A stretch of DNA of 64,000 nucleotides from an uncultured Gammaproteobacteria bacterium. GTDB lineage: Bacteria > Patescibacteriota > Microgenomatia > CAYQLK01. The stretch lies in the NCBI GenBank assembly GCA_964404855.1, contig CAYOLO010000002.1, forward strand, positions 67,494 through 131,493. Direction: 5' to 3'. Shown here in pieces: positions 1 to 64,000 of this stretch. Made by a program: the position numbers and the translations under genes. The notes below the pieces were generated by a model that made no database searches, had not been told where the DNA came from, and saw only the letters and a list, made by a program, of their open reading frames with translations. Position 1 is the stretch's first letter; the number at the start of each line of letters is the position of its first letter.

Positions 1-2394
1 GGTTTGATTCTGGACTAGTGACTCAATAGGGAATTTAAATACTCGCGTAATTGTTTCATGATCGATGTCGGATATTAACTTTTCAAATAATTTGTACGAC
101 TCAGCCTTATATTCGACGAGTGGATCTCTTTGAGCATATGCCCTCATTCCAACACCAGACCTAAGATCATCTAGTGTATCAATATGTTCCATCCACAGAG
201 TGTCAATAACACTTAATGAGACTACAAGTTCGGCTTGATCAACTGATTTTTGGGAATATTTTTTAACTCGTTCACTATTTATGTCACCAATTATTTTTAA
301 CAAAAATTCGACAATTTTATCAGCTAATTTTAGTTTGACTATTTCGTCCAAAATTACCTTTTGAGAATTGGGATCAAAAGAAATAATATTGAAAAAATCT
401 TGACCAAGTTGATGATAATCTGGAATCTCAGCTTGATTGATGTGAGTATCGACAAGAAGGTTTATATGATTTTCTATCTTTTGATTAAAGTCTGATTTGA
501 AATCATTTTCTGAATCAATGTTCCCCTGTTGAGCTTCAAGAATTTCTTTTCGTTTTTTGTAAATAATTTCTCTTTGAACGTTTATTACATCGTCGTATTC
601 AACGACCCGTTTACGATTATCGAAATGATGGCCTTCAACTTTTTTTTGAGCATTTTCGATTGCTCTACTTACCATTGCATTTTCGATTGGAGTATCCTCA
701 GGAAGTTTAAGCGCAGTCATAATTTTTGATATCGATTCTCCACCAAATAAGCGCATAATGTCATCCTCTAATGAAACATAAAAACGGGTTGACCCTGGAT
801 CACCCTGTCTACCTGCTCTTCCTCTTAGCTGATTGTCGATTCGACGTGACTCGTGTCTTTCTGTGCCAATAATATGTAAACCTCCAAGCTTGTCGACATT
901 TTTTTCAAGTTTAATATCTACTCCACGGCCAGCAATATTTGTCGCTAGTGTAACTGCACCCTTCTGACCAGCTAGGGAAATAATTTCAGCTTCTTTGGTA
1001 TGATTTTTGGCGTTAAGTACTTCATGTTTGATACCAGTTTTTTTTAAAACCTCTGATAATAATTCGTTTTTTTCGATTGAAGTGGTTCCAATTAATACTG
1101 GCTGTCCAGTTTTGTGAAGCTCTTTGACTTCGCTAGCTACAGCAAGAAACTTGGCTTTTGCGGTTTTATAAACAATATCAGAATAATCTTTTCGAATATT
1201 TGGCCTGTGCGGAGGAATAACAACTACATCGAGCTTGTAAATTTTGAAAAACTCTTCAGCTTCGGTTTCGGCTGTACCAGTCATGCCGGCTAGCTTGTGA
1301 TACATTCTAAAATAATTTTGAAATGTGATTGTTGCAAGCGTACGACTCTCCTCCTGAATTGTAACATTCTCTTTTGCTTCAATAGCTTGATGCAAACCCT
1401 CGGAGTAGCGCCTACCCTCCATCAATCTACCTGTAAACTCGTCTACGATTACAACTTCATTACCTCTGACCACATAATCTCTATCTTTGACGAACAGAGT
1501 TCTCGCGCTGATTGCTTGTTCAATATGGTGGATTGTTGAAAAATTTGTTTCGTATAGATTATTAACTCCAAGAATTTTTTCAACTTTTTGAATACCTGCT
1601 TCAGAGAGTGAAGCTGATTTGAGTTTTTCATCCACAACAAAGTCTACTTCGACGTTAAGACTATTTACCATTTTGGCGAACGTGTAATATTTGTCAGTTG
1701 CCTCTCCAGATGGGGCCGAAATGATTAGAGGCGTTCTTGCTTCATCGATAAGAATTGAGTCGACCTCGTCTACAATTGCGAAATTATGACCCCTTTGAAC
1801 CATATTTTTGAGGTCCCAAACCATATTGTCTCTTAGGTAGTCAAAACCAAATTCATTATTGGTTCCGTAAGTAATATCTGATTTATACATCTCTCTTCTA
1901 ATACTGGTTCCTGGTGGAATTTCGTGGACAATATACCCAACACTTAATCCCAGAGTTTCATATATTGGCTTCATCCACTCCGAGTCTCTTTTTGCTAAGT
2001 AATCATTAACTGTTACAACGTGAACTCCTTTTTCCTCCAAAGCATTTAAATATGCAGGCAATGTTGCGGAAAGTGTTTTACCTTCTCCGGTTTTTTGTTC
2101 AGAAATTTTTCCTTCATGGAGTACAATTCCAGATAATAACTGTACATCGTAGTGACGCATTCTAACTGCTCTTTCAGAAGCTTCTCGAACAGCCGCAAAG
2201 GCTTCGGGTAAAATTTCATTTAAACTTAAGCCGTTTTTCAGCTTTTTCTTAAACTCAACTGTTTTTGATTTTAATTTGGAATCAGAGTATTTTTTGTAAG
2301 TTTTTTCCAAATCGTTAATTTGGGAAATCAATGGCCTAATTTTTTTAAGCTCTTTTTCGTTTGAATTAAGTAGACCGCCTAGTTTTCCTAACAT
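1..2394 (-). CDS. secA: Preprotein translocase ATPase SecA (partial; C-terminus runs off window start)
   Basis: Not in ORF track because it has no in-window stop. Minus-strand translation from ATG at 2392-2394 gives MLGKLGGLLNSNEKELKKIRPLISQINDLEK...HYDVQLLSGIVLHEGKISEQKTGEGKTLSATLPAYLNA. Further in, HIIGTERHESRRIDNQLRGRAGRQGDPGSTRFY, a classic SecA motif. Confidence 0.85.
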   Translation of the reverse strand, partial: MLGKLGGLLNSNEKELKKIRPLISQINDLEKTYKKYSDSKLKSKTVEFKKKLKNGLSLNEILPEAFAAVREASERAVRMRHYDVQLLSGIVLHEGKISEQKTGEGKTLSATLPAYLNALEEKGVHVVTVNDYLAKRDSEWMKPIYETLGLSVGYIVHEIPPGTSIRREMYKSDITYGTNNEFGFDYLRDNMVWDLKNMVQRGHNFAIVDEVDSILIDEARTPLIISAPSGEATDKYYTFAKMVNSLNVEVDFVVDEKLKSASLSEAGIQKVEKILGVNNLYETNFSTIHHIEQAISARTLFVKDRDYVVRGNEVVIVDEFTGRLMEGRRYSEGLHQAIEAKENVTIQEESRTLATITFQNYFRMYHKLAGMTGTAETEAEEFFKIYKLDVVVIPPHRPNIRKDYSDIVYKTAKAKFLAVASEVKELHKTGQPVLIGTTSIEKNELLSEVLKKTGIKHEVLNAKNHTKEAEIISLAGQKGAVTLATNIAGRGVDIKLEKNVDKLGGLHIIGTERHESRRIDNQLRGRAGRQGDPGSTRFYVSLEDDIMRLFGGESISKIMTALKLPEDTPIENAMVSRAIENAQKKVEGHHFDNRKRVVEYDDVINVQREIIYKKRKEILEAQQGNIDSENDFKSDFNQKIENHINLLVDTHINQAEIPDYHQLGQDFFNIISFDPNSQKVILDEIVKLKLADKIVEFLLKIIGDINSERVKKYSQKSVDQAELVVSLSVIDTLWMEHIDTLDDLRSGVGMRAYAQRDPLVEYKAESYKLFEKLISDIDHETITRVFKFPIESLVQNQT

Positions 2395-2466
2395 AATGTC
2401 GTGATTTACTACGAGTGAATATTATAAATTACTAATGTAGAAAATAACAGTCGAGTCTTGCGAGTG

Positions 2467-3696
2467 CTACTCAATTGTTTTAAATCCTGTATATTTGTGC
2501 AGAACATCTGGAATTATTATTGAGCCAGATTCGGTTTGAAAATTTTCCAAAATTGCCGCAATAATTCTTCCGAAGGCGAAGGCTGTTCCGTTGACTGTAT
2601 GGACTAGTTCTTTCTCATTATTGTCGTTAATATATTTAATATTTAGCCGTCTGGATTGAAAATCAGTCGTATTGGATGTCGAATGAGTCTCTCTATATTT
2701 TGATTGTGACGGGAACCAAACCTCAATGTCATATTTTTTGGCGGCAGGGAGACCTAGATCACCTGAAGCAATATTAAGTATTTGATATGGCAGCTTAAGA
2801 CCTTCGACCAATGATTTTTCTAGCTCCAAAATTAAATTATGTTCAGCTTGCGACTGTTTGGGGGTACAAAAAACAAACATTTCTAATTTATTAAATTGAT
2901 GGACACGAATTATGCCTTTTGTGTCTTTACCATAGCTCCCCGACTCGCGACGAAATGAAGGTGAATAACCCATATACCTTAAAGGTAGCTGGTTTACTGT
3001 AAGTATTTCATCCCTATGCATTGGACCAATTGATTGTTCAGCTGTACCTACCAAATACAAATCATCTCTTTCTAGATAATAAGTTTCTTCATTACCACCA
3101 TGTTCTAGATATCCCATTCCTTTCATTGAAGAGGAACTAATTAACACTGGAGGTAAAACAAATACAAAATTTTTCTCCGAAATAAGCTCCCTTGCATAAT
3201 TAAGTAACGCTAGTTCCAACTCTGCACCTTTACCTATTAGATAATAAAATCTTGAACCGCTGACTTTGGCCGCTGATTCAATATCGATAATGTCGAGTGA
3301 TCTACCTAACTCTTCGTGACTTTTGGGAGTAAAATTAAATTTATAGGGTTCGAAATTTTTTCCAACTACCAAACTCTTATCTTCACCACCAATTGGCACT
3401 TCATCAAAAGCTGGATTTGGTATTTTTGAAATTAAATCTTGAAATTTATTTTCTACAACCTTTAATGTTTCTTCAAGTTTTTTTAAATCTACCTTTATTT
3501 TTTTACCTTCCTCTGATGGTTTTTTTGACTTGGAGATAATTTTTCTCTTTTGATTAAATTCTTCTATTGATTTGATAAGTGCATTTCTTTCCTGTTCAAG
3601 TTCAATTACATTTTTAACCAAAATATCAACACCCTTTTCAAGAATCTTTTTTTGAAACCAATCTGGATCGGATTTTAATTTTTTGATATCAATCAT
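2467..3696 (-). CDS. serS: Seryl-tRNA synthetase (class II)
   Basis: N-terminal coiled-coil arm; class II core motifs FRRESGSYGKDTKGIIRVHQFNKLEMF and TSNTTDFQSRRLNIKY; 409 aa. Confidence 0.9.
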   Translation of the reverse strand: MIDIKKLKSDPDWFQKKILEKGVDILVKNVIELEQERNALIKSIEEFNQKRKIISKSKKPSEEGKKIKVDLKKLEETLKVVENKFQDLISKIPNPAFDEVPIGGEDKSLVVGKNFEPYKFNFTPKSHEELGRSLDIIDIESAAKVSGSRFYYLIGKGAELELALLNYARELISEKNFVFVLPPVLISSSSMKGMGYLEHGGNEETYYLERDDLYLVGTAEQSIGPMHRDEILTVNQLPLRYMGYSPSFRRESGSYGKDTKGIIRVHQFNKLEMFVFCTPKQSQAEHNLILELEKSLVEGLKLPYQILNIASGDLGLPAAKKYDIEVWFPSQSKYRETHSTSNTTDFQSRRLNIKYINDNNEKELVHTVNGTAFAFGRIIAAILENFQTESGSIIIPDVLHKYTGFKTIE

Positions 3697-4295
3697 TTTT
3701 GATCTTTAATTTCCCCAATACCTTTAATTTTACCCGAAGTGATTAATGTTATTGCTTTTTGATGCCAAGGAAAACGAGTGATTTTTAAAATATCATGGGT
3801 TTTTTTCTCTAGCTCATGCTTAGCAGCTGGTACGCCTTGAATTTGGGCGATGGCGTCAATATGATCTGCTGCTTTGGCAAACCTGGCCTCTAAACTTTTT
3901 CTTTCTGAATACTCCTTGTATAAACTAAGAATCTCTTCTTTGTTAACTAAATCCTCAACGAGTATTTCCATTCCTTTATCCTCTATATCGCGAAATTTTC
4001 CTTTTTCTAAATATTTTACAAACGACCCAACATCTCCAACAATTGTTTCTGCTAAATCATGAAACAATGCCATTTTAAGAACTTTGTTTTCGTCAACTCT
4101 AGGTTTTTTGTTTTCCTTATTGTGAAGAATGGCTAGCTCGTAAGCAAGAATTGCTGTCGCAAAGGAGTGAGCAGCGACAGAATCTGCCTCATTTCTTTTG
4201 AACCCTAATGTGACAAATCCTTGTCTGGGTAGTTCCTTCGTCCACTGAATGCGTAAAAAAAATTTGATTAGACTTGTTAAATTATTCGTTTTCAT
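3693..4295 (-). CDS. HD-domain phosphohydrolase (YfbR-like 5'-deoxynucleotidase family)
   Basis: H..FATAIL...FHDLAETIVGD motif of HD superfamily; 200 aa; 4-nt overlap with serS. Confidence 0.65.
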   Translation of the reverse strand: MKTNNLTSLIKFFLRIQWTKELPRQGFVTLGFKRNEADSVAAHSFATAILAYELAILHNKENKKPRVDENKVLKMALFHDLAETIVGDVGSFVKYLEKGKFRDIEDKGMEILVEDLVNKEEILSLYKEYSERKSLEARFAKAADHIDAIAQIQGVPAAKHELEKKTHDILKITRFPWHQKAITLITSGKIKGIGEIKDQK

Positions 4296-5745
4296 TTTTC
4301 CCTTCTTTCATAAGCGGGAAAATTACGGTCTCCCGAATAGGCAAGCCCATAAGAACTGAAAATAGCCTTTCAGATACTCCAAACCCAGCCGCTGGTGGCA
4401 TTCCATATTCCATTGCCTCAATATATTCCTCATCAATCATTTGGGCCTCATTATCGCCGTTTTCTCTGAGTTTCATTTGATTTTCAAATCTTTCCCTTTG
4501 ATCAATTGGATCATTAAGCTCTCCAAATCCTTTACCTAACTCTGAACCAAAAGCTAATATTTGCATACGCTGAACTGTTTTGGGATTATCAAGGTTCTTT
4601 TTGGCCAAAGGTTCTATTTCGATTGGAGGGTTAATTAAAAAAGCAGGTTGCAGTGAGACTTCTGGGAGTATACGAATTTTCTTTTTAAAAATTAGATCAA
4701 TAATTCTTCCTCGGCCCGCTGATTTTTCGTAAGTGATTTTGTTTGATTTGGCATATCTAAATAACTCTTCATCACTGGCTGTGAGAAGATTGATGTCGGT
4801 GTGTTTCCTAAACAAATCTAGATATTCAAGTTTTGGCCAATTACCTGACCAGTCAACAACTTGCCCCTCTCTTTCAAACTTAAGCGTACCGAAGGTTTCT
4901 TGAATCACAAACTGATACATTTTTTGAGTAAAATCCATTAGTTTATTGAACTCTCCATAAGCCCAATAAAATTCCATTTGGGTGTAATCTTGAAGGTGCT
5001 CAGAATCTATTCCCTCATTCCTGAAAATCCTCCCTATCTCAAATACTTTTTCGTATCCCGCTACCAGCATTTTTTTAAGCGGCAGTTCTAATGAAATTCT
5101 CAGGTAAAAATCTCTATCTAAAGCATTGTGGTGAGTTACAAATGGCTCAGCTTCTGCGCCTCCAGGAATATTTTCCAAAATCGGCATCTCGACCTCGAGA
5201 AAATCTTCGTTAACTAAAAACTGTCGCATTGATGACCAGAACTTATTTTTTTTAATAAAAATATCTTTTACCTCTGGATTAATTAATATATCCAGATAAC
5301 GTTTTCTCAATCTTGTTTCAATATTGGCCAATCCATAGTACTCACTCGGAATCGGTAGTAAAGATTTAGCGAGAAGTTTGTAAGTTTTTATATCAACCGT
5401 GGTTTGACCAGCGTTTGTTACAAATACTTTGCCTGTAACTTCTAGGAAGTCTCCAATATCCAAAAGTGAAATTTTTTTAAAAACTGCTTTATCCAGTTCA
5501 TCGGATTTAAAAAGAATCTGAATTTGACCGCTAAAATCTACCAAATCGCCAAAGATAATTTTGCCATGGGATCTAAGGGAAAAAAGTCTGCCAACAATCG
5601 TTACTTCTTTTTCCAGAGACTCTAGAGCAGAACTAATTGTGTGGGACCTGTTTGAACTTGAAGGATAGACTTCAATATTTTGATCTTGAAGTTTTTTTAA
5701 TTTGTCGAGCCTGATTTTTCTTAGTTCTGATAATGGACTTGGCAT
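4282..5745 (-). CDS. lysS: Lysyl-tRNA synthetase, class II
   Basis: N-terminal OB-fold region; motif 2 FRNEGIDSEHLQDYTQMEFYWAY; motif 3 GFGVSERLFSVLMG; 487 aa. Confidence 0.9.
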   Translation of the reverse strand: MPSPLSELRKIRLDKLKKLQDQNIEVYPSSSNRSHTISSALESLEKEVTIVGRLFSLRSHGKIIFGDLVDFSGQIQILFKSDELDKAVFKKISLLDIGDFLEVTGKVFVTNAGQTTVDIKTYKLLAKSLLPIPSEYYGLANIETRLRKRYLDILINPEVKDIFIKKNKFWSSMRQFLVNEDFLEVEMPILENIPGGAEAEPFVTHHNALDRDFYLRISLELPLKKMLVAGYEKVFEIGRIFRNEGIDSEHLQDYTQMEFYWAYGEFNKLMDFTQKMYQFVIQETFGTLKFEREGQVVDWSGNWPKLEYLDLFRKHTDINLLTASDEELFRYAKSNKITYEKSAGRGRIIDLIFKKKIRILPEVSLQPAFLINPPIEIEPLAKKNLDNPKTVQRMQILAFGSELGKGFGELNDPIDQRERFENQMKLRENGDNEAQMIDEEYIEAMEYGMPPAAGFGVSERLFSVLMGLPIRETVIFPLMKEGKNENE

Positions 5746-5826
5746 CAGTTTATGAACACTAACTTGTATTTAGGAGAGTATATTCCAAGACAATCTTTCA
5801 ATCAAGGCGACTTACTATAACAAAAC

Positions 5827-6333
5827 TTATCTGGTCTCAATCGAAATTATTTTATATACAGGTTTTGAAGCAATCGGAGGACTAACTTCATCGCCAACTT
5901 TTGCACCCATTAGCGACTTTCCAACCGGAGAATCTTCTGAAAGTCTATTAGTTAAAGGGTCTGCCTCAGGTGTAGAAACAATCGTAAAGATTTGTTCTGA
6001 GTTGCCAAGTTTTACGGTCACGATTGAGCCAACTTTGACCTTATGATCGTTATCAATGTGTTCCGGAAGTACTTTCGCGTGTTTTAATGTTGCCTCGATA
6101 TCTGTAATTTTAGCTTCGAGAGCAGATAGCTCGTCTTGAGCTGCATCGTATTCAGAATTTTCAGACAAGTCTCCCATTTCACGAGCAGCCTGAATTCTTG
6201 AAGCAACTCTTACTCTCTCTGGACCAGTTAATTTTTTGTGTTCTTTTTGAAGGTTTTCCAAAAAGTCTTTTGTTAGCAGGATTTCTTTTGCTTTAGTCAT
6301 AATAAAAAAACCACTAGCTGTCGATTTCATCAA
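5827..6333 (-). CDS. greA: Transcription elongation factor GreA (true start probably the MTKAKE Met near 6300)
   Basis: KAKEILLTKDFLENLQKEHKKL...RIQAAREMGDLSENSEYDAAQDELSALEAKI coiled-coil plus C-terminal FKBP-like domain. Confidence 0.85.
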   Translation of the reverse strand: MMKSTASGFFIMTKAKEILLTKDFLENLQKEHKKLTGPERVRVASRIQAAREMGDLSENSEYDAAQDELSALEAKITDIEATLKHAKVLPEHIDNDHKVKVGSIVTVKLGNSEQIFTIVSTPEADPLTNRLSEDSPVGKSLMGAKVGDEVSPPIASKPVYKIISIETR

Positions 6334-6517
6334 TCTAGCTGTGGTATATCTTGTATTCGGAGCTTGATGATAATTGAAAAACTCTCATTTGTCAATGATT
6401 CGACGGCCAACAACTTGCGAACTGTCTAATTAATTATCGGAAATTGACATCATATTGGCCACAAACCATAGAATCGGATATAATCGTGCGGTTGGCAGGC
6501 AGAATATAGCTATTTAA

Positions 6518-6592
6518 GCCGCCTTGGTCTAGTTGGTCTAGGACACTCGGTTCTCATCCGAGAGATCAGGGGTTCGAATCCCCTAGGCGGTA
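6518..6592 (+). tRNA. tRNA-Glu (anticodon CTC)
   Basis: Cloverleaf GCCGCCT/AGGCGGT acceptor (G1-U72 wobble), 3-bp D-stem GTC/GAC typical of tRNA-Glu, anticodon stem CTCGG/CCGAG with loop TTCTCAT, T-arm AGGGGTTCGAATCCCCT. No encoded CCA. Confidence 0.85.
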
Positions 6593-6660
6593 CTAAACAC
6601 AAGTTTTCGTAGGATAAATCTTTGTTATAATGGTTTGATATCTATTTTCCCCACAAAAAA

Positions 6661-7203
6661 ATGAAAAAAATACTATTAATGCTTTCGATTCTTTTCCAAG
6701 GGGTAGGTGTAAACAGCTTTGTATTAGCTCAAGAATCTGAAATATACGAAATCGACTTGGACATAAATGTGGATGACATAGCACTTACTGTTGATGCTTT
6801 TGCGCCAATATCTTACCTACCAGGCTCCCCAATTTACTCACTGGTTTTGATAAAAGAAGATATGGAAGAAGTGTTTAAGCCGAATGAGTTGGAAAAAATA
6901 AAATGGAAAATAATTATTTCTAATAAACGTTTGAAGGAAGCTTATATTTTAATGAATAATAAGGAAAAAGATGCCTCAGCGGATAATATATTTGCTTACA
7001 TTTCGTCATTGGAAGATATTAAAAATTCTATTACCAAGTTGAAATCCCGCGATGATATGCCTGTCCCCACAATTTATATAGAAAATAACCTGACTACACA
7101 ACAAAAAATATTAACTTATTTTTATAATTCGGGAATGGAGATTGCTAGTTCAAATGCAATAAAAGCAAACATTGAACTCTTAAAGTTTGCTAAACAAATA
7201 TAG
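6661..7203 (+). CDS. Hypothetical secreted protein (N-terminal signal peptide)
   Basis: MKKILLMLSILFQGVGVNSFVLAQ signal-like N-terminus; no recognizable domain. Confidence 0.45.
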   Translation: MKKILLMLSILFQGVGVNSFVLAQESEIYEIDLDINVDDIALTVDAFAPISYLPGSPIYSLVLIKEDMEEVFKPNELEKIKWKIIISNKRLKEAYILMNNKEKDASADNIFAYISSLEDIKNSITKLKSRDDMPVPTIYIENNLTTQQKILTYFYNSGMEIASSNAIKANIELLKFAKQI

Positions 7204-7306
7204 AGAATTTGACTTATTCTTCCAAACTACAACAAAGTAACTACTTAATCGTTAAATAGATAACCAGCACAAAGCTAAATTTCTAGTTTTTTAAATCGAA
7301 TGGTAT

Positions 7307-9328
7307 TTAAAATGTTAGAAATGGGATTATTAGGATAGCAACAATATTAATAATCTTAATCATTGGGTTGATTGCAGGTCCGGCAGTGTCCTTATATGGG
7401 TCACCAACCGTGTCACCAGTAACGGCAGCCTTGTGTGCGTCAGAGCCTTTACCACCATAGTTTCCAGCTTCAATGTATTTTTTGGCATTATCCCAAGCTG
7501 CTCCACCAGAAGTCATTGATAGTGCTAGAAATAGTCCTGAAATTATTGAACCAATAAGTAGTCCACCAAGAGCTTCTACGCCTAGAATCAAACCAATAAT
7601 TATTGGCGCTGCTACAGGAATTAATGCAGGAAAAATCATTTCTTTTAGCGCTGTTTTTGTAACAATATCGACACACTTTGCATAGTCAGGCTTACCTGTG
7701 CCATCCATAATGCCTTTAATTTCAGCAAATTGTCTGCGAACTTCGACAACAACTGCACTTCCAGCCTTACCAACGGCTTCCATAGCAAATGCTGAAAATA
7801 TAAACGGTAGTGCTGCTCCTAAAAATAGTCCAATCATGACATTGGGATCTGATAGTAAGAATTGAACATCAATACCAAGCACTTTAAATTCTAAAGAGTA
7901 GCTTGCAAAAAGAACTAACGAAGCTAGTCCTGCTGAAGCAATAGCATAACCCTTTGTAACTGCTTTGGTTGTATTACCAACAGCATCGAGAGCATCGGTT
8001 ACCTTACGAACTTTTTCTGGTAGTGCAGACATTTCTGCAATACCTCCGGCGTTATCAGTAATCGGACCATATGCATCAATTGCAACAATAATCCCTGACA
8101 TTGAAAGCATAGAGATTGCAGCGATTGCAATTCCATAAAGTCCACCCAGATAAAAACTTCCGAATATTGCTAATACGATTAGCAATATTGGAGCAAAGGT
8201 TGATTTCATACCTAGAGCAAGTCCTGCAATAACATTGGTTCCGTGACCAGTTGTCGAGGCAAGCGCAACGCCTTTAACGGGAGAATATTTTGTAGAAGTG
8301 TAGAACTCAGTAATAACGACCATGCCAATGGTAACAACGATACCAATGAGTGAAGCAAGATAAAGATTAAGCGAAGAAATTAATCCATTGCTCTCCATTG
8401 TAAGCATTGTTACAGGGTAAAATAGAATTGCAGAAATCAATGCTGAACTAAAAAGCCCCAAATAAAGAGCGCCCATAATACTTTTATTTTTTGGCAACTT
8501 AACAAACAAAGTACCAACAATAGATCCAATAATAGAAACTGCACCAAGAAGGAGTGGGAAAATCACTGCATTCGTACCAGAAGTGAAGCTTAAGTGTCCG
8601 AGGAACATTGCTGCTACTGCTGTAACTACATAAGTTTCAAAAAGATCAGCCGCCATTCCAGCATCATCACCAACATTGTCTCCAACATTGTCGGCTATTA
8701 CAGCTGGATTTCTCGGGTCGTCCTCAGGAATTCCGGCTTCGACCTTACCAACTAGGTCTGCTCCAACATCAGCTCCTTTGGTAAATATTCCACCACCAAG
8801 ACGAGCGAAAACTGAAATCAAACTTCCTCCAAATGCCAAACCAACTAATGGTTTAACATCTTGAACTACAAGGTAAAATCCAGCAACCGAGATCATAGCT
8901 AAACCAACAACCATAAGTCCTGTTACAGTTCCACCTTTAAAAGATACATCTAGGGCTTTTGAAAGAGAGGTTCTGGCAGCTTGCGCTGTTCGAACATTTG
9001 CCCGAACACTTACTGACATACCAATAAAACCTGCGGAAGCTGATGCTAATGCACCAACCAGGAATCCGATTGAAGTTTCGATATCTAACAAGAATCCAAT
9101 TGCAACTGCGATAACTACAGCCAGTATTCCAATAATTGAATATTGTCTCGTCATAAAAGCATTAGCTCCAATTTGGATGGCTTTTGCAATTTCATTCATT
9201 TTTTCATTACCAGTTGGTAATGCAAGTATCCAGCGAATCAAATATATTCCATATCCGATTGCGGCAAGACCAGAGATAATAGCGATTGGTAGGGCAAAGT
9301 TGGCTGTTAGTTCTTTAATTAAATCCAT
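7307..9328 (-). CDS. hppA: Membrane-bound proton-translocating pyrophosphatase (V-type H+-PPase)
   Basis: 673 aa polytopic protein; DNVGDNVGD and GGxxxK/DTxGD-type motifs ([14 protein letters not shown]) diagnostic of H+-PPases. Confidence 0.9.
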
Positions 9329-9439
9329 ATTATTTTATAAAAATTACAAATACGGCTTGACGCCATTTAAATCAAATATAAACAATAATCTAGATACTGT
9401 CAATTGGCCTATTCTGATAGGATTTTATTATTTTATAAA

Positions 9440-11629
9440 TTAAACACTAATTTCTCTAGTGTATTTTGCTCTAGATTGTTCTAATACCTTATCTCTTCTT
9501 TCTGTTTTCGATCTTGGTAGTGGTAGGGTGTTGGCAAAGAATGGCCTTGATGCGTGCCCATCAATTAGTAGTCTTAGTAAAATTTGAAAGTTGGCAAGTG
9601 AGGTAAATTCTGGTTCTTTATAAATATCTGAAAATTCTTTTGACAGAATTGGCGCGTCTTGTGCAGAAACCAAGAATGTAACCAATGAGCCTACATTTCC
9701 TAAGATTGCACTACGAATATCCTCAGGAACCTGAGACATAAACTGATTAGCCATAATCAAACAAAGTCTGTATTTTCTGGCCTCTGATAATATTTTTGCG
9801 AATGATTCAGTCGCAAAGTTTTGAAACTCATCAACATATAAGAAGAAATCTTTTCGATCCTCTTCCTTGATTGAGACGCGATTCATGGCAGCAATTTGGA
9901 ATTTAGTAATAATCATCGCACCAAGTAGAGCTGCTGAGTCTTCACCTAAATATCCTTGTGAAAGATTAAGAAGAAGAATTTTTCCAGAATTCATTACTTC
10001 TTCAATATCGATTGTTGACTTAGGTCTGCCGACCACATTTCTAATGGTTTTACTTGATAAAAATTGCCCAACCTTGTTAAGAATTGGAGCGATTGCCTCC
10101 TCAAGTTGTCTTGGTTGAACATTGTCAATTTCGTCTCGCCAAAATCTCAATAGAACGGGGTCATCAATATACTTGAGTTTTTCTGCACGAAATTCTCTGT
10201 CCGTAAGGATTCTGGGAACGTCCATAAAAGATGAATCGGGAACATTTACCAAAGTGAGAATAGTGTTTCTTAAAATATGCTCAAGTCTCGGACCCCAAGA
10301 AAATGCAAAGAGTTTTTTGAATATTCCAATAATTCCTGAGGCGACTAATTCTTTTTGAGCCTCGTTCTTTACTTCAAGTGGGTTAATAACAAAAGTTCGA
10401 GTCTGATCGGATGGATCGAAATAGATAACGTCATTGACTCTATATGAAGGAATGTAGTCAAGTAAAATATCACAAAGATCACCGTGCGGATCAACAATCG
10501 CTAATCCCTGTCCGTTGCGAATATCATTAATCGCCATATTGGCGATAAGGGTAGATTTACCTGTTCCTGATTTACCAACTACATAGAAATGTCTACGCCT
10601 ATCAAAATGCTTAATTCCAAAGGTTTTGATCTGATTTTTGTGTACTGTACGACCAAAGTAATTGATTGTGTCTCTTTCTGGACTTTCTGCTGTCGGAAGA
10701 TTTTCTGGCGAATCAGACAAGACTGATGTGCCCCATGATAAATTTGGAAGAGTGCTGAGTGTTTTTGAAGGTAAATGCCAAAGCGAGGCGATTTCTTTAG
10801 TACTTAAGACTTGACCCGCTGGAGACTGATCAGAGGTTCGTGCATATATTGCATCAATAAATTTTTTCTTTTTTCGATTGTTAGGTTTAGATAATCTTAA
10901 TGAGTTACCATCTCCATTTGCATAACTTCCGAAAGATCCAGCGACAGAATCTATTAGTGCTTTGGCTTGTGGTTCGGTTGGTGCCGCGACAAGTAATCTA
11001 ATTGCTGAAGTAAATCCTGGTAGGGCAATTTTTTCTTCAATAATTCCTGCGTTCGACGGCTTTACTGATGTTTGTCCTTCGACTTTTGGCGGATTAAGTA
11101 ATGATTTGGCCGCACTTGCCCAACCGCTACTGGCACCAGATAAATTAATTTGGACCAATATTTGTTCGTTCGGCAGGATTTTTGACATCACGCCCAAAAC
11201 AGAAGAAAGTGGATCGACCGTGGCATCAAAGTCTTTCATTGTTCTAATTGGTAGATAAGCCGCCTTACCTAGGACTAGCTCTGCGGACATGACATAGCTC
11301 TGCAAAAACCACTCAGTTAGGTAATTTTCTGCCTCAACTGAAACAGCCTGAGGATATTGAGATACAAGTTGGCTTTCAAAAAAAGACCTTAGGCTTGTCG
11401 GCAAAATAACAAAAAATTTAATTGATTGATTAATTGTGGCGATTTCAAATGTCATCGAAGGAACCTGTCTTCGAAATAGTCTTGCGTATTTATCAAAACC
11501 AAAATTACCCCGCAAGTTAGTGAGCATTTGTACGGTCGACTCCCAAGAAACCTCAGAATCCCTTGGGACTCTAATCTCAAGAATTGTCATTCCAGGAATT
11601 TGATTAGTTCGAAAATTACTTTCAGGCAT
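9440..11629 (-). CDS. HerA/FtsK-superfamily P-loop ATPase (DUF87/AAA_10-like; VirB4/TraG-like annotation class) with ~330-aa non-TM N-terminal domain
   Basis: Walker A HFYVVGKSGTGKST, DPHGD motif, DEFQNF Walker B-like; no N-terminal TM helices; not flanked by other secretion genes. Confidence 0.55.
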   Translation of the reverse strand: MPESNFRTNQIPGMTILEIRVPRDSEVSWESTVQMLTNLRGNFGFDKYARLFRRQVPSMTFEIATINQSIKFFVILPTSLRSFFESQLVSQYPQAVSVEAENYLTEWFLQSYVMSAELVLGKAAYLPIRTMKDFDATVDPLSSVLGVMSKILPNEQILVQINLSGASSGWASAAKSLLNPPKVEGQTSVKPSNAGIIEEKIALPGFTSAIRLLVAAPTEPQAKALIDSVAGSFGSYANGDGNSLRLSKPNNRKKKKFIDAIYARTSDQSPAGQVLSTKEIASLWHLPSKTLSTLPNLSWGTSVLSDSPENLPTAESPERDTINYFGRTVHKNQIKTFGIKHFDRRRHFYVVGKSGTGKSTLIANMAINDIRNGQGLAIVDPHGDLCDILLDYIPSYRVNDVIYFDPSDQTRTFVINPLEVKNEAQKELVASGIIGIFKKLFAFSWGPRLEHILRNTILTLVNVPDSSFMDVPRILTDREFRAEKLKYIDDPVLLRFWRDEIDNVQPRQLEEAIAPILNKVGQFLSSKTIRNVVGRPKSTIDIEEVMNSGKILLLNLSQGYLGEDSAALLGAMIITKFQIAAMNRVSIKEEDRKDFFLYVDEFQNFATESFAKILSEARKYRLCLIMANQFMSQVPEDIRSAILGNVGSLVTFLVSAQDAPILSKEFSDIYKEPEFTSLANFQILLRLLIDGHASRPFFANTLPLPRSKTERRDKVLEQSRAKYTREISV

Positions 11630-11707
11630 TTTTATTAGGATTAGTTAGATGATACCAATTTTAACTCTAAACTATGATGGCCAAAACTAAAAATTTGAGA
11701 ATAAATC

Positions 11708-14140
11708 CTAAACTCCTACTGTAATGGCTTGTTTACGCTTGACTGGAGATTTTTTGTTTAAATTCCCTGATCCTCCGCCTTTTTTGGGGGATTTAAATGC
11801 AACTCTTAGTACTTCGTCGAGATGTTTTACGAAAACAAAAGTCATATCTTTTTTAACATTCTGACTGATTTCCTCAGTGTCCCTTTTGTTATCTAGTGGC
11901 AGGATTACTGTTTTTAATCCAGCTCGATGAGCAGCCAATACTTTTTCCTTAACTCCTCCAATTGGCAGTACACGACCTCTTAAGGTTATCTCACCCGTCA
12001 TGCCGACAGAACTTATACTTTTCTTTTTGGTTAATGCAGAAATAAGTGCGGTTGCAATGGCTGTTCCGGCAGATGGACCCTCTTTGGGAATACCACCTTC
12101 TGGAACATGGATATGTATATCAACCTCTTGATTGAAGTTCTTTTTTAATCCAAGTTTTTTCCATCTTGAACGAATATATGACATTGCGGCTTGAGCTGAT
12201 TCTTTCATAACATCACCAAGCTGGCCCGTAAGCATTAGTTGGCCTTTGCCGGGAATGACGGAAACTTCAATAAAAAGTATTTCTCCTCCAACATTAGTAA
12301 CAGATAATCCAGTCGCTATCCCAATATCGTCATGACTATCAGCTAGGGTGTGTTTAAATTTTTCAATACCCAAAAACTTTTCTAGGTTCTTAGATGATAC
12401 TTTTATAGATTTAATTTCGTTACTGGCGACAGCTTTTGCAAGTTTACGGCAAACGGTACCAATTTCTCTTTCCAAGTTACGGACACCTGCTTCGCGAGTA
12501 TATTTTGAAATTATTTCGCGCAGTGAGGATTCCTCAAAAATAATTTTGTCGGGTTTAAGTCCGTGATTTTTAAGTTGTTTGGGAAGAAGGAAGTTTTTGG
12601 CAATATTAAATTTCTCTTCTTCGGTATAACCTGGAAAATCAATTACTTCCATACGATCAAGTAAGGCGTCAGGTATAGTATTAAGCTGATTGGCGGTGGC
12701 AATAAACATTACGTCTGAAAGATCGTAAGGCACTTCGAGATAGTGGTCAGAAAAACTATTATTTTGTTCTGGGTCTAGGGCTTCAAGTAATGCCGCAGAT
12801 GGGTCTCCTCGATAGTTAGAGGTAACTTTGTCGATTTCATCCAACATAAAAACAGGATTTGTACTTCCGCTGTTTTTGATTCCCTGAATGATTCTTCCCG
12901 GCATTGCTCCAACATATGTACGTCTATGTCCACGAATTTCTGCTTCGTCATGAACACCGCCCAGTGACATTCTGACGAATTCACGACCAAGAGATTTGGC
13001 AATTGATTTACCAATAGAGGTTTTACCCACACCTGGAGGTCCATAAAAACATAAAATTGGTCCACGAATTTTGCCGACTAGTTTATTAACGGCCAAATAT
13101 TCAAGTATTCTCTCTTTGGCTTTTGGTAAGCCATAGTGATCTTCTTCAAGAATTTTTTCAGAGTCGTGAATATTGATAGCTTTTGTGGATTTTGGTTGCC
13201 AAGGCATCTCTATTAATGTTTCAAGGTATGTTCTGATGTAGGCTGACTCGGGATTATATGAAGACATTTTGGCGAGTCTGCCAAGTTCTTTTTTGGCTTT
13301 TTTCTCGACATCTTTTGGCATATGAGCGTTTTTTATTTGTTCTTCAAGTTCGTCAATTTCCCTTTGATCATCATCCTCGCCTAACTCTTTTTCAATAGAT
13401 CTCATTTTTTCCCTGAGGATTGCTTCTTTTGTGACCTTACCAACTCGCTCCTGCGTTTCGGTATCAATTTTTTGATTAATTTCTAATATTCTAATTTCTT
13501 TCTGAAGGATTTCTGACAATCTTTCAAGGCGTTTTCTAATATCTACCATCTCCAAAATCTGTTGTTTTTCTACGGTTTTAAGATCCGCCAAATTTGCAGT
13601 AATAATATTTACAATTTGATTTGCATCCTCACTCGAGAATGCAGAAATCGATGCTTCGATAGAAATCGGCCCTCCAAGCTCAGCATAGGTGCGAATTTTA
13701 TTTTGTATATTTCTGACTAACGCGTCTACATCTTCCGCATTTTCTGCAAATTGAGGAATTTCCTCAACTTTGACTTTCATAAATGGCTCAACTTGGGTAA
13801 ATTCTTTAAGATAAACCCTGCTTAAGCCTTCAACGGCCGTATGATATTCGTTGTCTGATTTCCAGATTCTTCTAATCGCACAAACAGTACCAACCTGATA
13901 AATATCATTTGGTCCGGGATTGTCGACAGACTCACTTTTTTGTGCAACAAAAATCGCCAGCCCAGAGGTGGTTGTGGCCTCATCAATCGCTTTTTTGATT
14001 TTCGGTCTGGAAAATTGCAATAACGGAATAATCGAATTCGGGAAAACAACATCTTTCCTTAATGGTAGAACCACTAGTTCATCGGGGATTTTAATTTTTG
14101 TCTGGGTTAATGTTACCTCTGCCATAGTGTTAATTAGCAC
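11708..14140 (-). CDS. lon: ATP-dependent Lon protease
   Basis: AAA+ motif [23 protein letters not shown]; catalytic-serine motif [20 protein letters not shown]; 810 aa. Confidence 0.9.
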
Positions 14141-14167
14141 TTATATTAATATGAGTGCTAGATTTTG

Positions 14168-14935
14168 TCAACGGCTAAATGTTCCAAATATTCTCTGCTT
14201 AATAACTAAAAATGCACCAACGAATATTAAACTTATACTTAATAGATCTGCAATTTTTAATCCACCTTGTTGCCAGGTATCAATTCTAAAATGTTCTGTA
14301 ATTAATCTTGTTATTCCATAAAAAACTAAATAGAAAGCAAAAACTAATCCATGGTGCTGTTTTTTTTTATTAAAAATTAATACCAGTATAAAGGCAAAAA
14401 ATATGGCCAAAAGTGACTCGTATAAAAAAGTAGGATGGAAATATTCAAAGTTTTCAAATCCAGCAAGTCTATTGGTAGGGTCAATTTTTATTGCCCACGG
14501 TAAATTGCTTGGGTACCCATAAGCTTCCTGATTAAAATAGTTTCCCCATCTTCCAATTGCCTGAGCTAACAATACACTGGGGGTAATTACATCAAGTATT
14601 GGCAGGATTTTCTGTTTTTTTGATTTACAAAACACAACTAATGCAATTAAGGCTAAGATTAGACCACCATATATTCCTACCCCTCCATTCCAGATTTTTA
14701 TTATGTCTATTGGATTTTTTGAATAATAATTCCACTCGTCTAATACATGATAAAATCTTGCACCAATTAGACCAAAAATTAAAACTATATATAAGGTAGC
14801 TTCCAGATGCTTTTTATCAACTTTGGATAAGCTGGCTAATTTTCCAATTAGAAGATATGCAGACAATACTGCTAGTGAAAAAATAATTCCATAAAGCCGT
14901 ATTGTTAACTCACCGATTTGAATTGAATGAGGCAT
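14168..14935 (-). CDS. lgt: Prolipoprotein diacylglyceryl transferase
   Basis: Polytopic; GARFYHVL, IWNGGVGIYGG, YLVFYGITRLITEHFR motifs typical of Lgt. Confidence 0.85.
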   Translation of the reverse strand: MPHSIQIGELTIRLYGIIFSLAVLSAYLLIGKLASLSKVDKKHLEATLYIVLIFGLIGARFYHVLDEWNYYSKNPIDIIKIWNGGVGIYGGLILALIALVVFCKSKKQKILPILDVITPSVLLAQAIGRWGNYFNQEAYGYPSNLPWAIKIDPTNRLAGFENFEYFHPTFLYESLLAIFFAFILVLIFNKKKQHHGLVFAFYLVFYGITRLITEHFRIDTWQQGGLKIADLLSISLIFVGAFLVIKQRIFGTFSR

Positions 14936-15542
14936 AATTTATTTTTTTTATAAAAATTAAAATCAATAATAATGAAACAAATATTGTAGTTGCGGCACTA
15001 AAAACAATTAATCTACCAAAAAATTCATCAGGATAAAGCTTGATTAACATATCATTCGGATCTAGCATCCACAAGTCATTGGTATAAAAAATGTGGTGAA
15101 ATTTAATAAATAAAAAATCAAAAACTTTTTTTCCTGTTACTCCCAGAATTAAATAAAATGTAATAGCTAGAATCGGGCCTGATAAAAGTATTTTTTTAGT
15201 TAATTTGGCGCGTTCTAAATAGAAAAATATTAGCGAAATTAGACAAACAATAATTGGAATAGCTATTGCTCTTTGATAAATATCGCGAACATCAAACATG
15301 TGTATAACTGCCCTCTCAGACATAATCTCTACAGGTAATGAATTGCCATGCAATAAAAAGTCAGTAATTTTTTTTGAAGTTTGTATAGATTTTTCAAGAT
15401 CCGTTTTTTGTATGTTGATATTTTGCGAAAAATGATATCTATAAAAAAAACTGTTTTGTGATACAAAAATTATTGGATAAATTGTCAAAATCAAAAATAG
15501 TCCGATTATTAAAAGTGTCGGTAATAAAAAATTTGTTTTCAT
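14910..15542 (-). CDS. Hypothetical integral membrane protein
   Basis: Multiple hydrophobic helices; 26-nt overlap with lgt. Confidence 0.45.
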   Translation of the reverse strand: MKTNFLLPTLLIIGLFLILTIYPIIFVSQNSFFYRYHFSQNINIQKTDLEKSIQTSKKITDFLLHGNSLPVEIMSERAVIHMFDVRDIYQRAIAIPIIVCLISLIFFYLERAKLTKKILLSGPILAITFYLILGVTGKKVFDFLFIKFHHIFYTNDLWMLDPNDMLIKLYPDEFFGRLIVFSAATTIFVSLLLILIFIKKINYASFNSNR

Positions 15543-15856
15543 AGTAGGTTACTAAATAATGGTATTTAGAGTATTGTTGAGAGGGAAAAAACAGTATAAG
15601 TCGAAAGTATTTTATATTTGACTCAATTATAGAGCTTGATCTGTTTGGATACACACACAAGAAGTTTGTTTATTTTAATAATCTTATTACTTTCTTGTTT
15701 TTTAAATCCTATAGTTTGAAATACATTCGAGATTGATGTAAAATTTTTTGGCTTAATACGCATATTAACTAATTGGAGTGGTGATTGGTTTAATTTTTAA
15801 TCGGAAAATTCAGTCATAGTTAGGTGGCGGGGGCTTAGGCAAAGGAGCAAGTAGCC

Positions 15857-16114
15857 TTGGGTCCCGAATCTGAACTAACTGGCGAACTCTTAGCTCTTAC
15901 TGATGAACTAGAAATGTTCATCAATAAGCAAATCGACCGCTACTTTACGGCAGGCGAAATCCGAATCGACCTTGGTCGAAAGGCAGGAAAGTATCTTGTC
16001 CGGGAAAGATTAAAACAAAAATACCTCGATGCCGGCTGGGGGAATGTCGAGTTTCTCCTTCGTAGTGGAGGTGCAGTTAGGATTGTGCTGTGTGAAAAGC
16101 GAGCAGTCAAGTAG
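15857..16114 (+). CDS. Small hypothetical protein in a high-GC insert (TTG start, strong SD)
   Basis: AAAGGAG at 15841-15847, 9 nt before TTG at 15857; 85 codons; G+C visibly higher than flanks. Confidence 0.4.
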   Translation: MGPESELTGELLALTDELEMFINKQIDRYFTAGEIRIDLGRKAGKYLVRERLKQKYLDAGWGNVEFLLRSGGAVRIVLCEKRAVK

Positions 16115-16115
16115 A

Positions 16116-16274
16116 TTGACTGGGTGGTTAAATAATTTTGTTGGACTTGTTGGAGTTGGACTTTTCCTGCTTACACCAACGGTTACGATGATACTGTTTT
16201 GCCATCTGATACTTACAAGTGTTCGGCGTGTTTTGGGCCAACTAACAAAGTCTAGGACAGCTGAACTTAAGTAA
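16116..16274 (+). CDS. Small hydrophobic peptide (~52 aa) translationally coupled to the preceding ORF
   Basis: TTG one nt after upstream TAG; LTGWLNNFVGLVGVGLFLLTPTVTMILFCHLIL single TM segment; followed by a hairpin. Confidence 0.3.
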   Translation: MTGWLNNFVGLVGVGLFLLTPTVTMILFCHLILTSVRRVLGQLTKSRTAELK

Positions 16275-16281
16275 AAATTCT

Positions 16282-16327
16282 ACCCGCATGTTGTGATACA
16301 TAAATTTCATGACATGCGGGTATTTGA
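16282..16327 (+). terminator. Hairpin ACCCGCATG(23 nt)CATGCGGGT followed by T-rich tract; likely terminator of the GC-rich mini cassette
   Basis: Perfect 9-bp inverted repeat at 16282-16290 and 16313-16321, then TATTTGATATAATTTTTG. Confidence 0.45.
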
Positions 16328-16340
16328 TATAATTTTTGTA

Positions 16341-17123
16341 ATGGATCAGCCAACAAATATTAATAACCAACAGCAGACACAAACTCAAAGTGTAACGCCA
16401 AATCAAGTGCAAAATAATTTAGAACATCTTCCTCATCCAAATTTAGACAATCAAACTACAAGAAGAAATAGTATTAAGTGGATGCTTCATATATTAGTAC
16501 CAGTTCTAGTGTTTGTACTATATTTGGTGACTTACAATAAGTTCAAAATCACTGTTAGTGAAATGATTAAAACAACTGGCTTGTGGTCTATAACACTTTT
16601 ATCAGTTACATTACTTGTGGGTCCGCTGTCAAAATATATTAAGATATTTAATCAATTAAAAATCCACAGAAAGTTTTGGGGAATTACTTCATTCTGCGTT
16701 GCGATTACTCATTTTGTTTTGGTTTTGCACAAGTATTATCAATGGGACATTGTGGGTTTATTAAGTTTTAGTAATCCAAAGGTTGCACCTGTATGGGCTG
16801 GATTAATTGCGACAATCCTGTTGTTTTTGATAACAATTACTTCAAACAAGAAATCAATAGAAGTAATGGGTCCAAAGAAATGGAAGTTGTTCCAAACAAT
16901 GTCGTATTTGGCTTTGGGATTTGTGATATTACACTTCTATCTTGCAGAAACAAAAGACGGAGTATTGGTAATCAAAAGGTTTATGGGCCGGTTTGCTCTA
17001 GTTTTTGGAATTATTGCAATTTTAGTTCGTCTTGTTGTTTTTGTTCATGTGGAAATTTCAAAAAAGAAAAATAAAAATCAACAGACTGTTTCGGTACCTA
17101 CAGTTTTAACGGAAAAAATTTGA
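16341..17123 (+). CDS. Ferric-reductase-like transmembrane domain protein (YedZ/MsrQ-like topology); Q/N-rich N-terminus
   Basis: ORF track starts at GTG 16293 inside the hairpin; first ATG in frame outside the hairpin is 16341 (MDQPTNINNQQQ). TM helices with conserved His (ITHFVLVLHKYY, ILHFYL). Confidence 0.5.
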   Translation: MDQPTNINNQQQTQTQSVTPNQVQNNLEHLPHPNLDNQTTRRNSIKWMLHILVPVLVFVLYLVTYNKFKITVSEMIKTTGLWSITLLSVTLLVGPLSKYIKIFNQLKIHRKFWGITSFCVAITHFVLVLHKYYQWDIVGLLSFSNPKVAPVWAGLIATILLFLITITSNKKSIEVMGPKKWKLFQTMSYLALGFVILHFYLAETKDGVLVIKRFMGRFALVFGIIAILVRLVVFVHVEISKKKNKNQQTVSVPTVLTEKI

Positions 17124-17566
17124 TGATTGAGTTTGTAGATAAATTCCCACTGTTTATTCATTTAATTTCAACGATCGTTGGTTTTGGTGCGGTAATAGTA
17201 ATAGATGTCTGGGGGTTTTTGTGGATTATTAATAAACAAAAACTATCTCAAGTTATGTCTGTAGCCAAAGTAACACAGATATTGATTTGGATTGGTTTTT
17301 TTAGTTTAATCCTGTCGGGATTATTTTTGGGAGCACATTATGATAAACCAAGAACCCAATTAAAAATTGGTTTAGTAATCTTATTGGGTATTAACGGATT
17401 ATATTTAGAATATATTAAGAGATGGGCAAAAAAATTAGGGGACATAGAGTTTACGAAGGCACCAAAAATGTTTAAGGTTCAAATTGGAATGGCTTCGATT
17501 GTTTCACAAATTGGATGGTGGGGGACAATATTAATTGGATTTTTGACAGCAAATAGAATTTTCTAG
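17120..17566 (+). CDS. Hypothetical integral membrane protein
   Basis: 148 aa, four predicted TM segments, 4-nt overlap with upstream gene. Confidence 0.45.
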   Translation: MMIEFVDKFPLFIHLISTIVGFGAVIVIDVWGFLWIINKQKLSQVMSVAKVTQILIWIGFFSLILSGLFLGAHYDKPRTQLKIGLVILLGINGLYLEYIKRWAKKLGDIEFTKAPKMFKVQIGMASIVSQIGWWGTILIGFLTANRIF

Positions 17567-17604
17567 TAAAAAAATCCCGTCTAAGATTAGCTCTTAAACG
17601 GGAT
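17567..17604 (-). terminator. Intrinsic terminator downstream of the aldolase gene
   Basis: ATCCCGT(16 nt)ACGGGAT stem at 17574-17580 and 17598-17604; on minus strand followed by TTTTTTT (plus A-run 17567-17573). Confidence 0.6.
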
Positions 17605-17620
17605 ACTAGTTGGTCGGATT

Positions 17621-18628
17621 TCAGGCGACAGAAGCTGCGCTGGTCTGCCGGCACTTCTCGATAAAAACTGCCTGAGCCTTTGCGATGTTTGCTTCGTCTC
17701 CAGCCCAAGCCGACAAAGCCTTGCGCTGTAGGCCACGACCGAAGGATGCACAACTCATCCTCTGAGTGACCATCTGTTCGCGAGCGTGCCTTGAGATGGC
17801 AGCGAGATTTTCATCCGCCTCTTCATCGCCCTGTCCTCCAGAGAGGAAAGCTATACCTGCGACGTCGGTAGGGACAGTTGAGAGAAGCGTTCGAACTGTA
17901 CGCATGGCCACATCAGGCGAACCCGCGCGATTTTCGGCCGACTGGCCTGAGGTCACCATCGAAGGTTTGAGAATCATTCCCTCGTAGTCGATGCCGGCCT
18001 GTTCGAGCCGGCCAAAGACCGCGGACAAGACTTCGCACGACGCGTCTTCGCAGGTTCCGATGTCGTGCGTGCCCTTGAAATCGACCTCTGGTTCAACCAT
18101 CGGCACGAGCCCGACGCTTTGACAGATCCTTGCGAACTCTGCTTGCGCGAAGGCGTTGAGCAGAATGCATTCGTCCGTCGGCAGCTGAAGCTCATTGCCA
18201 GTGATTGAAAAGAGGCTGCGGAACTTGGTCGCCCGAGCACCTTGCCTAGCATAAAGCTCTAGGCGTGGCACGAGCTTGTCGGCGAAGAAGCCTTTGACGA
18301 TTTTCTCGCCGTTGGGTCCGTAATCAGCCAAGCCTTGGTCGATCTTGACGACGGGGATGATACCCTTACCGGTCAAAATCTCAACCAGCTCAGGATTGGC
18401 GAGCGTTTCCTCAAAGAGGATGGTGGCCGCGACGTAGTTCTCAATGCCGGCTGCGGTAAAAAGCAGCCCGCGAAACGCGTTGCGGTTTTCGGCGGTGTTA
18501 GGAAGACCGACTGAACTAAGCCGATCCCCCATTGTGCCGGTTGATTCATCGGCAGCAAGGATAACCTTGGGAGCCTGGACCATGGCGCGAGCTGTTGCTC
18601 GCAAGGCTGAAATTGCGGTTGCAGTCAT
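17621..18628 (-). CDS. Fructose-bisphosphate aldolase, class I (high-GC, likely horizontally acquired)
   Basis: ILAADESTGTMGDRL and Schiff-base Lys context MILKPSMVTSG typical of class I FBA; gene far more G+C-rich than surroundings. Confidence 0.85.
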   Translation of the reverse strand: MTATAISALRATARAMVQAPKVILAADESTGTMGDRLSSVGLPNTAENRNAFRGLLFTAAGIENYVAATILFEETLANPELVEILTGKGIIPVVKIDQGLADYGPNGEKIVKGFFADKLVPRLELYARQGARATKFRSLFSITGNELQLPTDECILLNAFAQAEFARICQSVGLVPMVEPEVDFKGTHDIGTCEDASCEVLSAVFGRLEQAGIDYEGMILKPSMVTSGQSAENRAGSPDVAMRTVRTLLSTVPTDVAGIAFLSGGQGDEEADENLAAISRHAREQMVTQRMSCASFGRGLQRKALSAWAGDEANIAKAQAVFIEKCRQTSAASVA

Positions 18629-18672
18629 GGGTAGGAACTATCTCCTTGTGAAAGTACAAAATCCGATTGATA

Positions 18673-18700
18673 ATTATAGGTTATTAGAAATTATTGTCAA
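18673..18700 (-). promoter_or_regulatory. Sigma70-like promoter TTGACA-16-TATAAT for the aldolase gene
   Basis: Minus-strand TTGACA (plus 18695-18700), 16-nt spacer, TATAAT (plus 18673-18678), about 45 nt upstream of the aldolase ATG; -35 lies inside repeat R1. Confidence 0.45.
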
Positions 18701-18861
18701 ATGTAAAGGTTTATAGTTACTCGCTTGAAAACGTCACAAAACTGGGTCCCCCATTTTGTTTCCTTTTTCAAGCTACGCCCTGCGTTTCAGGAAACCTGAA
18801 ACTAAGAATATTTGTAGCGATTGTCAAATATAGAGGGATTATAGTTACTCGCTTGAAATCG
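18693..18861. repeat. Two direct repeats of 41-42 bp (ATTGTCAAAT.TA.AGG..TTATAGTTACTCGCTTGAAA.CG) about 127 bp apart, plus shorter degenerate sub-repeats downstream
   Basis: R1 18693-18733 and R2 18820-18861 differ at about 5 positions and one indel; further GCCTGCGTTT..GGA.AC..AAACTAA-like sub-repeats to ~18980. Confidence 0.6.
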
Positions 18862-18987
18862 CAAAATACTTCGAGTCCTTCGAAATTTTTGTAAGTGCTA
18901 GTTTTCTGACGAAAACTACGCCTCGGTTTTGATTCTCAAAAACTCAGTTTGAACTTCGAGCCTGCGTTTTTGGAGACTTAAAACTAA

Positions 18988-19017
18988 AAAAAACCCCGCT
19001 TTTTTTATTGGCGGGGA
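18988..19017 (-). terminator. Intrinsic terminator for the minus-strand Cys-rich ORF
   Basis: CCCCGC/GCGGGG stem (18995-19000, 19012-19017) with A7 run on plus strand, i.e. U-run on minus-strand RNA. Confidence 0.55.
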
Positions 19018-19048
19018 AAGACGAATTCTGGACTTTAGCTTGCCCTTA

Positions 19049-19393
19049 TCAGGCAGCTATTGGATGGCGATTGCGCTTTTCGGCAGTTGCGAGGAGTGTT
19101 TGATATTTCGTGATATCCTCCGTGCCTCGGCACTGATCGGGGTTTTCGGCACCGCAGTCGCCCATGCAACCCCACTCGCCGCAGAGGGCTTCGTAAGTTT
19201 GGCGAGCTCTTGAAATCGAATTTTCGAGACATTCTTCGCACTCGTTGTGCGGAAGAATGAGGGCGTCAATGAAGCCGTCCTCTACGCGCTTCTTGCAATC
19301 AGCCTCGAGCTCGGACCCAACTGCGGCGTTGTAGACGTGTCCCGAAAGACACTGAACTTGATGGGTTGGAAGAGTGTGAACTGACAAAGACAA
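19049..19393 (-). CDS. Cys-rich hypothetical protein in high-GC DNA (TTG start; possibly metal-binding)
   Basis: HNECEEC and CGEWGCMGDCGAENPDQC clusters; longest of three overlapping frames in GC-rich DNA, so reality uncertain. Confidence 0.35.
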   Translation of the reverse strand: MSLSVHTLPTHQVQCLSGHVYNAAVGSELEADCKKRVEDGFIDALILPHNECEECLENSISRARQTYEALCGEWGCMGDCGAENPDQCRGTEDITKYQTLLATAEKRNRHPIAA

Positions 19394-19448
19394 CCTCCAG
19401 AAATGTTAATTTTCTTGAGAGTAATTATACCAAATTTGAGGCTAAAAG

Positions 19449-19733
19449 TCAAGTACTATGGGTTTTATATAGATTAGTAGATGTTAATGTTGCCGCAGTT
19501 CCGCTAGCAGTGATGGTGGGATTAAAACTTAACCCAAAATGTGGTGTAAACCCTCCAAACCTTATCTCTGGAATTTCAAGCTCACTGTTTTCTGCTAAAT
19601 AACACGAAGCAGAGAAAACTTTATTTTTATATTCGATTATCTCTTTTGGTTTTGGGCTGTCACATGTTGAAGCAAAAACTACTTCAATCAAACTAATACC
19701 AATAATCGAATAAATAAGATAATGGCTTTTCAT
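19449..19733 (-). CDS. Small hypothetical secreted protein
   Basis: MKSHYLIYSIIGISLIEVVFAS signal-like N-terminus; 94 aa. Confidence 0.3.
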   Translation of the reverse strand: MKSHYLIYSIIGISLIEVVFASTCDSPKPKEIIEYKNKVFSASCYLAENSELEIPEIRFGGFTPHFGLSFNPTITASGTAATLTSTNLYKTHST

Positions 19734-19753
19734 TGGTAAGAATTTTATAAGCC

Positions 19754-22432
19754 TTAACTACACTTGGACCAGCCGCAAATTGGATTAATACAACTCTTGC
19801 ATCCTTCTTTGAAAGCTAGTGGTGATCCACATTGAGGACAGGAGTTGTTGATATCCAATGTAATAACCTTGCTTTCTAGTGGAGATTTAATCTCTAAAGC
19901 AAGTGGTTCTTCTTTGATAAGTGGCTCTTGAACAGCCTGAGTCTCATTGTGTTGTGCGTGCCCGTTTGAAGAATGACCGTTAGTGTGACCATTCGAAACT
20001 GCCTGCTGTGGCTTGTCATCAGTAATCAAAATATCCTGAGATAAAAGATTAAGTTGTTTGGCAGAAGCAATTTCGGCAAGAGACTTACCGACTGCGTCAA
20101 AAGCAGAATAGATGGCGTTGGGACCAATCCCGTACTGTGTACCACAACTAATTCCGACTAGCTCTGAAGCAACTTCTTCGAGGGTTGCACCGTACTTTAA
20201 AGCAAGTGACGACAACCTGCCGGTGACTTCTGCAGCTCCAGAAACATAAGCTCCTGATTTGCCAATATTAATGAAAACTTCAACCGGCTCGTTTTGGGCG
20301 TTACGGAAAACGGAAGTATAAACATTACCAACGTCGGATGGTTTCCTGACTCGCATACCCCAAGCTTCGATCGGAGTTGGTTTGCGCATTGGTAAAACCG
20401 GAAAGTGAGCATCTGAATGTCCATTACTATCGGATTTTTTCTTGCCCGTCATTTGGTCGTAGTACGAACCTTCTTTTTTGGTTTCTAGAACCTGCTTATC
20501 GCGAGATCCGTCACGGTAAATAGTGATTCCCTTGCATCCTTGTTCATATGCCAACCAGTAAGCATTCCTTACATCATCAACAGTAGCATCGTTGTTAAAG
20601 TTGATTGTTTTACTAATAGCATTATCTGTAAAGCGTTGGAATGCGGCCTGCATTTTAACGTGATCAAGAGGGGCAATATCACCAGCTACAACGAAGGCTT
20701 TTTGCAAGTCCTGTGGAACATCATTAAGGCCCTGAACAGAACCTTTGTTGTTTTGAATTTTTTCTAATAACTCTTCGGAATAAATTTCGGCCTTTTTGGC
20801 TGCTTTAACAAACTCTTCAATGGTGTTAAAAAGCCTCTTGCCTTCAACAGTGTTCTTAGCATAAGTTAGAGCAAAATGTGGCTCAATTCCACTTGAACAG
20901 TCTGCCAACATTGAAATGGTTCCGGTTGGAGCAATGGTTGTTCTGGCACCGTTGCGCATTGGACGAACACCGTCATAGATTGACCCGACATAAGCACCAA
21001 AGTTGCCTCTAATTTTGGCCAAATCTTCTGAAGCATTGTCACTTTCTTCCTGGAAGAATTTCATTATCTCCTCGGCTTTATCAAAACCTTCTTGAGTGTT
21101 GTAACCAATTCCTAGGCCTGCGAGTAAGTCAGCAAACCCCATAACTCCAAGCCCGACACGACGAATCGCGCGTGTGGTTTTGTGAATCTCTGGAAGAGGA
21201 TATTCGTTCATATCCAAAACGTTGTCCAAGAAGTGAATACTTTGGTGAATGGCAGTTTTAAGTCTGTCCCAATCAACATTTTTACCTTTTTTGAACTTGT
21301 TTAGATTGATTGATCCTAATGTACAGGCGTCATATGGATGTAGTGGTTGTTCACCACAAGGATTAGTGGCCTCAATCATGCCGAATTTAGGCACAGGATT
21401 GGCTTTGGAATTATTAATTCTGTCAATCAAGATCATACCTGGGTCACCGTACTGCCAAGCTAAACGAGTAATGAGATCAAAAACTTTTTTGGCATTAAGC
21501 TTGCCGGCAACTTGGTTGGTACGAGGATTAATTAATTCGTAACCTTCGCCATCTTGGGTTGCACGGGTTAGTTCGTAAAGTTTTTTGACACCCTCTTCGA
21601 CTTTGACTAGTTTAAGGTCGACATCGCGAATAGCTTGAGCGGCTCTTATTTCTGAAATTATTTCCTCGAGTTCTTCAACATCGAAGCTTTCAGTGCCTTC
21701 GATAAACCGACTATCCGATCTTACTGTTTCCATAAAATCTTCTGTGACGGTCACAGAAATATTGAAGTTAGTTAGCGAAAATTCGTCAACTTTGTGTACG
21801 GAAAATCTGAGAATGTCTGGGTGAGTTATGTGAAGAATACCCATGTTAGCACCACGGCGTACTCCACCCTGTTTTATTTGGGTTGTTACATCATTGTATG
21901 CCTGCATAAAGGATACCGGACCAACGGTCGTGCCACGTGATGAACCAATGACATCACCGTATGGACGCAGTCTGGAAAAAGAAAATCCAGTTCCGCCACC
22001 ACTCTTGTGAATCATTGCCATGTCAGACATTGTCTTAAGAATTGCTGGCATACTGTCCTCGACTGGAAGAACAAAACAAGCTGAAAGCTGTTGATTGGGT
22101 TTGCCTGCATTAACCATGGTCGGAGTATTGGGAATATACTCTTGATTTGCCATCATTAAGTAAAAAGTACGTGCAGTGTTTAGGGTTTTTTCTGAAGAAT
22201 TGTTGTTATAACTTCGGTCAGCGGTGGCAATATTGTAAGCCACTCTCCAAAACATTTCTTTGGGGGTTTCGACTGGAGTACCGGCTTCGTCGCGCATTGC
22301 ATATCTGGTCTTTGCAATATATGCAGCATTTTCTGACAAAGTAGGTTCGGGAAGATCCAATGGCGGAGCAGGTATTTCTTTACCGAGTTTTTGAAGTTCA
22401 TTTGCCTTCAATTTTGATTTTGGCAGCGCCAT
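19754..22432 (-). CDS. nrdJ: Ribonucleotide reductase, class II (adenosylcobalamin-dependent), with C-terminal zinc ribbon
   Basis: NPCGEQPLHPYDACTLGSINL active-site loop; C-terminal CPQCGSPLAFKEGCKSCINPICGWSKCS; 892 aa. Confidence 0.9.
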   Translation of the reverse strand: MALPKSKLKANELQKLGKEIPAPPLDLPEPTLSENAAYIAKTRYAMRDEAGTPVETPKEMFWRVAYNIATADRSYNNNSSEKTLNTARTFYLMMANQEYIPNTPTMVNAGKPNQQLSACFVLPVEDSMPAILKTMSDMAMIHKSGGGTGFSFSRLRPYGDVIGSSRGTTVGPVSFMQAYNDVTTQIKQGGVRRGANMGILHITHPDILRFSVHKVDEFSLTNFNISVTVTEDFMETVRSDSRFIEGTESFDVEELEEIISEIRAAQAIRDVDLKLVKVEEGVKKLYELTRATQDGEGYELINPRTNQVAGKLNAKKVFDLITRLAWQYGDPGMILIDRINNSKANPVPKFGMIEATNPCGEQPLHPYDACTLGSINLNKFKKGKNVDWDRLKTAIHQSIHFLDNVLDMNEYPLPEIHKTTRAIRRVGLGVMGFADLLAGLGIGYNTQEGFDKAEEIMKFFQEESDNASEDLAKIRGNFGAYVGSIYDGVRPMRNGARTTIAPTGTISMLADCSSGIEPHFALTYAKNTVEGKRLFNTIEEFVKAAKKAEIYSEELLEKIQNNKGSVQGLNDVPQDLQKAFVVAGDIAPLDHVKMQAAFQRFTDNAISKTINFNNDATVDDVRNAYWLAYEQGCKGITIYRDGSRDKQVLETKKEGSYYDQMTGKKKSDSNGHSDAHFPVLPMRKPTPIEAWGMRVRKPSDVGNVYTSVFRNAQNEPVEVFINIGKSGAYVSGAAEVTGRLSSLALKYGATLEEVASELVGISCGTQYGIGPNAIYSAFDAVGKSLAEIASAKQLNLLSQDILITDDKPQQAVSNGHTNGHSSNGHAQHNETQAVQEPLIKEEPLALEIKSPLESKVITLDINNSCPQCGSPLAFKEGCKSCINPICGWSKCS

Positions 22433-22515
22433 TTTTATTTCCTTTCTTTATTTTTATAGACTTTTACCTGCATCGAAAATATACAAATCCGAGGCAGGAA
22501 AAACAAAATCAGCTT

Positions 22516-23001
22516 TTAGTTTTTGGTTGTTGAGGCTTTGCGAGCCCGAAGATTGCTGGTTAAAGAAGCAAGTTCTTTTTCAAAATCATTTAGATCAGTA
22601 AACTGTCTGTAGACTGATGCAAAGCGAATATAGGCAACCTCATCAACTTTTTTAAGATGTTTCATTACTAAGTCTCCAAGCTTTTTGGAGTGAATCTCAT
22701 TACCTGTTAATCTTCTTAGGTCTGTTTCGATTTTGTCTAATGTTGATTCGATAACTTCGGCAGGAACGGGTCTTTTTTCACAGCTTTTGACGATTCCAGA
22801 GCGAAGCTTGTTGCGGTCAAAATGTTCACGACGGCCGTCTTTTTTGACTACCAACAAATCAATGGTTTCGACACGTTCAAAAGTTGTGAATCTCTTTGCA
22901 CACTTGAGACACTGTCTGCGTCTGCGGGTAATCCGCTTATCATCAGACTCTCTTTTGTCGACAACCTTGTTGGAACTGGAATAACAGTAGGGACATTTCA
23001 T
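22516..23001 (-). CDS. nrdR: Transcriptional repressor NrdR
   Basis: MKCPYCYSSSNKVVDKRE...RRRRQCLKCAKRFTTFE zinc ribbon followed by ATP-cone. Confidence 0.9.
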   Translation of the reverse strand: MKCPYCYSSSNKVVDKRESDDKRITRRRRQCLKCAKRFTTFERVETIDLLVVKKDGRREHFDRNKLRSGIVKSCEKRPVPAEVIESTLDKIETDLRRLTGNEIHSKKLGDLVMKHLKKVDEVAYIRFASVYRQFTDLNDFEKELASLTSNLRARKASTTKN

Positions 23002-23083
23002 GATGTAACAAGCGTGAAAACAAGGTGATTAAAAAAGCTTATTTTGTTTTTTAAATTGCTTTAAACACCTCGAGTAACTTTTA

Positions 23084-23141
23084 ACAAGATATACAATATC
23101 TTGTGTATAAATCCAGTTTAAGTACAAGATATATCGAGTGT
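23084..23141 (-). promoter_or_regulatory. Two tandem NrdR-box-like palindromes upstream of nrdR-nrdJ
   Basis: ATACAATATCTTGTGT (23091-23106; 14/16 to acaCwAtATaTwGtgt) inside a longer palindrome ACAAGATATACAATATCTTGT; second weaker box ACAAGATATATCGAGTGT 23124-23141, centers ~33 bp apart. Confidence 0.5.
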
Positions 23142-23372
23142 CAAGGGTTAAAAAGTCCTTTAGCTTTGAATTAAATATACACGAAAATAACCCGAAAATA
23201 AAGTCTCGTGAAAACATTAATCCTATAAACAAAATAAATGAAAACTATAGTCTAATTAGTTGGATATAAAACCTCTAAAACAATCTTGGCGTTACTGCTA
23301 ACTTATAATTTTTGTTTATTTTTTTATGATGATTTTATCTAAATTAATTGGTTTTAGGTTAAAATAATAGAA

Positions 23373-23837
23373 ATGAGCATTAAAATACTTTTAGCTAATA
23401 ACTATATAGAAGCAATTAAAAATTCCGTGGGAACAAAGATTTTTAAAAATCTTTGGGCTGAGGTTGATGGAGAGACAAAGGATATTTTAATTGACGGAAA
23501 TTTAAGTTGTGCGCAGTTTGTGTCAGGAGTTTTGTATTTGTTTAAGTTAATTACAGATAGACACGCAACAGTGGATGGAACAATTAAAGATCTTGAAAAG
23601 TCCAACTGGACAGAAATAACTTCGCCAAAAAACGGCTGTATTCTAGTTTGGGAAAATATAATATACCCAGACGGAGAGGCGCATAAGCATATTGGATTCT
23701 ATATTGGAGACGAGCTTGCAATAAGTAATAGTCCAGAGGCAAAATCACCACAAATACATCATTGGACATACGGTAAAGAGACAGAAAAAACTTACCGAAA
23801 AATAACTGCGATGTATTGGAACAAACTACTTGACTAG
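23373..23837 (+). CDS. Hypothetical protein with a Cys...His dyad reminiscent of papain-fold (CHAP/NlpC-P60-like) hydrolases
   Basis: GNLSCAQFVSG ... HKHIGFYIGD spacing; no confident family match possible by eye. Confidence 0.35.
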   Translation: MSIKILLANNYIEAIKNSVGTKIFKNLWAEVDGETKDILIDGNLSCAQFVSGVLYLFKLITDRHATVDGTIKDLEKSNWTEITSPKNGCILVWENIIYPDGEAHKHIGFYIGDELAISNSPEAKSPQIHHWTYGKETEKTYRKITAMYWNKLLD

Positions 23838-24187
23838 GAGACGAATCCTAATTGAGCCTTAGCTAAATCCGTAACCCTACTAAAATCCCAAGGTGGATCA
23901 AAAACAATTCTAACATCACTACTTTTAACACCATCAAGATCAGCCAGCCTATCTCTTATGTCTTTGCGAAAAAATCCCCCCAAGGGGCACCCAGGGGTGG
24001 TTAAGGTCATGACAATATCGACGTGGTTTTCTGGAGAAATATTAATTTCATAAAGTAATCCCAGATCAACCATATTAACGCCAAGCTCAGGGTCAATTAC
24101 TTCGGTTAAGACTTTTTCGACATCAACTTTGGAAACGGATTTCATATAAAAATTACCTACTCTTCTCGAGCAGAAGATATAAAGCAA
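23834..24187 (-). CDS. DUF59/MIP18-family Fe-S cluster assembly protein (SufT-like); true start probably MKSVSK near 24145
   Basis: VMTLTTPGCPLGG signature of DUF59. Confidence 0.65.
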   Translation of the reverse strand: MLYIFCSRRVGNFYMKSVSKVDVEKVLTEVIDPELGVNMVDLGLLYEINISPENHVDIVMTLTTPGCPLGGFFRKDIRDRLADLDGVKSSDVRIVFDPPWDFSRVTDLAKAQLGFVS

Positions 24188-24365
24188 GAATTACCGATAT
24201 TACTCCTAAAACCATCTGTAAATTCAATGATCCAATAGCAATACTTTGTGCAACTGGGGTAAATAAACCTGGGAACGCATTCATCACTCCACCAACAAGA
24301 AGTAAAAAGGCGCAATAAATGTCTGTTTTTTGAAATCTTCTTTTTTTATTCTCAATAATTTTCAT
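24153..24365 (-). CDS. Small hypothetical membrane protein
   Basis: 70 aa, two hydrophobic segments. Confidence 0.3.
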   Translation of the reverse strand: MKIIENKKRRFQKTDIYCAFLLLVGGVMNAFPGLFTPVAQSIAIGSLNLQMVLGVISVILALYLLLEKSR

Positions 24366-24401
24366 TATACGTAAGTTATTGTTACGGTATTATACTGTAT
24401 T

Positions 24402-25478
24402 TTATTTGTCGCGACTTATTATAAAATCACAAAATTCAGATAAAATATTTTTGTGTTCTTGGTCAATATTTGCTTCCAATATATAATTCTTTGATTCGTC
24501 TGAAAGTCTTAAAATTTTTGCTTCGATTTTTGCTTTTGCGCCAGAAGAGGTAAGAATATCTTGAACGATTTTTAGCTCGTTTTCATCTGCACTTTGTTTA
24601 CCAAGAATTGAGTTTAACTTGGATATTTGATCAGGATTAGCCAATTCCATTGCGTATCTAATTAGTAATGTATTTTTTCCCTCTCTGATATCAGACAGAT
24701 TAGATTTGCCGATTGTCGTACTTTCGGAAAAAATTCCAAAAATATCATCCCTTAATTGAAATGCAATTCCAATTGGGGTAGCGAATTTGGCAAAAAAACC
24801 TAAAAGTTCTTCAGAAGCATTACCCAATATCCCTCCAAACTTTAGCGGAAATTCAACCGTATACTCCCCTGACTTCCACCGCAGAGTCGACATAATCATT
24901 TCTTCGCTGGGTCTAGTGGGGTCAAATGACTGATAAACATCTTGATATTGACCAAGTATTAAATTGATAAACATATCGACAAAAGCGGTATTTAAATTCT
25001 GTTTTGTTTGATGATCAGTTTCTATATCAGAAATAATTTTGGTCACGTACGCAATCAACAAGTCTCCAGTAAGGATTGCCATTGAAGTTCCAAAATGTTC
25101 AGAACTGCCTTTTAAACGATTTGACTTATGAACCTCGTTAAATAAAACATGAGAAGTCTTTTGATTCCTGCGAGTTGATGATTGGTCAATAATATCGTCG
25201 TGTACAAGAGCAAAAGTGTGAAAAATTTCCGCAACTAGAGCTGCATCTAGAACAGGTTTAGAATCGAATGATTCGTTTTTAGCTATTTGATAACCTAGAC
25301 TTACTAAATAAGGTCTTAATCTTTTGCCTCCACCTTGAACAGCGAGAGTTGATATGTCAATAAGTTTTTGAGTGCTAGCATCCTTATTCTCCAAATCTTT
25401 GGGCAAGGAATCAAGATATTTTTTAAGATGTGATTCAAAAATACCTAAGAAGTTTTGGTAGTTTTCGATAAATGTCAT
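24402..25478 (-). CDS. Polyprenyl diphosphate synthase (trans-isoprenyl diphosphate synthase family)
   Basis: FARM ALVHDDIIDQS and SARM FQLRDDIFGIF aspartate-rich motifs. Confidence 0.85.
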   Translation of the reverse strand: MTFIENYQNFLGIFESHLKKYLDSLPKDLENKDASTQKLIDISTLAVQGGGKRLRPYLVSLGYQIAKNESFDSKPVLDAALVAEIFHTFALVHDDIIDQSSTRRNQKTSHVLFNEVHKSNRLKGSSEHFGTSMAILTGDLLIAYVTKIISDIETDHQTKQNLNTAFVDMFINLILGQYQDVYQSFDPTRPSEEMIMSTLRWKSGEYTVEFPLKFGGILGNASEELLGFFAKFATPIGIAFQLRDDIFGIFSESTTIGKSNLSDIREGKNTLLIRYAMELANPDQISKLNSILGKQSADENELKIVQDILTSSGAKAKIEAKILRLSDESKNYILEANIDQEHKNILSEFCDFIISRDK

Positions 25479-25501
25479 AAGATTAGTATAGATAAAATAA
25501 T

Positions 25502-25729
25502 ATGATTAAAGGGTTTTGGGCATTATTCTACGAGAAAGCATGGTTCTATATCAAACAGTACGACCAGCTCTATTCCTTTATTCTGTATCTTTTGGTTATG
25601 GGAATATTGACCCCAGCTGTATTGTCTTTTACAAATTATAATTTGGTTTTCTTACTGTTTTTTTGGCTGATTTCGATTGTTGTCTGGTTCTTGCTTACAC
25701 TGATGGGGGTTAAAATTTTCCGAAGGTAA
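25502..25729 (+). CDS. Small hypothetical membrane protein
   Basis: 75 aa, two TM segments. Confidence 0.3.
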   Translation: MIKGFWALFYEKAWFYIKQYDQLYSFILYLLVMGILTPAVLSFTNYNLVFLLFFWLISIVVWFLLTLMGVKIFRR

Positions 25730-25737
25730 AAATAAAT

Positions 25738-26325
25738 TTAACGAAACTTTGCTGATTTTAGAAAATCTCTAAATTCTGTTTCGTTAGTTTCAAAGTTTTG
25801 ATATATGAATATCTCAAAAGTATAAAATAAACCATCTTGTTCTAAATTATTTACTATCACACTGCGAATTTTTCCTTGGTCCTCCCAAATTTGAATGTCC
25901 CCTTCAAGGTTGGAAACAGTGATTTTTTCTTTCGAAACTAACTCACCATCGACGCCGTGACCTGTAAAGGTTTTTGACGTAGTTACCACAACTTCAGCAT
26001 CTTCATCTTTTTTGAATGTCAAAAATAAGTTCGGAGTGACGATATTTTCGCTCTCAAACCAACTAGAGGGGATGGAGAACGAAAGACCATAATCATTGTA
26101 GTTTTTTGTCTGCAATAGAGGAGTTTGATTTTGAGATTTGAAAGGGGAGACTGTTGGAGCTTTGTTTGAGTTTTGGTTGTTATCTGGTTTGGAAATTTCT
26201 GCTTCAGTTGTAACTCGACCTTTAAGAGTGCTAGTGATTAACACAATTGATATTACAACCAATACAACGCCAGCAAACAACATTCCATGATGTTTGCTTT
26301 TTATGTGTTTATGCAGGGTAGTCAA
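25738..26325 (-). CDS. Hypothetical membrane-anchored protein
   Basis: N-terminal TM (LFAGVVLVVISIVLITS) then soluble domain. Confidence 0.4.
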   Translation of the reverse strand: MTTLHKHIKSKHHGMLFAGVVLVVISIVLITSTLKGRVTTEAEISKPDNNQNSNKAPTVSPFKSQNQTPLLQTKNYNDYGLSFSIPSSWFESENIVTPNLFLTFKKDEDAEVVVTTSKTFTGHGVDGELVSKEKITVSNLEGDIQIWEDQGKIRSVIVNNLEQDGLFYTFEIFIYQNFETNETEFRDFLKSAKFR

Positions 26326-26339
26326 ATCTAGTTTGAAGT

Positions 26340-26855
26340 TTAAGCTGCTTTATCAGTTGTTGATTCAGGAGTTTCTGGAATTGCTTCTGGGGTTACTGAA
26401 TCAGTCTCGCCTATTTCTACTGAAGCTTGTTCAGATTCGGGTGTAGGTACTGGTGTAGTTTCTGCAGCTGGCTCTATTTCACTAACATTTAATTCAACTG
26501 GTGCTTCTTCGGATGCTAGAGTCTCAGTAGTATTTTCAACAACTGGAAGTTCGTCTGCAGCTGCAAAAGTTTGTACGGATGTTGGCTGTTCGGGAGCTGC
26601 TTGATCTGGTCTGGGTTTGGCAAACGCAACAATTATCTTACGGCCTTCTTGTTCAGTGTCGTTTAAGGCGTCAATAGCTGTTTGTGCTTCAGGATTGGTA
26701 GAATATTCCACAAAACCAAATCCTTTTGATCTGTTTGTCAGTTTGTTGATTACAACTTCAGCTGAGACTATTCCTCCGAAGGGGCTAAATATCGCCTTTA
26801 AGGTGTCACTAGTCATTGAGAAAGGTAGATTACCTACAAAAAGTCTTTTATCCAT
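26340..26855 (-). CDS. RRM-type RNA-binding protein with acidic/Pro-rich C-terminal tail
   Basis: RNP2 LFVGNLPF and RNP1 KGFGFVEY motifs. Confidence 0.8.
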   Translation of the reverse strand: MDKRLFVGNLPFSMTSDTLKAIFSPFGGIVSAEVVINKLTNRSKGFGFVEYSTNPEAQTAIDALNDTEQEGRKIIVAFAKPRPDQAAPEQPTSVQTFAAADELPVVENTTETLASEEAPVELNVSEIEPAAETTPVPTPESEQASVEIGETDSVTPEAIPETPESTTDKAA

Positions 26856-26998
26856 AATTATTTTTTTATCAGTTGGTTATAAATATTAATACTGACTAAA
26901 TTAAATATAGAAAAAAAATATTCTGACTGTCAAATCGCTTAGGGAAGTATTCAAAAACTAATATGTATGGATACAATCCAAAAATCGATCAACTGTAA

Positions 26999-27622
26999 TT
27001 ATTCTTGGTCAAATTGTGGAATACTATCCAGATCAACATTCGGTAGTGAACCACCAGTACCACTGGGGTTCGTGAAAGAATTCATCATTTGTGAAAAGTC
27101 TTGAAATTCGACCTCGGTTGGTGGAGTAAAATCAGAGTCACTTAAAATTGCATTCTGACAATCTATTTTTTCTTTAGCGTCAAGTTTTTCTGGATTAAGA
27201 AATTCATCAAAATCACTGTTAGCGTTCGTGGTGTCATTGGTATCTGTCGTTTTGGAAGCTGGATAAAAGAAACCTTTTTTCTCACCTGGAGTCCACATAT
27301 ACATTCCTTTTTCATTGACTATTACCGAAGACTGCTGACCATTAACCTCTTGACCGTCAACTCTAAAGCTTTTGTTTTTTACGAGATATTCCCCTGTTGA
27401 GTTATCGGTCTTATTAGTATATTTACACCTGAAACTGTCACCAGAAATTAATGCCGCAGCAAGCCCCCCAGCTTTTGATGCTAAGGAATTAGTGTCAGAA
27501 GAATTTGTTGAGCCAGCTGGTTTTTTGCAGCTAACAAGAAATATAGCGAGAATAAAAACCGTAGATAGTAATAGTCTTTTTTTGTCTGTAATAGCAACCA
27601 TTAATCTTTTGTAACAATACAA
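26999..27622 (-). CDS. Hypothetical lipoprotein
   Basis: Signal peptide with lipobox-like LVSC; polar T/N/D-rich body. Confidence 0.45.
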   Translation of the reverse strand: MYCYKRLMVAITDKKRLLLSTVFILAIFLVSCKKPAGSTNSSDTNSLASKAGGLAAALISGDSFRCKYTNKTDNSTGEYLVKNKSFRVDGQEVNGQQSSVIVNEKGMYMWTPGEKKGFFYPASKTTDTNDTTNANSDFDEFLNPEKLDAKEKIDCQNAILSDSDFTPPTEVEFQDFSQMMNSFTNPSGTGGSLPNVDLDSIPQFDQE

Positions 27623-27646
27623 TAGTAAAACTATTGAAAGAAAAAA

Positions 27647-28228
27647 TCAATAGAAATTGTAAATGTCGACTATTTTTTTTACTTGATTTAGTATGTTATT
27701 TCCGTCGAATTCGCGCCCAATAATAATTAAACCGTGAACGTTTTTGTATTTGTCAGTTTGTCTAAAATGGTCTGCATAATAGTCTGAGGATTTGATTTGA
27801 AATCCAAAAAAATTCTTGCCATCTTTGGACAGTAAAATATCCACACCTTGATGATCCAGCTCGCGAGAAAAAATTGTAAGATATTTTTTGGATAAATATT
27901 TCCATACTTTATCTTCGTTATAAAATCCTTTTACACTTTTTGAAAATTCCTGATATTTTTTGGTGCCAAATAACCTATCCCAAAAATTGATTAAGTTTTT
28001 GTTTGCGACTTCTTGCTTGGAACTCTCAGAGTGAGTTGAAAAATCACTGATTAAATAAGGACCAGAGATTGTATTGTTTATTAAATTAACTTTAGTAATT
28101 TTGTCGTTAAGGCGTGTGTAAATAAAATCTGGTTTGAAAATTTTTTTTTCGGTATTAAAAAATAATTTAAAAATATTCATTTTGTTCGATAAATTATTTT
28201 GATTATATAAATATTCCAAATTGCCCAA
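27647..28228 (-). CDS. Hypothetical protein (start likely MNIFKLFF near 28180)
   Basis: 52-nt overlap with PAP2 gene if the longest ORF is used; no recognizable domain. Confidence 0.35.
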   Translation of the reverse strand: MGNLEYLYNQNNLSNKMNIFKLFFNTEKKIFKPDFIYTRLNDKITKVNLINNTISGPYLISDFSTHSESSKQEVANKNLINFWDRLFGTKKYQEFSKSVKGFYNEDKVWKYLSKKYLTIFSRELDHQGVDILLSKDGKNFFGFQIKSSDYYADHFRQTDKYKNVHGLIIIGREFDGNNILNQVKKIVDIYNFY

Positions 28229-28872
28229 AAACCGCCAATAGCCATTGCAGCTACAACGTCAGAAAAATAGTGTAAACCAAGTGCCACTCTAGACATGGCA
28301 ACCGATATAGTCACAAGAAAAAAGAAAAAAGAATAGACAATCTTGAGTGTTGGATTTTTCTCAAAACTTACAACTAGATATCCTAATACACAATAAAAAA
28401 CAGTCGCACTCATAGTATGGCCTGATGGAAAAGAATAATCTTGCCAAAGTAGATGATAATCCGTTATCTCTGGCCTATCTCGAACGAATACCAACTTTAA
28501 TGCACTATTGATAAGTACTGTTGATATCGTACTAAAAGCCAAAATAAAAGCTCCTCTGCGAAAATGGTTTTTGACTAAGAAAAGTACCGCCACAATAAGT
28601 AGAGGAATAATAAATATTGTTGAACCTAAAAATGAAGCTATTTCAGAAATAAAGTCTGTGGTGGGAGAAGCAACATATCTAAGTAATTGGTAGATTCCTT
28701 CATCGAAATAAACAAGTCTAGGCTCAGTTAGATTGCCGGCAATTTTGCGAAAAATAAAAATAAGCCCAACTGCAATTATCAGACCAATCGATGAATAGAA
28801 ATAATGAAAAACATCACTTTTTTCTAACCTTTTTGAGATTGAATTTTGTGACGTATTTTTAGCTTTTCGCAT
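28177..28872 (-). CDS. PAP2-family phosphatase (phosphatidic acid / undecaprenyl-PP phosphatase-like)
   Basis: KLVFVRDRP, PSGHTMSAT and SRVALGLHYFSDVVA, the three PAP2 motifs. Confidence 0.8.
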   Translation of the reverse strand: MRKAKNTSQNSISKRLEKSDVFHYFYSSIGLIIAVGLIFIFRKIAGNLTEPRLVYFDEGIYQLLRYVASPTTDFISEIASFLGSTIFIIPLLIVAVLFLVKNHFRRGAFILAFSTISTVLINSALKLVFVRDRPEITDYHLLWQDYSFPSGHTMSATVFYCVLGYLVVSFEKNPTLKIVYSFFFFLVTISVAMSRVALGLHYFSDVVAAMAIGGFWAIWNIYIIKIIYRTK

Positions 28873-28883
28873 TTATTTTATGT

Positions 28884-29273
28884 CTATGGGAAAATTTTAG
28901 GTATAAAGATTAATAGGCCTGCACTCGTTGCAATAATTGCTGAGATAAGAACGAAACCAGCAGAAATATCTTTTATGATTTTTACTTCGTCTGAGTAAGC
29001 GGGGTAAATAAAATCCATTAAATCCTCTAACAAAGTATTTATCATTTCACAAACAAGAACTAGCCCAATCGAAAAAGAAACAATCGCCCACTCGATATAA
29101 TTGAGGTTATAAAAAAATCCAAGAATAATTACCGAAGCCGAAATAAGTAGATGGAGACGAAAATTACGTTCCTGCAAAAAAGCGTATCTAATTCCTGAAA
29201 AAGCGTAACGAAAACTATTGTAGTGTTTCTTGGGATGATGACTGGCAATAATCTTTCTGGAAGTTGAGGTCAT
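28884..29273 (-). CDS. dgkA: Diacylglycerol/undecaprenol kinase DgkA family
   Basis: 129 aa, three TM helices, EMINTLLEDLMD motif. Confidence 0.75.
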   Translation of the reverse strand: MTSTSRKIIASHHPKKHYNSFRYAFSGIRYAFLQERNFRLHLLISASVIILGFFYNLNYIEWAIVSFSIGLVLVCEMINTLLEDLMDFIYPAYSDEVKIIKDISAGFVLISAIIATSAGLLIFIPKIFP

Positions 29274-29355
29274 AAAACTATTCTAGTACAAATGGATATA
29301 ATCTTATTTTGTTTTTAGGTATAATCTAAATAATTATAAGTTTTAATTAATATTT

Positions 29356-29613
29356 ATGGCAAAGCAAGCAGTCAGTAAGCCTTCGGCTAAAGCTGAAGCA
29401 TATAGCGACAAGAATTTTTTGGTCGCCGTTTTATTATCAGTACTTGTTGGTGGTTTAGGTGTAGACCGTTTTTATCTAGGATATATCGGACTTGGAATCC
29501 TTAAACTCATTACGCTTGGCGGTTGCGGGGTATGGACGATAATTGATGTAATTCTAATCGTAACAGGCAACCTACCAGATGCCGAGGGTAAAAAACTTAA
29601 CCCAAAAGCCTAA
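29356..29613 (+). CDS. TM2-domain membrane protein
   Basis: [21 protein letters not shown]2 signature. Confidence 0.7.
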
Positions 29614-29929
29614 AAATTCTCATTGGCAATTTGCCAAAGAAACAACAAGCCTTTCCACATCTCGTGGGAGGCTTGTTGCTTTTGGTGTAGTAATTTTCAC
29701 TCTATTTATAGTGCCCACGGAGAAACTGCATTATTTACCTATTAAGTCTGTTTATGAATCAGTGTTTGGATGGGTACCTTATTCTAGCGGTATGACACGA
29801 GGCGTCTCTTCAATTCTGCATGGCAAAATAGATAACGCTTGGGAGTTTAATCCTTTGTCTTTTTTAGTAATGGGAGTGGTTCTGGGTATAACTGTGAACG
29901 ATTTTTTTAAACTAAAGCGTCAATCTTGA
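29579..29929 (+). CDS. Hypothetical membrane protein (DUF2752-like; often partnered with TM2 proteins)
   Basis: Overlaps TM2 gene by 35 nt; two hydrophobic segments. Confidence 0.4.
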
Positions 29930-30236
29930 AAGCTATAACAAAATCATTTGTTGAGAGTCCGCCAATCGCGTGAGTTGAAAGAGTTACTTTTACTTGATTA
30001 TAGTTGTGAATAAAAATGTCCGGGTGATGACCTTCTTTTTCTGCAATTTCTGCTATTTTGTTGACAAAAACCAAAGCTTTTGAAAAGTCTTTGAATTTAA
30101 AATTTTTTGAGATTTTTTTGTTATCTATTACTTGCCAAGTTTTTACTTTTTTAAGATATTGCTCAAATTCATGGGATGTAAGAGGATACATCCCTCCTTC
30201 ACAAGGCACGCACTTAAGTGAAGATAGTTGAGCCAT
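29907..30236 (-). CDS. Pterin-4a-carbinolamine dehydratase (PCD/DCoH)
   Basis: EGHHPDIFIHNYNQVKVTLSTHAIGGLS motif. Confidence 0.85.
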   Translation of the reverse strand: MAQLSSLKCVPCEGGMYPLTSHEFEQYLKKVKTWQVIDNKKISKNFKFKDFSKALVFVNKIAEIAEKEGHHPDIFIHNYNQVKVTLSTHAIGGLSTNDFVIAFKIDALV

Positions 30237-30239
30237 TAT

Positions 30240-30764
30240 TTAATTGCCGAACTTGCTATTTTGCTTGATTAGTCTTGCGGTGTAAACAATTGTGCGAACT
30301 TCACCATCTTCACCTTCAATTTCATTAAGACCAGACAACTGCTGAAATTGGGTTAAATAATCGGACATTTTTTCCTTAAGCTCTTTTATCTCTGACCTTT
30401 TACTTTGAACTTTAAGACTAAGATCGGCAACATCAGGTTTTTTGAGAATTTCTTTTTTGGCGGCAAGTTTGTCTTTTGCAGCCGCTTTGGCGTTGTCGTC
30501 AAATTCTCTGTAGATAGGATCAGACTCAAAAGCGCTTTTTAGCATATCTGCTTCTTCTTTTAGCTCGTTTTTGAGCATCTCCATTCTAGAAATAACATTT
30601 TTCAACATTGACTCTACAGCCATTAAGGTTTGGACGTCACCGGCTGGAATTGCAGGACTAACTACCTGAGCGGAAGGCTGTGGGCTAGCAATCTCGTTTG
30701 TAACGATTTCTTCTACAGGGGGGTTATTAAAGTCGGGCTCGACCGGTAAAGGTTTATCACTCAT
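30240..30764 (-). CDS. Hypothetical coiled-coil protein
   Basis: Heptad-rich K/E sequence; no domain recognized. Confidence 0.4.
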   Translation of the reverse strand: MSDKPLPVEPDFNNPPVEEIVTNEIASPQPSAQVVSPAIPAGDVQTLMAVESMLKNVISRMEMLKNELKEEADMLKSAFESDPIYREFDDNAKAAAKDKLAAKKEILKKPDVADLSLKVQSKRSEIKELKEKMSDYLTQFQQLSGLNEIEGEDGEVRTIVYTARLIKQNSKFGN

Positions 30765-30811
30765 AAATATCTACTATATATGAAGTTATCAATAAAAATA
30801 AAGGCGGAGAT

Positions 30812-31156
30812 TTATTTGTGAGCTTGTCGATTTCTTATTTCTATATGCGTTTCAATTATGGCTAGATTTTTGGAATTGGATCTATAAAAAAGGTCACTAA
30901 TATCGCCTACGATTGGAACAAGGCCGATTAAAAAGTCAGAGATAATATTAAAGATGATAAGTAGAATTCTGTGATAGGGAAGTCGCTCGTGTAGAGCAAT
31001 GTAGAGCAGATAAAGAGACAAGCAAAAAGCGACCGCGTCCCCTGCCCATGGAATAAGTCCGATTAAGAAGTCGACACCAAACTTAACACCAAAAATACTG
31101 TATTGGTTTTCAAGAATATTGGTCAAGATTCGCGCGTTTTCAATGTGACTTGTCAT
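30812..31156 (-). CDS. Small membrane protein (DUF4112-like)
   Basis: GLIPWAGDAVAF and GLVPIVGDISD repeated motif typical of DUF4112. Confidence 0.45.
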   Translation of the reverse strand: MTSHIENARILTNILENQYSIFGVKFGVDFLIGLIPWAGDAVAFCLSLYLLYIALHERLPYHRILLIIFNIISDFLIGLVPIVGDISDLFYRSNSKNLAIIETHIEIRNRQAHK

Positions 31157-31184
31157 ACAATAAATTATATAAGCAAAATTAATT

Positions 31185-31766
31185 ATGACAGGACGAACCC
31201 ATGACTTGGCGGCGTTTACAGGACTTAGTATTTATTTTGTAATTTTTCCTTTAGTTAATATGTCGCTGGCTACATTAATAACTGTACTTGCTGCGAACTT
31301 TATCGGCGGACTTTTTCCAGACATTGATCAATCAACAGGAACTCTTTGGCGCAGATTAAGGGGTGGAAGTTTTTTGGGCAAACTTATTTCCCCACTGCTT
31401 GGCGGACACAGGTTATTTACCCATTCGATTGTCGGTCTAGTAGCTACAGGATATTTGCTGAAATGGTTTTTGGAAATACTTCACACTGTACTTCTGGTCG
31501 ACATGAATGTAGTTTGGTGGGCTTTTATGATTGGTTTTGTGACACATTTGTTTATGGATATGCTGACTAGAGACGGAGTGCCGTTATTATTCCCAATACC
31601 AGTTAAATTCGGTATTCCACCCATTAAAACGATTCGGCCAAAAACGGGAGGGTTTTTTGAAAAGGTAATAATGTTCCCATCCTTATTGGGAATAAATGCA
31701 TTTTTAGTCTATACAAACTACGAAAAGTTTTTAACTTTTCTGAAATTGTTTGTGACATTTAAATAA
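31185..31766 (+). CDS. Membrane-bound metal-dependent hydrolase (YdjM/DUF457 family)
   Basis: His-rich TM protein HRLFTHSIVG ... THLFMD. Confidence 0.55.
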   Translation: MTGRTHDLAAFTGLSIYFVIFPLVNMSLATLITVLAANFIGGLFPDIDQSTGTLWRRLRGGSFLGKLISPLLGGHRLFTHSIVGLVATGYLLKWFLEILHTVLLVDMNVVWWAFMIGFVTHLFMDMLTRDGVPLLFPIPVKFGIPPIKTIRPKTGGFFEKVIMFPSLLGINAFLVYTNYEKFLTFLKLFVTFK

Positions 31767-31767
31767 A

Positions 31768-33516
31768 TTACTCAAGAGTAAAAAAATCTTCCACATCTTG
31801 ACCTGAGTCTATTTTTCGCCTTTGTATTTGACCATCCTTACCCACCACAATTATATAATCTACTCCCAGATCTTTTAAAAACATCTCATCGTGCGTGATT
31901 GTCATAACTGCACCAGAATATCTTTTAAGTGCGTCTTCTAGTGTTTCAATCGTATAGATATCAAGATGGTTAGTTGGTTCGTCTAGCACTAGCAGATCTG
32001 GATTGGAAACAAAGAGCGCGACAAGTTCTATCCGGCGAAGCTCGCCAAAACTAAAATCTCCCACTTTCTTATGTGCAGAATCATCAAGCAGCATTCGCGA
32101 CAATGCTTTGTATGCGTCCTCTACGGATACAACCGCCTTGCGACGAATATAATCAATAATATTTTGATCCATTTTTGGTTTATCAGCAGTTTGAGATAAA
32201 TAACCAATTTTTAGTCCGGGTGGAATATCTACCTTGCCTTTGGTCGGAAGCAAGGAGCCGGTAATTACCTTAAGTAGGGTACTTTTACCGGCACCATTGG
32301 CTCCAACAATACCGATTCGTTCTCCACCATGGACAACCAAATCTACGTTAGTAAATATGTCTGAACCATTATGGGGATACCCAAAAGAAATATCTTTCGC
32401 ATTTAGCAGCACACCTGATTTAATTTGAGGCTCCTTCACCTCGAAGGATGGTTTTTTAGGAAGTACTGGCTCGGGTATATCAGATAACTCTCTTTCAATT
32501 CGCACCAGTTGTGATTTTGCTCTTTTGGCTAAAGCACCGCCTTTTGATCGGTAGAACGAATCGTTTGAAATGCCTTCAAATCTTTGTGCCTCTTGTTTTA
32601 GTTGTTTTACAGAATCTTCCAATTGTTTACGTTTTTTCATTTGTTCGTCATAAAGCCTCATTTGAGCTTCAAACATCTCCTGTTTTTTTTGTCGATAAAA
32701 GGTGTAATTTCCACCGAATTTGATTAGTTTTTTTGTTGCTTCGTCGATTTCGATTATTTGAGTTACAGTTTCATCCAGAAACTCACGATCGTGAGAGACA
32801 AGTAATAGAGAGGTGTTTGTTTGTTTAACCCAATCTTCTAGAAACTTCACGCTTTGCGGATCAAGGTTGTTTGTTGGCTCGTCTAATAGAATTAGATTAG
32901 GTGATGAAACGAGTATTCCAGCAAGGGAAACCTTGGTCGCTTCCCCACCACTGATTTCTGTCATATCTCTATCAAGATAATCGGGGGTCAGACCTAAACC
33001 TTTTAAAATTATTTCTCTTTTGCGAGCAAAATCCCACGCATCATATTTGGTCATATCCTCGAGCGCTTTGCCATAGTCGTCCATCAGCTGATCATCGGTT
33101 TTGCCAGCAGCCATCCGTGCGGTCAGCTGGTCATAAGTCTCGATTACTTTGGCCACTTGATCGGCACAACTATCCAAATATTGTTTAACACTACCGTCAA
33201 ATGTAACCTGAATATCCTGATTTAAATATCCAACAGAGGCTTGTGATAAAACAATGTCCCCTTTAACATCTAAATGTTCAGGTGGCGGATTACCATCTGC
33301 AACAGTCGATATCAAATCTAAAATAGATGTTTTACCGCTTCCGTTGCGACCAATTAGTGCAAGTCGCTCTGAAGGTCCAATAGTAAAGTTACCATCAACA
33401 ACCAGCTCTTTCGCTCCAATTCCTAAGTTGAGACCGGTCACAACAAGTCTTGCATTTTCTGTTATTTTTTCTTCCATCCTTACCTCCGGATTAACTCTTA
33501 ATTTTTCATTTCCCAT
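31768..33516 (-). CDS. ABC-F family ATPase (two ABC cassettes with ~80-aa charged linker, no TM domain)
   Basis: Walker A GRNGSGKTS and GANGAGKST; signatures LSGGE-like (ISGGEATKV, FSFGELRRI); start codon 1 nt after sagB-like stop. Confidence 0.85.
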   Translation of the reverse strand: MGNEKLRVNPEVRMEEKITENARLVVTGLNLGIGAKELVVDGNFTIGPSERLALIGRNGSGKTSILDLISTVADGNPPPEHLDVKGDIVLSQASVGYLNQDIQVTFDGSVKQYLDSCADQVAKVIETYDQLTARMAAGKTDDQLMDDYGKALEDMTKYDAWDFARKREIILKGLGLTPDYLDRDMTEISGGEATKVSLAGILVSSPNLILLDEPTNNLDPQSVKFLEDWVKQTNTSLLLVSHDREFLDETVTQIIEIDEATKKLIKFGGNYTFYRQKKQEMFEAQMRLYDEQMKKRKQLEDSVKQLKQEAQRFEGISNDSFYRSKGGALAKRAKSQLVRIERELSDIPEPVLPKKPSFEVKEPQIKSGVLLNAKDISFGYPHNGSDIFTNVDLVVHGGERIGIVGANGAGKSTLLKVITGSLLPTKGKVDIPPGLKIGYLSQTADKPKMDQNIIDYIRRKAVVSVEDAYKALSRMLLDDSAHKKVGDFSFGELRRIELVALFVSNPDLLVLDEPTNHLDIYTIETLEDALKRYSGAVMTITHDEMFLKDLGVDYIIVVGKDGQIQRRKIDSGQDVEDFFTLE

Positions 33517-33517
33517 A

Positions 33518-34231
33518 TTAACCTATAGCAATTGAATATATAGCTTTTTCGTTTGTTCTGTCAATTCGAAGCAGTTTGTTGAGCTTGTCTTCATAAAAAC
33601 CGCCAATTGGACAAGTTCGAACTTTATATTTTTCCGCGATTAATAATATATTTTGAGCCAAATGGCCCGCTTCTATAAAAATATATCTTAATGATTTGTC
33701 TCCGTATTTAATTGCACTTCTTCCTGGAACAGCGGTGATAACCAAAAAAACTGAAGAGTTTGCGACCCAGCTATCTACGAGCGACTGTTTTAAATCTGAT
33801 TTAAAATCTTTTAGTTGGAGTATTTCTAGCGTGTTGTTTTCAATCGAGTAATGATACAAGCCTTTTTTTAAACCTTTAACATTGTTTATAAAAATATAAA
33901 TTTCTAATGGATACCTTGCACCACCAGATGGATACGCACGATAGCTGCGACCGTCGACAGTTGCAGCAAAATTTGCAAAATAAATAATTTTTTTAAGCCT
34001 AATAGCTGATATGAGACGATTGATATTCCTTTGGCTTCTTCTACTGGCAATAACTTTTTCTAGTTCTGATGAGGGCTTGAGTGCTGGGAGTTTAAGATTG
34101 GGAAACCTTGGATAGTTTTTGTAATGAATTGTTTTCCAGGCAATCGGCCACTTATCGTACGGAATTGGTTCTGGAGCAGTGTCCGACTGTGTTCCAGTTT
34201 CGATAAAAAATTTGTTTATATAATCTTTCAT
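33518..34231 (-). CDS. SagB-type FMN-dependent dehydrogenase (TOMM/LAP azoline oxidase, nitroreductase superfamily)
   Basis: RAYPSGGARYPLEIY signature; 237 aa; 4-nt overlap with YcaO gene. Confidence 0.8.
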   Translation of the reverse strand: MKDYINKFFIETGTQSDTAPEPIPYDKWPIAWKTIHYKNYPRFPNLKLPALKPSSELEKVIASRRSQRNINRLISAIRLKKIIYFANFAATVDGRSYRAYPSGGARYPLEIYIFINNVKGLKKGLYHYSIENNTLEILQLKDFKSDLKQSLVDSWVANSSVFLVITAVPGRSAIKYGDKSLRYIFIEAGHLAQNILLIAEKYKVRTCPIGGFYEDKLNKLLRIDRTNEKAIYSIAIG

Positions 34232-35520
34232 AGGAATGGTTGTAGAAATGGATCTAGGTTTTTGATTTGTCGTTTGGCGATTTTTTCAATGCGGCTGACT
34301 TCAAGATATTTATATTCCTCTTCTAAATATAATGGCTGGGCCTGGGGAATAATGATTTTACAAGCAAAAAATCCTAATTTTTTAATTTCTGGGTCATCAA
34401 ATTCTTTTAAATAAACATCAAACCCGATTTTTTTAAGCTGAGAAGTTAGTTTCTTTAATGTGGTTTTTGGATAACTTGACTTAAGCGAAAGTCTGATTGT
34501 TTTTTTATTTTTTAACCAAAAATTAATGTGTTTAAGAACGAACGGTTGACTCCAAATTAGTCCTCGGTCTTTCAGCTCGTATGTCTGATTAATGTTTTTT
34601 AGCAATGATTGGATATATTTTTCATCAGATTTTGCTAGCTCGTCACGCATCCAACCCCGAGTATGAAATGATTCCTCAAGACTGCCTTGAACAGCACGAT
34701 TTAAATCTGTGTGGCATTTCAGACCAAAAGTGACAACAGGTTTATTTTTTGTCTGATCAAGGAGAATTGTCAAAATTACTGGAATATCATAGTCATTGTC
34801 TAATTTAATTATTATTGGTTTGAGATTGTAAAAATTGAATTCATCCAAAATATCAGCAATAATACCCGATGGATTTGTTAGCTTAAGAATTGTACCTGGC
34901 AATTTAGCAAGATAAGAGGATATAAATGTGTCTCTTTCTAAGACTTCAAATATTGCTCGAATAATCGTTGAGTTTCTATCAAGACCTGCGGATGCGCCGG
35001 TTGATATTGGTGTGCGGATAATTTTTTCTTTTTTTCCAAATGGACAATATACTGTTTGAGCAGGAATATATATCGTTTTGTTTGTAGTCAAATCTGTCGC
35101 TTTGGTCCAGTAAAGCGAATCTTGAGGCTGTGCAATCTTTTTTCGAAAGATTGGGTTGGATAATTGTTCAGGTGAGAATTTTAGAAATTTTATTAACTCG
35201 ATTGAGGGGGATAGATTTTTTTGGGAAGCAAATATTAAATCTTTTAAATCTTTTTTTGATGGAATCAAAGCATATCTTTCTACCATTTCGATGTAACCTT
35301 TTATAAAAGCAAGTCTCTCATCCCACGCAGATCCGCTTGCATTGGTACTGAATTTTTTTGACGAGTTTTTACTGTTCAATATGAACGTATACAATTTAGG
35401 TTCATCGTTATAAAAATAACTTCGATGTACCGTCGATATAAAATTTGTTTTTTTGTGGGCAGACACACATTTCTGATATAGCAATTCTAGATTGCTTTCT
35501 ATCGATTTTTTGTTTGACAT
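34228..35520 (-). CDS. YcaO-domain cyclodehydratase (SagD/D-protein-like), standalone (no fused E1-like domain)
   Basis: N-terminal ATP-site motif NASGSAWDERLAFIKGYIEMVERYA and central STGASAGLDRNSTIIRAIFEVLERD (S.G.A.G...A..E..ERD). Confidence 0.85.
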   Translation of the reverse strand: MSNKKSIESNLELLYQKCVSAHKKTNFISTVHRSYFYNDEPKLYTFILNSKNSSKKFSTNASGSAWDERLAFIKGYIEMVERYALIPSKKDLKDLIFASQKNLSPSIELIKFLKFSPEQLSNPIFRKKIAQPQDSLYWTKATDLTTNKTIYIPAQTVYCPFGKKEKIIRTPISTGASAGLDRNSTIIRAIFEVLERDTFISSYLAKLPGTILKLTNPSGIIADILDEFNFYNLKPIIIKLDNDYDIPVILTILLDQTKNKPVVTFGLKCHTDLNRAVQGSLEESFHTRGWMRDELAKSDEKYIQSLLKNINQTYELKDRGLIWSQPFVLKHINFWLKNKKTIRLSLKSSYPKTTLKKLTSQLKKIGFDVYLKEFDDPEIKKLGFFACKIIIPQAQPLYLEEEYKYLEVSRIEKIAKRQIKNLDPFLQPFL

Positions 35521-35540
35521 AAATGCTTTTCTTTTTATTT

Positions 35541-35554
35541 GTGTGAGCTCACAC
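35541..35554. promoter_or_regulatory. Perfect 14-bp palindrome GTGTGAGCTCACAC between precursor gene and ycaO
   Basis: Seen directly; 13 nt downstream of precursor A1 stop on minus strand; no U-tract after it in mRNA sense. Confidence 0.35.
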
Positions 35555-35584
35555 TAGCTTTCTTAACCTAAATTAAGATCACTA

Positions 35585-35728
35585 TTATCTACCGGAATTT
35601 GAGCCTGTGTGTCCACATGAGCCCTGCGCAGAAGCACTACTGGTAGCATTTGCTATTTCTTCCTTTGATAATTCAACCTCTGAAATAACTTCGTCGTATT
35701 CCTTGGCGTTAATGTTAGTATTGTTCAC
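35585..35728 (-). CDS. Candidate RiPP precursor peptide A1 (47 aa; absent from ORF track)
   Basis: Minus-strand GTG at plus 35726-35728 preceded by AAAGGAGGTGA SD; in-frame TGA inside the SD blocks upstream extension; product MNNTNINAKEYDEVISEVELSKEEIANATSSASAQGSCGHTGSNSGR, with a Ser/Cys/Thr/Gly-rich core. Confidence 0.55.
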   Translation of the reverse strand: MNNTNINAKEYDEVISEVELSKEEIANATSSASAQGSCGHTGSNSGR

Positions 35729-35760
35729 TTTTTTCTTTCACCTCCTTTCAAATATTGATT

Positions 35761-36012
35761 TTATCTACAGTTTCCATGACAACCACTATGGGAACAAGCT
35801 GAACAATTTGAAGAGTTTGAGCTTGCGCTGGTTGAGAAATTTGCATAGCTGTCTTTAACAATTATCTTCAGTTCCAACAAACTAAACGGCTCGTACTCTT
35901 TAAAATTTTTAATTCTTTCTGGGTAATTTTGATCAAAAAAAACCCGAGCAATTGCTCGGGAACTCGCTGCTTTTTTATTATTTAACAAACACAACCGAAG
36001 TTTGTTTTTCAT
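35761..36012 (-). CDS. Candidate RiPP precursor peptide A2 (paralog of A1; N-terminal extent uncertain)
   Basis: C-terminus ...KEYEPFSLLELKIIVKDSYANFSTSASSNSSNCSACSHSGCHGNCR aligns with A1 (KEY...EL.K....AN. then TSAS...SC.H.G...R). ATG at 36010-36012 is 6 nt from a promoter -10 (leaderless). An intrinsic terminator lies inside the first 75 nt. Confidence 0.4.
   Translation of the reverse strand: MKNKLRLCLLNNKKAASSRAIARVFFDQNYPERIKNFKEYEPFSLLELKIIVKDSYANFSTSASSNSSNCSACSHSGCHGNCR
35935..35960 (-). terminator. Intrinsic terminator/attenuator hairpin inside the 5' part of the A2 ORF
   Basis: Perfect CCCGAGCAA/TTGCTCGGG stem (plus 35943-35960) followed on the minus-strand RNA by U8 (plus A8 at 35935-35942). 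Could also terminate the upstream pilin/repeat-protein operon. Confidence 0.55.
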
Positions 36013-36024
36013 TATTGTAGTGGG

Positions 36025-36052
36025 ATTGTAACAAATTTGTGATAAAAGTCAA
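36025..36052 (-). promoter_or_regulatory. Sigma70-like promoter TTGACT-16-TACAAT upstream of the RiPP-like operon
   Basis: Minus-strand -35 TTGACT (plus 36047-36052), 16-nt spacer, -10 TACAAT (plus 36025-36030). Confidence 0.4.
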
Positions 36053-36079
36053 GATTATTTATTTCTTCGATACTTAATT

Positions 36080-38230
36080 TTAAATACAAGTTGCTGAATC
36101 GAAACACAAGCCATCCTCTGGTGCGAGGTCTTTGAGGGCGCCATTGAAATTGAGGAACGCAGAATTAAGCGCATTGGGGCGAATATAGTTAGAACTACAA
36201 CTTGAGCTATCCTGAAGCACCGCCGTTCCTCCTTGCGTCGTTACCATGTAATCATTTGGTACTCCATCAGAATCTGGGTCGTATAAGCAGATGTATTTTT
36301 GAGTAATTTGAGTACCTGTCGCGTTAAAAAGTGTGATTCCGGGCGCTCGAACTATTTGCTTAGTTGGACCCCAAACTAGAACACTGCCTGGGTTAACAGT
36401 CATGTCAGCATCCATTTGAATACTACCAGTATCTGACCCAACGAGCTTAACCTGTGTTGTTGAAACCGTTAGTCCATTAGTAGGAATGTTACAAGATGAG
36501 CCGATAGTGACATCTCCTGAAACTGGAAATGTACAACCTGACGCGGGGGTTACTGTAGTAAATGTGTCGTCTGTGGTGTAAGCAGTGCCTGCAGAGTTAG
36601 TGGCATAAACTCGGAAATGATATAAAGTTTCTGGGCTGAGATTCGGGATAATTACACTAAAAACACCTGTTGTACCCGAAGTGCCTAGACAATTACCGCC
36701 AATACTCGGATTGGCACTTAAACCAACGCATACACCTCGACCAGTAATAGTATTACCGTTATCAGAAGTTACATTTGCCCCAAGGTTTGCGTTAATCGTG
36801 GTAATAGCATTTTTGGTTGAAGACGAAATAGAAGGCGGACTATTTTTAGTAACCGTAAAGCTTGTATCGGCACAATTATTAGCACCATCACATACTCTTA
36901 AATATCTAGTGTTGGATCCAGTTGTTAATGCCGCATCAACAATGGAGCCTGTAGTTACAGACTGGGCACTAGTAGCTGAGGTCCCAGTGAGGTAGGTGCC
37001 AGTACCGTTTGGACCAGTGTAAACATAACCAAGTAATTCACTAGCATTTGTGCTGGCAGCATCATTTGGAGTGAATGTAACAGTGTAAGTGTTATCAGTT
37101 GAGACTGCGGTAGGGGTGTGGGAAATTGAGGTGGTACTAGTTGGATTAACCGTATCTCTATATAACCAAGTGAACCAGTCACTTGACCAAACGACACCAT
37201 CAGAAACACGTAAATAAACAACATTAGCCCCTTCAACTATACCTGTCTGTGTATAAGCAAAAGTGCCAAAATTGTTTGTTTGACCACTGGTCGTTGTGCC
37301 GTTAGTGATAAGCGTGCCTCCTCCACCGGGAGCGGTACGTAGCTGCCAAGATAGTGCGTTAGCGCCTGTTTGTTCTGCATCATTGGCGCGCAATGAAAAA
37401 GACCAGGTTGTATTTGCGCCTGTTCTAAATCTGCTGTTTTGATAAGTTACTGACGGACCTATAGAAACTGTTGGAGCCGTGTTGGGGTTAAGTGTAGTAA
37501 AAGTGTCGTCTGTGGTATAAACCGTACCCGCAGAACTGGTTGCATAGGCACGATAGTGATAAAGCGTGTTACTGTTCAATCCGCTGACTGCAATCGTAAA
37601 TATCCCTGTTGTTCCACTAGTACTTGTACATCCTGTAGTTGGATTAGCTGAAAGACCAACACATACACCTCTACCTGACCATGTTCCATTTCCGGCTGAA
37701 GTAACATTTCCACCAAGTGTTGCACCAGTGGTTGTGATTGATGTTTTGGTTGGTGAGGTAATAGTTGGAGGTGTTTGACAGTTAAGGGCGGTGAATGTGG
37801 ATGATGCTTTATTCATCGCTGGCCACCCTAAATTGCGATCCTGAAGAAGGATTGTGTAGCTTACGCCTGCTGTAAAACCTGACCCTCCTTTGTTCCAAGT
37901 GTTGGAATATGTACCAGATAAAAATTGACTGAAGTCGTACATACTCGAATATTTGTTATAGGGATTATCTGTGCTTCCAGCTGAACCATTTGGACCTTCG
38001 ACTGTATAGTTGACTGAAAGCGATGATATGTTTCCAACGCAGATTGGAGTTGCGGAATTAATCGTATAAGCTGCATAAACCGATTTGAGTTTTCCAACTG
38101 TGATTGTGCCGATAATTAACAACACAAAAGTCAATAATACTTTAGACGATGTTCGTGAGTATTGATTGCAAAAAATTAGAGTCAATAGTTTCATATTGTT
38201 TTTGAGTAAATTGAGTTTGAAATTTTTCAT
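36080..38230 (-). CDS. Large secreted/cell-surface protein with tandem ~95-aa beta-rich (FN3/Ig-like) repeat modules
   Basis: Signal/TM N-terminus; internal repeats ...GRGVCVGLSANPTTGCTSTSGTTGIFTIAVSGLNSNTLYHYRAYATSSAGTVYTTDDTFTTL and ...GRGVCVGLSANPSIGGNCLGTSGTTGVFSVIIPNLSPETLYHFRVYATNSAGTAYTTDDTFTTV; 5 nt after pilin gene. Confidence 0.6.
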   Translation of the reverse strand: MKNFKLNLLKNNMKLLTLIFCNQYSRTSSKVLLTFVLLIIGTITVGKLKSVYAAYTINSATPICVGNISSLSVNYTVEGPNGSAGSTDNPYNKYSSMYDFSQFLSGTYSNTWNKGGSGFTAGVSYTILLQDRNLGWPAMNKASSTFTALNCQTPPTITSPTKTSITTTGATLGGNVTSAGNGTWSGRGVCVGLSANPTTGCTSTSGTTGIFTIAVSGLNSNTLYHYRAYATSSAGTVYTTDDTFTTLNPNTAPTVSIGPSVTYQNSRFRTGANTTWSFSLRANDAEQTGANALSWQLRTAPGGGGTLITNGTTTSGQTNNFGTFAYTQTGIVEGANVVYLRVSDGVVWSSDWFTWLYRDTVNPTSTTSISHTPTAVSTDNTYTVTFTPNDAASTNASELLGYVYTGPNGTGTYLTGTSATSAQSVTTGSIVDAALTTGSNTRYLRVCDGANNCADTSFTVTKNSPPSISSSTKNAITTINANLGANVTSDNGNTITGRGVCVGLSANPSIGGNCLGTSGTTGVFSVIIPNLSPETLYHFRVYATNSAGTAYTTDDTFTTVTPASGCTFPVSGDVTIGSSCNIPTNGLTVSTTQVKLVGSDTGSIQMDADMTVNPGSVLVWGPTKQIVRAPGITLFNATGTQITQKYICLYDPDSDGVPNDYMVTTQGGTAVLQDSSSCSSNYIRPNALNSAFLNFNGALKDLAPEDGLCFDSATCI

Positions 38231-38235
38231 ATAAG

Positions 38236-39102
38236 TTATCGAATAATAATTTCTGATGTAATTTCTTGCTCTTCTGAATCCATTGCGGATAGGTGCACAG
38301 TATAAGTTGTATCGTGAGTATCAGTGTGTGGAATACTAACTGCCCATGTTTCCCTATATATTTGATTGCTTATTGTAGAAGATGTTTGAGTAAGGTTAAA
38401 AGTTTCTGTAGTCGAGTTATCTAACTCAATATAAGCTGATACTTGACCGATTGGGTGTTCGGACCAAACTTTGGCTGTTACTAATTGCGTCTGACCAACC
38501 CCTGCATCAAGAGGATCAAAATCAACTTGAATTATTTTTGGGTATGTTGTCGATGATCCAAAATATGAAACCTTCCCTTGAATTAATTCGGTAGGAGACG
38601 GTGTGGGGGTTGGGCTTGGCGTTGGGGTTGGTATAAGATAAATTGACGCCAAGGAACTATTTGCACTCGCCAGTCCAGCATTATAAACACCTAGTGGTCC
38701 ACATTTGCCATTGCACGAAAACTCGTTAGGGACTAGATTCTCAAACTTGGCATATAGTTGATATTCGGTTCCGAATTGGGAGACGTATGCATATTTTTGA
38801 TTTTTGAGTGGATCAGACGGAAGCTGCATATATGTACTCCAATTGCTTCCCCAAGGAGCAGCAGATATTTCATAGTTATCATTTGATAGTGGATAAATAT
38901 TATTTGCCACACGATATGCCTCAATTGCTGTCTGAACAGCTTTGAGATCAGATGCTCTCTGTAGATCTCTTGTTCTACGTAGCTGAATAACAGGATTGAT
39001 GGCAATTATCACTAAAGAAATTAGTACACCTAAAATTCCGATGAATACGATAATTTCTATGGTTGTAAATCCAAAATTAAGCGTACTGCGCTTACTACAC
39101 AT
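38236..39102 (-). CDS. Type IV pilin-like protein (class III signal peptide)
   Basis: KRSTLNFG|FTTIEIIVFIGILGVL with Gly-1, Phe+1, Glu+5; PTPTPSPTPTPSPT linker. Confidence 0.75.
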   Translation of the reverse strand: MCSKRSTLNFGFTTIEIIVFIGILGVLISLVIIAINPVIQLRRTRDLQRASDLKAVQTAIEAYRVANNIYPLSNDNYEISAAPWGSNWSTYMQLPSDPLKNQKYAYVSQFGTEYQLYAKFENLVPNEFSCNGKCGPLGVYNAGLASANSSLASIYLIPTPTPSPTPTPSPTELIQGKVSYFGSSTTYPKIIQVDFDPLDAGVGQTQLVTAKVWSEHPIGQVSAYIELDNSTTETFNLTQTSSTISNQIYRETWAVSIPHTDTHDTTYTVHLSAMDSEEQEITSEIIIR

Positions 39103-39166
39103 ATTTTGATTGTTATTAAAAATGATTAACCATCAAAAATATGATGGCTTACAACGATATTAAGAA

Positions 39167-39394
39167 TCAATACTTAAGAATTGCTGAATACTTGCCGTTT
39201 CTGCTATTGCGAATCCCAACCGAGTAGTTAAGCGAGCCAACTGATAGGGCAATAGCGCCTTCAAGAAAACCTTTAACTATTTCTATTCCATCTTTGCCTT
39301 CTGAAATGGCGCCAATTCCTCCGATTAAAGATACGACAACTCCGACAGCCATTAGAAAATATCCGATTTTTATTGAAGTGTTGCCTTTTATCAT
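39167..39394 (-). CDS. Small hypothetical membrane protein
   Basis: 75 aa, Gly-rich hydrophobic segments. Confidence 0.3.
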   Translation of the reverse strand: MIKGNTSIKIGYFLMAVGVVVSLIGGIGAISEGKDGIEIVKGFLEGAIALSVGSLNYSVGIRNSRNGKYSAILKY

Positions 39395-39396
39395 TT

Positions 39397-39969
39397 TTAC
39401 TTTACTAACTCATTGTAACGAAAACAGGAGACCAGATGATTATTAACCATACCTGTTGCTTGCATGTGTGCGTAGATAATAGTCGTACCGACAAAACTAA
39501 ATCCCCTACTTTTCAGGTCTTTTGAAATTTGGTCAGATAGGGGAGACGATGGGGGAATATCAGAGTCTTTTTTGAACTTATTATTTACTGGCTCATAACT
39601 AGTAAATGCCCAGATGTATCTATCAAAACTACCAAACTCATGCTGAACTTCTAGGAATCTACTCGCGTTATTAATGGTAGATTTTATTTTTAGTCTGTTT
39701 CTAATGATTCCTGCGTCTCCAACTAATCTTTCAAAATCTTTGTCTGTATACTTGGCAATTTTTGAAACATTGTAGTTTTCGAATGCTTTCCTGTACCCTT
39801 CTCGCCTATTAAGAATTGTGTTCCAACTAAGCCCTGCTTGAGCGCCCTCAAGCACCAAAAACTCAAAGAGTTTGGCGTCGTCGTGGAGAGGAGTTCCCCA
39901 TTCGGTATCGTGATACTTGGTCATTAATTCTGAACTAAGACACCAATTGCAGCGAGTAATATTTTGCAT
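39397..39969 (-). CDS. tag: DNA-3-methyladenine glycosylase I
   Basis: RCNWC ... YHDTEWG ... LFEFLVLEGAQAGLSW motifs. Confidence 0.85.
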   Translation of the reverse strand: MQNITRCNWCLSSELMTKYHDTEWGTPLHDDAKLFEFLVLEGAQAGLSWNTILNRREGYRKAFENYNVSKIAKYTDKDFERLVGDAGIIRNRLKIKSTINNASRFLEVQHEFGSFDRYIWAFTSYEPVNNKFKKDSDIPPSSPLSDQISKDLKSRGFSFVGTTIIYAHMQATGMVNNHLVSCFRYNELVK

Positions 39970-40070
39970 GAATATATCTTACCAAAACGTTATTCAACCT
40001 ATAGTTTATTTTATTGACAAAATATTATAAAATTCGTGCTTAAGCACATTAAACTTGGAGGCGACAACAG

Positions 40071-40844
40071 TTGTTGTGGGTTTTGCGAACCCTCGTGTTC
40101 GTGGCAATTCTGATCACAATCGGGTCAGTAATAATACCAGCAATTGTTGCAGTGTCTGTGGCTCTTGCTTGGTATATGAGAACTGGCATGGGACCAAAAA
40201 TGATGGGTAGAATTCTTATGTTCTACCCTATCGTTCACTCGCTCATCTTTGTACTCTCGAAGAATGGCATCCAAAGTCGGACAGGAGAAGACTACTTGTT
40301 GGTCGTTATTCTGACTGTATTTATGATGTCAAACACGAAAGTACTGACCCACCCAACAAAACAAGCCCTCCTAGAAGCGTTGGAGGTAAAAAATCTGATT
40401 CTTGGACTTGTAATTGTGACCACGATTTATATTCGTGGGACCGAGCTTGATCCAAGTATCTACTTAATCGTGTTCATACTAATGGTGGTGGCTTCAGTTC
40501 TACTGAACACGGTCGAGTTCCGCCACAGGATAAGACCTACCGAAACACTGGATAGTGTCTCGTTAGCTTTCGTTCATGTCCATCCGACCGATCCGATAAT
40601 CGAAAGATTGATCCTCAGTTTCGCGATGGGGACCATGATCTTCATCTCTATGGTTTTTGCCAAAGAGGTGTTGACCATTTTCGGAAGCGGGTCGGTAAGT
40701 CTTATGGTCATCTGTTTTATGGGTGCAGTATCCATATTCATGATGCTCATGGACTTTACTGGCGGAAAAACAAAGAGGTTCGGCGCCGCAATCAAGGAGT
40801 TGGTCAAGTCGACTAGGCGACTAATTCCCTCACCAACATCCTAA
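40071..40844 (+). CDS. Hypothetical polytopic membrane protein (TTG start; G+C moderately above background)
   Basis: About 7 TM segments; no recognizable family. Confidence 0.45.
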   Translation: MLWVLRTLVFVAILITIGSVIIPAIVAVSVALAWYMRTGMGPKMMGRILMFYPIVHSLIFVLSKNGIQSRTGEDYLLVVILTVFMMSNTKVLTHPTKQALLEALEVKNLILGLVIVTTIYIRGTELDPSIYLIVFILMVVASVLLNTVEFRHRIRPTETLDSVSLAFVHVHPTDPIIERLILSFAMGTMIFISMVFAKEVLTIFGSGSVSLMVICFMGAVSIFMMLMDFTGGKTKRFGAAIKELVKSTRRLIPSPTS

Positions 40845-40869
40845 GGAAGAATGGAGGTAGCTTACTTAT

Positions 40870-40904
40870 AGCCCAAGAGAATCAAAAACTCTTGGGCTTT
40901 TTTA
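40870..40904 (+). terminator. Intrinsic terminator after the 40071-40844 gene
   Basis: AGCCCAAGAG(9 nt)CTCTTGGGCT 10-bp stem followed by TTTTTTAT. Confidence 0.65.
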
Positions 40905-41411
40905 TGTAAAAATTGCAATTGTTTGAGCGACTTCTTCTGGAATACCTTTAATGCAAGTTAGATTGTTAACTTCCTGACTGTTAACCCATTTGTAATCGGT
41001 AAATCCACCTTTTTCTAACACCACTTCCCCGCTGTCGTAGACAGCTGCAAACTTAAGTAGAATTACTGGTATTCCGTCAGGCCTGATAAAAGCTACATTA
41101 TTAATATATTTAAGTCCATTTTTAATTTTCACTCCCGCCTCTTCAAAAACCTCTCTATTCAGTAATGATTGAATCGCATCTTCATAATCCAAAACATCAC
41201 CATTAACTCGAGTAGGGTTATTGATATCTAAATCTTTCCACTCTAATTTGCCACCACAAACTGCATATTTATTTGGATGAACTTTTTCTCTGGCGTCGCG
41301 TTTTAGTACTAAACATCTTTTGTCTGATTCTCTATAAACAACAACATTAGCAACGACATAGAACAATTTATCTTTTTTGGCTTCTTGGATTGAAATTTTT
41401 TCTGCTGGCAT
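40902..41411 (-). CDS. NUDIX hydrolase
   Basis: Nudix box GGKLEWKD...EDAIQSLLNREVFEEAGV (G.5E.7REuxEExGu). Confidence 0.75.
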   Translation of the reverse strand: MPAEKISIQEAKKDKLFYVVANVVVYRESDKRCLVLKRDAREKVHPNKYAVCGGKLEWKDLDINNPTRVNGDVLDYEDAIQSLLNREVFEEAGVKIKNGLKYINNVAFIRPDGIPVILLKFAAVYDSGEVVLEKGGFTDYKWVNSQEVNNLTCIKGIPEEVAQTIAIFT

Positions 41412-41424
41412 AAATCTATTTTAG

Positions 41425-41460
41425 CAAGAAAAAGCCCCCGTCCATTTCCGTGGACGGGGG
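41425..41460 (-). terminator. Intrinsic terminator (10-bp GC stem) downstream of the GC-rich membrane-protein ORF
   Basis: CCCCCGTCCA(6 nt)TGGACGGGGG at 41435-41460; minus-strand RNA continues with UUUUUCUU. Confidence 0.6.
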
Positions 41461-41533
41461 CAAAAAGCGGAAGGCGGGAGCTTGTTTAGCTCCCAACCTA
41501 CTTGATCTTGAGCTTTTGGCAGTACTTGACTGC

Positions 41534-41968
41534 CTAGGCTCTGAGGAAGGTGGGGATGAGGCCGAGGCGGCCGGCGAGCTTGCTGAGGCCGACATACACG
41601 GCGGTGATGATGAGCATCGGGAACACCATGATGGCGGAGAACACGATGAAGATGATGGGTTCGTACCACTGCATCGGAGGCGAGCTGTTGACCGAGTCGT
41701 AGCCGACGACGTAGCCGCCCATGATCAACATGCTTCCGAAGAAGCAGAGGATGACTTGGGTCAGGACGGGTCGGCGCGATTCGGACGCGAACGCGACTGC
41801 CATGATTGGGACGAGGACGTACCCGAGCCAAAGCGAGGCGATACCCGCGGCCGTGTTGTTGTCCGGCGCCTGCCCGGCGATCGTGCCTGCCCAGAACGCG
41901 AAGAACGCGGTCATGGCGAGGTAGAAGAGCTTGAGCTGACGCGACGGATGACTGAGGGTTTCGAGCAA
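41534..41968 (-). CDS. Small 4-TM membrane protein encoded in a ~600-bp high-GC insert
   Basis: Hydrophobic segments (FYLAMTAFFAFWAGTIAG, LWLGYVLVPIMAVAFA, ILCFFGSMLIMGGYVVG, IIFIVFSAIMVFPMLIITAVYVG); the other long overlapping frames here are compositional artefacts. Confidence 0.45.
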   Translation of the reverse strand: MLETLSHPSRQLKLFYLAMTAFFAFWAGTIAGQAPDNNTAAGIASLWLGYVLVPIMAVAFASESRRPVLTQVILCFFGSMLIMGGYVVGYDSVNSSPPMQWYEPIIFIVFSAIMVFPMLIITAVYVGLSKLAGRLGLIPTFLRA

Positions 41969-42020
41969 GTCTGTGGACCTTCCTTTTTTAATGATCTAAC
42001 CCCCATTATACAATACTATA

Positions 42021-42048
42021 GGACATAAGTCAAATTTGACTTATGTCC
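42021..42048. promoter_or_regulatory. 28-bp perfect palindrome GGACATAAGTCAAATTTGACTTATGTCC at the edge of the high-GC insert
   Basis: Seen directly; about 55 nt upstream of the minus-strand membrane ORF start. Confidence 0.4.
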
Positions 42049-42206
42049 TCACGACGCGGTTTGGTATCGCATTTTTGCAATTTTAATGCTCTCTCAACCG
42101 CTCTGTGCAGGCCTTTTGTCAAGTCATTCTAGCCTCAAGTGGCTTTGATTTAAAAGAATATTGGTTTCGGGTATAATTGCCGAGCCTGAGTTACAGCTCG
42201 GTATTT

Positions 42207-42232
42207 TGCGGGATCGTCTAATGGTAAGAACC
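42207..42232 (+). pseudogene. tRNA-Gln 5'-half pseudo-copy 1
   Basis: TGCGGGATCGTCTAATGGTAAGAACC matches first 20 nt of the intact tRNA-Gln, then diverges; no 3' acceptor strand. Confidence 0.55.
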
Positions 42233-42274
42233 AAATACAATTTGAACCTTGCCATCATCCGACCCACATTAAAA

Positions 42275-42300
42275 TGCGGGATCGTCTAATGGTAAGAACC
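42275..42300 (+). pseudogene. tRNA-Gln 5'-half pseudo-copy 2
   Basis: Identical 26-mer to copy 1, followed by unrelated sequence. Confidence 0.55.
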
Positions 42301-42347
42301 TGACTAAAGTCAGAACCTTCCCACTAGACAGATTTTATTTAAATTTT

Positions 42348-42418
42348 TGCGGGATCGTCTAATGGTAGGACACGCCCCTCTGGAGGGTGGTATTGGGGTT
42401 CGAATCCCTGTCCCGCAG
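42348..42418 (+). tRNA. tRNA-Gln (anticodon CTG)
   Basis: U1-A72 acceptor TGCGGGA/TCCCGCA, anticodon stem CGCCC/GGGTG with loop CTCTGGA, T-arm GGGGTTCGAATCCCTG, discriminator G; no encoded CCA. Confidence 0.8.
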
Positions 42419-42567
42419 CAATTATCTGCTTGACGCAACAAGCGTCTGGGTAGAGAATTATCACGACAGGATAAGAACCGTCAGGTTCGCTCTTTTTGAG
42501 TTGAACTATTGAAAAAACTATTTCAATAGTTAGTTTCAAAAATCTATGATTTGAACAAAATCATACG

Positions 42568-42583
42568 TCCCTGTCCCGCAGCA
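42568..42583 (+). repeat. 16-nt direct repeat of the tRNA-Gln 3' end (TCCCTGTCCCGCAGCA), 147 bp downstream of the tRNA
   Basis: Exact match to 42405-42420; intervening 147 bp contains hairpins CTATTGAAA/TTTCAATAG and ATGATTT/AAATCAT. Confidence 0.6.
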
Positions 42584-42616
42584 AGATAAACAATTTGATT
42601 TGAGTATAATAAATAT

Positions 42617-42985
42617 ATGTTAAATTTTAATTCAGTAATGATTGGGTCGGAACAACCTAAAGAAATGGGTGAGTTTTATAAAAAAGTTTTTGATAAGGCT
42701 CCAGACATGGAAGAAACTGGTTGGTACGGATGGCAAATTGGAAATGCTTTTTTCTCAATAGGCGAACACTCCGAGGTCAAAGGCAAAGTACATGAACCTC
42801 AAAGAGTTATTTTTAATTTCGAAACAAAAGAAGTTAAAGAAGAATTTGAAAGAATAAAAAATACAGGAGCAATTGTTATTAAAGAGCCATACGAAATGGG
42901 TGGTGCTTGGATTGCAACTTTTGCCGATCCTGATGGTAACTATTTCCAGCTTATGACCCCTTGGAATAATGTTAGTAACCGATAG
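42617..42985 (+). CDS. VOC-family (glyoxalase/bleomycin-resistance fold) protein
   Basis: 122 aa; WIATFADPDGNYFQLM C-terminal motif. Confidence 0.7.
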   Translation: MLNFNSVMIGSEQPKEMGEFYKKVFDKAPDMEETGWYGWQIGNAFFSIGEHSEVKGKVHEPQRVIFNFETKEVKEEFERIKNTGAIVIKEPYEMGGAWIATFADPDGNYFQLMTPWNNVSNR

Positions 42986-43025
42986 TAAAATTGACACAGT
43001 TATTGGCAATACTTAAACTTGAGGT

Positions 43026-43223
43026 ATGAAGAAATCAGTTCAAGTTATTAACAAACACACTGGTGGAGGAGGAAATGCGGTATATGCTTTCGGATTAATC
43101 GGCGCTTTGGTCTATTTCATTCAACAAGCTAACACTTTGACCGAGGGAATAATTGGAGTACTTAAGGCAATTGTATGGCCGGCATTTGTAGCATATAACC
43201 TCTTAGATTTTTTTAAGATTTAG
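43026..43223 (+). CDS. Small hypothetical membrane protein
   Basis: 65 aa, two hydrophobic segments. Confidence 0.3.
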   Translation: MKKSVQVINKHTGGGGNAVYAFGLIGALVYFIQQANTLTEGIIGVLKAIVWPAFVAYNLLDFFKI

Positions 43224-43240
43224 GTCAGAATATTTTCTAG

Positions 43241-44437
43241 CTAGGCAGCAACCAAGTAAGGGACTCTGGCTATTGAGTACGGATTAATGTTCGGCTCCAT
43301 AAGAATAACTGGAGAACCAACGAACGCTCGACTCCCCTTGTCACCTACTCTTATTCTCCTGGCAACTGGTTTGTGCTTAATAACATCTAGTGAACGGTTA
43401 ATTTGTGCCATTAATTCTTGTGGAGTTACGACTCTTTTTTCTGTAGCGACAATTGTTTTCCTTTGAATATTTCCAAAACCAGCTTCGACACAAGCATCGG
43501 CAAGCAACTGCTGAAAAAGATCGATACGAAAAGTACCAAGCATTATTTGTAAAAATCTATGAGTTGTGTCCATGCCAATGTAAATACCTGCCTCACGTGG
43601 ACGATTGGCTAAATATTCTTTAAATATGTTTTTTTGTTTCTCTACTTGTAGTTCAACATGATTAAGGAGAAGTGATGCTTGGGCCGGTAAGCTCCTGAGG
43701 CCAGCTGTTGCTGGAAGTTTGGTTTTGTCGAATGGGTAAGCAATTTGTTCAAGTGCTTCAACAATATTAGTGTTAAATCTTGCTCCAATAAGTTTTTCGA
43801 CAGATTTTTGAATTTCAATTAACATTTGTTGAGGCTCATCAAGTGATGATTGAACACCTAAAGTGTTCAATCTCGCTTCAAGCGATTGTTGTTGAGAGCT
43901 AGTTATATCTTCGATACCTGTTCCCCCGATTGCGTGACCAGCTCCTTGCCATGACGAGCCATAAAACTCAGGATCAGGACTATATGTTTGCACTGCCACT
44001 AGCTTGTCGGTTTTGGTTTTGATTTGACTGACTACTTTAGGCAGGTCTCTAGGGGGAATACAGTCGAGTGCTTCTTGGGTAAGAGTCGTTGATGTGTAAT
44101 CGACTGAGCCAATAACGTCTTCCATTCTACCTTGAATAAATCTTGCCTTGGGAAGCCTTGTTTTGGCTTTGTCTAATAGTGATTGATTGAAGTCTATTCC
44201 AGTAATCCGAGCAGGGTCTAACCTCATCATTTCTTCAACTTTGCCTGTACCAATACCGAGACAAAGAAGATCTGTGCCTAGTAGATTCTCTGAGGCGACT
44301 AAATGACGATAAGCGTGCGTGAGTGGACGAATGTAAATATTACGAGAACGCTCAAAGTTACTGGTGAACTCCTCGGCGGTTCGCGGTTCTCTGATCCATT
44401 CTGAAACAAATGGAGATTTTCCTTGTTCTGGTGACAT
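43241..44437 (-). CDS. Hypothetical protein with N-terminal class I SAM-methyltransferase-like motif
   Basis: DLLCLGIGTGKVEEM (motif I-like) ... ITGIDFNQSLLDKAK; C-terminal 250 aa unknown; G+C somewhat above background. Confidence 0.45.
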   Translation of the reverse strand: MSPEQGKSPFVSEWIREPRTAEEFTSNFERSRNIYIRPLTHAYRHLVASENLLGTDLLCLGIGTGKVEEMMRLDPARITGIDFNQSLLDKAKTRLPKARFIQGRMEDVIGSVDYTSTTLTQEALDCIPPRDLPKVVSQIKTKTDKLVAVQTYSPDPEFYGSSWQGAGHAIGGTGIEDITSSQQQSLEARLNTLGVQSSLDEPQQMLIEIQKSVEKLIGARFNTNIVEALEQIAYPFDKTKLPATAGLRSLPAQASLLLNHVELQVEKQKNIFKEYLANRPREAGIYIGMDTTHRFLQIMLGTFRIDLFQQLLADACVEAGFGNIQRKTIVATEKRVVTPQELMAQINRSLDVIKHKPVARRIRVGDKGSRAFVGSPVILMEPNINPYSIARVPYLVAA

Positions 44438-44509
44438 TTTGGTGATTATAACAACACAACTAGCAATAACGAATTTAGCTTACTTTAGATGCCCATTAAA
44501 ATCTAGATG

Positions 44510-44534
44510 TATAATTAGTTCAGTTAACTGAACT
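44510..44534 (+). promoter_or_regulatory. TATAAT box followed by 18-bp perfect palindrome AGTTCAGTTAACTGAACT abutting the start codon of the 44536 gene
   Basis: TATAAT 44510-44515; palindrome 44517-44534; ATG 44536; also ATCTAGAT palindrome at 44501-44508. Confidence 0.4.
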
Positions 44535-44535
44535 T

Positions 44536-45027
44536 ATGATTTTACGAATAATTTACACACTTTTTATCGGCGTATTTTTAGCAGTATTTGTAGGAGTAGG
44601 AGTTTCTGCTTTTTATTCTGGACCCAAGTATCCCGAAATGCCTGCGATGTTGAAATATTGTTCAATTGAGCTTAAAGATGCTGACCAGTGTGCTGATTAT
44701 AAAAAATCAGCAGAGGAATTCGACATGGCTGAAAAAATATATCGAACTCAATCTCAAGATTACAATCGAAATGTTTCGATGATTGCTGTCATTGCGGCGG
44801 TGATTCTTGTGACTACAAGTTTAACTCTGTTTAAAAAAATATTACTCATTGCTGATGGAATATTGCTTGGAGGAGTACTGACATTGCTTTATGGTACTAT
44901 TCGCGGATTTAGTGCAGAAAATCTAAAGTTTTTGTTCCTGGTCGTCTCGGTTGGGTTAATCGTGTCTCTGGTGCTTGGATATCTTAAATTTATTCGACCT
45001 GTCAAAACAGGTAATAAAAAGAAGTAG
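44536..45027 (+). CDS. Hypothetical membrane protein
   Basis: 163 aa; N-terminal and two central TM segments. Confidence 0.4.
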   Translation: MILRIIYTLFIGVFLAVFVGVGVSAFYSGPKYPEMPAMLKYCSIELKDADQCADYKKSAEEFDMAEKIYRTQSQDYNRNVSMIAVIAAVILVTTSLTLFKKILLIADGILLGGVLTLLYGTIRGFSAENLKFLFLVVSVGLIVSLVLGYLKFIRPVKTGNKKK

Positions 45028-45051
45028 TCTGAGTTGAGGTTGATACTCTAG

Positions 45052-45303
45052 ATGTATTACGTTTATATAGTTAAGTGCGCCGACGGAACATACTACACAG
45101 GTAGGACAAATGATTTGGAAAAAAGGTTAAACAATCATAATCACTCCAAAAATGGCGCGCACTACACAAAAATCAGAAGGCCTGTTGAGCTTGTATATAA
45201 AGAGGAGTGTTTAAGTTTGGGTGATTCTTTAAGACGAGAGTTGGGAATAAAAAAATTAAGTCGCAAGCAAAAGAAAGTGTTGATAACAACTAAAAGAATT
45301 TGA
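45052..45303 (+). CDS. GIY-YIG nuclease superfamily protein (UPF0213/YhbQ-like)
   Basis: MYYVYIVKCADGTYYTGRTNDLEKRLNNHN. Confidence 0.85.
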   Translation: MYYVYIVKCADGTYYTGRTNDLEKRLNNHNHSKNGAHYTKIRRPVELVYKEECLSLGDSLRRELGIKKLSRKQKKVLITTKRI

Positions 45304-45874
45304 TTGCAGAAATTATTTTGTTAACGGTCTCAATATTCTGTGTTTGATTATTGTTTTGGTTAATTGTGAAATCGATTTTAAATATTTTTCTAGCGAAAAT
45401 TGAATAGATACTAATTACTTGAGGATTACTGTTTTGGGATTTTGCAATAATAGCGGGGCGTGTGTTGTTAATTATTGATTCACAAACAATATTTGGATTA
45501 TTATCACAATTTGTAACCTGATCCAGTACAGTATCGTACTGTTGGCTAATTGTAATATTGACTCGGATATCACCATCTGAAGAGGTTAGATTAACCGCTT
45601 GAATAGTATCTGTATCGTTTGGTGTTGTAATATCTTCTGTTTGCCAAGCGGCAGGATAAATCATTTGTAGCTTGCTATCCTTGCTCGAAAATACATTTTG
45701 ATCATCAAGATCAACTACTGTTAGTGTTGGGGTTGGAGTTAGTTGTGATGCGTCTATTGTTTCGCTTGGTTCTTGGTTGGATTTGAATAATACCCCCTGT
45801 TTGGTAAGAAAAAATATTAAACCGGTTACCAGCAGTAAAATAATACTTAGTACAATAATTATTTTTTTGACCAT
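45290..45874 (-). CDS. Hypothetical membrane-anchored/secreted protein
   Basis: N-terminal TM IIIVLSIILLLVTGLIFFL. Confidence 0.4.
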   Translation of the reverse strand: MVKKIIIVLSIILLLVTGLIFFLTKQGVLFKSNQEPSETIDASQLTPTPTLTVVDLDDQNVFSSKDSKLQMIYPAAWQTEDITTPNDTDTIQAVNLTSSDGDIRVNITISQQYDTVLDQVTNCDNNPNIVCESIINNTRPAIIAKSQNSNPQVISIYSIFARKIFKIDFTINQNNNQTQNIETVNKIISAIKFF

Positions 45875-45909
45875 ATGAATATTATATTTGAAAAGACTGA
45901 ATTTAGTTC

Positions 45910-47568
45910 TTACCCATTTTTTGGGAACCTAACCTTAGGCCAATGTAACTTAAGGTGAGATAGCAAAAAGTCTCCGGACACTTGTTCGGGCAAAATTACA
46001 TAATCTGCTCCCAGCTCAGTCAGAATTGCGGCATGCTCTTTGTCGCCGGCTCGAACTACGATTGTCGCTTGAGACCTTCTTTTTTTGGCCTCCAGAATAA
46101 TCATCTCATTATCGGTTAAATCGTTGGCAGTCGAAATAATTAGTTTGGATTTACCTAGTTGAAGACCTTCTAGTATTTCTGGATCTCCGGCGTCGCCATA
46201 AATAATGTTGACTCCCTTGTTGCGGTATTCTTGTACGATGTGCGGATTAAAATCTAAAACAATGACCGGAATCTTTTCTCTGTGTAAGTAGTTCACAACT
46301 GGCCCCCCTACCTGGTGGGCACCGATTACAACCACGTGATCATCAAGATCTTCAATTTGGCGAGTTTCAAAAAGATGAATTTTGGAGTGGTGTTCAAAAA
46401 TAACAATAAATTCTTTGAGAATATTATAAATACTCTTGGAGTTTGAAATAAAAATTGAAGAGAGAATAATTGAACCAATCGCAACAGCTGCCATTACTGA
46501 TAACGATTCTTGAGATGCGAGCCCCGCTTGGACGCCGACAAGAAGAACAACTAGTGAAAACTCAGAGACTTGGGAGAGATTAAGTCCTGTTTGAAAAATA
46601 GTGTGCTTACGAAAACCAAAAGCACCCAAAAGAAACATATATAAAAGAGGCTTAATCACAATTGCAAAAACTGTAAAGGCCAAAATTATTGGCCAGTAAC
46701 CTAAAACGTCCAAAATATTGGCCTGAAGTCCAAGATAAACAAAAAATAATGTAAGGAAAAAATCTCTTAATGGTTTAATTTTGCCTTGAATTTGTAGGTG
46801 ATAAGGTGAAGAAGCCAGCGCAACTCCTGCCAAAAACGCACCTATTACTACCGAAAAGCCTGATACAACCGCGAGAGTTGTAAATACAAAACACCAAGTG
46901 ATGGCTGTAAGAAATAACAGTTCGACTGATTTGGCGACTGCGTCGAATACTCTTTCTAAGACGAATCTCGAAAGTAAGAAAGTGAGAATAAATAATCCTA
47001 TTGCCTTAAGTATTAGTGTAATGATTGACAAGCTTTGCTGGAGTCCTAACCCTAAAGCAGACTCGCTAACCGAAATAAACATTAAAACAACTATGGCCAC
47101 AAGATCCTCAATAAGGAGAATTCCGATTGAGAGTTTGCCGTGAAGAGATGCGAGCTCTCTTTTTTCTAATAACATTTTGACGACAACTACGGTTGATGAA
47201 AAAGCTAGTCCTAGTCCAAGATACAAGCTAACCCCTGGACCAAATCCTAAAGTAGTAGCGATTACAAAACCCGCCAAAGTGCTGACAAATATTTGTCCAA
47301 GGGCGGAAAATATAATTGGCATACCTAGAGATTTGATTTCTCTTAAATCGAGCTCCATGCCAATCAAAAAAAGCACAAAGGCAATACCAATTTCTGGTAG
47401 GGCTTCGAAGACTGGAGAATGTCCTGGGTCAATAAGGCTAAGTACTGATATAACAACGCCAGCTAGTAAATAAGCGACAACGAGAGGAAGTTTGAATTTG
47501 AGTGTAACAAACCCAATTAACGAAGAAAGGCTTAATGCGACAGCAAGTTGTGAAAAAATGTTTTCCAT
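45910..47568 (-). CDS. CPA2-family cation:proton antiporter with C-terminal TrkA-N (RCK) domain (KefB-like)
   Basis: ~12 TM N-terminal domain; HVVVIGAHQVGGPVVNYL Rossmann motif. Confidence 0.8.
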   Translation of the reverse strand: MENIFSQLAVALSLSSLIGFVTLKFKLPLVVAYLLAGVVISVLSLIDPGHSPVFEALPEIGIAFVLFLIGMELDLREIKSLGMPIIFSALGQIFVSTLAGFVIATTLGFGPGVSLYLGLGLAFSSTVVVVKMLLEKRELASLHGKLSIGILLIEDLVAIVVLMFISVSESALGLGLQQSLSIITLILKAIGLFILTFLLSRFVLERVFDAVAKSVELLFLTAITWCFVFTTLAVVSGFSVVIGAFLAGVALASSPYHLQIQGKIKPLRDFFLTLFFVYLGLQANILDVLGYWPIILAFTVFAIVIKPLLYMFLLGAFGFRKHTIFQTGLNLSQVSEFSLVVLLVGVQAGLASQESLSVMAAVAIGSIILSSIFISNSKSIYNILKEFIVIFEHHSKIHLFETRQIEDLDDHVVVIGAHQVGGPVVNYLHREKIPVIVLDFNPHIVQEYRNKGVNIIYGDAGDPEILEGLQLGKSKLIISTANDLTDNEMIILEAKKRRSQATIVVRAGDKEHAAILTELGADYVILPEQVSGDFLLSHLKLHWPKVRFPKNG

Positions 47569-47733
47569 TTGGGCAGCTAATTTTGTTATTAAAAAAATTA
47601 CTTATCAATACTAAAGTATACGATTTTCTTACATCTTTGTTTAGTAAATATGATATATCCTATAATTTTTGATTAATGAGAGTAAATCGCATACAATCTG
47701 AGAACAAAACTCATTAAATATATTAGTTTAAAA

Positions 47734-48774
47734 ATGAATCGAGGATTTTGGGACAAATTAAATAAACCGATTATCGGCCTGTCGCCAATGGACGGCGTAA
47801 CTGATGCGGCTTTTAGATATATAACTGACAAATACAGTCAGCCTGATGTTTTGTTCACAGAATTTACATCTGTCGAAGGTATTGCTGCCGGAGCTGACAA
47901 ATTATTAAGTGCCTTTGTGTATCATAAAAGTCCTACTCCAATTGTTGGGCAGATTTTTGGTTCTACGCCAAATGATTTTTATAAAAGTGCTTTTGTTTTA
48001 GCGGAACTTGGATTCGATGGAATTGATATTAATATGGGTTGCCCCGATCCCCATGTAGCAAAAAAAGGGGGTGGTGCAGGACTTATCAAAACTCCGGAGC
48101 TAGCACGCGAAATTATCATTGCAACTCAGAAGGGGTCTGAAGACTGGGCAAGCGGAATAAAAATTGAAAAAACTGGGCTTCCGAAGACAATAACTAATTG
48201 GATAAAAAACTATAAAGAAAAAAATAATATTTTAACAAATAATATTTTACTGCCAGTCTCTGTCAAAACAAGAATAGGTTACGATGAAATAGTTACAGAA
48301 TCTTGGATTGAAACATTGCTTACCACAAAGCCTGCCAATATTACATTACACGGTCGAACACTTAAACAACTATATAGTGGAGAAGCCAACTGGGAGGAAA
48401 TATCAATAGCAGCTAGGCTGACAAAGGATACTACAACCACATTACTTGGAAATGGTGATATTAAATCAATGGATGATGCGCTTGAAAAAATATCGCATTA
48501 CAAAACAGATGGTGCACTAATTGGTCGAGCAGCGTTTGGTAAACCTGAAATTTTTTCTAATAAAGAAATCATTTTGAATGAAAAACTTAAAATTGCAATT
48601 GAACACTGTGAAGCATTTGAAAAATTAACTCCTGAATTAAATTTTTTATCAGTGAGAAAACATTTGGCGTGGTACTGTAAAGGATTTAATAATGCCAGTG
48701 ACAAAAGAATGGCACTTATGATGTCAACCAATTCTAAAGAGGTGCGGAAAATAATCGAAAGTGTAATTAAATAA
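47734..48774 (+). CDS. dus: tRNA-dihydrouridine synthase
   Basis: GLSPMDGVTDAAFR and GFDGIDINMGCP motifs. Confidence 0.85.
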   Translation: MNRGFWDKLNKPIIGLSPMDGVTDAAFRYITDKYSQPDVLFTEFTSVEGIAAGADKLLSAFVYHKSPTPIVGQIFGSTPNDFYKSAFVLAELGFDGIDINMGCPDPHVAKKGGGAGLIKTPELAREIIIATQKGSEDWASGIKIEKTGLPKTITNWIKNYKEKNNILTNNILLPVSVKTRIGYDEIVTESWIETLLTTKPANITLHGRTLKQLYSGEANWEEISIAARLTKDTTTTLLGNGDIKSMDDALEKISHYKTDGALIGRAAFGKPEIFSNKEIILNEKLKIAIEHCEAFEKLTPELNFLSVRKHLAWYCKGFNNASDKRMALMMSTNSKEVRKIIESVIK

Positions 48775-48776
48775 TT

Positions 48777-49565
48777 TTAGAGGGATGTTTTTAGCCAACT
48801 CAAAATATCAGTAACTGTTTGTGGATTTTTCAAAAGTTCTACACCGTGAGCAGTAGATTCAGGATAAATTTTAATTGATTTTGGGTTCGAAGACTTACCA
48901 AAAAATTCTTGAGATGATGTAAGATCTTTTTGGTCGGTTAGGAAAAATATATTTGAAGGACGAAAGTTATTTATATTTTTTCCTTGCAGTGGGCCGTTGG
49001 TTTTTGAAGCAGAAATAGTAACAGTAGCAGAAATAGTATTTTGGTTTGACCCTGAATAAACATAAGCAATATTTGCGCCAAGACTGGCGCCAATTACACC
49101 AATATGCTCCTTGTCGGTGTCAGGTAAGTTTCTAATATATTCAACTGAGGCCTCAAGATCTCCGACTAAGGAATCAAGATAAATACCGGCAGGTTCTTGT
49201 TCAACGGACGACTTAGACCTACCCATACCTCTTAAATCAAAAACTAAAACTCTATAACCGTTATCCAATAATGTGGGAATAAATGCTGACCAGTCTGATC
49301 TATCAGAATCGGATTGATGAACAAGAATTAATGATTTGTAGGGAGGTATTGTATTGACTGGGGAATATACAGTCGCCGAAATTACAGATTTATCTTTGGT
49401 AATGTAGGTAATTTCGTTACCGAAAATATTTTGTTTGGGAGTAGGAGTTGGTGAGAGGGAAACATTAACGGACGGGGATATTGAAATATTATTAATCCTA
49501 ACAACTGCGAGAAGTAAAGCTGAAACAGCTAAAAAAAGAATTAATATAAATAATCCAGGTTTCAT
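48777..49565 (-). CDS. Secreted alpha/beta-hydrolase (dienelactone-hydrolase-like esterase)
   Basis: Signal peptide; nucleophile elbow GVIGASLGAN. Confidence 0.6.
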   Translation of the reverse strand: MKPGLFILILFLAVSALLLAVVRINNISISPSVNVSLSPTPTPKQNIFGNEITYITKDKSVISATVYSPVNTIPPYKSLILVHQSDSDRSDWSAFIPTLLDNGYRVLVFDLRGMGRSKSSVEQEPAGIYLDSLVGDLEASVEYIRNLPDTDKEHIGVIGASLGANIAYVYSGSNQNTISATVTISASKTNGPLQGKNINNFRPSNIFFLTDQKDLTSSQEFFGKSSNPKSIKIYPESTAHGVELLKNPQTVTDILSWLKTSL

Positions 49566-50872
49566 TAAATATTCTCTAAACTAATTTTTATGCGACTAGT
49601 ACAAACTTCTTTGCCTAATATTTCCATTGTTTCAAACAGTGGAGGAGTTGCTGTACTGCCAGTGACTGCAACTCTTAAAATCATAAATACAACGCCTGGT
49701 TTTTGTTCAGTTTTTGTAACATATTCTCTAAATCTGTTTTCAAGTTCTTCGTGAGAAAAATTATTTAGTTCAGAGATTAGCTTAAGTGAGTCAATAATAA
49801 TGTTTTTGACTAAACTAGTATCATTTTTACCAACTAAATCTTTGATGTTTGGCGAAAAATCTCCAAAGAAAAACCCGGAGTATTTAGCAAAGTCAGCTAA
49901 GGTTACTAAGCGCTCTTTAACTAGAGGAATGACTTTTGTGATTTCTTTTGTGTTAATTTTTGGATCAATAAAACCACCCGATATTATTTTTTCCGCTAAA
50001 TCTTTATCGCTCAGTGCTCTTATATATTGGCCGTTATACCAGTTAAGCTTATCAATATTAAAAGTTGGCATAGTTGGATTAATTCCTTTTAAGTCGAACT
50101 TTGAAACTAATTCTTCTCTGGTAAATATTTCTTGATCAGTTTTTGGAGACCAACCAAGAAGTGCTAAAAAGTTAAAAATTGCCTCTGGTAGGTATCCATT
50201 ATCCCGATAAATCATTGCTGATTCAGCACCGTGACGTTTACTAAGTTTTGCTTTGTCAGGACCAACTATTAATGGGAGGTGGACATAAAAAGGTATTTCA
50301 TTTCCCCAACCTAGGGAATTAAACATTTGAATATGTTTGGGTGTTGAGGATATCCACTCATCACCACGAAAAACATGACTGATTTTCATTAGGTGGTCAT
50401 CAACTACATGTGCAAAGTGATATGTGGGATAACCGTCGGATTTGATAATTACAAAATCTCCAAAACTCTCATTAGCAAACTCGATTTTGCCATGAACTAA
50501 ATCATCCCAAGAGGTTACACCTTCTGTTTTGGTCTTAAAGCGAATAGCTCCATCCTCTTTGTAAGCATCCCCAGAGTTGAGCAACTGATCAGCGTATTTG
50601 TGATAAATATCCAGTCTTTGAGATTGAATATATGGACCATATTCACCACCAACCAATGGACCTTCATCTGGTTCAATTTCTAACCATTTTAGGCCTTCCA
50701 CTATTTTTTCTTCAGATCCTGGTACAAGCCGTGCCTGATCAGTATCCTCAATGCGAAGAATATATTTACCGTTATTGGCTCTAGCAAATAACCAGTTAAA
50801 AACTGCAGTTCGACTAAAACCAATATGTGGAGTCCCTGTTGGCGAAGGCGCGACTCTTACTCTGACTTCCAT
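49565..50872 (-). CDS. gltX: Glutamyl-tRNA synthetase
   Basis: HIGH-region PSPTGTPHIGFSRT; KMSKS-like KLSKRHG. Confidence 0.9.
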   Translation of the reverse strand: MEVRVRVAPSPTGTPHIGFSRTAVFNWLFARANNGKYILRIEDTDQARLVPGSEEKIVEGLKWLEIEPDEGPLVGGEYGPYIQSQRLDIYHKYADQLLNSGDAYKEDGAIRFKTKTEGVTSWDDLVHGKIEFANESFGDFVIIKSDGYPTYHFAHVVDDHLMKISHVFRGDEWISSTPKHIQMFNSLGWGNEIPFYVHLPLIVGPDKAKLSKRHGAESAMIYRDNGYLPEAIFNFLALLGWSPKTDQEIFTREELVSKFDLKGINPTMPTFNIDKLNWYNGQYIRALSDKDLAEKIISGGFIDPKINTKEITKVIPLVKERLVTLADFAKYSGFFFGDFSPNIKDLVGKNDTSLVKNIIIDSLKLISELNNFSHEELENRFREYVTKTEQKPGVVFMILRVAVTGSTATPPLFETMEILGKEVCTSRIKISLENI

Positions 50873-50957
50873 AATTTACAGTAGTTGAATTGTTATATAC
50901 TTTATCTAAAGCTTACGAATTGTACAAGATTTATCAAGTAACAACTAATTTCAAATC

Positions 50958-52058
50958 ATGTCGAGTTTAACGGATACTGCAAATACGGTAAAAAGAATTG
51001 GGGTGGTTGGCGTAATCGGAGCGGTGGTTGTTGGAGTAATAATCGTCACACTAATTGGAGCAATAGCAGTTAAAAATAAATACTTCCCTGCTAAGCCAGA
51101 AGTTGTTGAGTTAAGCAAGTTTGGAAAAATAACTCCGATAAATTTTTTATCACAAACTAATATTGACCCAGCTAAGTTAAATTTTCAGATTGAAACAGTG
51201 TCTGGAGACTTGGGAACAACACCACCAAATGAAAAGGTTTTTAAATTTGTAGTGCAAAGCCCTGCAATATTGGGCTTGGAAAATGCCAAGGCAACCGCAG
51301 AAAAAATGGGCTTTGTCTCAGAACCGCAAAATGTTGAGGGGGTAGTTTATCAATGGATAGATGAAGTAACTGGGAGGGTTTTGACCTACAACATTGTTAG
51401 CAAAAATTTTAACATCGAATCTGAAAGAATTTTTTCTCCAGAATATGTTTCTGTTCCTCCACCTGGTAATGAAGCAGCAATTAAAATTGCGAAAAGCTGG
51501 CTGAATCAGAACAATCTGTTTCAAAAAGATTTTGATGAGAGCAAGATAATAACTCGCCCAATCAAGGTAGAAGTTACACAGCTCAAGGAAGCCTTGTCCC
51601 TATCTGAGGCAAATTATGTTGAAGTAAGTTTTAGAAGAAAAGATATTAACGAAATTCCTGTAGTTGAACCGTCGATATCAGGCTTAGTTTCAATTCTTGT
51701 TACTGGAAATGCTGGCAGAGAGTCAGTCGCTCAAGTAAATTACAAATACAATCAAGTTGATGAAGAATCCTACTCCCACTATCCTTTAATTACCAGTGAA
51801 GAAGCGTTTGCAAAACTTAAAAGTGGTGAAGGTGGTAAGGTGATTTCCTCGCCAGTAGTCTCTGGCACAGTTTTTATTCGAAAAGTATATTTGGCTTATT
51901 ATTTGTCAGATTTTGATGATGAATATTTACAGCCAGTAGTTGTATTTGACAGTCTTGATGGATTCGTCGGCGTAAGCCCAGCGATTAAAGATGATCAGTA
52001 TGAACCAGAAAGTGTTAATCAAAATAAAAAGACTCAACCAACGCAAAACCCAAGGTAA
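50958..52058 (+). CDS. Hypothetical membrane-anchored protein
   Basis: N-terminal TM VVGVIGAVVVGVIIVTLIGAI; 366 aa. Confidence 0.4.
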   Translation: MSSLTDTANTVKRIGVVGVIGAVVVGVIIVTLIGAIAVKNKYFPAKPEVVELSKFGKITPINFLSQTNIDPAKLNFQIETVSGDLGTTPPNEKVFKFVVQSPAILGLENAKATAEKMGFVSEPQNVEGVVYQWIDEVTGRVLTYNIVSKNFNIESERIFSPEYVSVPPPGNEAAIKIAKSWLNQNNLFQKDFDESKIITRPIKVEVTQLKEALSLSEANYVEVSFRRKDINEIPVVEPSISGLVSILVTGNAGRESVAQVNYKYNQVDEESYSHYPLITSEEAFAKLKSGEGGKVISSPVVSGTVFIRKVYLAYYLSDFDDEYLQPVVVFDSLDGFVGVSPAIKDDQYEPESVNQNKKTQPTQNPR

Positions 52059-52061
52059 GAG

Positions 52062-53069
52062 CTAATAGTTAATCCACTCAAAATTTTGATATGCCCACTC
52101 GATTATGTTTTGACTCTCCTCAAATCTGTTTTGTGACCCAAGCAAAACAATAATTAGTTCTTTATTCTCTCGATTCGTAAGTGTAATCAGATTCTGACCT
52201 GCGCCATCAGTCGTTCCTGTTTTGCCCGCAATAACACCAGGCACGCTAAACAAAAGTTCATTAAGATTGGTCAGTGGGTAAGTTTTGTTTGCCAAGGTGT
52301 TGGTCAGAACCAGTGTGCGAGTATTGGATATTTCTTCAATGATAGGAGATTCTATGAACGCCACTTTTGCAAGTTTTGCAAGATCCTCAGCGGTTGAGTA
52401 TAGATTTGGGGAATCTAAGCCGGCTGGATTAGAAAACTGTGTGTCTTTCATATTTAGTTCCGCTGCTTTCTGGTTCATTCTAAAAATGAATGAGTCGTAG
52501 TTTTCTGCACAGTTGTCAGCCAAAGCAAAGGCGGCATCGTTAGCTGAAGCGATAAGCGTCGCAAATAACAAGTTTTTAATAGTAATATTCTCCCCTTCAG
52601 ATAAACCAATTACTGTTCCATCAACCTTTGATCTTTTAACAGATACGACTTTGTCTGGATTACAATTCTCTAAAGCCACAACGGCGGTCATAAGCTTGGT
52701 GGTGGATGCAGGTAATAATTTACTATCTTTGTTTTTTGAAAAGAGAACAACACTTGATAAAGGGTCAACTACAAATAGTGATCTGGCTGTGGTTTGCGGT
52801 GGTAGGCTTGCCCCTAAAATTCGCTGAGGATATGAGCTTGGTTCAGAAAAAAATTTGGAATCTAAGTTTTTGGGAGACGAAAATGGCTTGAGATTTAGAT
52901 AAAGCTCATCAGAATAAAAATTTGGATATTTTGAGTTGGCCAAAATTACAATAATTAATCCAAGAAAAAATACAGCAATGGTTTTGCTGGTAAGTAATTT
53001 GACGAATAGAGAATTTTTAAGGAGTGAGTCTCTTAAGATCTCTAGGGAAGAGCGTTGCTTTTTTGACAT
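52062..53069 (-). CDS. D-alanyl-D-alanine carboxypeptidase (peptidase S11, PBP5-like)
   Basis: SxxK PASTTKLMT, SxN ASANDAA, KTG AGKTGTT. Confidence 0.8.
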   Translation of the reverse strand: MSKKQRSSLEILRDSLLKNSLFVKLLTSKTIAVFFLGLIIVILANSKYPNFYSDELYLNLKPFSSPKNLDSKFFSEPSSYPQRILGASLPPQTTARSLFVVDPLSSVVLFSKNKDSKLLPASTTKLMTAVVALENCNPDKVVSVKRSKVDGTVIGLSEGENITIKNLLFATLIASANDAAFALADNCAENYDSFIFRMNQKAAELNMKDTQFSNPAGLDSPNLYSTAEDLAKLAKVAFIESPIIEEISNTRTLVLTNTLANKTYPLTNLNELLFSVPGVIAGKTGTTDGAGQNLITLTNRENKELIIVLLGSQNRFEESQNIIEWAYQNFEWINY

Positions 53070-54309
53070 TGTCTAAGTTTAAGAACTTTGCTGTTAATCT
53101 TTCAAGACCTATTGCTAGTCCACCGTGAGGAGGCATACCAAACTTAAAGGCATCAAGATATGATTCAAAGTTTTTTGGATCAAGTTTTCTTTCCTTTATT
53201 TTTTCTATTAATTGATTATAGTCGTGTATTCTTTGTCCGCCAGTCGTTACTTCAATTCCTCGGTAAATTAAATCAAAACTGTCGGTAACAGTTGGATCCT
53301 CATTAGATGGATATGCATAAAATGGTCTTTTTGAGGTGGGAAAATGGGTAACAAAAACAAAATCGCTGTCCTCGTTCTTTAAATAATATTCACTCAAATC
53401 TTTTTCATCTTGTGGCTCTAAATCAGGTTCGTTCGTATTGTCTCTGCCATATTCTTTTTTAATCAGTATTTGTGCATCTTTTAATGTAATGGTTGGAATT
53501 TTTTTGGGTAGTTTGGGTAACTCAACACCAAAGGCCGAAAATATGTTTTTTGCTTTTGCGGAAAGTGCATCAACTAAATTATTTAAAAATATTTCTTCAA
53601 CTTCTAAAATATCTTTAAACGATTGAATATACCCCATTTCTAAATCAAGACTTGTGTACTCATTAACATGACGAGAGGTATCGTGCTCTTCAGCTCTAAA
53701 AACTGGCGCGATTTCATAAACCCTGTCAAAAACACCTGCCATTATCTGCTTATAAAATTGTGGACTTTGCGCCAGATAAGCTTTTTTACCAAAGTAATCG
53801 ACGGTGAACAAATTAGCACCACCCTCTGTCGCCGTTGAAACTATTTTAGGTGTAAAAACCTGAGTGAAACCAATGTCATTAAGTGTGGAAGAAAAAGTAT
53901 TAGCAATAATTGACTGAACTTTAAAAATATTTCTTTGTTTAATATTTCTTAATGTTAGTGGCCGGTGATCCAAAAGTGTATCGATTGCCAAATCCAAATC
54001 TTTGGCAGACAAGTCGAAAGGAAGTTCTTGAGACTTACTTAGCACTTTGATACTCTCAGCCACCATTTCTACTTTACCTGTTTCGATATCCTGATTAACT
54101 AGGTTTTCAGGTCTTAGTTTTATCTCCCCTGTTATCTCGACCGTGTCTTGTTGCGAAAGATCTTCTCCTGTTTTGACTACAACTTGAATGTATCCAGTTC
54201 TGTCTAGGAGATCTAAAAACTTTATTTTTCCGTGATCCCGAATAATATTAACCCTGCCACAAAGTGTGACTGTTTCCCCAATTTTTTTTGCCGACTCAGT
54301 AATTGTCAT
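53017..54309 (-). CDS. aspS: Aspartyl-tRNA synthetase, short (archaeal/AsnRS-like) type; AspRS vs AsnRS not resolvable by eye
   Basis: N-terminal OB fold; motif 2 FRAEEHDTSRHVNEYTSLDLEMGY; motif 3 GMPPHGGLAIGLERL; 430 aa. Confidence 0.75.
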   Translation of the reverse strand: MTITESAKKIGETVTLCGRVNIIRDHGKIKFLDLLDRTGYIQVVVKTGEDLSQQDTVEITGEIKLRPENLVNQDIETGKVEMVAESIKVLSKSQELPFDLSAKDLDLAIDTLLDHRPLTLRNIKQRNIFKVQSIIANTFSSTLNDIGFTQVFTPKIVSTATEGGANLFTVDYFGKKAYLAQSPQFYKQIMAGVFDRVYEIAPVFRAEEHDTSRHVNEYTSLDLEMGYIQSFKDILEVEEIFLNNLVDALSAKAKNIFSAFGVELPKLPKKIPTITLKDAQILIKKEYGRDNTNEPDLEPQDEKDLSEYYLKNEDSDFVFVTHFPTSKRPFYAYPSNEDPTVTDSFDLIYRGIEVTTGGQRIHDYNQLIEKIKERKLDPKNFESYLDAFKFGMPPHGGLAIGLERLTAKFLNLDNVKKATLFPRDLKRLTP

Positions 54310-54347
54310 AAGGTGATTCTAATTAGACAAGCAAGAATTGTAAATGA

Positions 54348-55814
54348 TTATTTATTTAATTTTTTGATTTGAGATCTGGCGTGGGAAGTGACAACAAAAT
54401 TAAGCCAGTCTCTGTTTGGGAGTTTATCATTTTTGCTAGTAATAATCTCAACCACGTCGTGGCTTTTTAATTTGTGGTCGAGTGGCACTTGTTTGCTGTT
54501 TACCAAAGCACCTGTGCAATTGTTCCCAATTGTCGTGTGTACCGAGTATGCAAAATCAACTGGTGTAGATCCAACCGGTAAATCTTGCACATCACCCGCG
54601 GGCGTAAAAACAAAAATTCTTTCGCTGAAAAGATCAATTTTTAGACTTTCTAAGAGTTCTTCATTCGACTTAACATCATTTTGCCAAGAAGAAAGTCTGC
54701 GCATTATTTCTACTTTTCTTTCGTCCGCAACAAAGCCTTTATCTATTTCTTGACTTGATGAATGATGTTTTTTTTCGGAATAATGCCAATGCGAAGCAAC
54801 ACCATGTTCCGCCTCTTCATGCATAAATTCGTCACGAATCTGTACTTCAATAATATTTCCTCCTGGTCCAAATATTGCGGTATGGAGCGATTGATAACCA
54901 TTATTTTTAGGATTGGCAATATAATCTCTAAGATATCCAGGTAACGGCCTGTACGCTTTGTGCACATGTCCCAAAACTTTGTAACAGTTTTCGACATCTT
55001 TGACTATAATCCTCATCGCTAACAGATCGTAAATCTTGGTGATATCACCAGATATTTCTGGACGATTGAGTTTGCGATATAGAGAGTAAATATGTTTTTT
55101 TCTGGATTGAATTTTGTATTCAATTTTGTGGTTTTCTAAAATCTCAGATATTTTTCTTTCTGCTTCTGAAAGAGACTTGTCTAATTTTTCAAAACCTTTG
55201 GTTGCAACCTCAAGTGTTTCTTGGTATTTATCTGGATATAAATAAGGAAAGCTAAGATCTTCTAATAATCCTTTCATTTCACCAATTCCTAATCTTTCAG
55301 CAAGAGGTGCAAACACTTCAAGCGTTTCTTTGGCAATTCTCTCCTGTTTGTGTGCTGGTAAAAATTCTAAAGTCTGCATATTGTGTGTTCTGTCAGCAAG
55401 TCTAATAATTGCTACTCTAATATCGTTGGAAGCAGCTAGGAACATTTTGCGAAGGTTTTCGACAAATTCTTCTTTATCCGAAGTCAGTCTAATTGATTTG
55501 AGATTAGTTACGCCTTCAACTAATTCATTGACTTTGGAGCCAAATTCTTTTTCCAAATCTTTGGATGTAACAGCTGTATCTTCGAGTGTGTCGTGCAGAA
55601 GGGCTGCGGCAATCGCAGCAGTGTCATACATATTAAAATCAATTAAAATTGAGGCAACATTAAGCGGATGGACGATATACGGATCGCCGGATGCGCGCTT
55701 CTGAGTATCGTGCGCTAAATTCGCGTATTCGTAAGCTTTCTTAATAAATCCCGTGTCGACGTCTGGTGCGACTTTTTTAAATTTTTGTTCAAGCTCGTTG
55801 TATGTTTTTATCAC
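54348..55814 (-). CDS. rel: Short bifunctional (p)ppGpp synthetase/hydrolase Rel (HD + synthetase + TGS; no ACT/RRM C-terminus)
   Basis: HD motif LLHDTLEDT; synthetase RIIVKD...YQSLHTAIFGPGGNIIEVQIR; TGS IFVFTPAGDVQDLPVGSTPVDFAY; 488 aa. Confidence 0.85.
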   Translation of the reverse strand: MIKTYNELEQKFKKVAPDVDTGFIKKAYEYANLAHDTQKRASGDPYIVHPLNVASILIDFNMYDTAAIAAALLHDTLEDTAVTSKDLEKEFGSKVNELVEGVTNLKSIRLTSDKEEFVENLRKMFLAASNDIRVAIIRLADRTHNMQTLEFLPAHKQERIAKETLEVFAPLAERLGIGEMKGLLEDLSFPYLYPDKYQETLEVATKGFEKLDKSLSEAERKISEILENHKIEYKIQSRKKHIYSLYRKLNRPEISGDITKIYDLLAMRIIVKDVENCYKVLGHVHKAYRPLPGYLRDYIANPKNNGYQSLHTAIFGPGGNIIEVQIRDEFMHEEAEHGVASHWHYSEKKHHSSSQEIDKGFVADERKVEIMRRLSSWQNDVKSNEELLESLKIDLFSERIFVFTPAGDVQDLPVGSTPVDFAYSVHTTIGNNCTGALVNSKQVPLDHKLKSHDVVEIITSKNDKLPNRDWLNFVVTSHARSQIKKLNK

Positions 55815-57513
55815 CTGTTTTAGCTAAATCGATTAATACCAGCTGCAAACTACTTCTGCCATTAAACTCGTTGAGGTTTAGACTGAATATTATATCAATA
55901 TAGTCACCATATCTAATTGACGAACTTTTTTCTGCTAGGCGAAACCCGATACATGAAATGTTTTCTAAATCAATTTTAATATGCGACTGGTCTGATCCAA
56001 CTTTTGAAATTCGCTTAACCAATTGATTTTTTAACAAAAAAACTGGCTCTAAGTTACTGTTTCCAAATGGGCGGAGTTTTTGAATCTGATTATATAAATC
56101 CAAATTGACGTGATGAGGTGAAAGCTCTGCTTCAACAACAATCTCTTTATAAAATTTTTGATTTTCATATTTTTTTTCAAAATATTCATAAATTGATTTT
56201 TTAAGTTTGGCGATATTTTCAGTCTTGACAGTAAATCCCGCAGCCATTGTATGGCCCCCAACATCTTCGAGTAAATCCTGTGACGACGTGCGGAGCAACT
56301 CTGTGATATCGACACCGGCAACGGATCTAGCAGAACCTTTGGAAAAAAGTTTACCTCTGGAAATTATAATTGTTGGCTTATTAAATTTATCATTTATCCT
56401 TCCTGCAATTAAACCAATTATTCCTTCATGCCAATCTGGAGAATCTAGAATAATAATTTTTTTATTTTCATCAACTAGTTTGAATGCGTCGGCAACTCCA
56501 GTCATTGTAAGATTTTGTCTTTTAATGTTTGTTTCCTCTAAAATTTTTGATAGCTCCTTGGCTTTTTGAGGACTATTAGTACAGTAGAGTCTTAGTGACT
56601 GTATCGCATTATCAAGCCTCCCCATTGCGTTAATTCTTGGAGCAATAATATGACCCAGATGATACTCGTCCATTTTGGACTTTTGAATTGAAGCCACACT
56701 ATATAATTCGACGAGGCCTGGCCTTTTTGTTGTTCGAAGATATTCAAGCCCATGCTTAACAATCGCCCGATTATGAGAGGTGAGTGGCATCTGATCAGCA
56801 ATGGTAGCAATCGAGGCAATTGAAAGTTTTTCGTAAATATTTTCCAATGGTAGTTTAAAATGCTTGTGCAACTCATAAGATAACTTCCAAGAAACAGCAG
56901 CCCCACAAATTAATGTTGTGTGAATAAGTGAATAAGGACTTGGTGATTTGTCTGGAATAATATGATGGTCGGTCAAAATAACGTCAATCCCAAGAGATTT
57001 GGCATATTCTATTTCTTCAACTGCGGTTACTCCATGATCAACGGAAATAATTAAACTGACTCCAGTGTCTGAAACAGACTTTATTCCTACTTTTGAAAAT
57101 CCATAACCTTCCTTAATTCTGTCAGGTATATATGGCATTACATCTGCACCCAGACTTTTAAGCGTTTCCCAAAGAATCGCTGCAGCTGAAATACCGTCAG
57201 CATCATAATCTGAATAAACTGAGATTTTTTCTTTATTTTTTATGGCTTTTTCGATTCTTGAAATAGATTTTTTCATATCCTCAAAAACCATTTCAGTGAT
57301 TCCATTTAAACTTGGTGAAAGAAAATCCTCTATATCTTCGGTTGTAATTATGTTTCTGTTTTGAAGCAAAATATCAAACAAGTCTGGTAAGGTAAGATTA
57401 AGCGATGACTTTTTTGTTTGTATTTTCCAAATTGTATCTTGAGACATATTAAAAAGTGTTTGATTATTTAAGCTAAAATAGACAGAATTAACAATATACT
57501 CTTTTTGATACAA
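55789..57513 (-). CDS. recJ: Single-stranded-DNA-specific exonuclease RecJ
   Basis: DHH motifs VYSDYDADGISA, IISVDHGV, DHH-associated DHHI. Confidence 0.85.
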   Translation of the reverse strand: MYQKEYIVNSVYFSLNNQTLFNMSQDTIWKIQTKKSSLNLTLPDLFDILLQNRNIITTEDIEDFLSPSLNGITEMVFEDMKKSISRIEKAIKNKEKISVYSDYDADGISAAAILWETLKSLGADVMPYIPDRIKEGYGFSKVGIKSVSDTGVSLIISVDHGVTAVEEIEYAKSLGIDVILTDHHIIPDKSPSPYSLIHTTLICGAAVSWKLSYELHKHFKLPLENIYEKLSIASIATIADQMPLTSHNRAIVKHGLEYLRTTKRPGLVELYSVASIQKSKMDEYHLGHIIAPRINAMGRLDNAIQSLRLYCTNSPQKAKELSKILEETNIKRQNLTMTGVADAFKLVDENKKIIILDSPDWHEGIIGLIAGRINDKFNKPTIIISRGKLFSKGSARSVAGVDITELLRTSSQDLLEDVGGHTMAAGFTVKTENIAKLKKSIYEYFEKKYENQKFYKEIVVEAELSPHHVNLDLYNQIQKLRPFGNSNLEPVFLLKNQLVKRISKVGSDQSHIKIDLENISCIGFRLAEKSSSIRYGDYIDIIFSLNLNEFNGRSSLQLVLIDLAKTGDKNIQRA

Positions 57514-57515
57514 AT

Positions 57516-58880
57516 ATGAATTTTAATGATATTCCAAATGACGTGATTTCAATCTTAGATGTTTTTGAAAAAAACAAATTTGAAATTGCGATTGTTGGAG
57601 GAGCGGTGAGAAACTTAATAATCGATCACAAGGTCAAAGACTGGGACTTTGCGACCAATGCCACACCTGAACAAATATTAGAAATGTTTGAAGGATTTTA
57701 TGACAATACGTTTGGCACAGTAAGAGTCAAGACTAATGATAATTTCTATGAAATTACAACTTACCGAAGTGAGTTGGGATTTTCTGACAGCAGACGACCA
57801 GATAAAGTTGTGTGGGGCAAGTCGTTAGCCGATGACTTATCGAGAAGAGATTTTACGGTTAATGCGATGGCAATTCTAAGAAAAAATGACAAGTTTGAAC
57901 TAGTCGATCCGTTTAATGGCAAGGACGATTTGGATCATAAAATAATCCGTTCTGTAGGAAATGCTAACGACAGGTTTATAGAAGACGGACTAAGAGTAAT
58001 TAGGGCAATAAGATTTGCGATTCAGTTAAACTTCAAAATTGAAGAGGAAACTTTTCATGCACTTACCGAACAAAGGTTTATTTTGTTAAAAATCGCAAAC
58101 GAAAGAATTAGAGATGAATTTTTAAAAATAGCATTGAGTTGTGATTCTTATGAACATTTTATGCTTTTGTGGGACTCAAAAGTTATTGAAATAATTCTTC
58201 CCGAACTTGCCAAATGTTTCGGTGTCGAGCAAAAAAGTCCAAACAGACACCATAATTATGATGTATGGAAACATAATGTAATGTCTATGATAATGTGCCC
58301 ATCTAACGACTGTGTTGTTAAATTTGCAGCACTAATTCACGATATTGGTAAACCATTAGTTGCAGATATCACCGAAGAAGGAGTAAGAACTTTTTATAAT
58401 CACGATATTGTTGGGGGGCAAATAGCTAAACAAATTTGTGCTAGATGGAATATGTCAAAAATTGATACCACTAGAATATACAAATTAGTTAGATGGCATT
58501 TATTTTCGGTCAACGAATTCCAAACCGATAAAGCGATTCGTCGATTTATTAGAAATATTGGTGAGGAAAATATTCAAGATATTATTGATGTAAGAACTGG
58601 CGATCGATTAGGTAGTGGCTCAACTAGAGAAAGCTGGCGTCTGAGGAAGTTCCGCGAAAGGCTGGTCGAAGTAAATAAAACAAATTTTGAAATCAAAGAT
58701 CTTAAGATAAATGGTGTTGATGTTATGAAAATTTTTGATATTAAACCTGGACCAAATATCAGAAAAGTACTTGAATCAGTTTTTGAAAAAGTAGACTCAG
58801 ATGAACTAAAAAACGAAAGAGATGTGTTACTTAGTTATCTTAACGAACTAAGATCGTCTAATTTTTTGAAACAAAATTAA
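57516..58880 (+). CDS. cca: CCA-adding tRNA nucleotidyltransferase with HD domain
   Basis: IVGGAVRNLIID...RRDFTVNAMA head domain; HDIGKP HD motif. Confidence 0.85.
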   Translation: MNFNDIPNDVISILDVFEKNKFEIAIVGGAVRNLIIDHKVKDWDFATNATPEQILEMFEGFYDNTFGTVRVKTNDNFYEITTYRSELGFSDSRRPDKVVWGKSLADDLSRRDFTVNAMAILRKNDKFELVDPFNGKDDLDHKIIRSVGNANDRFIEDGLRVIRAIRFAIQLNFKIEEETFHALTEQRFILLKIANERIRDEFLKIALSCDSYEHFMLLWDSKVIEIILPELAKCFGVEQKSPNRHHNYDVWKHNVMSMIMCPSNDCVVKFAALIHDIGKPLVADITEEGVRTFYNHDIVGGQIAKQICARWNMSKIDTTRIYKLVRWHLFSVNEFQTDKAIRRFIRNIGEENIQDIIDVRTGDRLGSGSTRESWRLRKFRERLVEVNKTNFEIKDLKINGVDVMKIFDIKPGPNIRKVLESVFEKVDSDELKNERDVLLSYLNELRSSNFLKQN

Positions 58881-59729
58881 TATTGGGGTTGCAACAAAAA
58901 TTGAAGAGTAAGTACCGCAAATTACACCAATTAATAGAGTAACAACAAACCACCTAATCGATTCACCGCCAAATATTGTCAATGCCACTAACACGAAAAT
59001 AACCGTGAGTGATGTATTAAGTGATCGTACTATTGTCTGCAAAACGGAGTTGTCTAAATTTTTAATAAAGTTTTTCTCTGGGTGACGGATTAAATTTTCC
59101 CTAGCCCTGTCAAAAGTAACAATAGTGTCGTGAACGGAAAACCCAAAAATCGTAAGAATAGCTGTGATAAATAATGTATCTACTTCTGCGCCGAAATATT
59201 TGCCTAATACCGCATAGATACCAATTGTAATTACCACATCATGAAATAATGCTAAAACAGCAGAAAGTCCGAAAGCTAATGGGGTAGTAGGTTTAGGTAC
59301 TTTTCTAAAAGCCCAGGTAATATAAATAATAATTGCTAAAAGTGCTAAACCCATAGAAACAAATGCTTGTTTGGTTATTTCTTCCGATACACTTGGTCCA
59401 ATGATTTCTAGATTGAGTTCTTTGGGGTTGAATGACTCAAGTTCTTTGTTAAGATTTTTGAGGTTTTCAGCTGTGGTTGGTTTAAAACGAATTTGGTATG
59501 ATTTTTCTCCACTTTGTTGAATGCTTACTAATTCGTTTTGTGTCTTAGAAGATGCATCTTCAACAAGTTTTCTGTCAGGTAGATTTTCAAACTCAAGTTC
59601 GTATTTAGTTCCCCCAGTGAAATCAATACCGAGTTTAAGCCTGAAAACTACAATCGATATAATCGAGGCGATAAAAATTACGATTGAAATTATAAAAAAT
59701 ATATTTCTGACTCTATCAAAACGGTTCAT
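58848..59729 (-). CDS. secF: Protein translocase subunit SecF
   Basis: LGIDFTGGT motif, six TM helices. Confidence 0.85.
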   Translation of the reverse strand: MNRFDRVRNIFFIISIVIFIASIISIVVFRLKLGIDFTGGTKYELEFENLPDRKLVEDASSKTQNELVSIQQSGEKSYQIRFKPTTAENLKNLNKELESFNPKELNLEIIGPSVSEEITKQAFVSMGLALLAIIIYITWAFRKVPKPTTPLAFGLSAVLALFHDVVITIGIYAVLGKYFGAEVDTLFITAILTIFGFSVHDTIVTFDRARENLIRHPEKNFIKNLDNSVLQTIVRSLNTSLTVIFVLVALTIFGGESIRWFVVTLLIGVICGTYSSIFVATPILILFQKIRRS

Positions 59730-59732
59730 AAA

Positions 59733-60038
59733 TTATTTTGCTGATAATACATCTTCTAATATTTCATCTTCTATCTTGATCGTAATCTCCTCTAACTTAA
59801 TTTCAAATTTGGCAATTCTTGAGTTGAGAAAGTTTTTTGTTTTTTTATCATCATCTTCGGAAATTAAAAGTAAAAGTTTCTTTTTATCCTCCTCTGGGAG
59901 TAATTGAAGCAAGTTATCGAGTAGTTTGGTTTGGTAGAGATTGGCAATAAGTGGCCAAACCTTGTTTGACTGACTTTCGCTTAGACTATCGAGGTTTAAT
60001 TTTTTTAATAATGATTTTTTCTTTACGCTTACTAACAT
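59733..60038 (-). CDS. Small hypothetical coiled-coil protein between secD and secF
   Basis: 101 aa, K/E/L-rich. Confidence 0.35.
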   Translation of the reverse strand: MLVSVKKKSLLKKLNLDSLSESQSNKVWPLIANLYQTKLLDNLLQLLPEEDKKKLLLLISEDDDKKTKNFLNSRIAKFEIKLEEITIKIEDEILEDVLSAK

Positions 60039-60048
60039 AGCTTTGTTT

Positions 60049-61026
60049 TTAATAATTTATATTAACAGGTCCAAGAGGAATTTTATTCTCTGGATCGTCG
60101 ACAAAAAATAACAAAATTTCTCCCTTTGCTGGCTTATCCCAGGCTCTCATATATTGCATAATTTCCGGAGAACCTCCGTAGGCTTTACCAACCCATTCAG
60201 CGGGTCCCGCATCACCAATGACACCAACCACTGCCTTACCGTTTACAGGGTTAAGTGCGACGACCTTGCGATGTTTAAACCATTTATAGGCTTCTTTAAC
60301 ATTGCCTTTCCAATTGGGTGATAGAAATGTTTGGACAGCAAAGTAATATTTTTCTTTTTCAGTTAAATCAGGCGTCAAGGCTTGTTTGGTCGGCGCAAAA
60401 TATCCCCACGCGCTACGACCTGGCGTCATTCCTGATTTGGCGTACTTTGCAAAATCTTCTGGATTTTGAAGTTGATCAGAAACTGTATCACCTGGATATC
60501 TTGGCATGTGCTGTTCCCCACCAATTTTTCCAAAACTCTTATTTAATCTAAATCCTTCAAGCTCTGGGGTTGCTTTAGTGCCTGTGATTTGTGATACAAA
60601 ACCAGAAAGTTCTTGTGCTTGTTCGTTTGAAACGTTAGGACCTGCTTGTAATGATTGTTGAATACTGGCCAATAATTGAGCATTACTAACTACTAGTGTT
60701 TCTTTGGCTTGAGCTTGTGCAACTTGAGTCGATGGATAATTTTGAATCGCACTAGCAGCAGATGGGACTGCCGGCAACATCGAAGATGTCAGCATCGCCG
60801 CTGATAAAACCGGAACGGTCACAAAGTGAACTAGTTTTGGAAATAAATTCTCTACAGGTATACCAACACTTGCAGCCCAACTAAGTACGGCTTGGTGTTT
60901 TTCACTTAAAGCACTAAGCGCTTTCTGTTGACTGGATTCTAAAACATTAAACAGTTTCTCAAAAAAATCTGGAGCAATTTCGGATTTAGTGTTTTTGGGT
61001 GCGTGATTTTCGGCAGAATTTTCCAT
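60049..61026 (-). CDS. Hypothetical protein with C-terminal RlpA-like double-psi beta-barrel (DPBB) signature
   Basis: KVVALNPVNGKAVVGVIGDAGP resembles RlpA/expansin DPBB motif V.V.N..NGKSV.VRINDRGP; G+C slightly elevated. Confidence 0.45.
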   Translation of the reverse strand: MENSAENHAPKNTKSEIAPDFFEKLFNVLESSQQKALSALSEKHQAVLSWAASVGIPVENLFPKLVHFVTVPVLSAAMLTSSMLPAVPSAASAIQNYPSTQVAQAQAKETLVVSNAQLLASIQQSLQAGPNVSNEQAQELSGFVSQITGTKATPELEGFRLNKSFGKIGGEQHMPRYPGDTVSDQLQNPEDFAKYAKSGMTPGRSAWGYFAPTKQALTPDLTEKEKYYFAVQTFLSPNWKGNVKEAYKWFKHRKVVALNPVNGKAVVGVIGDAGPAEWVGKAYGGSPEIMQYMRAWDKPAKGEILLFFVDDPENKIPLGPVNINY

Positions 61027-61028
61027 AT

Positions 61029-62435
61029 TTATTTATAAAAAATCTTAAGTAGTCTTCGACTAAAAGTTATAGCTGAAAACATTGATATTAGTACACCAAT
61101 GGCAAGTGTAATCGCAAAACCTTTAACAATTGAAGATCCAAAATAAAACAGGATGGCGGCTGTAATTAACGACGAAACATTCGAGTCACGAATCGAACTC
61201 CAAGCCCTATCGAACCCAAGATTGACCGCAACTCTTGTATCTCTGCCTCTTTTTTTCTCTTCTTTAATTCGTTCAAAGATTAAAATATTAGCATCAACGG
61301 CCATGCCAATTGATAAAACAAAACCTGCAATACCTGCGAGCGTTAAGGTAACAGGAACAAACTTAAAGATTGCGAAAGTTAGCAGAGTGTAAAAAATCAG
61401 AGCTACTGACGCTACTACCCCCAACCATCTGTAGTAGATGATCATGAAAATAATGACAGAAATTAATCCAACTATGGTTGCAATTAGACTTTTCTGCAGA
61501 GATTCACTACCTAGACTTGGCCCAACATTTGTTTGTTTGATTACTTCAATTGGTGCTGGTAATGCTCCACCATTTAATAGATTGGCTAAATTCTTTGCAC
61601 CTTGTGCGTCAAAATCTCCACTAATTTGTGCTGTTCCACCTGAAATTTTTTGCTGAACAGTCGGCTGTGTAATTAATTGTTCATCTAGAAATACGGCAAT
61701 TGGCTGACCAATATTGCGAGAGGTAATATCCTCAAACTTTTTTCCACCCTCACTAGTAAACTCGAGCGTGATTACATAGCTACCTGACGATGAAATACTA
61801 TTAGAAGTTCCAGACGCGGGAGTCGCAGTTGCCCTCTTAAGATCGTTCCCTGTTAGTTCTGTATCTTTGTATATTTCCTCTTCTTTGGTAAGTGATGCGG
61901 ACGCGCTAGCATCTCGTGCTTTCTCTGTTAACTCTTTATATTTTAGCTGGGCGGTTGTACCAATCAGACTTAAAGCTTGATTGACATCGCTAACACCAGC
62001 TAACTGAACATTAATCCGATAATCTTCACCAACCTTGGAGGTTTGAATAACCGGCTCAGACACGCCTAACCCATTTACTCGCCTTTCGATTATATCTCTG
62101 GCTGATTGCAAGGCTGCGTCTCTATCGGTAGATGGAATATTATCCATTTTGAGTCTTAGTGTGATATCTGCTCCACCCTGCAAGTCTAGACCGAGTTTAG
62201 GTTCAAGGTCGCGTTCAAAATTGATTCCTAACTTATTTAAATTGATTGTAGGATGAACGACAAAAACATCAATATTTTTGTTAAAAATATTAAACTTTAC
62301 CGGTGTACGTGGAATATCAATTGCAACTACTAAAACAAAGAATCCGAGTAAGAATAAAACACCAGTATGCCTAAGAACGAACTTAAGCGGTAAAAACAGA
62401 ACTCTTCTTGGTTTTGAGCCTTTGCGAAACAACAT
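61029..62435 (-). CDS. secD: Protein translocase subunit SecD
   Basis: LGLDLQGGADITL motif, periplasmic domain plus six C-terminal TM helices. Confidence 0.85.
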   Translation of the reverse strand: MLFRKGSKPRRVLFLPLKFVLRHTGVLFLLGFFVLVVAIDIPRTPVKFNIFNKNIDVFVVHPTINLNKLGINFERDLEPKLGLDLQGGADITLRLKMDNIPSTDRDAALQSARDIIERRVNGLGVSEPVIQTSKVGEDYRINVQLAGVSDVNQALSLIGTTAQLKYKELTEKARDASASASLTKEEEIYKDTELTGNDLKRATATPASGTSNSISSSGSYVITLEFTSEGGKKFEDITSRNIGQPIAVFLDEQLITQPTVQQKISGGTAQISGDFDAQGAKNLANLLNGGALPAPIEVIKQTNVGPSLGSESLQKSLIATIVGLISVIIFMIIYYRWLGVVASVALIFYTLLTFAIFKFVPVTLTLAGIAGFVLSIGMAVDANILIFERIKEEKKRGRDTRVAVNLGFDRAWSSIRDSNVSSLITAAILFYFGSSIVKGFAITLAIGVLISMFSAITFSRRLLKIFYK

Positions 62436-62441
62436 ATATCT

Positions 62442-63038
62442 CTAGGATACAACAGCTGCCTTAGCTCGCAAAAGGTCTTCTTCGTCCCCGATCAACATAA
62501 TTCTCGGAGATCTCAGCACTTCTTCAATGAATGGGTCGGTTCTGTTTTTTCTGAAAATAAATTCTTCCTCAGTCATAGGCGTAAAATTAATTTCTCTATC
62601 AATTCTAATTTCTTCGTCACGAACAATCTTAGCTAAATCTGCTAAAGCAACATCTCCTATAACAAGTAAATCAATTTTGTCTGGATTGTATGGTTTGCCT
62701 TTTGCAAATGACAAAGAAAGGGTTGCGAATTTTATTTTACCGAGTTTGGATTTGTTTTTAACAATTTTCCCGCCCAAACCGGATGTTTTGTACACCATAG
62801 AAAGCAAGTCCTGATATAAAATATTATCTGACCTAAAAAAATAGACTAGACGATTTGCCCGTCTTTCTGAAGTTAAGAAGCCAGACTCTTCAAGGTGGGA
62901 TAATTCTCTTCTGACCGCATTGATTTCTTCACTGGTTCGTCTGGTGATTTCGCGAACATGAAAAACTTCGTTTGGATTGGTAAGTAGTAGTTCAAGTATT
63001 TTTACTCTAACTTTGGAAACAATGAGATATTTAAGCAT
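62442..63038 (-). CDS. Hypothetical protein with N-terminal winged-helix (ArsR/MarR-like) DNA-binding region
   Basis: VKILELLLTNPNEVFHVREITRRTSEEINAVRRELSHLEESGFL. Confidence 0.4.
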   Translation of the reverse strand: MLKYLIVSKVRVKILELLLTNPNEVFHVREITRRTSEEINAVRRELSHLEESGFLTSERRANRLVYFFRSDNILYQDLLSMVYKTSGLGGKIVKNKSKLGKIKFATLSLSFAKGKPYNPDKIDLLVIGDVALADLAKIVRDEEIRIDREINFTPMTEEEFIFRKNRTDPFIEEVLRSPRIMLIGDEEDLLRAKAAVVS

Positions 63039-63116
63039 CTTTAGTGTAGATAGGCGAAATTGTACAACTATTTTACCCTAAATTATTAAGGGATTAAATA
63101 TTCAAGTATCTGCAAC

Positions 63117-64000
63117 TTAATTGTAAGTTACGTCCTGCTCAGAAAATGTAGGCACAGTCTGAATCCAAATTTGCCCACGGTTTAACTCAACCTCTTTACC
63201 TGTTTTAGCGTCAGTAAAGATTGAGCGATCTAGTCTTGTTTTTTTGTTCCATTTTATAGCAGTTGCGATTCCGTCTTGAAACAATAGTCCAGTTCCCACC
63301 CCTTTGTTGTCATAGAGTAAGTGCTGACCTGCATCATACCCATCATCAGCAACAGACTCTTCTTGAAATTGAACAATAACTACTTTTGGAGATACAGTTA
63401 AACTGTTTGTTGTGTCTGTGAAAGCACCTGTACTTGTATGACTTCTATCGTAGGTGTTAGTAGTTGGATTATATGTCCAATTGACTCCATAGTCGGCAAT
63501 AGATTGTGTCCAAAATGGTACAAATATTTTACTGGCTGTAGCAGACGCAGAAACAGAATCATCTTTGAATTTCCAAGGAACAAAACTCGCATCCCATTTT
63601 TCTCCATCAACCTCAGAGCCCCAATCACGGTCTTGACCAGCCTTCCAAAGTTTTTCTGTTGTAGTATGCACATTGTGTGGTGCGACACGGTCTGCACCCC
63701 TCCAGTAAGTTGGGAACCCTAAGCCGAATTGATCCATATCTCTAATTCCATAATCGATTATTTGCCCGAGAGCGTTGGCTGGACCAGGCGTATTAGCTCC
63801 ACCTACATGAGCATAGAGGGCACCATTGTATTCAGAAAGCCAATCAAGAAAATATGTTCTCGCAGATCTGACAGGGTGGATGTCACCGGCATCTTGACAC
63901 AAAAACATTGCCATAAAACGAGTTATTCCACCTTCTGCAACTGCTTCGTAGACAACGTCGGCGTGAGTTAAGCCACCTTGAGGTCTAGCGTCAGTTGAGT
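63117..64000 (-). CDS. DUF3048-like secreted protein (partial; N-terminus beyond window end)
   Basis: Frame stays open upstream of Met 63914 to the window edge (...YEAVAEGGITRFMAMFLCQDAGDIHPVR); the AEGGITRF motif resembles YerB/DUF3048 proteins. Confidence 0.45.
   Translation of the reverse strand, partial: STDARPQGGLTHADVVYEAVAEGGITRFMAMFLCQDAGDIHPVRSARTYFLDWLSEYNGALYAHVGGANTPGPANALGQIIDYGIRDMDQFGLGFPTYWRGADRVAPHNVHTTTEKLWKAGQDRDWGSEVDGEKWDASFVPWKFKDDSVSASATASKIFVPFWTQSIADYGVNWTYNPTTNTYDRSHTSTGAFTDTTNSLTVSPKVVIVQFQEESVADDGYDAGQHLLYDNKGVGTGLLFQDGIATAIKWNKKTRLDRSIFTDAKTGKEVELNRGQIWIQTVPTFSEQDVTYN

Follow-up and report, generated by a model that had tools for sequence, protein, structure and literature searches.

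Five genes lie on the minus strand within the 64,000-nt stretch of DNA that we analyzed (hereafter the window). Reading from the promoter, their order is ORF B, ORF A, YcaO, SagB-type dehydrogenase and ABC-F. The genes and associated features, numbered from the first letter of the window, are as follows.

31768..33516, minus strand: ABC-F ATPase of the ribosomal-protection-like type, 582 aa, without a transmembrane domain
33518..34231, minus strand: SagB-type putative FMN-dependent azoline dehydrogenase (B protein), 237 aa
34228..35520, minus strand: single-domain YcaO protein, 430 aa, a stand-alone putative cyclodehydratase (D protein)
35541..35554, no strand assigned: perfect palindrome GTGTGAGCTCACAC, in the intergenic spacer separating ORF A and YcaO
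35585..35728, minus strand: putative precursor ORF A, 47 codons (47 aa), GTG start
35761..36012, minus strand: putative precursor ORF B, 83 codons (83 aa), ATG start
35935..35960, minus strand: intrinsic terminator in ORF B codons 18-27, CCCGAGCAATTGCTCGGG followed by T8
35984..36006, minus strand: predicted upstream hairpin, AACAAAC...GUUUGUU, in ORF B codons 3-9
36025..36052, minus strand: sigma-70-type promoter, TTGACT, 16 nt and the extended -10 element TGTTACAAT (10/12 matches, TG present)

The open reading frames reported in the first-pass annotation are all present on the minus strand. As it claimed, the YcaO and SagB genes overlap by 4 nt (34228-34231) and a 1-nt gap (33517) separates the SagB and ABC-F genes; the motifs that it quoted, GSAWDERLAFIKGYIEMVERYA, STGASAGLDRNSTIIRAIFEVLERD and RAYPSGGARYP, each occur in the translations. 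The proposed TTGACT-16-TACAAT promoter is found at 36052-36025, together with an extended -10 TG. Promoter-like sites in the region are not enriched over shuffled sequence (19 versus 18.4 expected); the TTGAC and TTTGnTACAAT of this promoter are invariant across four lineages, and its flanks have diverged. Because the ATG of ORF B lies 12 nt past the -10 element, the transcript would be near-leaderless. The suggestion of a CPR-like background receives only indirect support, in that the nearest named homologues come from Microgenomates, Levybacteria and Dojkabacteria.

The two small ORFs, previously described as paralogues with Ser/Cys/Thr/Gly-rich tails, fit that description and are conserved in homologous loci. 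ORF A has a Shine-Dalgarno sequence, GGAGGTG, at 35739-35745 ahead of its GTG, and its leader contains N-A-K-E-Y-D-E-V; the leader of ORF B contains K-N-x-K-E-(Y/F). The cores are ATSSASAQGSCGHTGSNSGR in ORF A (codons 28-47, 35588-35647) and SSNSSNCSACSHSGCHGNCR in ORF B (codons 64-83, 35764-35823). Both ORFs are retained in L004, L015 and L016, with ORF B again at 83 codons. The ORF A core has 12 synonymous, 0 non-synonymous and 8 invariant codons, and the ORF B core has 16, 2 and 2, so that the variable codons of both cores in four lineages total 28 synonymous versus 2 non-synonymous; the leaders are free to vary. Selection on the two cores is strongly purifying. ORF B matches thiazolyl_B (NF033400) weakly (E = 0.0018). 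The single Cys of the ORF A core counts against an azole-RiPP reading. Where YcaO identity drops to 37-47%, related precursors are still encoded upstream of YcaO and have a Cys-x-His-x-Gly motif in common; the ORF A motif (S/A)-C-x-H-(T/S)-G recurs among them.

The terminator inside ORF B was overlooked in the first-pass annotation. Located downstream of the operon promoter, it is strong, with a 7-bp G+C-rich stem, a 4-nt loop and T8 (35960-35935). Across four lineages every nucleotide of the stem and T-tract is conserved and the loop alone varies, whereas adjacent codons vary freely. No further in-frame start codon was found in ORF B past the terminator, which we regard as a candidate translation-coupled attenuator. 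The upstream hairpin, predicted in the consensus fold, is weakly supported because its two changes are both A-U to G-U, with zero compensatory double changes. The palindrome between ORF A and YcaO is also invariant in four lineages amid diverging flanks, and on the operon strand it is not followed by a U-tract. It may act as an operator or, at the RNA level, as a stem controlling the ratio of precursor to enzyme.

The YcaO protein scored 135 bits against PF02624. Its best NCBIfam model was TOMM SagD (TIGR03604; 178.5 bits, E = 1.8e-52, below the cut-off of 219), with the McrA-thioamidation and S12 models reaching 73 and 17 bits, respectively. By this profile search it sides with TOMM proteins, as had been proposed, and not with E. 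coli-type or S12 enzymes. Among 40 homologues, the ATP/Mg-site residues E78, E81, R82, E192, R196 and D197 are invariant and E195 is at least 90% conserved. The AF2 model (pLDDT 91.9) matched the M. jannaschii YcaO, the LynD YcaO domain and MusD in Foldseek, and its fold is equally near the thioamide-forming M. jannaschii YcaO and LynD.

The adjoining dehydrogenase scored 131.5 bits against the SagB model TIGR03605 (curated cut-off 78.4). It carries the signature R-x-YPS-x-G-x-R-x-P plus K175-Y176; here Y100 and P108 are almost invariant, and R98, P101, S102, G104, R106, K175 and Y176 fully so. The top Foldseek matches of its structure model (pLDDT 89.9) are the azoline oxidases BmdC oxidase, McbC and ThcOx, ahead of generic nitroreductases. 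HMM, motifs and fold thus uphold its assignment as SagB-type rather than a generic nitroreductase. Together with the YcaO model and the precursor conservation, they support the azol(in)e-type RiPP operon that had been proposed.

A different chemistry would follow if the YcaO installed backbone thioamides or an amidine instead of azoles and the SagB-like protein were structural or cryptic, like AmiE in streptamidine biosynthesis. The best Foldseek E-values do belong to stand-alone thioamide-forming archaeal YcaOs, and the profile match to MJ1094 (E = 1.7e-31) is near the LynD and TruD values. The score under the SagD cut-off and the lack of a C or F partner, as in bottromycin and archaeal enzymes, also fit, and the streptamidine dehydrogenase is essential without net oxidation (PMC8442711). 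However, no TfuA or other sulfur-delivery gene was present at any locus analyzed, the SagB K-Y and FMN motifs are kept, and the nearest structures are true azoline oxidases. The cores are rich in Cys, Ser and Thr, the signature of a cyclodehydration substrate, and the family ends in F-P-H-P-F-L, similar to the Pro-rich termini usual in azoline-forming YcaOs (PMC8442711). We consider the non-azole chemistry unlikely. None of the three observations that the first-pass annotation had named as refuting a RiPP reading (an E. coli-type YcaO, a generic nitroreductase, unconserved small ORFs) was made here. We are confident in the RiPP reading together with its inferred azole chemistry.

Such clusters had been called unexpected in episymbiont-like genomes. 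This does not hold: Sharrar et al. 2020 described one linear azol(in)e peptide (LAP) cluster from a Microgenomates genome of soil origin, together with 110 such clusters spread over 93 other CPR genomes (PMC7298704), and in our analysis YcaO is directly followed by SagB in 59/66 CPR and DPANN loci. Nor does the cluster follow the canonical logic attributed to it, as the canonical cyclodehydratase requires an E1-like/ThiF-like partner, which is absent from every locus analyzed, and neither the YcaO nor the SagB structure model has a spare domain. Leader recognition must therefore fall to YcaO alone or to the YcaO-SagB pair. Our literature search found no characterized azole-forming LAP synthetase working without a C or F partner, and among the papers examined, stand-alone azoline formation has a precedent only in the bottromycin YcaOs. 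No leader peptidase or exporter lies within 10 kb on either side of the window cluster. The pilin/adhesin operon next to it, offered earlier as a functional clue, loses that role: outside the syntenic clade, this neighborhood is retained at just two loci, and the cluster, ABC-F included, occupies at least five unrelated genomic contexts.

The ABC-F gene was listed in the first-pass annotation without interpretation. Its product has two ABC_tran domains and ABC_tran_Xtn, and scores 403.8 bits against NF000355 (cut-off 380) but far below the thresholds of the EttA, Uup, YbiT and YheS models. The six LAP-linked ABC-Fs examined all exceed the 380-bit cut-off of NF000355, the "ribosomal protection-like ABC-F" model (387-409 bits), and none comes near the housekeeping cut-offs. 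The interdomain linker equals the Sal-type length, aligning to the Sal-type ARE 7p48 with gaps of 1-2 residues only, and exceeds that of ABCF1 and YheS by 11-16 aa (16 for YheS). The second NBD signature, FSFGE, is degenerate (S-x-G-E), as in Sal and a VmlR-like protein.

The nearest non-syntenic ABC-F homologues looked up (46-51% identity) all lie directly downstream of YcaO-SagB (4/4, in four genomic contexts). A further branch (L006, L018 and L019) keeps the arrangement with a C39-like peptidase inserted. By comparison, none of 81 control ABC-F loci (746 kb in total), comprising L076 (43% identity) and 80 generic loci (27-37%), had a SagB neighbor. The ABC-F is thus co-inherited with the cluster; about 55 of the 66 YcaO-SagB loci have no ABC-F at all. 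In a neighbor-joining (NJ) tree the L018 and L019 ABC-Fs fall outside the window clade, which could mean either two origins of the linkage or an unreliable tree. The subfamily also occurs in soil bacteria away from YcaO (L076), and the ARE-like features therefore extend beyond LAP clusters.

Conceivably, the ABC-F adjacency is mere inherited synteny, or the YcaO-SagB pair acts on a cellular protein and the small ORFs are not substrates. E. coli-type and archaeal YcaOs are reported to modify cellular proteins, uL16 and McrA (PMC13063428, PMC5589413), and a pair so widely kept in small CPR and DPANN genomes could be housekeeping. Against this stand the synonymous bias of the small-ORF cores, the cognate small ORFs ahead of YcaO at many loci in both domains of life, the recurrence of cluster plus ABC-F in unrelated contexts and the control adjacency of zero. 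We judge this explanation highly improbable.

A second possibility is that the peptides are azole RiPPs with no immunity role for the ABC-F, which would act instead as a translation factor (for the Ser/Cys/Gly-rich precursors or the terminator-bearing ORF B leader) or as an LmrC-like operon sensor or regulator, with the peptide target elsewhere, e.g., gyrase or the membrane. Neither catalytic Walker B glutamate is lost, a state compatible with any ABC-F function. Housekeeping ABC-Fs are reported to rescue ribosomes on difficult sequences, and LmrC to be a signaling component and not solely a resistance factor (PMC11381351 and PMC8546547, respectively). The conserved terminator inside the ORF B coding region may make expression dependent on efficient translation, and a Gly-rich tract in the L072 precursor recalls that of the gyrase poison microcin B17. 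However, the proteins score as ribosomal-protection-like and fail the housekeeping equivalog models, the linker length and degenerate second signature are ARE-like, and the terminator is confined to the window clade, whereas the ABC-F is linked also in clades without it. A non-immunity role is possible, if somewhat doubtful.

The closest known systems share parts of this arrangement. The CPR LAP clusters of Sharrar et al. (Microgenomates_ANG_785 and 110 others; PMC7298704), which we compared by description, have the same host radiation and core: an 84-aa precursor, versus 83 aa for ORF B, lies beside YcaO, followed by a nitroreductase/SagB gene, and the nitroreductase adjoins YcaO in 89/110 clusters. 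In their example the third gene is a peptidase and there is no ABC-F, whereas the window operon has one. The paper suggests that phazolicin may be a functional analogue; an ABC-F, the absent C/F partner and two paralogous precursors go unmentioned in it.

Phazolicin and klebsazolicin, made by McbBCD-like synthetases, likewise have Ser/Cys-rich linear cores and a YcaO with an FMN dehydrogenase, and any likeness to the window cores is compositional only. They are translation inhibitors that bind the ribosome exit tunnel (PMC6783444, PMC7136475), whereas for the window peptides we infer the target from the ABC-F. Their clusters have an E1-like C protein, a dedicated exporter and non-ABC-F immunity; the window cluster has no C protein or exporter and does have an ABC-F. 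The single-domain, partner-free YcaOs of about 380-430 aa, namely bottromycin BotC/BotCD and the archaeal McrA YcaO (M. jannaschii, 6PEU), resemble the window YcaO, and the latter is its best structural match by E-value (target-normalized TM 0.77-0.80). They are unpaired with a SagB-type dehydrogenase, the invariable partner of the window YcaO, and yield a macroamidine, a single thiazoline or a protein thioamide, whereas the window substrates are multi-Cys/Ser peptides. The ARE ABC-Fs (OleB/CarA/SrmB/TlrC, LmrC, Sal, Vga, Msr, VmlR) share two NBDs, no membrane domain and an extended linker with the window protein, and those for producer self-resistance are, like it, encoded in the biosynthetic cluster. 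It falls under every named ARE subfamily cut-off (e.g., Sal 287/725, producer type 259/800), and the known cognate drugs are all small molecules, with no RiPP partner found in our literature search.

We propose that the two paralogous precursors are translated, with leaders carrying a common K/M-E-Y/F motif and cores carrying (S/A)-C-x-H-(T/S)-G. The single-domain YcaO, with ATP, would cyclodehydrate core Cys, Ser and Thr to azolines, recognizing the leader itself or with SagB and presumably independent of any partner, and the SagB-type flavoprotein would oxidize the azolines to azoles. The ARE-like ABC-F, as a dedicated cluster member, would shield the producer's own ribosomes. Ribosome inhibition by azole-modified LAPs is documented (PMC7136475, PMC6783444), and antibiotic producers use ABC-F genes for self-resistance (PMC8546547). 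If the ABC-F does provide self-protection, the mature peptides would, like klebsazolicin and phazolicin, block translation at the large ribosomal subunit. Taken as one joint claim, the ribosome as target and the ABC-F as immunity factor are evenly poised between right and wrong. Partner-free YcaO-SagB azole peptides with ABC-F self-protection are the best explanation overall, and a reasonably probable one.

The locus represents a five-gene operon, in a CPR-type, tiny-genome bacterium, whose most likely products are two small azole-modified peptides. The ABC-F looks to be a new element of such clusters and the most informative gene of the operon: the presence of an operon-linked ribosome-protection-type ATPase suggests, short of proof, that the peptides block protein synthesis.

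The first-pass annotation described a minimal TOMM/LAP-type RiPP operon on the minus strand, and all of its genes, its gene junctions and the three motifs it quoted were found in the sequence. Its YcaO, SagB and ABC-F domain calls were confirmed by Pfam and NCBIfam. The features of the operon and its candidate control signals are as follows.

36052-36025, minus strand: promoter TTGACT-16-TACAAT with a TG extension
35761-36012, minus strand: ORF B, putative precursor ORF of 83 codons
35960-35935, minus strand: intrinsic terminator (CCCGAGC, 4-nt loop, GCTCGGG, T8), within ORF B codons 18-27
35984-36006, minus strand: second hairpin, ORF B codons 3-9
35585-35728, minus strand: ORF A, putative precursor ORF of 47 codons, with a GTG start and GGAGGTG 10 nt before it
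35541-35554: perfect 14-nt palindrome GTGTGAGCTCACAC, between the ORF A stop and the YcaO start
34228-35520, minus strand: YcaO gene (PF02624, 135 bits)
33518-34231, minus strand: dehydrogenase gene, nitroreductase fold (TIGR03605), with a 4-nt overlap with the YcaO gene
31768-33516, minus strand: ABC-F gene (NF000355), one base beyond the dehydrogenase gene

The YcaO protein, which matches PF02624 at 135 bits, has intact ATP/Mg-binding motifs; across 40 homologues, E78, E81, R82, E192, R196 and D197 are invariant and E195 is conserved in at least 90%. Among NCBIfam models, the SagD model TIGR03604 ranks best, although its 178.5 bits lie under the cut-off of 219.25, followed by the McrA-thioamidation model (methan_mark_1; 73 bits) and the S12-type model (17 bits). 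This ranking speaks against an E. coli-type YcaO. For the AF2 model (pLDDT 91.9, confident), Foldseek finds a single YcaO fold from end to end, closest to M. jannaschii YcaO and the LynD YcaO domain, with E. coli YcaO clearly more distant. Searched against the PDB, a profile of the 40 homologues best matched MusD, TruD and LynD (1e-37 to 1e-32), which are azoline-forming cyanobactin heterocyclases; the stand-alone M. jannaschii YcaO MJ1094 was only slightly behind (1.7e-31), and the match to McbD was weak (E = 4.8e-4). At its C-terminus the family consensus reads FPHPFL (F429 invariant, P428 nearly so). The window protein has DPFLQPFL there, which resembles the Pro-rich (PxPxP-like) motif of azoline-forming YcaOs without matching it strictly.

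The adjacent gene encodes an FMN-dependent SagB-type dehydrogenase rather than a generic nitroreductase, scoring 131.5 bits against TIGR03605 (curated cut-off 78.4) and keeping the motif R-x-YPS-x-G-x-R-x-P. K175-Y176 and the core R-x-x-PS-x-G-x-R are invariant among 40-59 homologues, and Y100 and P108 are nearly so. Foldseek searches with the dehydrogenase model (pLDDT 89.9) ranked ordinary nitroreductases behind three azoline oxidases, BmdC, McbC and ThcOx.

Both small ORFs are present in three syntenic relatives, L015, L004/L005 and L016, whose YcaO proteins are 86%, 76% and 75% identical to that of the window. In a codon-by-codon comparison, codons were counted as synonymous, non-synonymous or invariant: 12, 0 and 8 for the ORF A core ATSSASAQGSCGHTGSNSGR, and 16, 2 and 2 for the ORF B core SSNSSNCSACSHSGCHGNCR. 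The leaders vary freely except for a K-E-(Y/F) motif. Judged from these codon patterns, conserved cores behind variable leaders are what is expected of RiPP precursors. More distant loci (L075, L006, L018 and L019; YcaO 37-47% identical) carry a single precursor, for example MSKIRNAMEYTPLINSLVGSNCNQTSCSHTGTNSSACYGIKLTKKTK, that shares with the window peptides a (K/M)-E-(Y/F) leader motif and an (S/A)-C-x-H-(T/S)-G core motif. The small ORFs are thus conserved in homologous loci, and an adjacent leader and Cys/Ser/Thr-rich core travel with the enzymes. None of the three findings that the first-pass annotation had named as refuting its reading was obtained. That the operon is an azol(in)e RiPP cluster, as predicted from its genes, is in our view very probable.

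Other candidate precursors were seen in the wider family. At eight DPANN loci (L042, L043, L048, L049, L056, L058, L060 and L061; mostly at ~4500-4980, upstream of YcaO) and at L032 (3860-4066), a leader motif (I/L)-E-N-A-P-Y precedes Ser/Cys/Asn-rich cores; this is a family distinct from the K/M-E-Y/F type of CPR. The precursor of L072 (4658-4897) has a (GGGS)x7 tract ahead of its Cys-rich end (QCSNSGNPCGGSCNRCSK), which recalls microcin B17 and its Gly tracts; even so, the L072 cluster also has an ABC-F. An ORF of Cys/Trp repeats (CWCCWCCWCW...) near a fragmented YcaO-SagB pair at L066 (8020-8142) is probably a simple DNA repeat and not a precursor.

Canonical TOMM cyclodehydratases depend on a partner for leader binding, either a C protein (E1-like) or an F protein (Ocin-ThiF-like) (PMC7136475). 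We surveyed 66 non-redundant loci carrying the window's YcaO family. These come from CPR lineages (Dojkabacteria, Roizman-, Ames-, Zambryski-, Kaiser- and Wildermuthbacteria, and many poorly labelled MAGs), from DPANN archaea (Aenigm-, Woese-, Pace-, Nano-, Micr- and Parvarchaeota, Diapherotrites and Iainarchaeum) and, for a few loci, from elsewhere. SagB directly follows YcaO in 59 of the 66. When every ORF of 80 aa or more lying up to 4 kb from the pair on each side was clustered, no gene besides YcaO and SagB was universal. The recurrent neighbours were a DUF2268 Zn-protease (15 loci), ABC-F (12), an unknown 211-aa family (9), an M16 peptidase (6) and a C39-like peptidase (5). No C or F partner emerged within this range, the only recurrent third families being proteases, ABC-F and the 211-aa family. 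In the window, Pfam found no candidate partner, protease or exporter within 10 kb either side. Nor do the AF2 models hold a spare RRE-like domain: YcaO is a single fold throughout, and no wHTH is present at the N-terminus of SagB.

The system is therefore LAP-synthetase-like yet apparently lacks one defining membership feature, a nearby C/F partner or fused RRE, although a partner may be encoded far from the cluster. The first-pass interpretation is partly supported: the YcaO, the SagB dehydrogenase and the precursors fit the canonical logic of azol(in)e biosynthesis that it proposed, but no partner was found in the regions searched. The partner-less YcaO-SagB pair would be a minimal synthetase common to CPR bacteria and DPANN archaea.

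Several survey loci have further neighbours. Two tandem YcaO-SagB pairs lie in one locus at L039 (2833-8672). At L011 and L013 (8060-13350), a DUF2268 Zn-protease and conjugation/T4SS-like genes (TraG/TrwB-like, PrgI-like and TraC-like) are found next to the pair, a hint that mobile elements carry some of the clusters. A HepT/MNT toxin-antitoxin pair directly adjoins L075, and at L073 an rve_3 integrase fragment lies downstream of the ABC-F. In the window, the upstream minus-strand region 36080-39102 encodes two proteins. One, of 716 aa, shows weak FN3/Ig-like matches, all below threshold, in the C-terminal half; the other, of 288 aa, is type-IV-pilin-like (T2SSG/N-methyl type). The first-pass annotation read this pilin/adhesin neighbourhood as a functional clue. 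Such neighbours occur only in the syntenic clade (the window, L004/L005, L015 and L016) and at L008 and L062, and we rejected them as members of the system. Eight surveyed loci (L015, L016, L020-L022, L024, L026 and L027) come from MAGs titled 'uncultured Gammaproteobacteria' in public records; these labels look wrong, as gene content and the nearest named relatives are CPR (Microgenomates/Dojkabacteria-like).

The cluster had also been called unexpected in an episymbiont-like genome, a view that is out of date. Sharrar et al. 2020 (PMC7298704) reported a soil Microgenomates LAP (linear azol(in)e peptide) cluster with a YcaO, a nitroreductase, a peptidase and an 84-aa precursor, together with 110 further clusters in 93 more CPR genomes, the nitroreductase adjoining YcaO in 89 of the 110, and antiSMASH-based surveys also record YcaO RiPPs in DPANN. 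The basic finding is thus already of a known kind. Sharrar et al. (PMC7298704) pointed to phazolicin; the klebsazolicin/phazolicin type uses an McbBCD-like three-component synthetase and an exporter, whereas the window cluster has neither a C protein nor a transporter. As far as the literature is searchable, three elements are apparently absent from earlier work on CPR LAPs: the conserved ABC-F with its target prediction, an explicit partner-less YcaO-SagB pair across CPR and DPANN, and the leader-embedded terminator described below.

The ABC-F protein comprises two ABC_tran domains and an ABC_tran_Xtn region; a linker joins the two ABC domains, and there is no membrane-spanning domain. Each ABC domain has intact Walker A, Walker B and H-loop motifs. 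It scores 403.8 bits against NF000355, 'ribosomal protection-like ABC-F' (cut-off 380). All six ABC-Fs tested that are encoded beside a YcaO-SagB pair pass this model (387-409 bits) and fall far under the EttA, Uup, YbiT and YheS equivalog cut-offs, and an unlinked soil homologue, L076, scores 336, under the cut-off. No cut-off of a named antibiotic-resistance ABC-F (ARE) subfamily was reached by the window protein. The distance from H-loop 1 to Walker A2 is 163 aa, compared to 144-149 aa in two other ABC-Fs. Its linker is 16 aa longer than that of YheS, 11 aa longer than that of ABCF1 and ~13 aa shorter than that of the VmlR-like protein 8buu, and aligns with the Sal-type resistance protein 7p48 with gaps of only 1-2 residues. 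The second signature motif is S-F-G-E, compared to S-M-G-E in Sal, S-L-G-E in the VmlR-like protein and S-G-G in YheS and ABCF1. By these sequence measures, the ABC-F is ARE-like.

Linkage was examined from both sides. From the YcaO side, an ABC-F was found behind the pair throughout the syntenic clade as well as at L006, L018 and L019, three loci which have differing flanks and a C39-like peptidase between the pair and the ABC-F. From the ABC-F side, the nearest non-syntenic homologues are 46-51% identical, and the four looked up (L072, L073, L074 and L075) all come directly after a YcaO-SagB pair that is preceded by a Cys-rich precursor; their four genomic contexts all differ. The soil-bacterial homologue L076 (43% identical) has no YcaO nearby. 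As a control, we used 81 other ABC-F loci (746 kb in total): L076 and 80 generic loci, 27-37% identical, among the matches listed in a metagenome scan with the pattern LLDEPTNN. A SagB-family neighbour was found in 0/81 and a YcaO-like neighbour in 1/81, a marginal fragment at L103, the generic loci in both counts being among the matches listed. The L103 fragment (8273-9079) is a YcaO-domain ORF of 26.5 bits (Pfam cut-off 25.7), ~700 nt downstream of an unrelated generic ABC-F and surrounded by broken-looking ORFs. Linkage across contexts, together with its absence from the controls, argues that, in one branch of these clusters, the ABC-F is a dedicated component.

Promoter-like sites are not enriched across the region (19 found, 18.4 expected). 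In an alignment of four diverged lineages, however, the TTGACT-16-TACAAT promoter is identical, and it is one of three conserved non-coding signals, with the terminator and the palindrome. The ORF B ATG lies 12-13 nt beyond the -10 element, so the transcript would be nearly leaderless. The terminator stem and T-tract are nucleotide-invariant, variation being confined to the loop codon. As an alternative, we considered that ORF B starts beyond the terminator, the annotated ATG and promoter being spurious. We dropped this reading, since none of the four lineages has an in-frame ATG, GTG or TTG beyond the terminator in ORF B and the 83-codon frame is uninterrupted in all four.

Because the conserved promoter lies upstream of the terminator, its transcripts must cross a strong terminator. 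A ribosome following closely behind the polymerase could melt the hairpin, and we suggest, with low confidence, that the terminator is a translation-coupled attenuator. If so, and if the operon makes a translation inhibitor, the attenuator would be a feedback device. A search of the other ABC-F-linked loci found no embedded terminator; L018 has an ordinary terminator-like hairpin downstream of its precursor. The palindrome GTGTGAGCTCACAC is invariant in the four lineages, between diverging flanks, and is not followed by a U-tract; its role could be that of an operator or of a stem for RNA processing or stability.

Antibiotic producers are known to protect themselves with ABC-F genes located in the biosynthetic cluster (PMC8546547), and ribosome inhibition is established for azole-modified LAPs (PMC6783444). 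The most economical reading is that the peptides are directed at the large ribosomal subunit, with the ABC-F as their immunity gene. We found no literature linking ABC-F with YcaO, phazolicin or RiPP clusters, the searchable literature being incomplete. We consider ABC-F immunity with a ribosomal target of the peptides an evenly balanced proposition. The fuller reading is more tentative, with chances somewhat short of even: that azole peptides of this CPR clade, made by a partner-less YcaO-SagB synthetase, inhibit the large subunit, that the cluster-borne ABC-F protects against them, and that they possibly have a role inside the producer. Since no exporter or peptidase gene was found within 10 kb of the window cluster, and a putatively translation-sensitive terminator lies in a precursor leader, peptide and ABC-F might form a translation brake/release system within the producer, besides being a weapon against hosts or competitors.

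If the ABC-F link proves to be housekeeping, the cluster would only be another member of the reported CPR LAP clusters. With a YcaO of 430 aa, a dehydrogenase of 237 aa and short, well-defined precursors, the YcaO-SagB pair would be the smallest known azole-installing system and an attractive tool for peptide engineering. A translation inhibitor from a tiny-genome obligate episymbiont raises the question of whether its target is the host, rivals for that host or the producer itself. If the ABC-F confers immunity, sequence alone would have predicted how an uncharacterised peptide family acts, namely by inhibiting the ribosome near the peptidyl-transferase centre or exit tunnel. The family would be the first among RiPPs to have ABC-F immunity, and ABC-F target protection would reach from small-molecule antibiotics to ribosomally made peptides.

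What the first reader, a model, noticed from the sequence alone, without database searches (positions are those of the whole stretch)
35585..35728. Unannotated 47-codon ORF with strong SD encoding a leader + Ser/Cys/Thr/Gly core: best precursor-peptide candidate
It is not in the supplied ORF track because it is under 60 aa. Minus-strand GTG at plus 35726-35728 is preceded by AAAGGAGGTGA, and an in-frame TGA inside the SD fixes the 5' end. The product MNNTNINAKEYDEVISEVELSKEEIANA-TSSASAQGSCGHTGSNSGR has an acidic helical leader and a core in which nearly every residue is Ser/Thr/Cys/Gly, the classic substrate pattern for YcaO heterocyclization. It sits 64 nt upstream of ycaO on the same strand.
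Basis: seen in the sequence. Interest (0 to 1): 0.75.

Follow-up and report, generated by a model that had tools for sequence, protein, structure and literature searches.

The report
Precursor gene of azole-peptide operon
This small unannotated gene is real: it encodes one of two tandem precursor peptides that the adjacent YcaO and dehydrogenase enzymes most likely turn into an azole-containing peptide. The operon belongs to an uncultivated CPR-type bacterium and ends in a ribosome-protection-type ABC-F gene, which hints at a ribosome-targeting antibiotic.

Summary
The 47-codon minus-strand ORF (35585-35728, "P1") is exactly as described. It is a real gene. In four diverged relatives its last 20 codons carry 8-11 synonymous and zero non-synonymous differences.

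P1 is the second gene of an operon: promoter, P2 (an 83-codon paralogous precursor the finding did not mention), P1, ycaO, sagB-type dehydrogenase, ABC-F. P1 belongs to a rare precursor family. The family shares a short leader motif, [AFSV][KRMI]E[FY], and a conserved core, Q-x-S-C-x-H-T-G-[ST]-N-S. It lies upstream of YcaO-SagB(-C39 peptidase)-ABC-F cassettes in several CPR lineages.

The YcaO is a bare YcaO domain with no E1-like, ThiF-like or RRE partner. The dehydrogenase keeps the catalytic Lys-Tyr.

Best reading: P1 and P2 are precursors of linear azol(in)e peptides. The co-inherited ABC-F suggests a ribosome target with target-protection immunity. That step is inferred, not shown.

LAP clusters in CPR genomes were already reported (Sharrar 2020). 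The ABC-F linkage, the partner-less enzyme and the invariant core are the new points. The opposite holds.

The parts
36025..36052 (-). Sigma-70-like promoter TTGACT-16 nt-TACAAT with a TG extended -10. It ends 12 nt before the P2 ATG, so the mRNA would be nearly leaderless.
   Evidence: Consensus scan. Both hexamers are conserved in L007, L008 and L065.
35761..36012 (-). P2: 83-codon ORF encoding a second, paralogous precursor, ending ...NFKEYEPFSLLELKIIVKDSYANFSTSASSNSSNCSACSHSGCHGNCR.
   Evidence: It is always 83 codons in relatives, with a near-invariant core and pN/pS 0.32-0.41. Codons 28-83 show the coding pattern, with third positions least conserved. P1 and P2 are reciprocal best tblastn hits in the window. 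P2 gives a weak hit to NF033400, thiazolylpeptide-type bacteriocin, at 18.2 bits, below the cutoff of 30.
35984..36006 (-). Conserved RNA hairpin 1 (AACAAAC, 9-nt loop, GTTTGTT) inside P2 codons 3-10.
   Evidence: The stem is invariant or G-U in 4 lineages and the loop varies. Third codon positions are as conserved as first and second.
35935..35960 (-). Intrinsic-terminator-like hairpin CCCGAGC-AATT-GCTCGGG followed by T8, inside P2 codons 18-26. Candidate attenuator.
   Evidence: Stem and T-run are invariant in 4 lineages while the loop varies. No Rfam family reaches threshold.
35738..35748 (-). Shine-Dalgarno AAAGGAGGTGA of P1, containing the in-frame TGA.
   Evidence: AGGAGGTGA is unique in the window. 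Conserved in relatives.
35585..35728 (-). P1: the 47-codon precursor gene of the finding. Leader carries NAKEY. Core is ATSSASAQGSCGHTGSNSGR.
35541..35554 (.). Perfect palindrome GTGTGAGCTCACAC between P1 and ycaO. Either an RNA hairpin or an operator. It occupies the place of the leaky-terminator hairpin seen after the precursor gene in related cassettes.
   Evidence: Invariant in L007 and L008. Folds as a 5-bp hairpin. Related cassettes have AAGGAGGGG..CCCCTCCTTTT at this position.
34228..35520 (-). ycaO: 430-aa stand-alone YcaO (D protein), the predicted ATP-dependent cyclodehydratase.
   Evidence: PF02624 E=4.8e-39. TIGR03604 SagD 178.5 bits, below the cutoff of 219. Profile hits MusD, TruD and LynD. 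AF2 pLDDT 91. The whole chain is one YcaO domain.
33518..34231 (-). sagB-type FMN dehydrogenase (B protein), 237 aa, overlapping ycaO by 4 nt.
   Evidence: TIGR03605 131.5 bits, above the cutoff of 78.4. PDB hits CyaGox, BmdC and McbC. K175-Y176 invariant in 57/57 homologues.
31768..33516 (-). ABC-F ATPase, 582 aa, two ABC domains, no membrane domain. It starts 1 nt after sagB. Candidate target-protection immunity factor.
   Evidence: NF000355 'ribosomal protection-like ABC-F' 403.8 bits, above the cutoff of 380. An ABC-F sits in the same position in L007-L011, L064, L065, L067-L071, L075 and L076.

Best explanation
P1 is a translated gene that encodes a precursor peptide (an 'A' gene) of a linear azol(in)e-peptide operon in a CPR/Patescibacteria-type bacterium. 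The operon order is promoter, P2, P1, ycaO, sagB, abcF.

Proposed mechanism:

1. The very strong SD drives high translation of P1.
2. The stand-alone YcaO binds the precursor directly, probably through the short conserved leader motif [AFSV][KRMI]E[FY] (NAKEY in P1, NFKEY in P2). It uses ATP to cyclodehydrate Cys/Ser/Thr in the core ...QGSCGHTGSNSGR to azolines.
3. The SagB-type flavoprotein oxidises the azolines to azoles.
4. The leader is removed by a dedicated C39-like peptidase in sister cassettes. That gene is missing here, so in this lineage a housekeeping protease is presumed.
5. The ABC-F is co-operonic and has been co-inherited with this precursor and YcaO clade. The product therefore most likely binds the ribosome, and the ABC-F most likely protects the producer's ribosomes.

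Shown here: the gene is real and under selection, the precursor family exists, the operon content and enzyme family features are as stated, and no partner domain is present.

Inferred: the actual heterocycles, the leader recognition mode, the cleavage site, the ribosome target and the ABC-F immunity role.

The confidence of 0.8 applies to 'P1 is a precursor modified by the adjacent YcaO/SagB'. The ribosome-target and ABC-F immunity step alone I put near 0.5.
For: - Coding and selection: the 20-codon core has 0 non-synonymous versus 8-11 synonymous differences. pN/pS over the whole ORF is 0.10-0.19. GTG and SD are conserved. The SD is unique in the window.
- Enzymes: the YcaO matches PF02624 and SagD-type TIGR03604. 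Its best solved relatives are the azoline-forming MusD, TruD and LynD, including alignment of the C-terminal Pro-rich end. The ExxER, STG and ExxERD motif columns are invariant across 37 homologues. SagB is above its NCBIfam cutoff, with Lys-Tyr invariant in 57/57.
- Precursor family: the canonical members read M..[AV][KMI]E[YF]..L[VI]G[SA]NC[NDS]Q[GTSN]SC[ST]HTG[ST]NSSACYG[VI]KL.KK.K. They lie upstream of YcaOs 37-47% identical to this one. The canonical precursor's best tblastn hit in the window is P1, E=7.6e-4.
- Leader motif: a Cys/Ser/Thr-rich small ORF bearing the motif lies upstream of ycaO in 13 of 28 bacterial loci. L017 and L019 also carry DAKEF but were missed by the filter. Background frequency is about 0.01 per 50 aa.
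- YcaO-SagB adjacency holds in about 50 of 57 genome loci.
- ABC-F: it lies directly downstream only in loci with this core type, across different flanking contexts, and with overlapping genes in the canonical cassettes. Two of the three nearest non-identical ABC-F relatives sampled are also YcaO-SagB-linked. All cassette ABC-Fs tested pass NF000355.
- Precedent: the LAPs klebsazolicin and phazolicin block the ribosomal exit tunnel (PMC6783444).
Against: - No chemistry, expression or activity data exist.
- No E1-like, ThiF-like or RRE partner is present, and most characterised azoline-forming YcaOs need one (PMC7136475). The TIGR03604 score is below the trusted cutoff.
- P1 has a single Cys and the window has no leader peptidase and no exporter.
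- The ABC-F cannot be assigned to resistance or housekeeping by similarity: ABCF1, YheS, Sal-type, VmlR, EttA and PoxtA score alike.
- One close ABC-F relative (L077) has no YcaO nearby.
- On the YcaO tree the ABC-F linkage falls in only two clades, so it may reflect one or two ancestral events rather than repeated recruitment.
Confidence: 0.8

Rival explanations
1. P1 and P2 are genuine azole-peptide precursors, but the product does not target the ribosome. It could be a signal, a metal binder or a host-interaction factor. The ABC-F would then be a housekeeping translation factor that merely shares the operon.
For: By similarity the ABC-F is not clearly a resistance type. A 49%-identical homologue occurs without YcaO. 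The linkage maps to only two YcaO clades. No exporter is present, which is unusual for an antibiotic cluster. Other CPR and DPANN YcaO-SagB loci have Cys/Pro-rich cores and no ABC-F.
Against: The ABC-F stays directly downstream, often with overlapping reading frames, while flanking genes differ. It correlates with one core type. It passes NF000355. More distant relatives carry the JGI name 'macrolide transport system ATP-binding/permease protein'.
Confidence: 0.3
2. Only one of the two small genes is the functional precursor. P1 would be a truncated, decaying duplicate of the canonical precursor, or P2 a lineage-specific by-product.
For: P1 lacks the C-terminal SACYGVKL.KK.K of the canonical family and has one Cys. 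P2 has an odd 5' end with embedded hairpins.
Against: Both keep near-invariant cores under purifying selection in four lineages. P1 has the strongest SD in the window.
Confidence: 0.1
3. P1 is not a substrate. It is a regulatory upstream ORF or a chance ORF, and the YcaO/SagB pair modifies another protein, for example a ribosomal protein, as some YcaOs do.
For: The YcaO is stand-alone. Its best structural match is the partner-less M. jannaschii YcaO, which thioamidates a protein. E. coli-type YcaOs act on ribosomal proteins (PMC13063428, title and abstract seen).
Against: Amino-acid-level conservation of the core across YcaO divergence down to 37%. Cys/Ser/Thr-rich small genes with a shared leader motif accompany this YcaO clade. 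A SagB-type azoline dehydrogenase with Lys-Tyr is always adjacent. Sister cassettes carry a C39-type peptidase and a G[SA]|N site. No TfuA gene was seen among the genes of the cluster.
Confidence: 0.04

Closest known systems
Predicted LAP clusters of CPR bacteria (Sharrar et al. 2020, mBio, PMC7298704)
   Same: CPR host. YcaO next to a nitroreductase-family dehydrogenase, with a small Ser/Cys-rich precursor beside ycaO and a peptidase in many cases. No C protein is listed. The prediction is bioinformatic only.
   Different: That paper does not mention ABC, transporter or resistance genes. The window lineage has two tandem precursors, no peptidase, and a co-operonic ABC-F. The conserved Q-x-S-C-x-H-T-G core family and the [AFSV][KRMI]E[FY] leader motif are not described there.
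Phazolicin and klebsazolicin (ribosome exit-tunnel LAPs; PMC6783444)
   Same: Linear Ser/Cys/Thr-rich cores converted to azoles by YcaO plus a dehydrogenase. The phazolicin leader is cut at Ala|Ala without a cluster peptidase, comparable to ..ANA|TSS.. in P1. These are the proposed functional analogues as translation inhibitors.
   Different: Both need an E1-like C protein and use an exporter (KlpE, PhzE) for immunity. Here there is no partner, no exporter, and an ABC-F instead. P1 lacks the x-x-(S/T)-P amidine motif of klebsazolicin. No significant sequence similarity was established.
Microcin B17 synthetase McbBCD
   Same: D (YcaO) and B-type dehydrogenase (McbC) with a catalytic Lys-Tyr. 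McbC and McbD are detectable homologues or fold matches.
   Different: McbB, the E1-like and RRE scaffold, is essential there and absent here. The target of MccB17 is gyrase.
Partner-independent YcaOs (bottromycin BotC/BotCD; M. jannaschii MJ1094)
   Same: A YcaO domain alone engages its peptide substrate. MJ1094 is the best structural match, TM 0.80 over the target.
   Different: Those enzymes make a single thiazoline or macroamidine, or a thioamide. None is paired with a SagB dehydrogenase acting on a multi-site Ser/Cys core.
ABC-F self-resistance or signalling genes in antibiotic clusters (OleB, CarA, SrmB, TlrC; LmrC, PMC8546547)
   Same: A soluble two-domain ABC-F encoded inside a biosynthetic cluster. 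LmrC-type genes are controlled by ribosome-mediated attenuation, comparable to the terminator-like hairpin at the head of this operon.
   Different: Those clusters make macrolides or lincosamides, not RiPPs. My literature searches found no ABC-F reported as part of a LAP/RiPP cluster. Here the attenuator-like element sits inside a precursor ORF.

Membership tests
Linear azol(in)e-containing peptide (LAP/TOMM) gene cluster | Small precursor gene with a Cys/Ser/Thr-rich C-terminal core next to the modification genes | tested here: met
   P1 and P2 lie 64 nt and 240 nt upstream of ycaO on the same strand. Both are conserved in relatives.
Linear azol(in)e-containing peptide (LAP/TOMM) gene cluster | YcaO-domain cyclodehydratase (D protein) with ATP/Mg-binding motifs and a Pro-rich C-terminus | tested here: met
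   PF02624 E=4.8e-39. TIGR03604 178.5 bits, below its cutoff of 219. ExxER, STG and ExxERD columns are invariant. The family C-terminus FPHPF aligns to TruD's NPTPMPF. The window's own end is DPFLQPFL.
Linear azol(in)e-containing peptide (LAP/TOMM) gene cluster | Partner protein for leader recognition (E1-like C protein or Ocin-ThiF-like F protein with an RRE), separate or fused | tested here: not met
   No such gene lies among or beside the operon genes. The AF2 model is a single YcaO domain that matches stand-alone MjYcaO end to end. SagB is too short to hold an RRE. No partner family recurs in the neighbour clustering of the CPR loci.
Linear azol(in)e-containing peptide (LAP/TOMM) gene cluster | FMN-dependent SagB/McbC-type dehydrogenase with catalytic Lys-Tyr | tested here: met
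   TIGR03605 131.5 bits, above the cutoff of 78.4. Homology to CyaGox, BmdC and McbC. K175-Y176 in 57/57 homologues.
Linear azol(in)e-containing peptide (LAP/TOMM) gene cluster | Azol(in)e rings actually installed on the core | not testable with these tools
   Needs mass spectrometry of the co-expressed or native product.
CPR LAP clusters as described by Sharrar et al. 2020 | YcaO adjacent to a nitroreductase-family gene, with a small precursor and often a peptidase, in a CPR genome | tested here: met
   YcaO, SagB and precursors are present. The peptidase is absent from the window but present in sister cassettes. CPR origin is inferred from the names of homologous records: Microgenomates, Levybacteria, Dojkabacteria, Roizmanbacteria.
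Antibiotic-resistance (ARE) ABC-F ribosomal protection proteins | Two ABC domains joined by a linker, with no transmembrane domain | tested here: met
   PF00005 twice plus PF12848 linker. NF000355 403.8 bits, above the cutoff of 380.
Antibiotic-resistance (ARE) ABC-F ribosomal protection proteins | Membership of a recognised resistance subfamily (Msr, Vga, Lsa, Sal, OptrA, producer type) | tested here: not met
   All subfamily models score far below their cutoffs. PDB similarity does not separate ARE from housekeeping ABC-Fs.
Antibiotic-resistance (ARE) ABC-F ribosomal protection proteins | Confers resistance by displacing a ribosome-bound drug | not testable with these tools
   Needs MIC and in vitro translation assays.
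Thioamidated RiPPs (YcaO-TfuA) | TfuA partner gene next to ycaO | tested here: not met
   No TfuA among the Pfam or NCBIfam hits of the cluster genes. A SagB dehydrogenase is the constant neighbour instead.
Klebsazolicin-type LAPs | x-x-(S/T)-P motif at the start of the core for the N-terminal amidine (PMC6783444) | tested here: not met
   The cores of P1 and P2 contain no Pro at all.

The most novel reading that the evidence does not exclude
The operon makes a new kind of ribosome-targeting azole peptide. The enzyme is a minimal, partner-independent YcaO that reads a four-residue leader motif. Self-immunity comes from ABC-F target protection instead of export, which would be the first RiPP cluster of that design. 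Operon expression is gated by a translation-coupled terminator embedded in the leaderless first precursor ORF, so that the producer's own translation status feeds back on production and immunity.
Probability: 0.35. Interest if true: 0.75.

Novelty: new variant of a known kind. Interest (0 to 1): 0.55.

Why it matters
No natural product from a CPR/Patescibacteria bacterium turned up in my literature searches. These tiny episymbionts have few biosynthetic genes, so each one they keep is likely to matter for their lifestyle.

This cassette is compact: two precursors and three proteins, about 4.3 kb. It is a tractable target for heterologous expression.

- If the YcaO works without any partner on a short linear motif, it would be a useful minimal azole-installing enzyme for peptide engineering.
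- If the ABC-F is the immunity factor, it predicts the target (ribosome, peptidyl-transferase centre or exit tunnel) before any compound is isolated.
- It would also extend ABC-F-guided genome mining from polyketides to RiPPs.

The invariant core over deep divergence points to a conserved molecular target.

Tried and rejected
- Rfam on the whole window (gathering threshold) and on 35400-36200 (E-value threshold) found only two tRNAs elsewhere. In the 5' region it found only sub-threshold generic hairpin hits such as Leu_leader, E=0.1. The P2 5' element belongs to no known RNA family.
- RNAalifold on the P2 5' region found two hairpins but no compensatory substitutions, so structure is supported only by invariant stems with variable loops. 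By eye I found no alternative antiterminator pairing.
- tblastn of the sister-cassette C39 peptidases against the window found nothing.
- The metagenome scan with the precursor alignment returned only three loci, all close P1 relatives. The exhaustive HMM search of 1.84 billion representatives found only the family's own two representatives plus one spurious repeat protein. The family is rare or mostly uncalled.
- BLASTP of P1 against P2 is only marginal (E=0.045). Paralogy rests on reciprocal best hits, the shared motif and the shared position.
- ABC-F against solved structures did not separate resistance from housekeeping types.
- I considered the UGA=Gly genetic code, which would remove the 5' boundary. 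I rejected it because all cluster proteins are full length under table 11 and L007 ends P2 with TGA where the window has TAA.
- I considered a start codon for P2 downstream of the hairpin. No conserved ATG/GTG/TTG exists there, yet codons 28-60 show a coding substitution pattern, so the ATG at 36012 is the only consistent start.
- Base composition shows no sign of recent transfer: cluster 36.4% GC, window 37.4%.
Full report
**1. Observation**

The minus strand of 35585-35728 holds a 47-codon ORF. It starts with GTG (35726-35728), ends with TAA, and translates to VNNTNINAKEYDEVISEVELSKEEIANATSSASAQGSCGHTGSNSGR.

It is preceded by AAAGGAGGTGA (35748-35738). The TGA in that sequence is in frame, and the ORF contains no other canonical start. 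AGGAGGTGA occurs only once in the whole 64-kb window. The stop lies 64 nt before the ATG of a 430-aa YcaO gene on the same strand.

ORFs of this length are common in this 37% G+C sequence: there are 163 of at least 30 aa in 21 kb. The ORF by itself proves nothing.

**2. It is a real gene**

The exact YcaO protein occurs on ten short contigs from other samples. Relatives with 74-86% identical YcaO were recovered with their flanks: L007, L008, L065 and L067.

In all of them the ORF, its GTG and its SD are kept. Nei-Gojobori counts give pN/pS of 0.10-0.19 for the whole ORF. For the last 20 codons (ATSSASAQGSCGHTGSNSGR) there are 0 non-synonymous against 8-11 synonymous differences, at pS 0.5-0.7. 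That is strong purifying selection on the peptide sequence.

Several gene callers have already predicted this exact 47-aa product in Logan, ENA and JGI data.

**3. Context**

The genes downstream on the same strand are packed tightly.

- **YcaO (34228-35520).** PF02624. TIGR03604 SagD-type scores 178.5 bits, below its cutoff of 219.
- **SagB-type dehydrogenase (33518-34231).** It overlaps ycaO by 4 nt. TIGR03605 scores 131.5 bits, above its cutoff.
- **ABC-F ATPase (31768-33516).** It starts 1 nt after sagB. NF000355 'ribosomal protection-like ABC-F' scores 403.8 bits against a cutoff of 380.

Upstream, 32 nt before P1, lies a second small gene the finding did not mention. P2 (35761-36012) has 83 codons and ends ...NFKEYEPFSLLELKIIVKDSYANFSTSASSNSSNCSACSHSGCHGNCR.

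P2 is always 83 codons long in the relatives, and its core is nearly invariant (SSNSS[N/S]C[S/A]ACSHSGCHGNCR). P1 and P2 are each other's best tblastn hit in the window (E=0.007 and 0.025). They share the pattern N-x-KEY-[DE]...EL...AN. They are best read as paralogues.

Further upstream are a pseudopilin and a 716-aa secreted repeat protein. These are syntenic only among the close relatives.

**4. The precursor family**

A scan of one genome per species with a YcaO profile gave 57 loci, from CPR bacteria and DPANN and other archaea. In about 50 of them a SagB gene follows ycaO directly.

Loci whose YcaO is 37-47% identical to the window's carry a single 47-49-aa gene in front of ycaO. These are L064, L009-L011, L069 and L071. 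The peptides read, for example:

- MRVKKSQVNKNAKEFITNKMIVGSNCNQGSCTHTGSNSSACYTGKTK
- MRKKLSYAMEYSASLSGLVGSNCNQGSCSHTGSNSSACYGVKLSKKTKK

.

An alignment with P1 leaves E10, Q35, S37, C38, H40, T41, G42, N44 and S45 invariant. The canonical peptide's best hit in the window is P1 (E=7.6e-4).

The data show the reverse.

The leader does carry a short conserved motif, [AFSV][KRMI]E[FY]. Examples are NAKEY, NFKEY, DAKEF, DAREF, AMEY and VMEF. A Cys/Ser/Thr-rich small ORF bearing this motif lies upstream of ycaO in 13 of 28 bacterial loci. L017 and L019 also carry it but were missed by my composition filter. The background rate is about 0.01 per 50 residues. The motif is therefore a plausible recognition element for this YcaO clade.

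The family is rare. There are about nine 90%-identity clusters in 5.8 billion proteins, two representatives in an exhaustive HMM search of 1.84 billion, and three metagenome loci.

**5. The cassette**

The canonical form is A, YcaO, SagB, Peptidase_C39_2, ABC-F. The genes overlap and the flanking genes differ between loci. This marks a self-contained five-gene unit.

The C39-like proteins keep ECGPAC...GH...VDP. The canonical precursors have L[VI]G[SA]|NC, a double-glycine-type site. That assignment is my inference.

Immediately after the precursor gene, these cassettes have a G+C-rich hairpin with a T-run (AAGGAGGGG...CCCCTCCTTTT). This is the usual leaky terminator that gives excess precursor mRNA. 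That function is inferred from established RiPP operon knowledge.

The window lineage differs in three ways. It has lost the peptidase: no homologue exists in 64 kb. It has gained P2. And it has the invariant palindrome GTGTGAGCTCACAC (35541-35554) at the hairpin position.

**6. The enzymes**

*YcaO.* A profile of 37 YcaO homologues hits the azoline-forming cyanobactin heterocyclases MusD, TruD and LynD best (E=1e-35 to 4e-30), then the stand-alone M. jannaschii YcaO. The family C-terminus aligns to the Pro-rich end of TruD. The ATP/Mg motif columns (E78, E81, R82, S173-T174-G175, E192, E195-R196-D197) are invariant.

An AlphaFold2 model (pLDDT 91.2, pTM 0.93) is one YcaO domain from end to end. 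TM is 0.80 over MjYcaO and 0.76 over the query for the LynD YcaO domain.

There is no fused E1-like or RRE domain. No such gene is present in the cluster or recurrent among neighbours of the CPR loci. The Bathyarchaeota loci L022 and L028 do have an upstream ORF ending in a ...CPTCG... motif, which I recognise from memory as E1-like. I did not test this with a family search.

*SagB.* The protein matches CyaGox, BmdC and McbC. It keeps K175-Y176 and the RxYPSxGxRxPxExY motif in 57/57 homologues.

Together these point to azoline formation followed by oxidation, carried out by a partner-independent YcaO.

**7. The ABC-F**

Among all loci examined, an ABC-F lies directly downstream only where the precursor has the C-x-H-T-G-type or related G-S-C-x-H core.

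A search with the ABC-F itself found relatives at 46-51% identity. Of three examined, two are again A-YcaO-SagB-ABC-F operons. Their precursors are:

- L075: ...SNCS(GGGS)8QCSNSGNPCGGSCNRCSK
- L076: ...SCANSGDRCTGSCNHSSAQPHN

The third, L077 (a Microgenomates MAG), has no YcaO nearby. It sits beside an APH-like gene and an EryCIII-like glycosyltransferase gene.

More distant relatives carry the JGI name 'macrolide transport system ATP-binding/permease protein'.

On a neighbour-joining tree of 48 YcaOs, the ABC-F-linked enzymes form two clades. The linkage is therefore old and has been maintained, but it does not reflect many independent events.

Similarity to solved ABC-Fs does not separate resistance from housekeeping types.

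The inference is as follows. ABC-F proteins act on the ribosome. Other antibiotic clusters use them for self-protection or signalling (OleB, LmrC; PMC8546547). Two LAPs are known exit-tunnel blockers, and their immunity is by export (PMC6783444). The product here is therefore most likely a translation inhibitor, with ABC-F target protection as immunity.

I put this step at roughly even odds. My literature searches found no LAP or RiPP cluster reported with an ABC-F. The paper that first reported CPR LAP clusters does not mention ABC, transporter or resistance genes.

**8. Transcription signals**

*Promoter.* A TTGACT-16-TACAAT promoter with an extended -10 TG (36052-36025) ends 12 nt before the P2 ATG, with no SD. 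This implies a nearly leaderless mRNA.

*Hairpins.* Inside P2 codons 1-27 are two hairpins. One is AACAAAC/GTTTGTT (35984-36006). The other is a terminator-like CCCGAGC-loop-GCTCGGG followed by T8 (35935-35960).

*Conservation.* Their stems and the T-run are invariant in four lineages while the loops vary. Third codon positions in this part are as conserved as first and second (0.64-0.77). Codons 28-83 show the normal coding pattern instead (0.15-0.22).

*Start codon.* No conserved start codon exists downstream, so P2 must start at 36012. Its 5' end must also serve as an RNA element.

*Function (hypothesis, not shown).* The element may be a translation-coupled attenuator. It would terminate read-through from the upstream gene and any untranslated transcripts, and let translated leaderless transcripts pass. 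No Rfam family matches.

**9. Comparison with known systems and novelty**

The kind of system is already in the literature as a prediction: LAP clusters with YcaO, nitroreductase-family dehydrogenase and a small precursor in CPR genomes (110 clusters in 93 genomes, PMC7298704). P1 is therefore not a new class.

Four points appear to be new.

1. A defined, deeply conserved precursor family with an invariant core and a four-residue leader motif.
2. An ABC-F as an integral cassette gene in place of an exporter.
3. Explicit evidence that the YcaO has no partner domain.
4. In this lineage, tandem paralogous precursors behind an embedded terminator-like element.

I rate it a new variant of a known kind, of moderate interest. 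Everything about chemistry, target and immunity remains to be tested.

**10. Organism**

The taxon is not established from the window. Names on homologous records point to CPR/Patescibacteria: Microgenomates, Levybacteria, Dojkabacteria and Roizmanbacteria. The 'Gammaproteobacteria' titles of the closest MAGs (L007, L008) look like placeholder labels. Cluster G+C (36.4%) matches the window (37.4%).

Noticed in passing
window 35761-36012 (-): A second, paralogous precursor gene (P2, 83 codons, core SSNSSNCSACSHSGCHGNCR) lies 32 nt upstream of the reported ORF. It is conserved in length and core in all close relatives.
   Followed up: yes
window 35935-36006 (-): Two conserved RNA hairpins, the second followed by T8 like an intrinsic terminator, lie inside the first 27 codons of P2. 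Just upstream is a conserved promoter that would give a nearly leaderless mRNA. Third codon positions there are as conserved as the others. No Rfam match.
   Followed up: partly
window 35541-35554: Perfect 14-nt palindrome GTGTGAGCTCACAC between P1 and ycaO, invariant in relatives. In sister cassettes the same place holds a G+C-rich hairpin with a T-run that overlaps the ycaO SD.
   Followed up: partly
L064 2958-3683; L069 3539-4255; L071 6480-7265; L009-L011 about 7980-8713: Sister cassettes carry a stand-alone cytoplasmic C39-like peptidase (ECGPAC..GH..VDP) between sagB and the ABC-F. Their precursors have a G[SA]|NC site. The window lineage has lost this gene.
   Followed up: partly
L075 3658-3897: A related ABC-F-linked precursor has eight tandem GGGS repeats between the leader and a Cys-rich core (…SNCS(GGGS)8QCSNSGNPCGGSCNRCSK).
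   Followed up: no
L077 2104-7563 (NCBI GCA_016196685.1, Candidatus Microgenomates): A 49%-identical ABC-F homologue has no YcaO nearby. It sits next to an APH-like gene (faint hit) and an EryCIII-like glycosyltransferase (weak hit), possibly a resistance-gene neighbourhood.
   Followed up: no
L026, L029, L030, L032, L033, L036, L038, L047, L059 (DPANN archaea): Archaeal YcaO-SagB loci have their own conserved ~74-aa precursor family (M..DQSDYIESAAYL...PCKAPCKSCGGGCYGCKGSKG...). Nine archaeal loci, seven of them from this set, also carry a ~211-aa HExxH protein (HEIIHN). A second HExxH family (~274 aa, HELAHC) occurs in 13 other archaeal loci. Both are likely leader peptidases.
   Followed up: no
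L012, L013, L014, L017, L019: Other CPR YcaO-SagB loci have precursors with the same D/N-A-K/R-E-F/Y leader motif but Cys/Pro-rich cores (for example CKPPPCGAPPPPCGVPPPCRKPPPC). They have no ABC-F. L013 has two tandem precursors.
   Followed up: partly
L022 and L028 about 4842-5935 (Bathyarchaeota): An ORF directly upstream of the YcaO ends in ...VPNCPTCGKRKE, which I recognise from memory as an E1/ThiF-like protein. If so, some relatives of this YcaO clade keep a partner. Not tested with a family search.
   Followed up: no
window 36080-39102 (-): A 716-aa secreted protein with internally repeated Fn3-like segments and a 288-aa GspG/pilin-like protein lie immediately upstream of the operon. 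They are syntenic only in the close relatives.
   Followed up: no
window 41421-42028: A local G+C rise (0.45 against 0.37) with long overlapping ORFs on both strands, next to a tRNA at 42348-42418. Which ORF is real was not determined.
   Followed up: no

What the first reader, a model, noticed from the sequence alone, without database searches (positions are those of the whole stretch)
35761..36012. Second, paralogous precursor candidate (A2) whose 5' region contains a perfect intrinsic terminator: possible attenuator
The A2 tail ...KEYEPFSLLELKIIVKDSYANF-STSASSNSSNCSACSHSGCHGNCR aligns with A1 in both leader and core, so it is a duplicated precursor. Its ATG lies only about 6 nt downstream of the -10 box, giving a leaderless mRNA. 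Codons 14-26 encode a perfect 9-bp GC-rich hairpin (CCCGAGCAA/TTGCTCGGG) followed by U8 in the mRNA sense. Either (a) this is an attenuator controlling read-through into the RiPP operon, (b) the real A2 start is a non-AUG codon downstream of the hairpin, or (c) the hairpin is the terminator of the upstream pilin/adhesin operon and A2 is transcribed only by read-through.
Basis: partly seen in the sequence, partly recalled or inferred. Interest (0 to 1): 0.6.

Follow-up and report, generated by a model that had tools for sequence, protein, structure and literature searches.

The report
Terminator inside a precursor-peptide gene
A second precursor-peptide gene of a thiazole/oxazole antibiotic cluster in an uncultured, probably CPR-type, bacterium starts a few bases after its promoter and is read straight through a strictly conserved transcription stop signal, which most likely throttles expression of the whole cluster.

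Summary
On the minus strand an 83-codon ORF (A2, 35761-36012) sits upstream of A1, a YcaO cyclodehydratase, a SagB dehydrogenase and an ABC-F gene. ORF nt 53-78 (codons 18-26, not 14-26) form a 7-bp GC-rich stem, a 4-nt loop and U8. The conserved -10 box lies 12 nt, not 6, before the ATG, so the mRNA has a ~6-nt leader.

Six distinct homologous loci (YcaO 74-100% identical) all keep the extended promoter, the ATG, exactly 83 codons without indels, an invariant stem and U8; only the loop varies. The core is under strong purifying selection (pN/pS 0.14). The N-terminal extension is open only in the ATG frame (pN/pS 0.38). No start codon is conserved after the hairpin, so reading (b) fails.

The promoter lies between the upstream gene and the hairpin, so "read-through only" (c) also fails, although the hairpin may also end upstream transcripts. 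Best reading: a promoter-proximal terminator inside the gene that attenuates the operon (reading a). No antiterminator fold exists. Ribosome occlusion of the pyrBI kind is the leading guess for relief, but it is unproven and E. coli data argue against it. More distant clusters have one A1-like precursor and no such element.

The parts
36025..36052 (-). Operon promoter: -35 TTGACT (36052-36047), 16-nt spacer, extended -10 TGtTACAAT (36033-36025). The predicted start site is A at about 36018, giving a ~6-nt leader ACAAUA.
   Evidence: Scores 10 of 12 plus TG in the scan. The -35 box, the TG and the -10 box are kept in all six distinct homologues although the spacer and flanks diverge. The start site is inferred, not measured.
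35761..36012 (-). A2 precursor ORF, 83 codons, ATG start, no Shine-Dalgarno sequence.
   Evidence: ORF listed. The same ATG and the same 83-codon length, without indels, occur in 6 distinct variants. ATG (codon 1) and TTG (codon 9), both upstream of the hairpin, are the only start codons conserved in all six.
35962..36012 (-). N-terminal extension, codons 1-17 (MKNKLRLCLLNNKKAAS). It has no counterpart in A1.
   Evidence: pN/pS is 0.38 in the ATG frame, against 1.33 and 0.91 in the other two frames, both of which carry stops. Its synonymous divergence is half that of the rest of the gene (0.38 against 0.70-0.80), which indicates an added nucleotide-level constraint. A1 residue 6 aligns with A2 residue 35.
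35984..36006 (-). Candidate weak hairpin P1: AACAAAC (36006-36000) paired with GUUUGUU (35990-35984), with a variable 9-nt loop. It might act as a pause or translation-start element.
   Evidence: It is the consensus fold of the six variants; both arm changes are A-U to G-U. It is only about -4 kcal/mol, no better than shuffles, and shows no compensatory change. Speculative.
35943..35960 (-). Terminator stem-loop CCCGAGC-AATT-GCTCGGG, ORF nt 53-70.
   Evidence: Folds at -12.8 kcal/mol, z = -5.1. All 14 stem positions are invariant in six variants while the loop varies. It is present once in each of the 11 loci that matched the hairpin pattern.
35935..35942 (-). U8 tract of the terminator, ORF nt 71-78, encoding part of V-F-F.
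   Evidence: Exactly eight T in all six distinct variants. Synonymous positions are also invariant.
35764..35832 (-). A2 core region, codons 61-83 (TSASSNSSNCSACSHSGCHGNCR), rich in Ser and Cys.
   Evidence: pN/pS 0.14; variable columns by codon position are 6, 5 and 20 of 23. There is a weak sub-threshold match to the thiazolylpeptide-type bacteriocin family NF033400 (18.2 bits against a cut-off of 30).
35585..35728 (-). A1 precursor, 47 aa, GTG start, with the strong ribosome-binding site AAGGAGGTG at 35747-35739.
   Evidence: It is conserved in all close loci. A1-like single precursors occur in distant clusters.
34228..35520 (-). YcaO cyclodehydratase of the SagD family.
   Evidence: Pfam PF02624 E = 4.8e-39. 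TIGR03604 scores 178.5 bits, below its cut-off of 219.25.
33518..34231 (-). SagB-type FMN dehydrogenase.
   Evidence: TIGR03605 scores 131.5 bits, above its cut-off of 78.4.
31768..33516 (-). ABC-F protein of the ribosomal-protection type, a putative immunity gene.
   Evidence: NF000355 scores 403.8 bits, above its cut-off of 380. A promoter-like site scoring 11 of 12 lies at 33564-33535.

Best explanation
A2 is a genuine second precursor gene of a YcaO/SagB azole-peptide cluster. It is translated from the conserved ATG at 36012.

Transcription starts at a conserved extended -10 promoter about 6 nt upstream of that ATG. After 52 nt of coding sequence, RNA polymerase meets a canonical intrinsic terminator: a 7-bp GC-rich stem, a 4-nt loop and U8. 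This terminator is written into codons 18-26 of A2. It therefore lies between the only conserved promoter and everything downstream (the rest of A2, A1, YcaO and SagB), and it acts as a promoter-proximal attenuator. Most transcripts would end as an ~84-nt RNA without a stop codon. Only read-through transcripts express the cluster.

Shown by sequence: the anatomy, its strict nucleotide-level conservation, the coding status of the whole ORF, and the absence of any antiterminator fold.

Inferred:
- That termination actually occurs.
- That the hairpin may also end transcripts from the co-directional upstream genes.
- That relief comes from a ribosome loaded on the near-5'-terminal AUG, which follows the polymerase closely enough to cover the 5' arm of the stem, as at the pyrBI attenuator. 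The weak hairpin P1 may help as a pause. I put this relief mechanism at about 0.3. Constitutive partial read-through, or a trans-acting factor, are the alternatives.
For: The promoter scores 10 of 12 plus TG, and its -35 box, TG and -10 box are conserved in six distinct loci with divergent flanks.

The hairpin folds at -12.8 kcal/mol with z = -5.1. It is followed by U8 and is unique in the window, with 0 expected by chance. All 14 stem positions and all 8 U are invariant, including the third-codon positions inside them. Elsewhere in the gene most third positions vary (30 of 34 in the leader, 20 of 23 in the core).

The organism uses terminators of the same type at three ordinary gene ends, 17-32 nt after the stop codon. 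This one is 119 nt after the upstream stop and follows the promoter.

In L003 the element stays with the A2 unit although the pilin and adhesin genes are absent.

No promoter-like site is predicted between the hairpin and A1 or YcaO.

The ORF is real from the ATG onward. It has 83 codons with no indel in six variants, core pN/pS of 0.14, and extension pN/pS of 0.38 in this frame only. No alternative start is conserved.

No alternative fold competes with the terminator. That fits a ribosome-occlusion or factor-dependent attenuator rather than a trp- or erm-type one.

The principle that a closely trailing ribosome suppresses intrinsic terminators, and that the pyrBI leader ORF runs through its attenuator, is published (PMC5021804; PMC4824070).
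Against: There are no transcript data, so the start site, the 3' ends and the read-through level are all inferred.

In E. coli a terminator within the first 100 bp of an ORF kept most of its efficiency; translation lowered it by only ~10%. The first ribosome cannot catch the polymerase that early unless there is a dedicated pause (PMC4824070). An in-frame pyrL hairpin still cut expression ~18-fold (PMC5021804).

The only candidate pause hairpin, P1, is weak, no better than shuffles, and lacks covariation.

If the organism has 'runaway' transcription, translation would not protect the transcript at all (abstract of PMC13323073, listed).

The stems are supported by invariance only, from six closely related variants, not by compensatory changes.

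A strong promoter followed by a strong terminator is wasteful, and the terminated RNAs would lack a stop codon and need ribosome rescue.

The hairpin is also the first terminator downstream of the co-directional upstream gene in both genomic contexts. Conservation for that role alone cannot be excluded.
Confidence: 0.55

Rival explanations
1. The hairpin is primarily the terminator of the co-directional upstream genes (pilin-like and FN3 adhesin-like genes here, a small membrane-protein gene in L003). In a compact genome the next operon's promoter and the first 26 codons of A2 have come to overlap it. Transcripts from the A2 promoter pass it only by constitutive leakage, with no regulation.
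For: All these genes are on the same strand, and no other terminator lies between the adhesin stop (36080) and the hairpin. The same holds in L003 after a different upstream gene. No antiterminator or sensor structure was found. E. coli data say a terminator this early in an ORF stays efficient.
Against: The hairpin lies 119 nt after the upstream stop, whereas the three ordinary terminators in the window lie 17-32 nt after theirs. The conserved promoter is upstream of the hairpin in all six variants. That arrangement would cripple the cluster unless read-through were intended. The ATG, the frame and the 83-codon length are kept across the hairpin.
Confidence: 0.25
2. Promoter plus terminator define a small RNA gene of ~84 nt whose function is its own, for example base-pairing regulation. 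A2 translation from occasional read-through transcripts is secondary.
For: The anatomy of promoter, ~84 nt and strong terminator is that of a small-RNA gene. The only weak Rfam similarities are to small RNAs (STnc300, MicC and MicX, all far below threshold). Synonymous sites in the first 17 codons are unusually conserved (pS 0.38 against 0.70-0.80).
Against: No Rfam family is reached. The 5' part folds no better than shuffles. The RNA begins with a conserved AUG, and the reading frame stays open and of constant length into a core under strong purifying selection. That is unexpected for a pure non-coding RNA. No target was identified.
Confidence: 0.1
3. A2 really starts after the hairpin at a non-AUG or rare codon (for example ATT at codon 34, or TTG at codons 45-46). 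The upstream 26-33 codons would then be an untranslated leader containing the attenuator.
For: A1, the paralogue, aligns only from A2 residue ~30 onward. The thiazolyl_B profile also matches only residues 43-78. Codons 2-17 show little third-position bias: 7, 6 and 9 variable columns of 16 at positions 1, 2 and 3.
Against: No ATG, GTG or TTG after the hairpin is conserved. Codon 34 is ATT, ATA or CTC across variants. Codon 45 is TTG in only 3 of 6. No Shine-Dalgarno-like motif precedes any candidate apart from an occasional AGGA tetramer near codons 51-54 in two variants. The ATG frame is the only open one, and it has no indel between the ATG and the core in six variants.
Confidence: 0.04

Closest known systems
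pyrBI (pyrL) attenuator of Escherichia coli
   Same: A short distance after the promoter, an ORF is read through an intrinsic terminator. There is no antiterminator fold. A ribosome that follows the polymerase closely suppresses hairpin formation (PMC5021804; PMC4824070).
   Different: pyrL is a separate leader peptide (about 44 codons, from my own knowledge) with its own ribosome-binding site and UTP-sensitive pause sites upstream of the terminator. Here the ORF continues into a functional precursor peptide, the leader is ~6 nt without a Shine-Dalgarno sequence, and no convincing pause element or nucleotide-sensing tract was found.
Leader-peptide attenuators of ribosome-targeting resistance genes (erm, yxjB/tlrB, ABC-F genes such as vmlR)
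   Same: A short ORF and a terminator lie at the 5' end of a transcription unit, and the cluster's last gene is an ABC-F ribosomal-protection-type gene. RNA polymerase pausing plus a drug-stalled ribosome sets read-through in those systems (title and abstract of PMC6851288, listed).
   Different: From my own knowledge, those systems use a separate upstream ORF and mutually exclusive antiterminator and terminator folds. No alternative fold exists here. The ABC-F gene also has its own promoter-like site.
Hairpins after RiPP precursor genes that set the ratio of precursor to enzyme
   Same: A hairpin is used in the same operon type. The distant relatives L017 and L018 carry a GC-rich hairpin between precursor and YcaO. 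The window has an invariant palindrome there (35541-35554).
   Different: The A2 terminator lies upstream, inside the first precursor's ORF and directly after the promoter. It therefore limits precursor and enzymes alike, rather than enriching the precursor transcript.
Precursors of linear azole-containing peptides / TOMMs (McbA, SagA, and the klebsazolicin and phazolicin precursors)
   Same: A small ORF with a Ser/Cys-rich C-terminal core lies directly upstream of YcaO and SagB-type dehydrogenase genes.
   Different: The leader is about 60 residues long, and its first 26 codons double as a terminator. No family HMM is reached. No separate E1-like or Ocin-ThiF partner gene is present. The A2-bearing clade has no leader-peptidase gene, unlike its distant relatives.

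Membership tests
Intrinsic (Rho-independent) terminator | GC-rich stem-loop on the transcribed strand | tested here: met
   7-bp stem with 6 G-C pairs and a 4-nt loop, -12.8 kcal/mol, z = -5.1.
Intrinsic (Rho-independent) terminator | Uninterrupted U-tract immediately 3' of the stem | tested here: met
   U8 with 0 nt of spacing, invariant in six variants.
Intrinsic (Rho-independent) terminator | RNA 3' ends produced at the U-tract | not testable with these tools
   No transcript data are available. Terminators of the same type lie at three ordinary gene ends in the window, which suggests the organism uses them.
Transcription attenuator (5'-proximal regulated terminator) | Terminator located between the transcription start and the structural genes | tested here: met
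   The conserved promoter at 36052-36025 precedes the hairpin at 35960-35935. No promoter-like site lies downstream of the hairpin before YcaO. The start site itself is inferred.
Transcription attenuator (5'-proximal regulated terminator) | Mutually exclusive antiterminator structure (trp, erm or riboswitch type) | tested here: not met
   The consensus fold and forced-alternative folds give no conserved competitor. Alternatives are 5-10 kcal/mol worse and differ between variants. The pyrBI type does not require this feature.
Transcription attenuator (5'-proximal regulated terminator) | Read-through that changes with a signal | not testable with these tools
   This needs reporters or transcriptomics.
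pyrBI-type translation-coupled attenuator | Translated ORF that spans the terminator | tested here: met
   The ATG frame is open through the hairpin in six variants. pN/pS is 0.38 in this frame only, and the downstream core has pN/pS 0.14. Translation is inferred from selection, not observed.
pyrBI-type translation-coupled attenuator | Pause element that lets the ribosome catch the polymerase | tested here: inconclusive
   The candidate P1 hairpin is conserved with G-U-compatible changes only. It is weak and no better than shuffles.
Leaderless mRNA | Transcription starts at, or within 1-2 nt of, the start codon (-10 box about 6-7 nt upstream) | tested here: not met
   The conserved -10 box ends 12-13 nt before the ATG. 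The genome's clear leaderless genes peak at 6-7 nt (9 of 46 genes). A ~6-nt leader is predicted.
Leaderless mRNA | No Shine-Dalgarno sequence | tested here: met
   The sequence cccactacaataATG has no Shine-Dalgarno motif. Such motifs are rare genome-wide (3 of 59 ORFs).
TOMM / linear azole-containing peptide precursor | Small ORF with a Cys/Ser/Thr-rich core adjacent to YcaO and SagB-type dehydrogenase genes | tested here: met
   Core SSNSSNCSACSHSGCHGNCR. YcaO matches PF02624 at 4.8e-39, and SagB matches TIGR03605 above its cut-off.
TOMM / linear azole-containing peptide precursor | Match to a curated precursor family model | tested here: not met
   The best match is NF033400 thiazolyl_B at 18.2 bits, below its cut-off of 30. 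No Pfam hit.
TOMM / linear azole-containing peptide precursor | Azole formation on the core | not testable with these tools
   This needs expression and mass spectrometry.
Paralogue of A1 | Significant sequence similarity in leader and core | tested here: inconclusive
   hhalign E = 1.5e-4 but probability 51% over 38 columns. Shared motifs are KE(Y/F)(D/E), EL and C-x-H-(S/T)-G. The two genes are adjacent and in the same orientation.

The most novel reading that the evidence does not exclude
The precursor gene licenses transcription of its own biosynthetic operon. Only when a ribosome loads on the near-5'-terminal AUG of A2 and trails the polymerase through codons 1-17 is the embedded terminator masked. 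Expression of the cluster is then gated by translation-initiation capacity. Because the likely product targets the ribosome (there is an ABC-F immunity gene), the gate would also respond to the product itself, giving a feedback loop. This would be a leader-peptide attenuator fused to the structural RiPP gene, in a genome dominated by leaderless mRNAs.
Probability: 0.2. Interest if true: 0.7.

Novelty: new variant of a known kind. Interest (0 to 1): 0.5.

Why it matters
Attenuators normally sit in untranslated leaders or in separate mini-ORFs. Here a canonical terminator is written into the first 26 codons of a structural gene, directly after its promoter, and it is strictly conserved. If it works as read, every transcript of this peptide-antibiotic cluster must pass a stop signal that only translation or a factor can override.

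That gives a compact, testable model for how transcription and translation are coupled in an uncultured lineage that rarely uses Shine-Dalgarno sequences. It also suggests how a self-toxic, probably ribosome-targeting, peptide is kept under control.

There is a practical caution for genome mining. Gene callers and RiPP miners would either miss A2 or mis-assign its start, and heterologous expression from the native promoter may fail at the terminator.

Tried and rejected
- Known RNA family: Rfam at a permissive E-value over 35400-36200, and at gathering thresholds over the whole window, gave nothing at threshold. The weak small-RNA and Leu-leader hits (13.7-32.3 bits against gathering scores of 35-128) look driven by the terminator.
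- Antiterminator: the consensus fold and forced-alternative folds of the 84-nt leader found nothing conserved.
- Start after the hairpin: an enumeration of all in-frame canonical and rare start codons in six variants found none conserved and none preceded by a strong Shine-Dalgarno motif.
- Second promoter downstream of the hairpin: none in the scan. My manual inspection of the end of A2 found only poor matches.
- Repeated or mobile element: the hairpin occurs once in the window.
- tRNA or other gene overlap: none.
- Protein homologues of A2: the only hit was one 83-aa cluster, represented by a sequence identical to the window's, whose second member differs at one residue. The metagenome scan with the A2 alignment returned only near-identical loci. 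More distant A2 forms could therefore not be found.
- P1 as a proven structure: no covariation and no energy excess. I kept it only as a candidate.
- 'Origin discrimination' (only 5'-terminal AUGs are translated, so upstream read-through transcripts terminate while own-promoter transcripts pass): I down-weighted this because internal genes without a Shine-Dalgarno sequence, such as YcaO, are common in this genome.
- Cys-codon sensing by the single conserved Cys8 codon: I considered it, but one codon is too little to support it.
- Literature: nothing links ABC-F with YcaO azole peptides. The three papers returned for leaderless genes in CPR bacteria gave nothing usable: I opened one, which held the terms only in its reference list, and did not read the other two.

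Full report
**Layout.** All relevant genes are on the minus strand. In order of transcription they are:
- a pilin-like gene (38236-39102) and a large FN3-containing surface protein (36080-38230);
- A2 (35761-36012, 83 aa);
- A1 (35585-35728, 47 aa, GTG start behind a strong AAGGAGGTG site);
- a YcaO cyclodehydratase (34228-35520; PF02624, E = 4.8e-39);
- a SagB-type dehydrogenase (33518-34231; TIGR03605 above cut-off);
- an ABC-F protein that passes the NCBIfam cut-off for ribosomal-protection-like ABC-F (31768-33516; 403.8 bits against 380).

This is an azole-peptide (TOMM / linear azole-containing peptide) cluster. More distant YcaO homologues are labelled Microgenomates and Levybacteria, so the organism is probably a CPR-type bacterium.

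**The observation.** The palindrome CCCGAGCAATTGCTCGGG (35960-35943) is followed at once by T8 (35942-35935).
- It folds at -12.8 kcal/mol, z = -5.1.
- It is unique in the window, with none expected by chance.
- It occupies ORF nt 53-78, which is codons 18-26, not 14-26.

Between the upstream stop codon (36080) and the ATG (36012) lies a promoter: TTGACT, 16 nt, TG-n-TACAAT (36052-36025; 10 of 12 plus TG). Its -10 box ends 12 nt before the ATG, so the predicted transcript has a ~6-nt leader.

This organism often uses truly leaderless genes. A -10 box ends 6-7 nt before the ATG in 9 of 46 genes, and Shine-Dalgarno-like motifs precede only 3 of 59 ORFs. A2 is close to that design but does not match it.

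**Homologous loci.** I obtained the region from eleven further loci, which give six distinct A2 sequences including the window's. Their YcaO proteins are 74-100% identical to the window's. Every one keeps:
- the -35 box, the TG and the -10 box, despite diverged spacers and flanks;
- the ATG;
- exactly 83 codons with no indel;
- the 7-bp stem, without a single change;
- eight U.

Only the 4-nt loop varies: AATT, AGCT, AGTT, AATG or AGTC.

In L003 the pilin and adhesin genes are missing, and the promoter-ATG-terminator-A2 unit follows a different gene. The element therefore travels with A2.

Clusters with 31-47% YcaO identity differ. Those whose upstream region could be read have a single A1-like precursor behind an ordinary promoter, no A2 and no terminator before the precursor. 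L008 and L013 show a clear ribosome-binding site. L017 and L018 instead have a GC-rich hairpin after the precursor. A2 and its embedded terminator are thus an innovation of one narrow clade.

**Is the whole ORF coding?**
- The core (codons 61-83) has pN/pS 0.14. Variable columns by codon position are 6, 5 and 20 of 23, so it is certainly translated.
- The only start codons conserved in all six variants are ATG (codon 1) and TTG (codon 9), both upstream of the hairpin. After the hairpin, codon 34 is ATT, ATA or CTC, codon 45 is TTG in three variants only, and no candidate is preceded by a strong Shine-Dalgarno motif.
- Codons 2-17 have pN/pS 0.38 in the ATG frame. The other two frames give 1.33 and 0.91, and both contain stops.
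- Synonymous divergence in codons 2-17 is half that of the rest of the gene (0.38 against 0.70-0.80). This points to an added nucleotide-level constraint.
- A1 aligns with A2 only from about residue 30 (hhalign E = 1.5e-4, probability 51%). The first ~29 residues are therefore an extension specific to A2.

**What the hairpin does.** Terminators of the same type stand at three ordinary gene ends in the window, 17-32 nt after the stop codon. The organism therefore appears to use intrinsic termination.

The A2 hairpin is 119 nt after the upstream stop and downstream of the promoter. No other promoter is predicted before YcaO. Everything transcribed from the conserved promoter must pass this terminator, which is the anatomy of an attenuator.

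I found no alternative fold that could compete with the terminator and no Rfam family. Attenuators of the trp, erm or riboswitch type are therefore unlikely.

The remaining options are:
- a pyrBI-like mechanism, in which the ribosome translating through the terminator masks it (PMC5021804);
- a trans-acting factor;
- constant partial read-through.

A weak conserved hairpin (AACAAAC paired with GUUUGUU, ORF nt 7-29, variable loop, two A-U to G-U changes) could serve as a pause. It is not supported by energy or by covariation.

**Evidence against ribosome occlusion.** In E. coli, a terminator within the first 100 bp of an ORF kept nearly all its efficiency, unless a pause synchronised ribosome and polymerase (PMC4824070). 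Terminated transcripts would also lack a stop codon. I therefore hold the general attenuator reading at about 0.55 and the ribosome-occlusion mechanism at about 0.3.

**Rivals.**
- The hairpin may primarily, or additionally, end transcripts from the co-directional upstream genes. It is the first terminator after them in both genomic contexts.
- Promoter plus terminator could define an ~84-nt small RNA.
- A start after the hairpin is very unlikely.

**Verdict.** A2 is a real second precursor translated from the upstream ATG. The terminator is a strictly conserved functional element inside its first 26 codons. It is best read as a promoter-proximal attenuator fused to the structural gene, a new variant of a known kind of control whose relief mechanism remains open. 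Transcript mapping and simple reporter or in vitro termination assays would settle it.

Noticed in passing
window 31768-33516 (-), promoter-like site 33564-33535: The last gene of the azole-peptide cluster is an ABC-F protein that passes the NCBIfam ribosomal-protection cut-off. It has its own 11-of-12 promoter-like site inside the end of the SagB gene. ABC-type twin-ATPase genes (PF00005 twice plus the PF12848 linker) also follow the YcaO/SagB genes in distant relatives (L008, L011, L013, L018). This suggests the product targets the ribosome. I found no paper that links ABC-F with YcaO azole peptides.
   Followed up: partly
window 35541-35554: An invariant 14-nt palindrome, GTGTGAGCTCACAC, lies between A1 and YcaO. 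It is identical in all close loci and unique in the window. No U-tract follows it. It could be an RNA stabilising or processing hairpin, or a protein-binding site. Distant relatives have a GC-rich hairpin at the same place.
   Followed up: partly
whole window, e.g. genes starting at 31156 (-), 42617 (+), 44437 (-), 45874 (-), 54309 (-): Gene expression looks dominated by leaderless mRNAs. A good -10 box ends 6-7 nt before the ATG in 9 of 46 ATG-start genes. Shine-Dalgarno-like motifs precede only 3 of 59 ORFs. A1 carries one of the few strong ones.
   Followed up: partly
L008 2958-3683, L011 5072-5779, L013 4991-5698, L017 2385-3125, L018 3497-4213: Distant relatives of the cluster carry a C39-like peptidase gene between SagB and the ABC-F gene. 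The A2-bearing clade, including the window, has none. Leader removal must be done differently there.
   Followed up: no
L014 1-300: This JGI contig is L001-like from the promoter to the 5' arm of the hairpin and window-like from the loop onward. This is either recombination between strains at the invariant hairpin or a chimeric assembly.
   Followed up: no
window 35933-35942 (-) and the same site in homologues: One extra U in the U8 tract, by transcriptional slippage, would create an immediate stop codon in every variant: the next two bases are GA, AA or AG, giving TGA, TAA or TAG. This could be chance in an AT-rich genome.
   Followed up: no
protein P0047 (a variant of the window's A2): A second database copy of A2 differs only by V24F. 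Inferred from the protein: a G-to-T change of the last stem base, giving a 6-bp stem and U9. This could be natural variation or a sequencing error.
   Followed up: no
L001, L002 record titles: The two public MAGs that carry the locus are titled 'uncultured Gammaproteobacteria'. The YcaO relatives are labelled Microgenomates and Levybacteria, and pilin-like genes and rare Shine-Dalgarno sites point the same way. The titles look like misassignments.
   Followed up: no
window 34228-35520 (-): The YcaO is 430 aa. Neither this cluster nor its relatives have a separate E1-like or Ocin-ThiF partner gene. The first ~65 residues are unassigned and may carry leader recognition.
   Followed up: no
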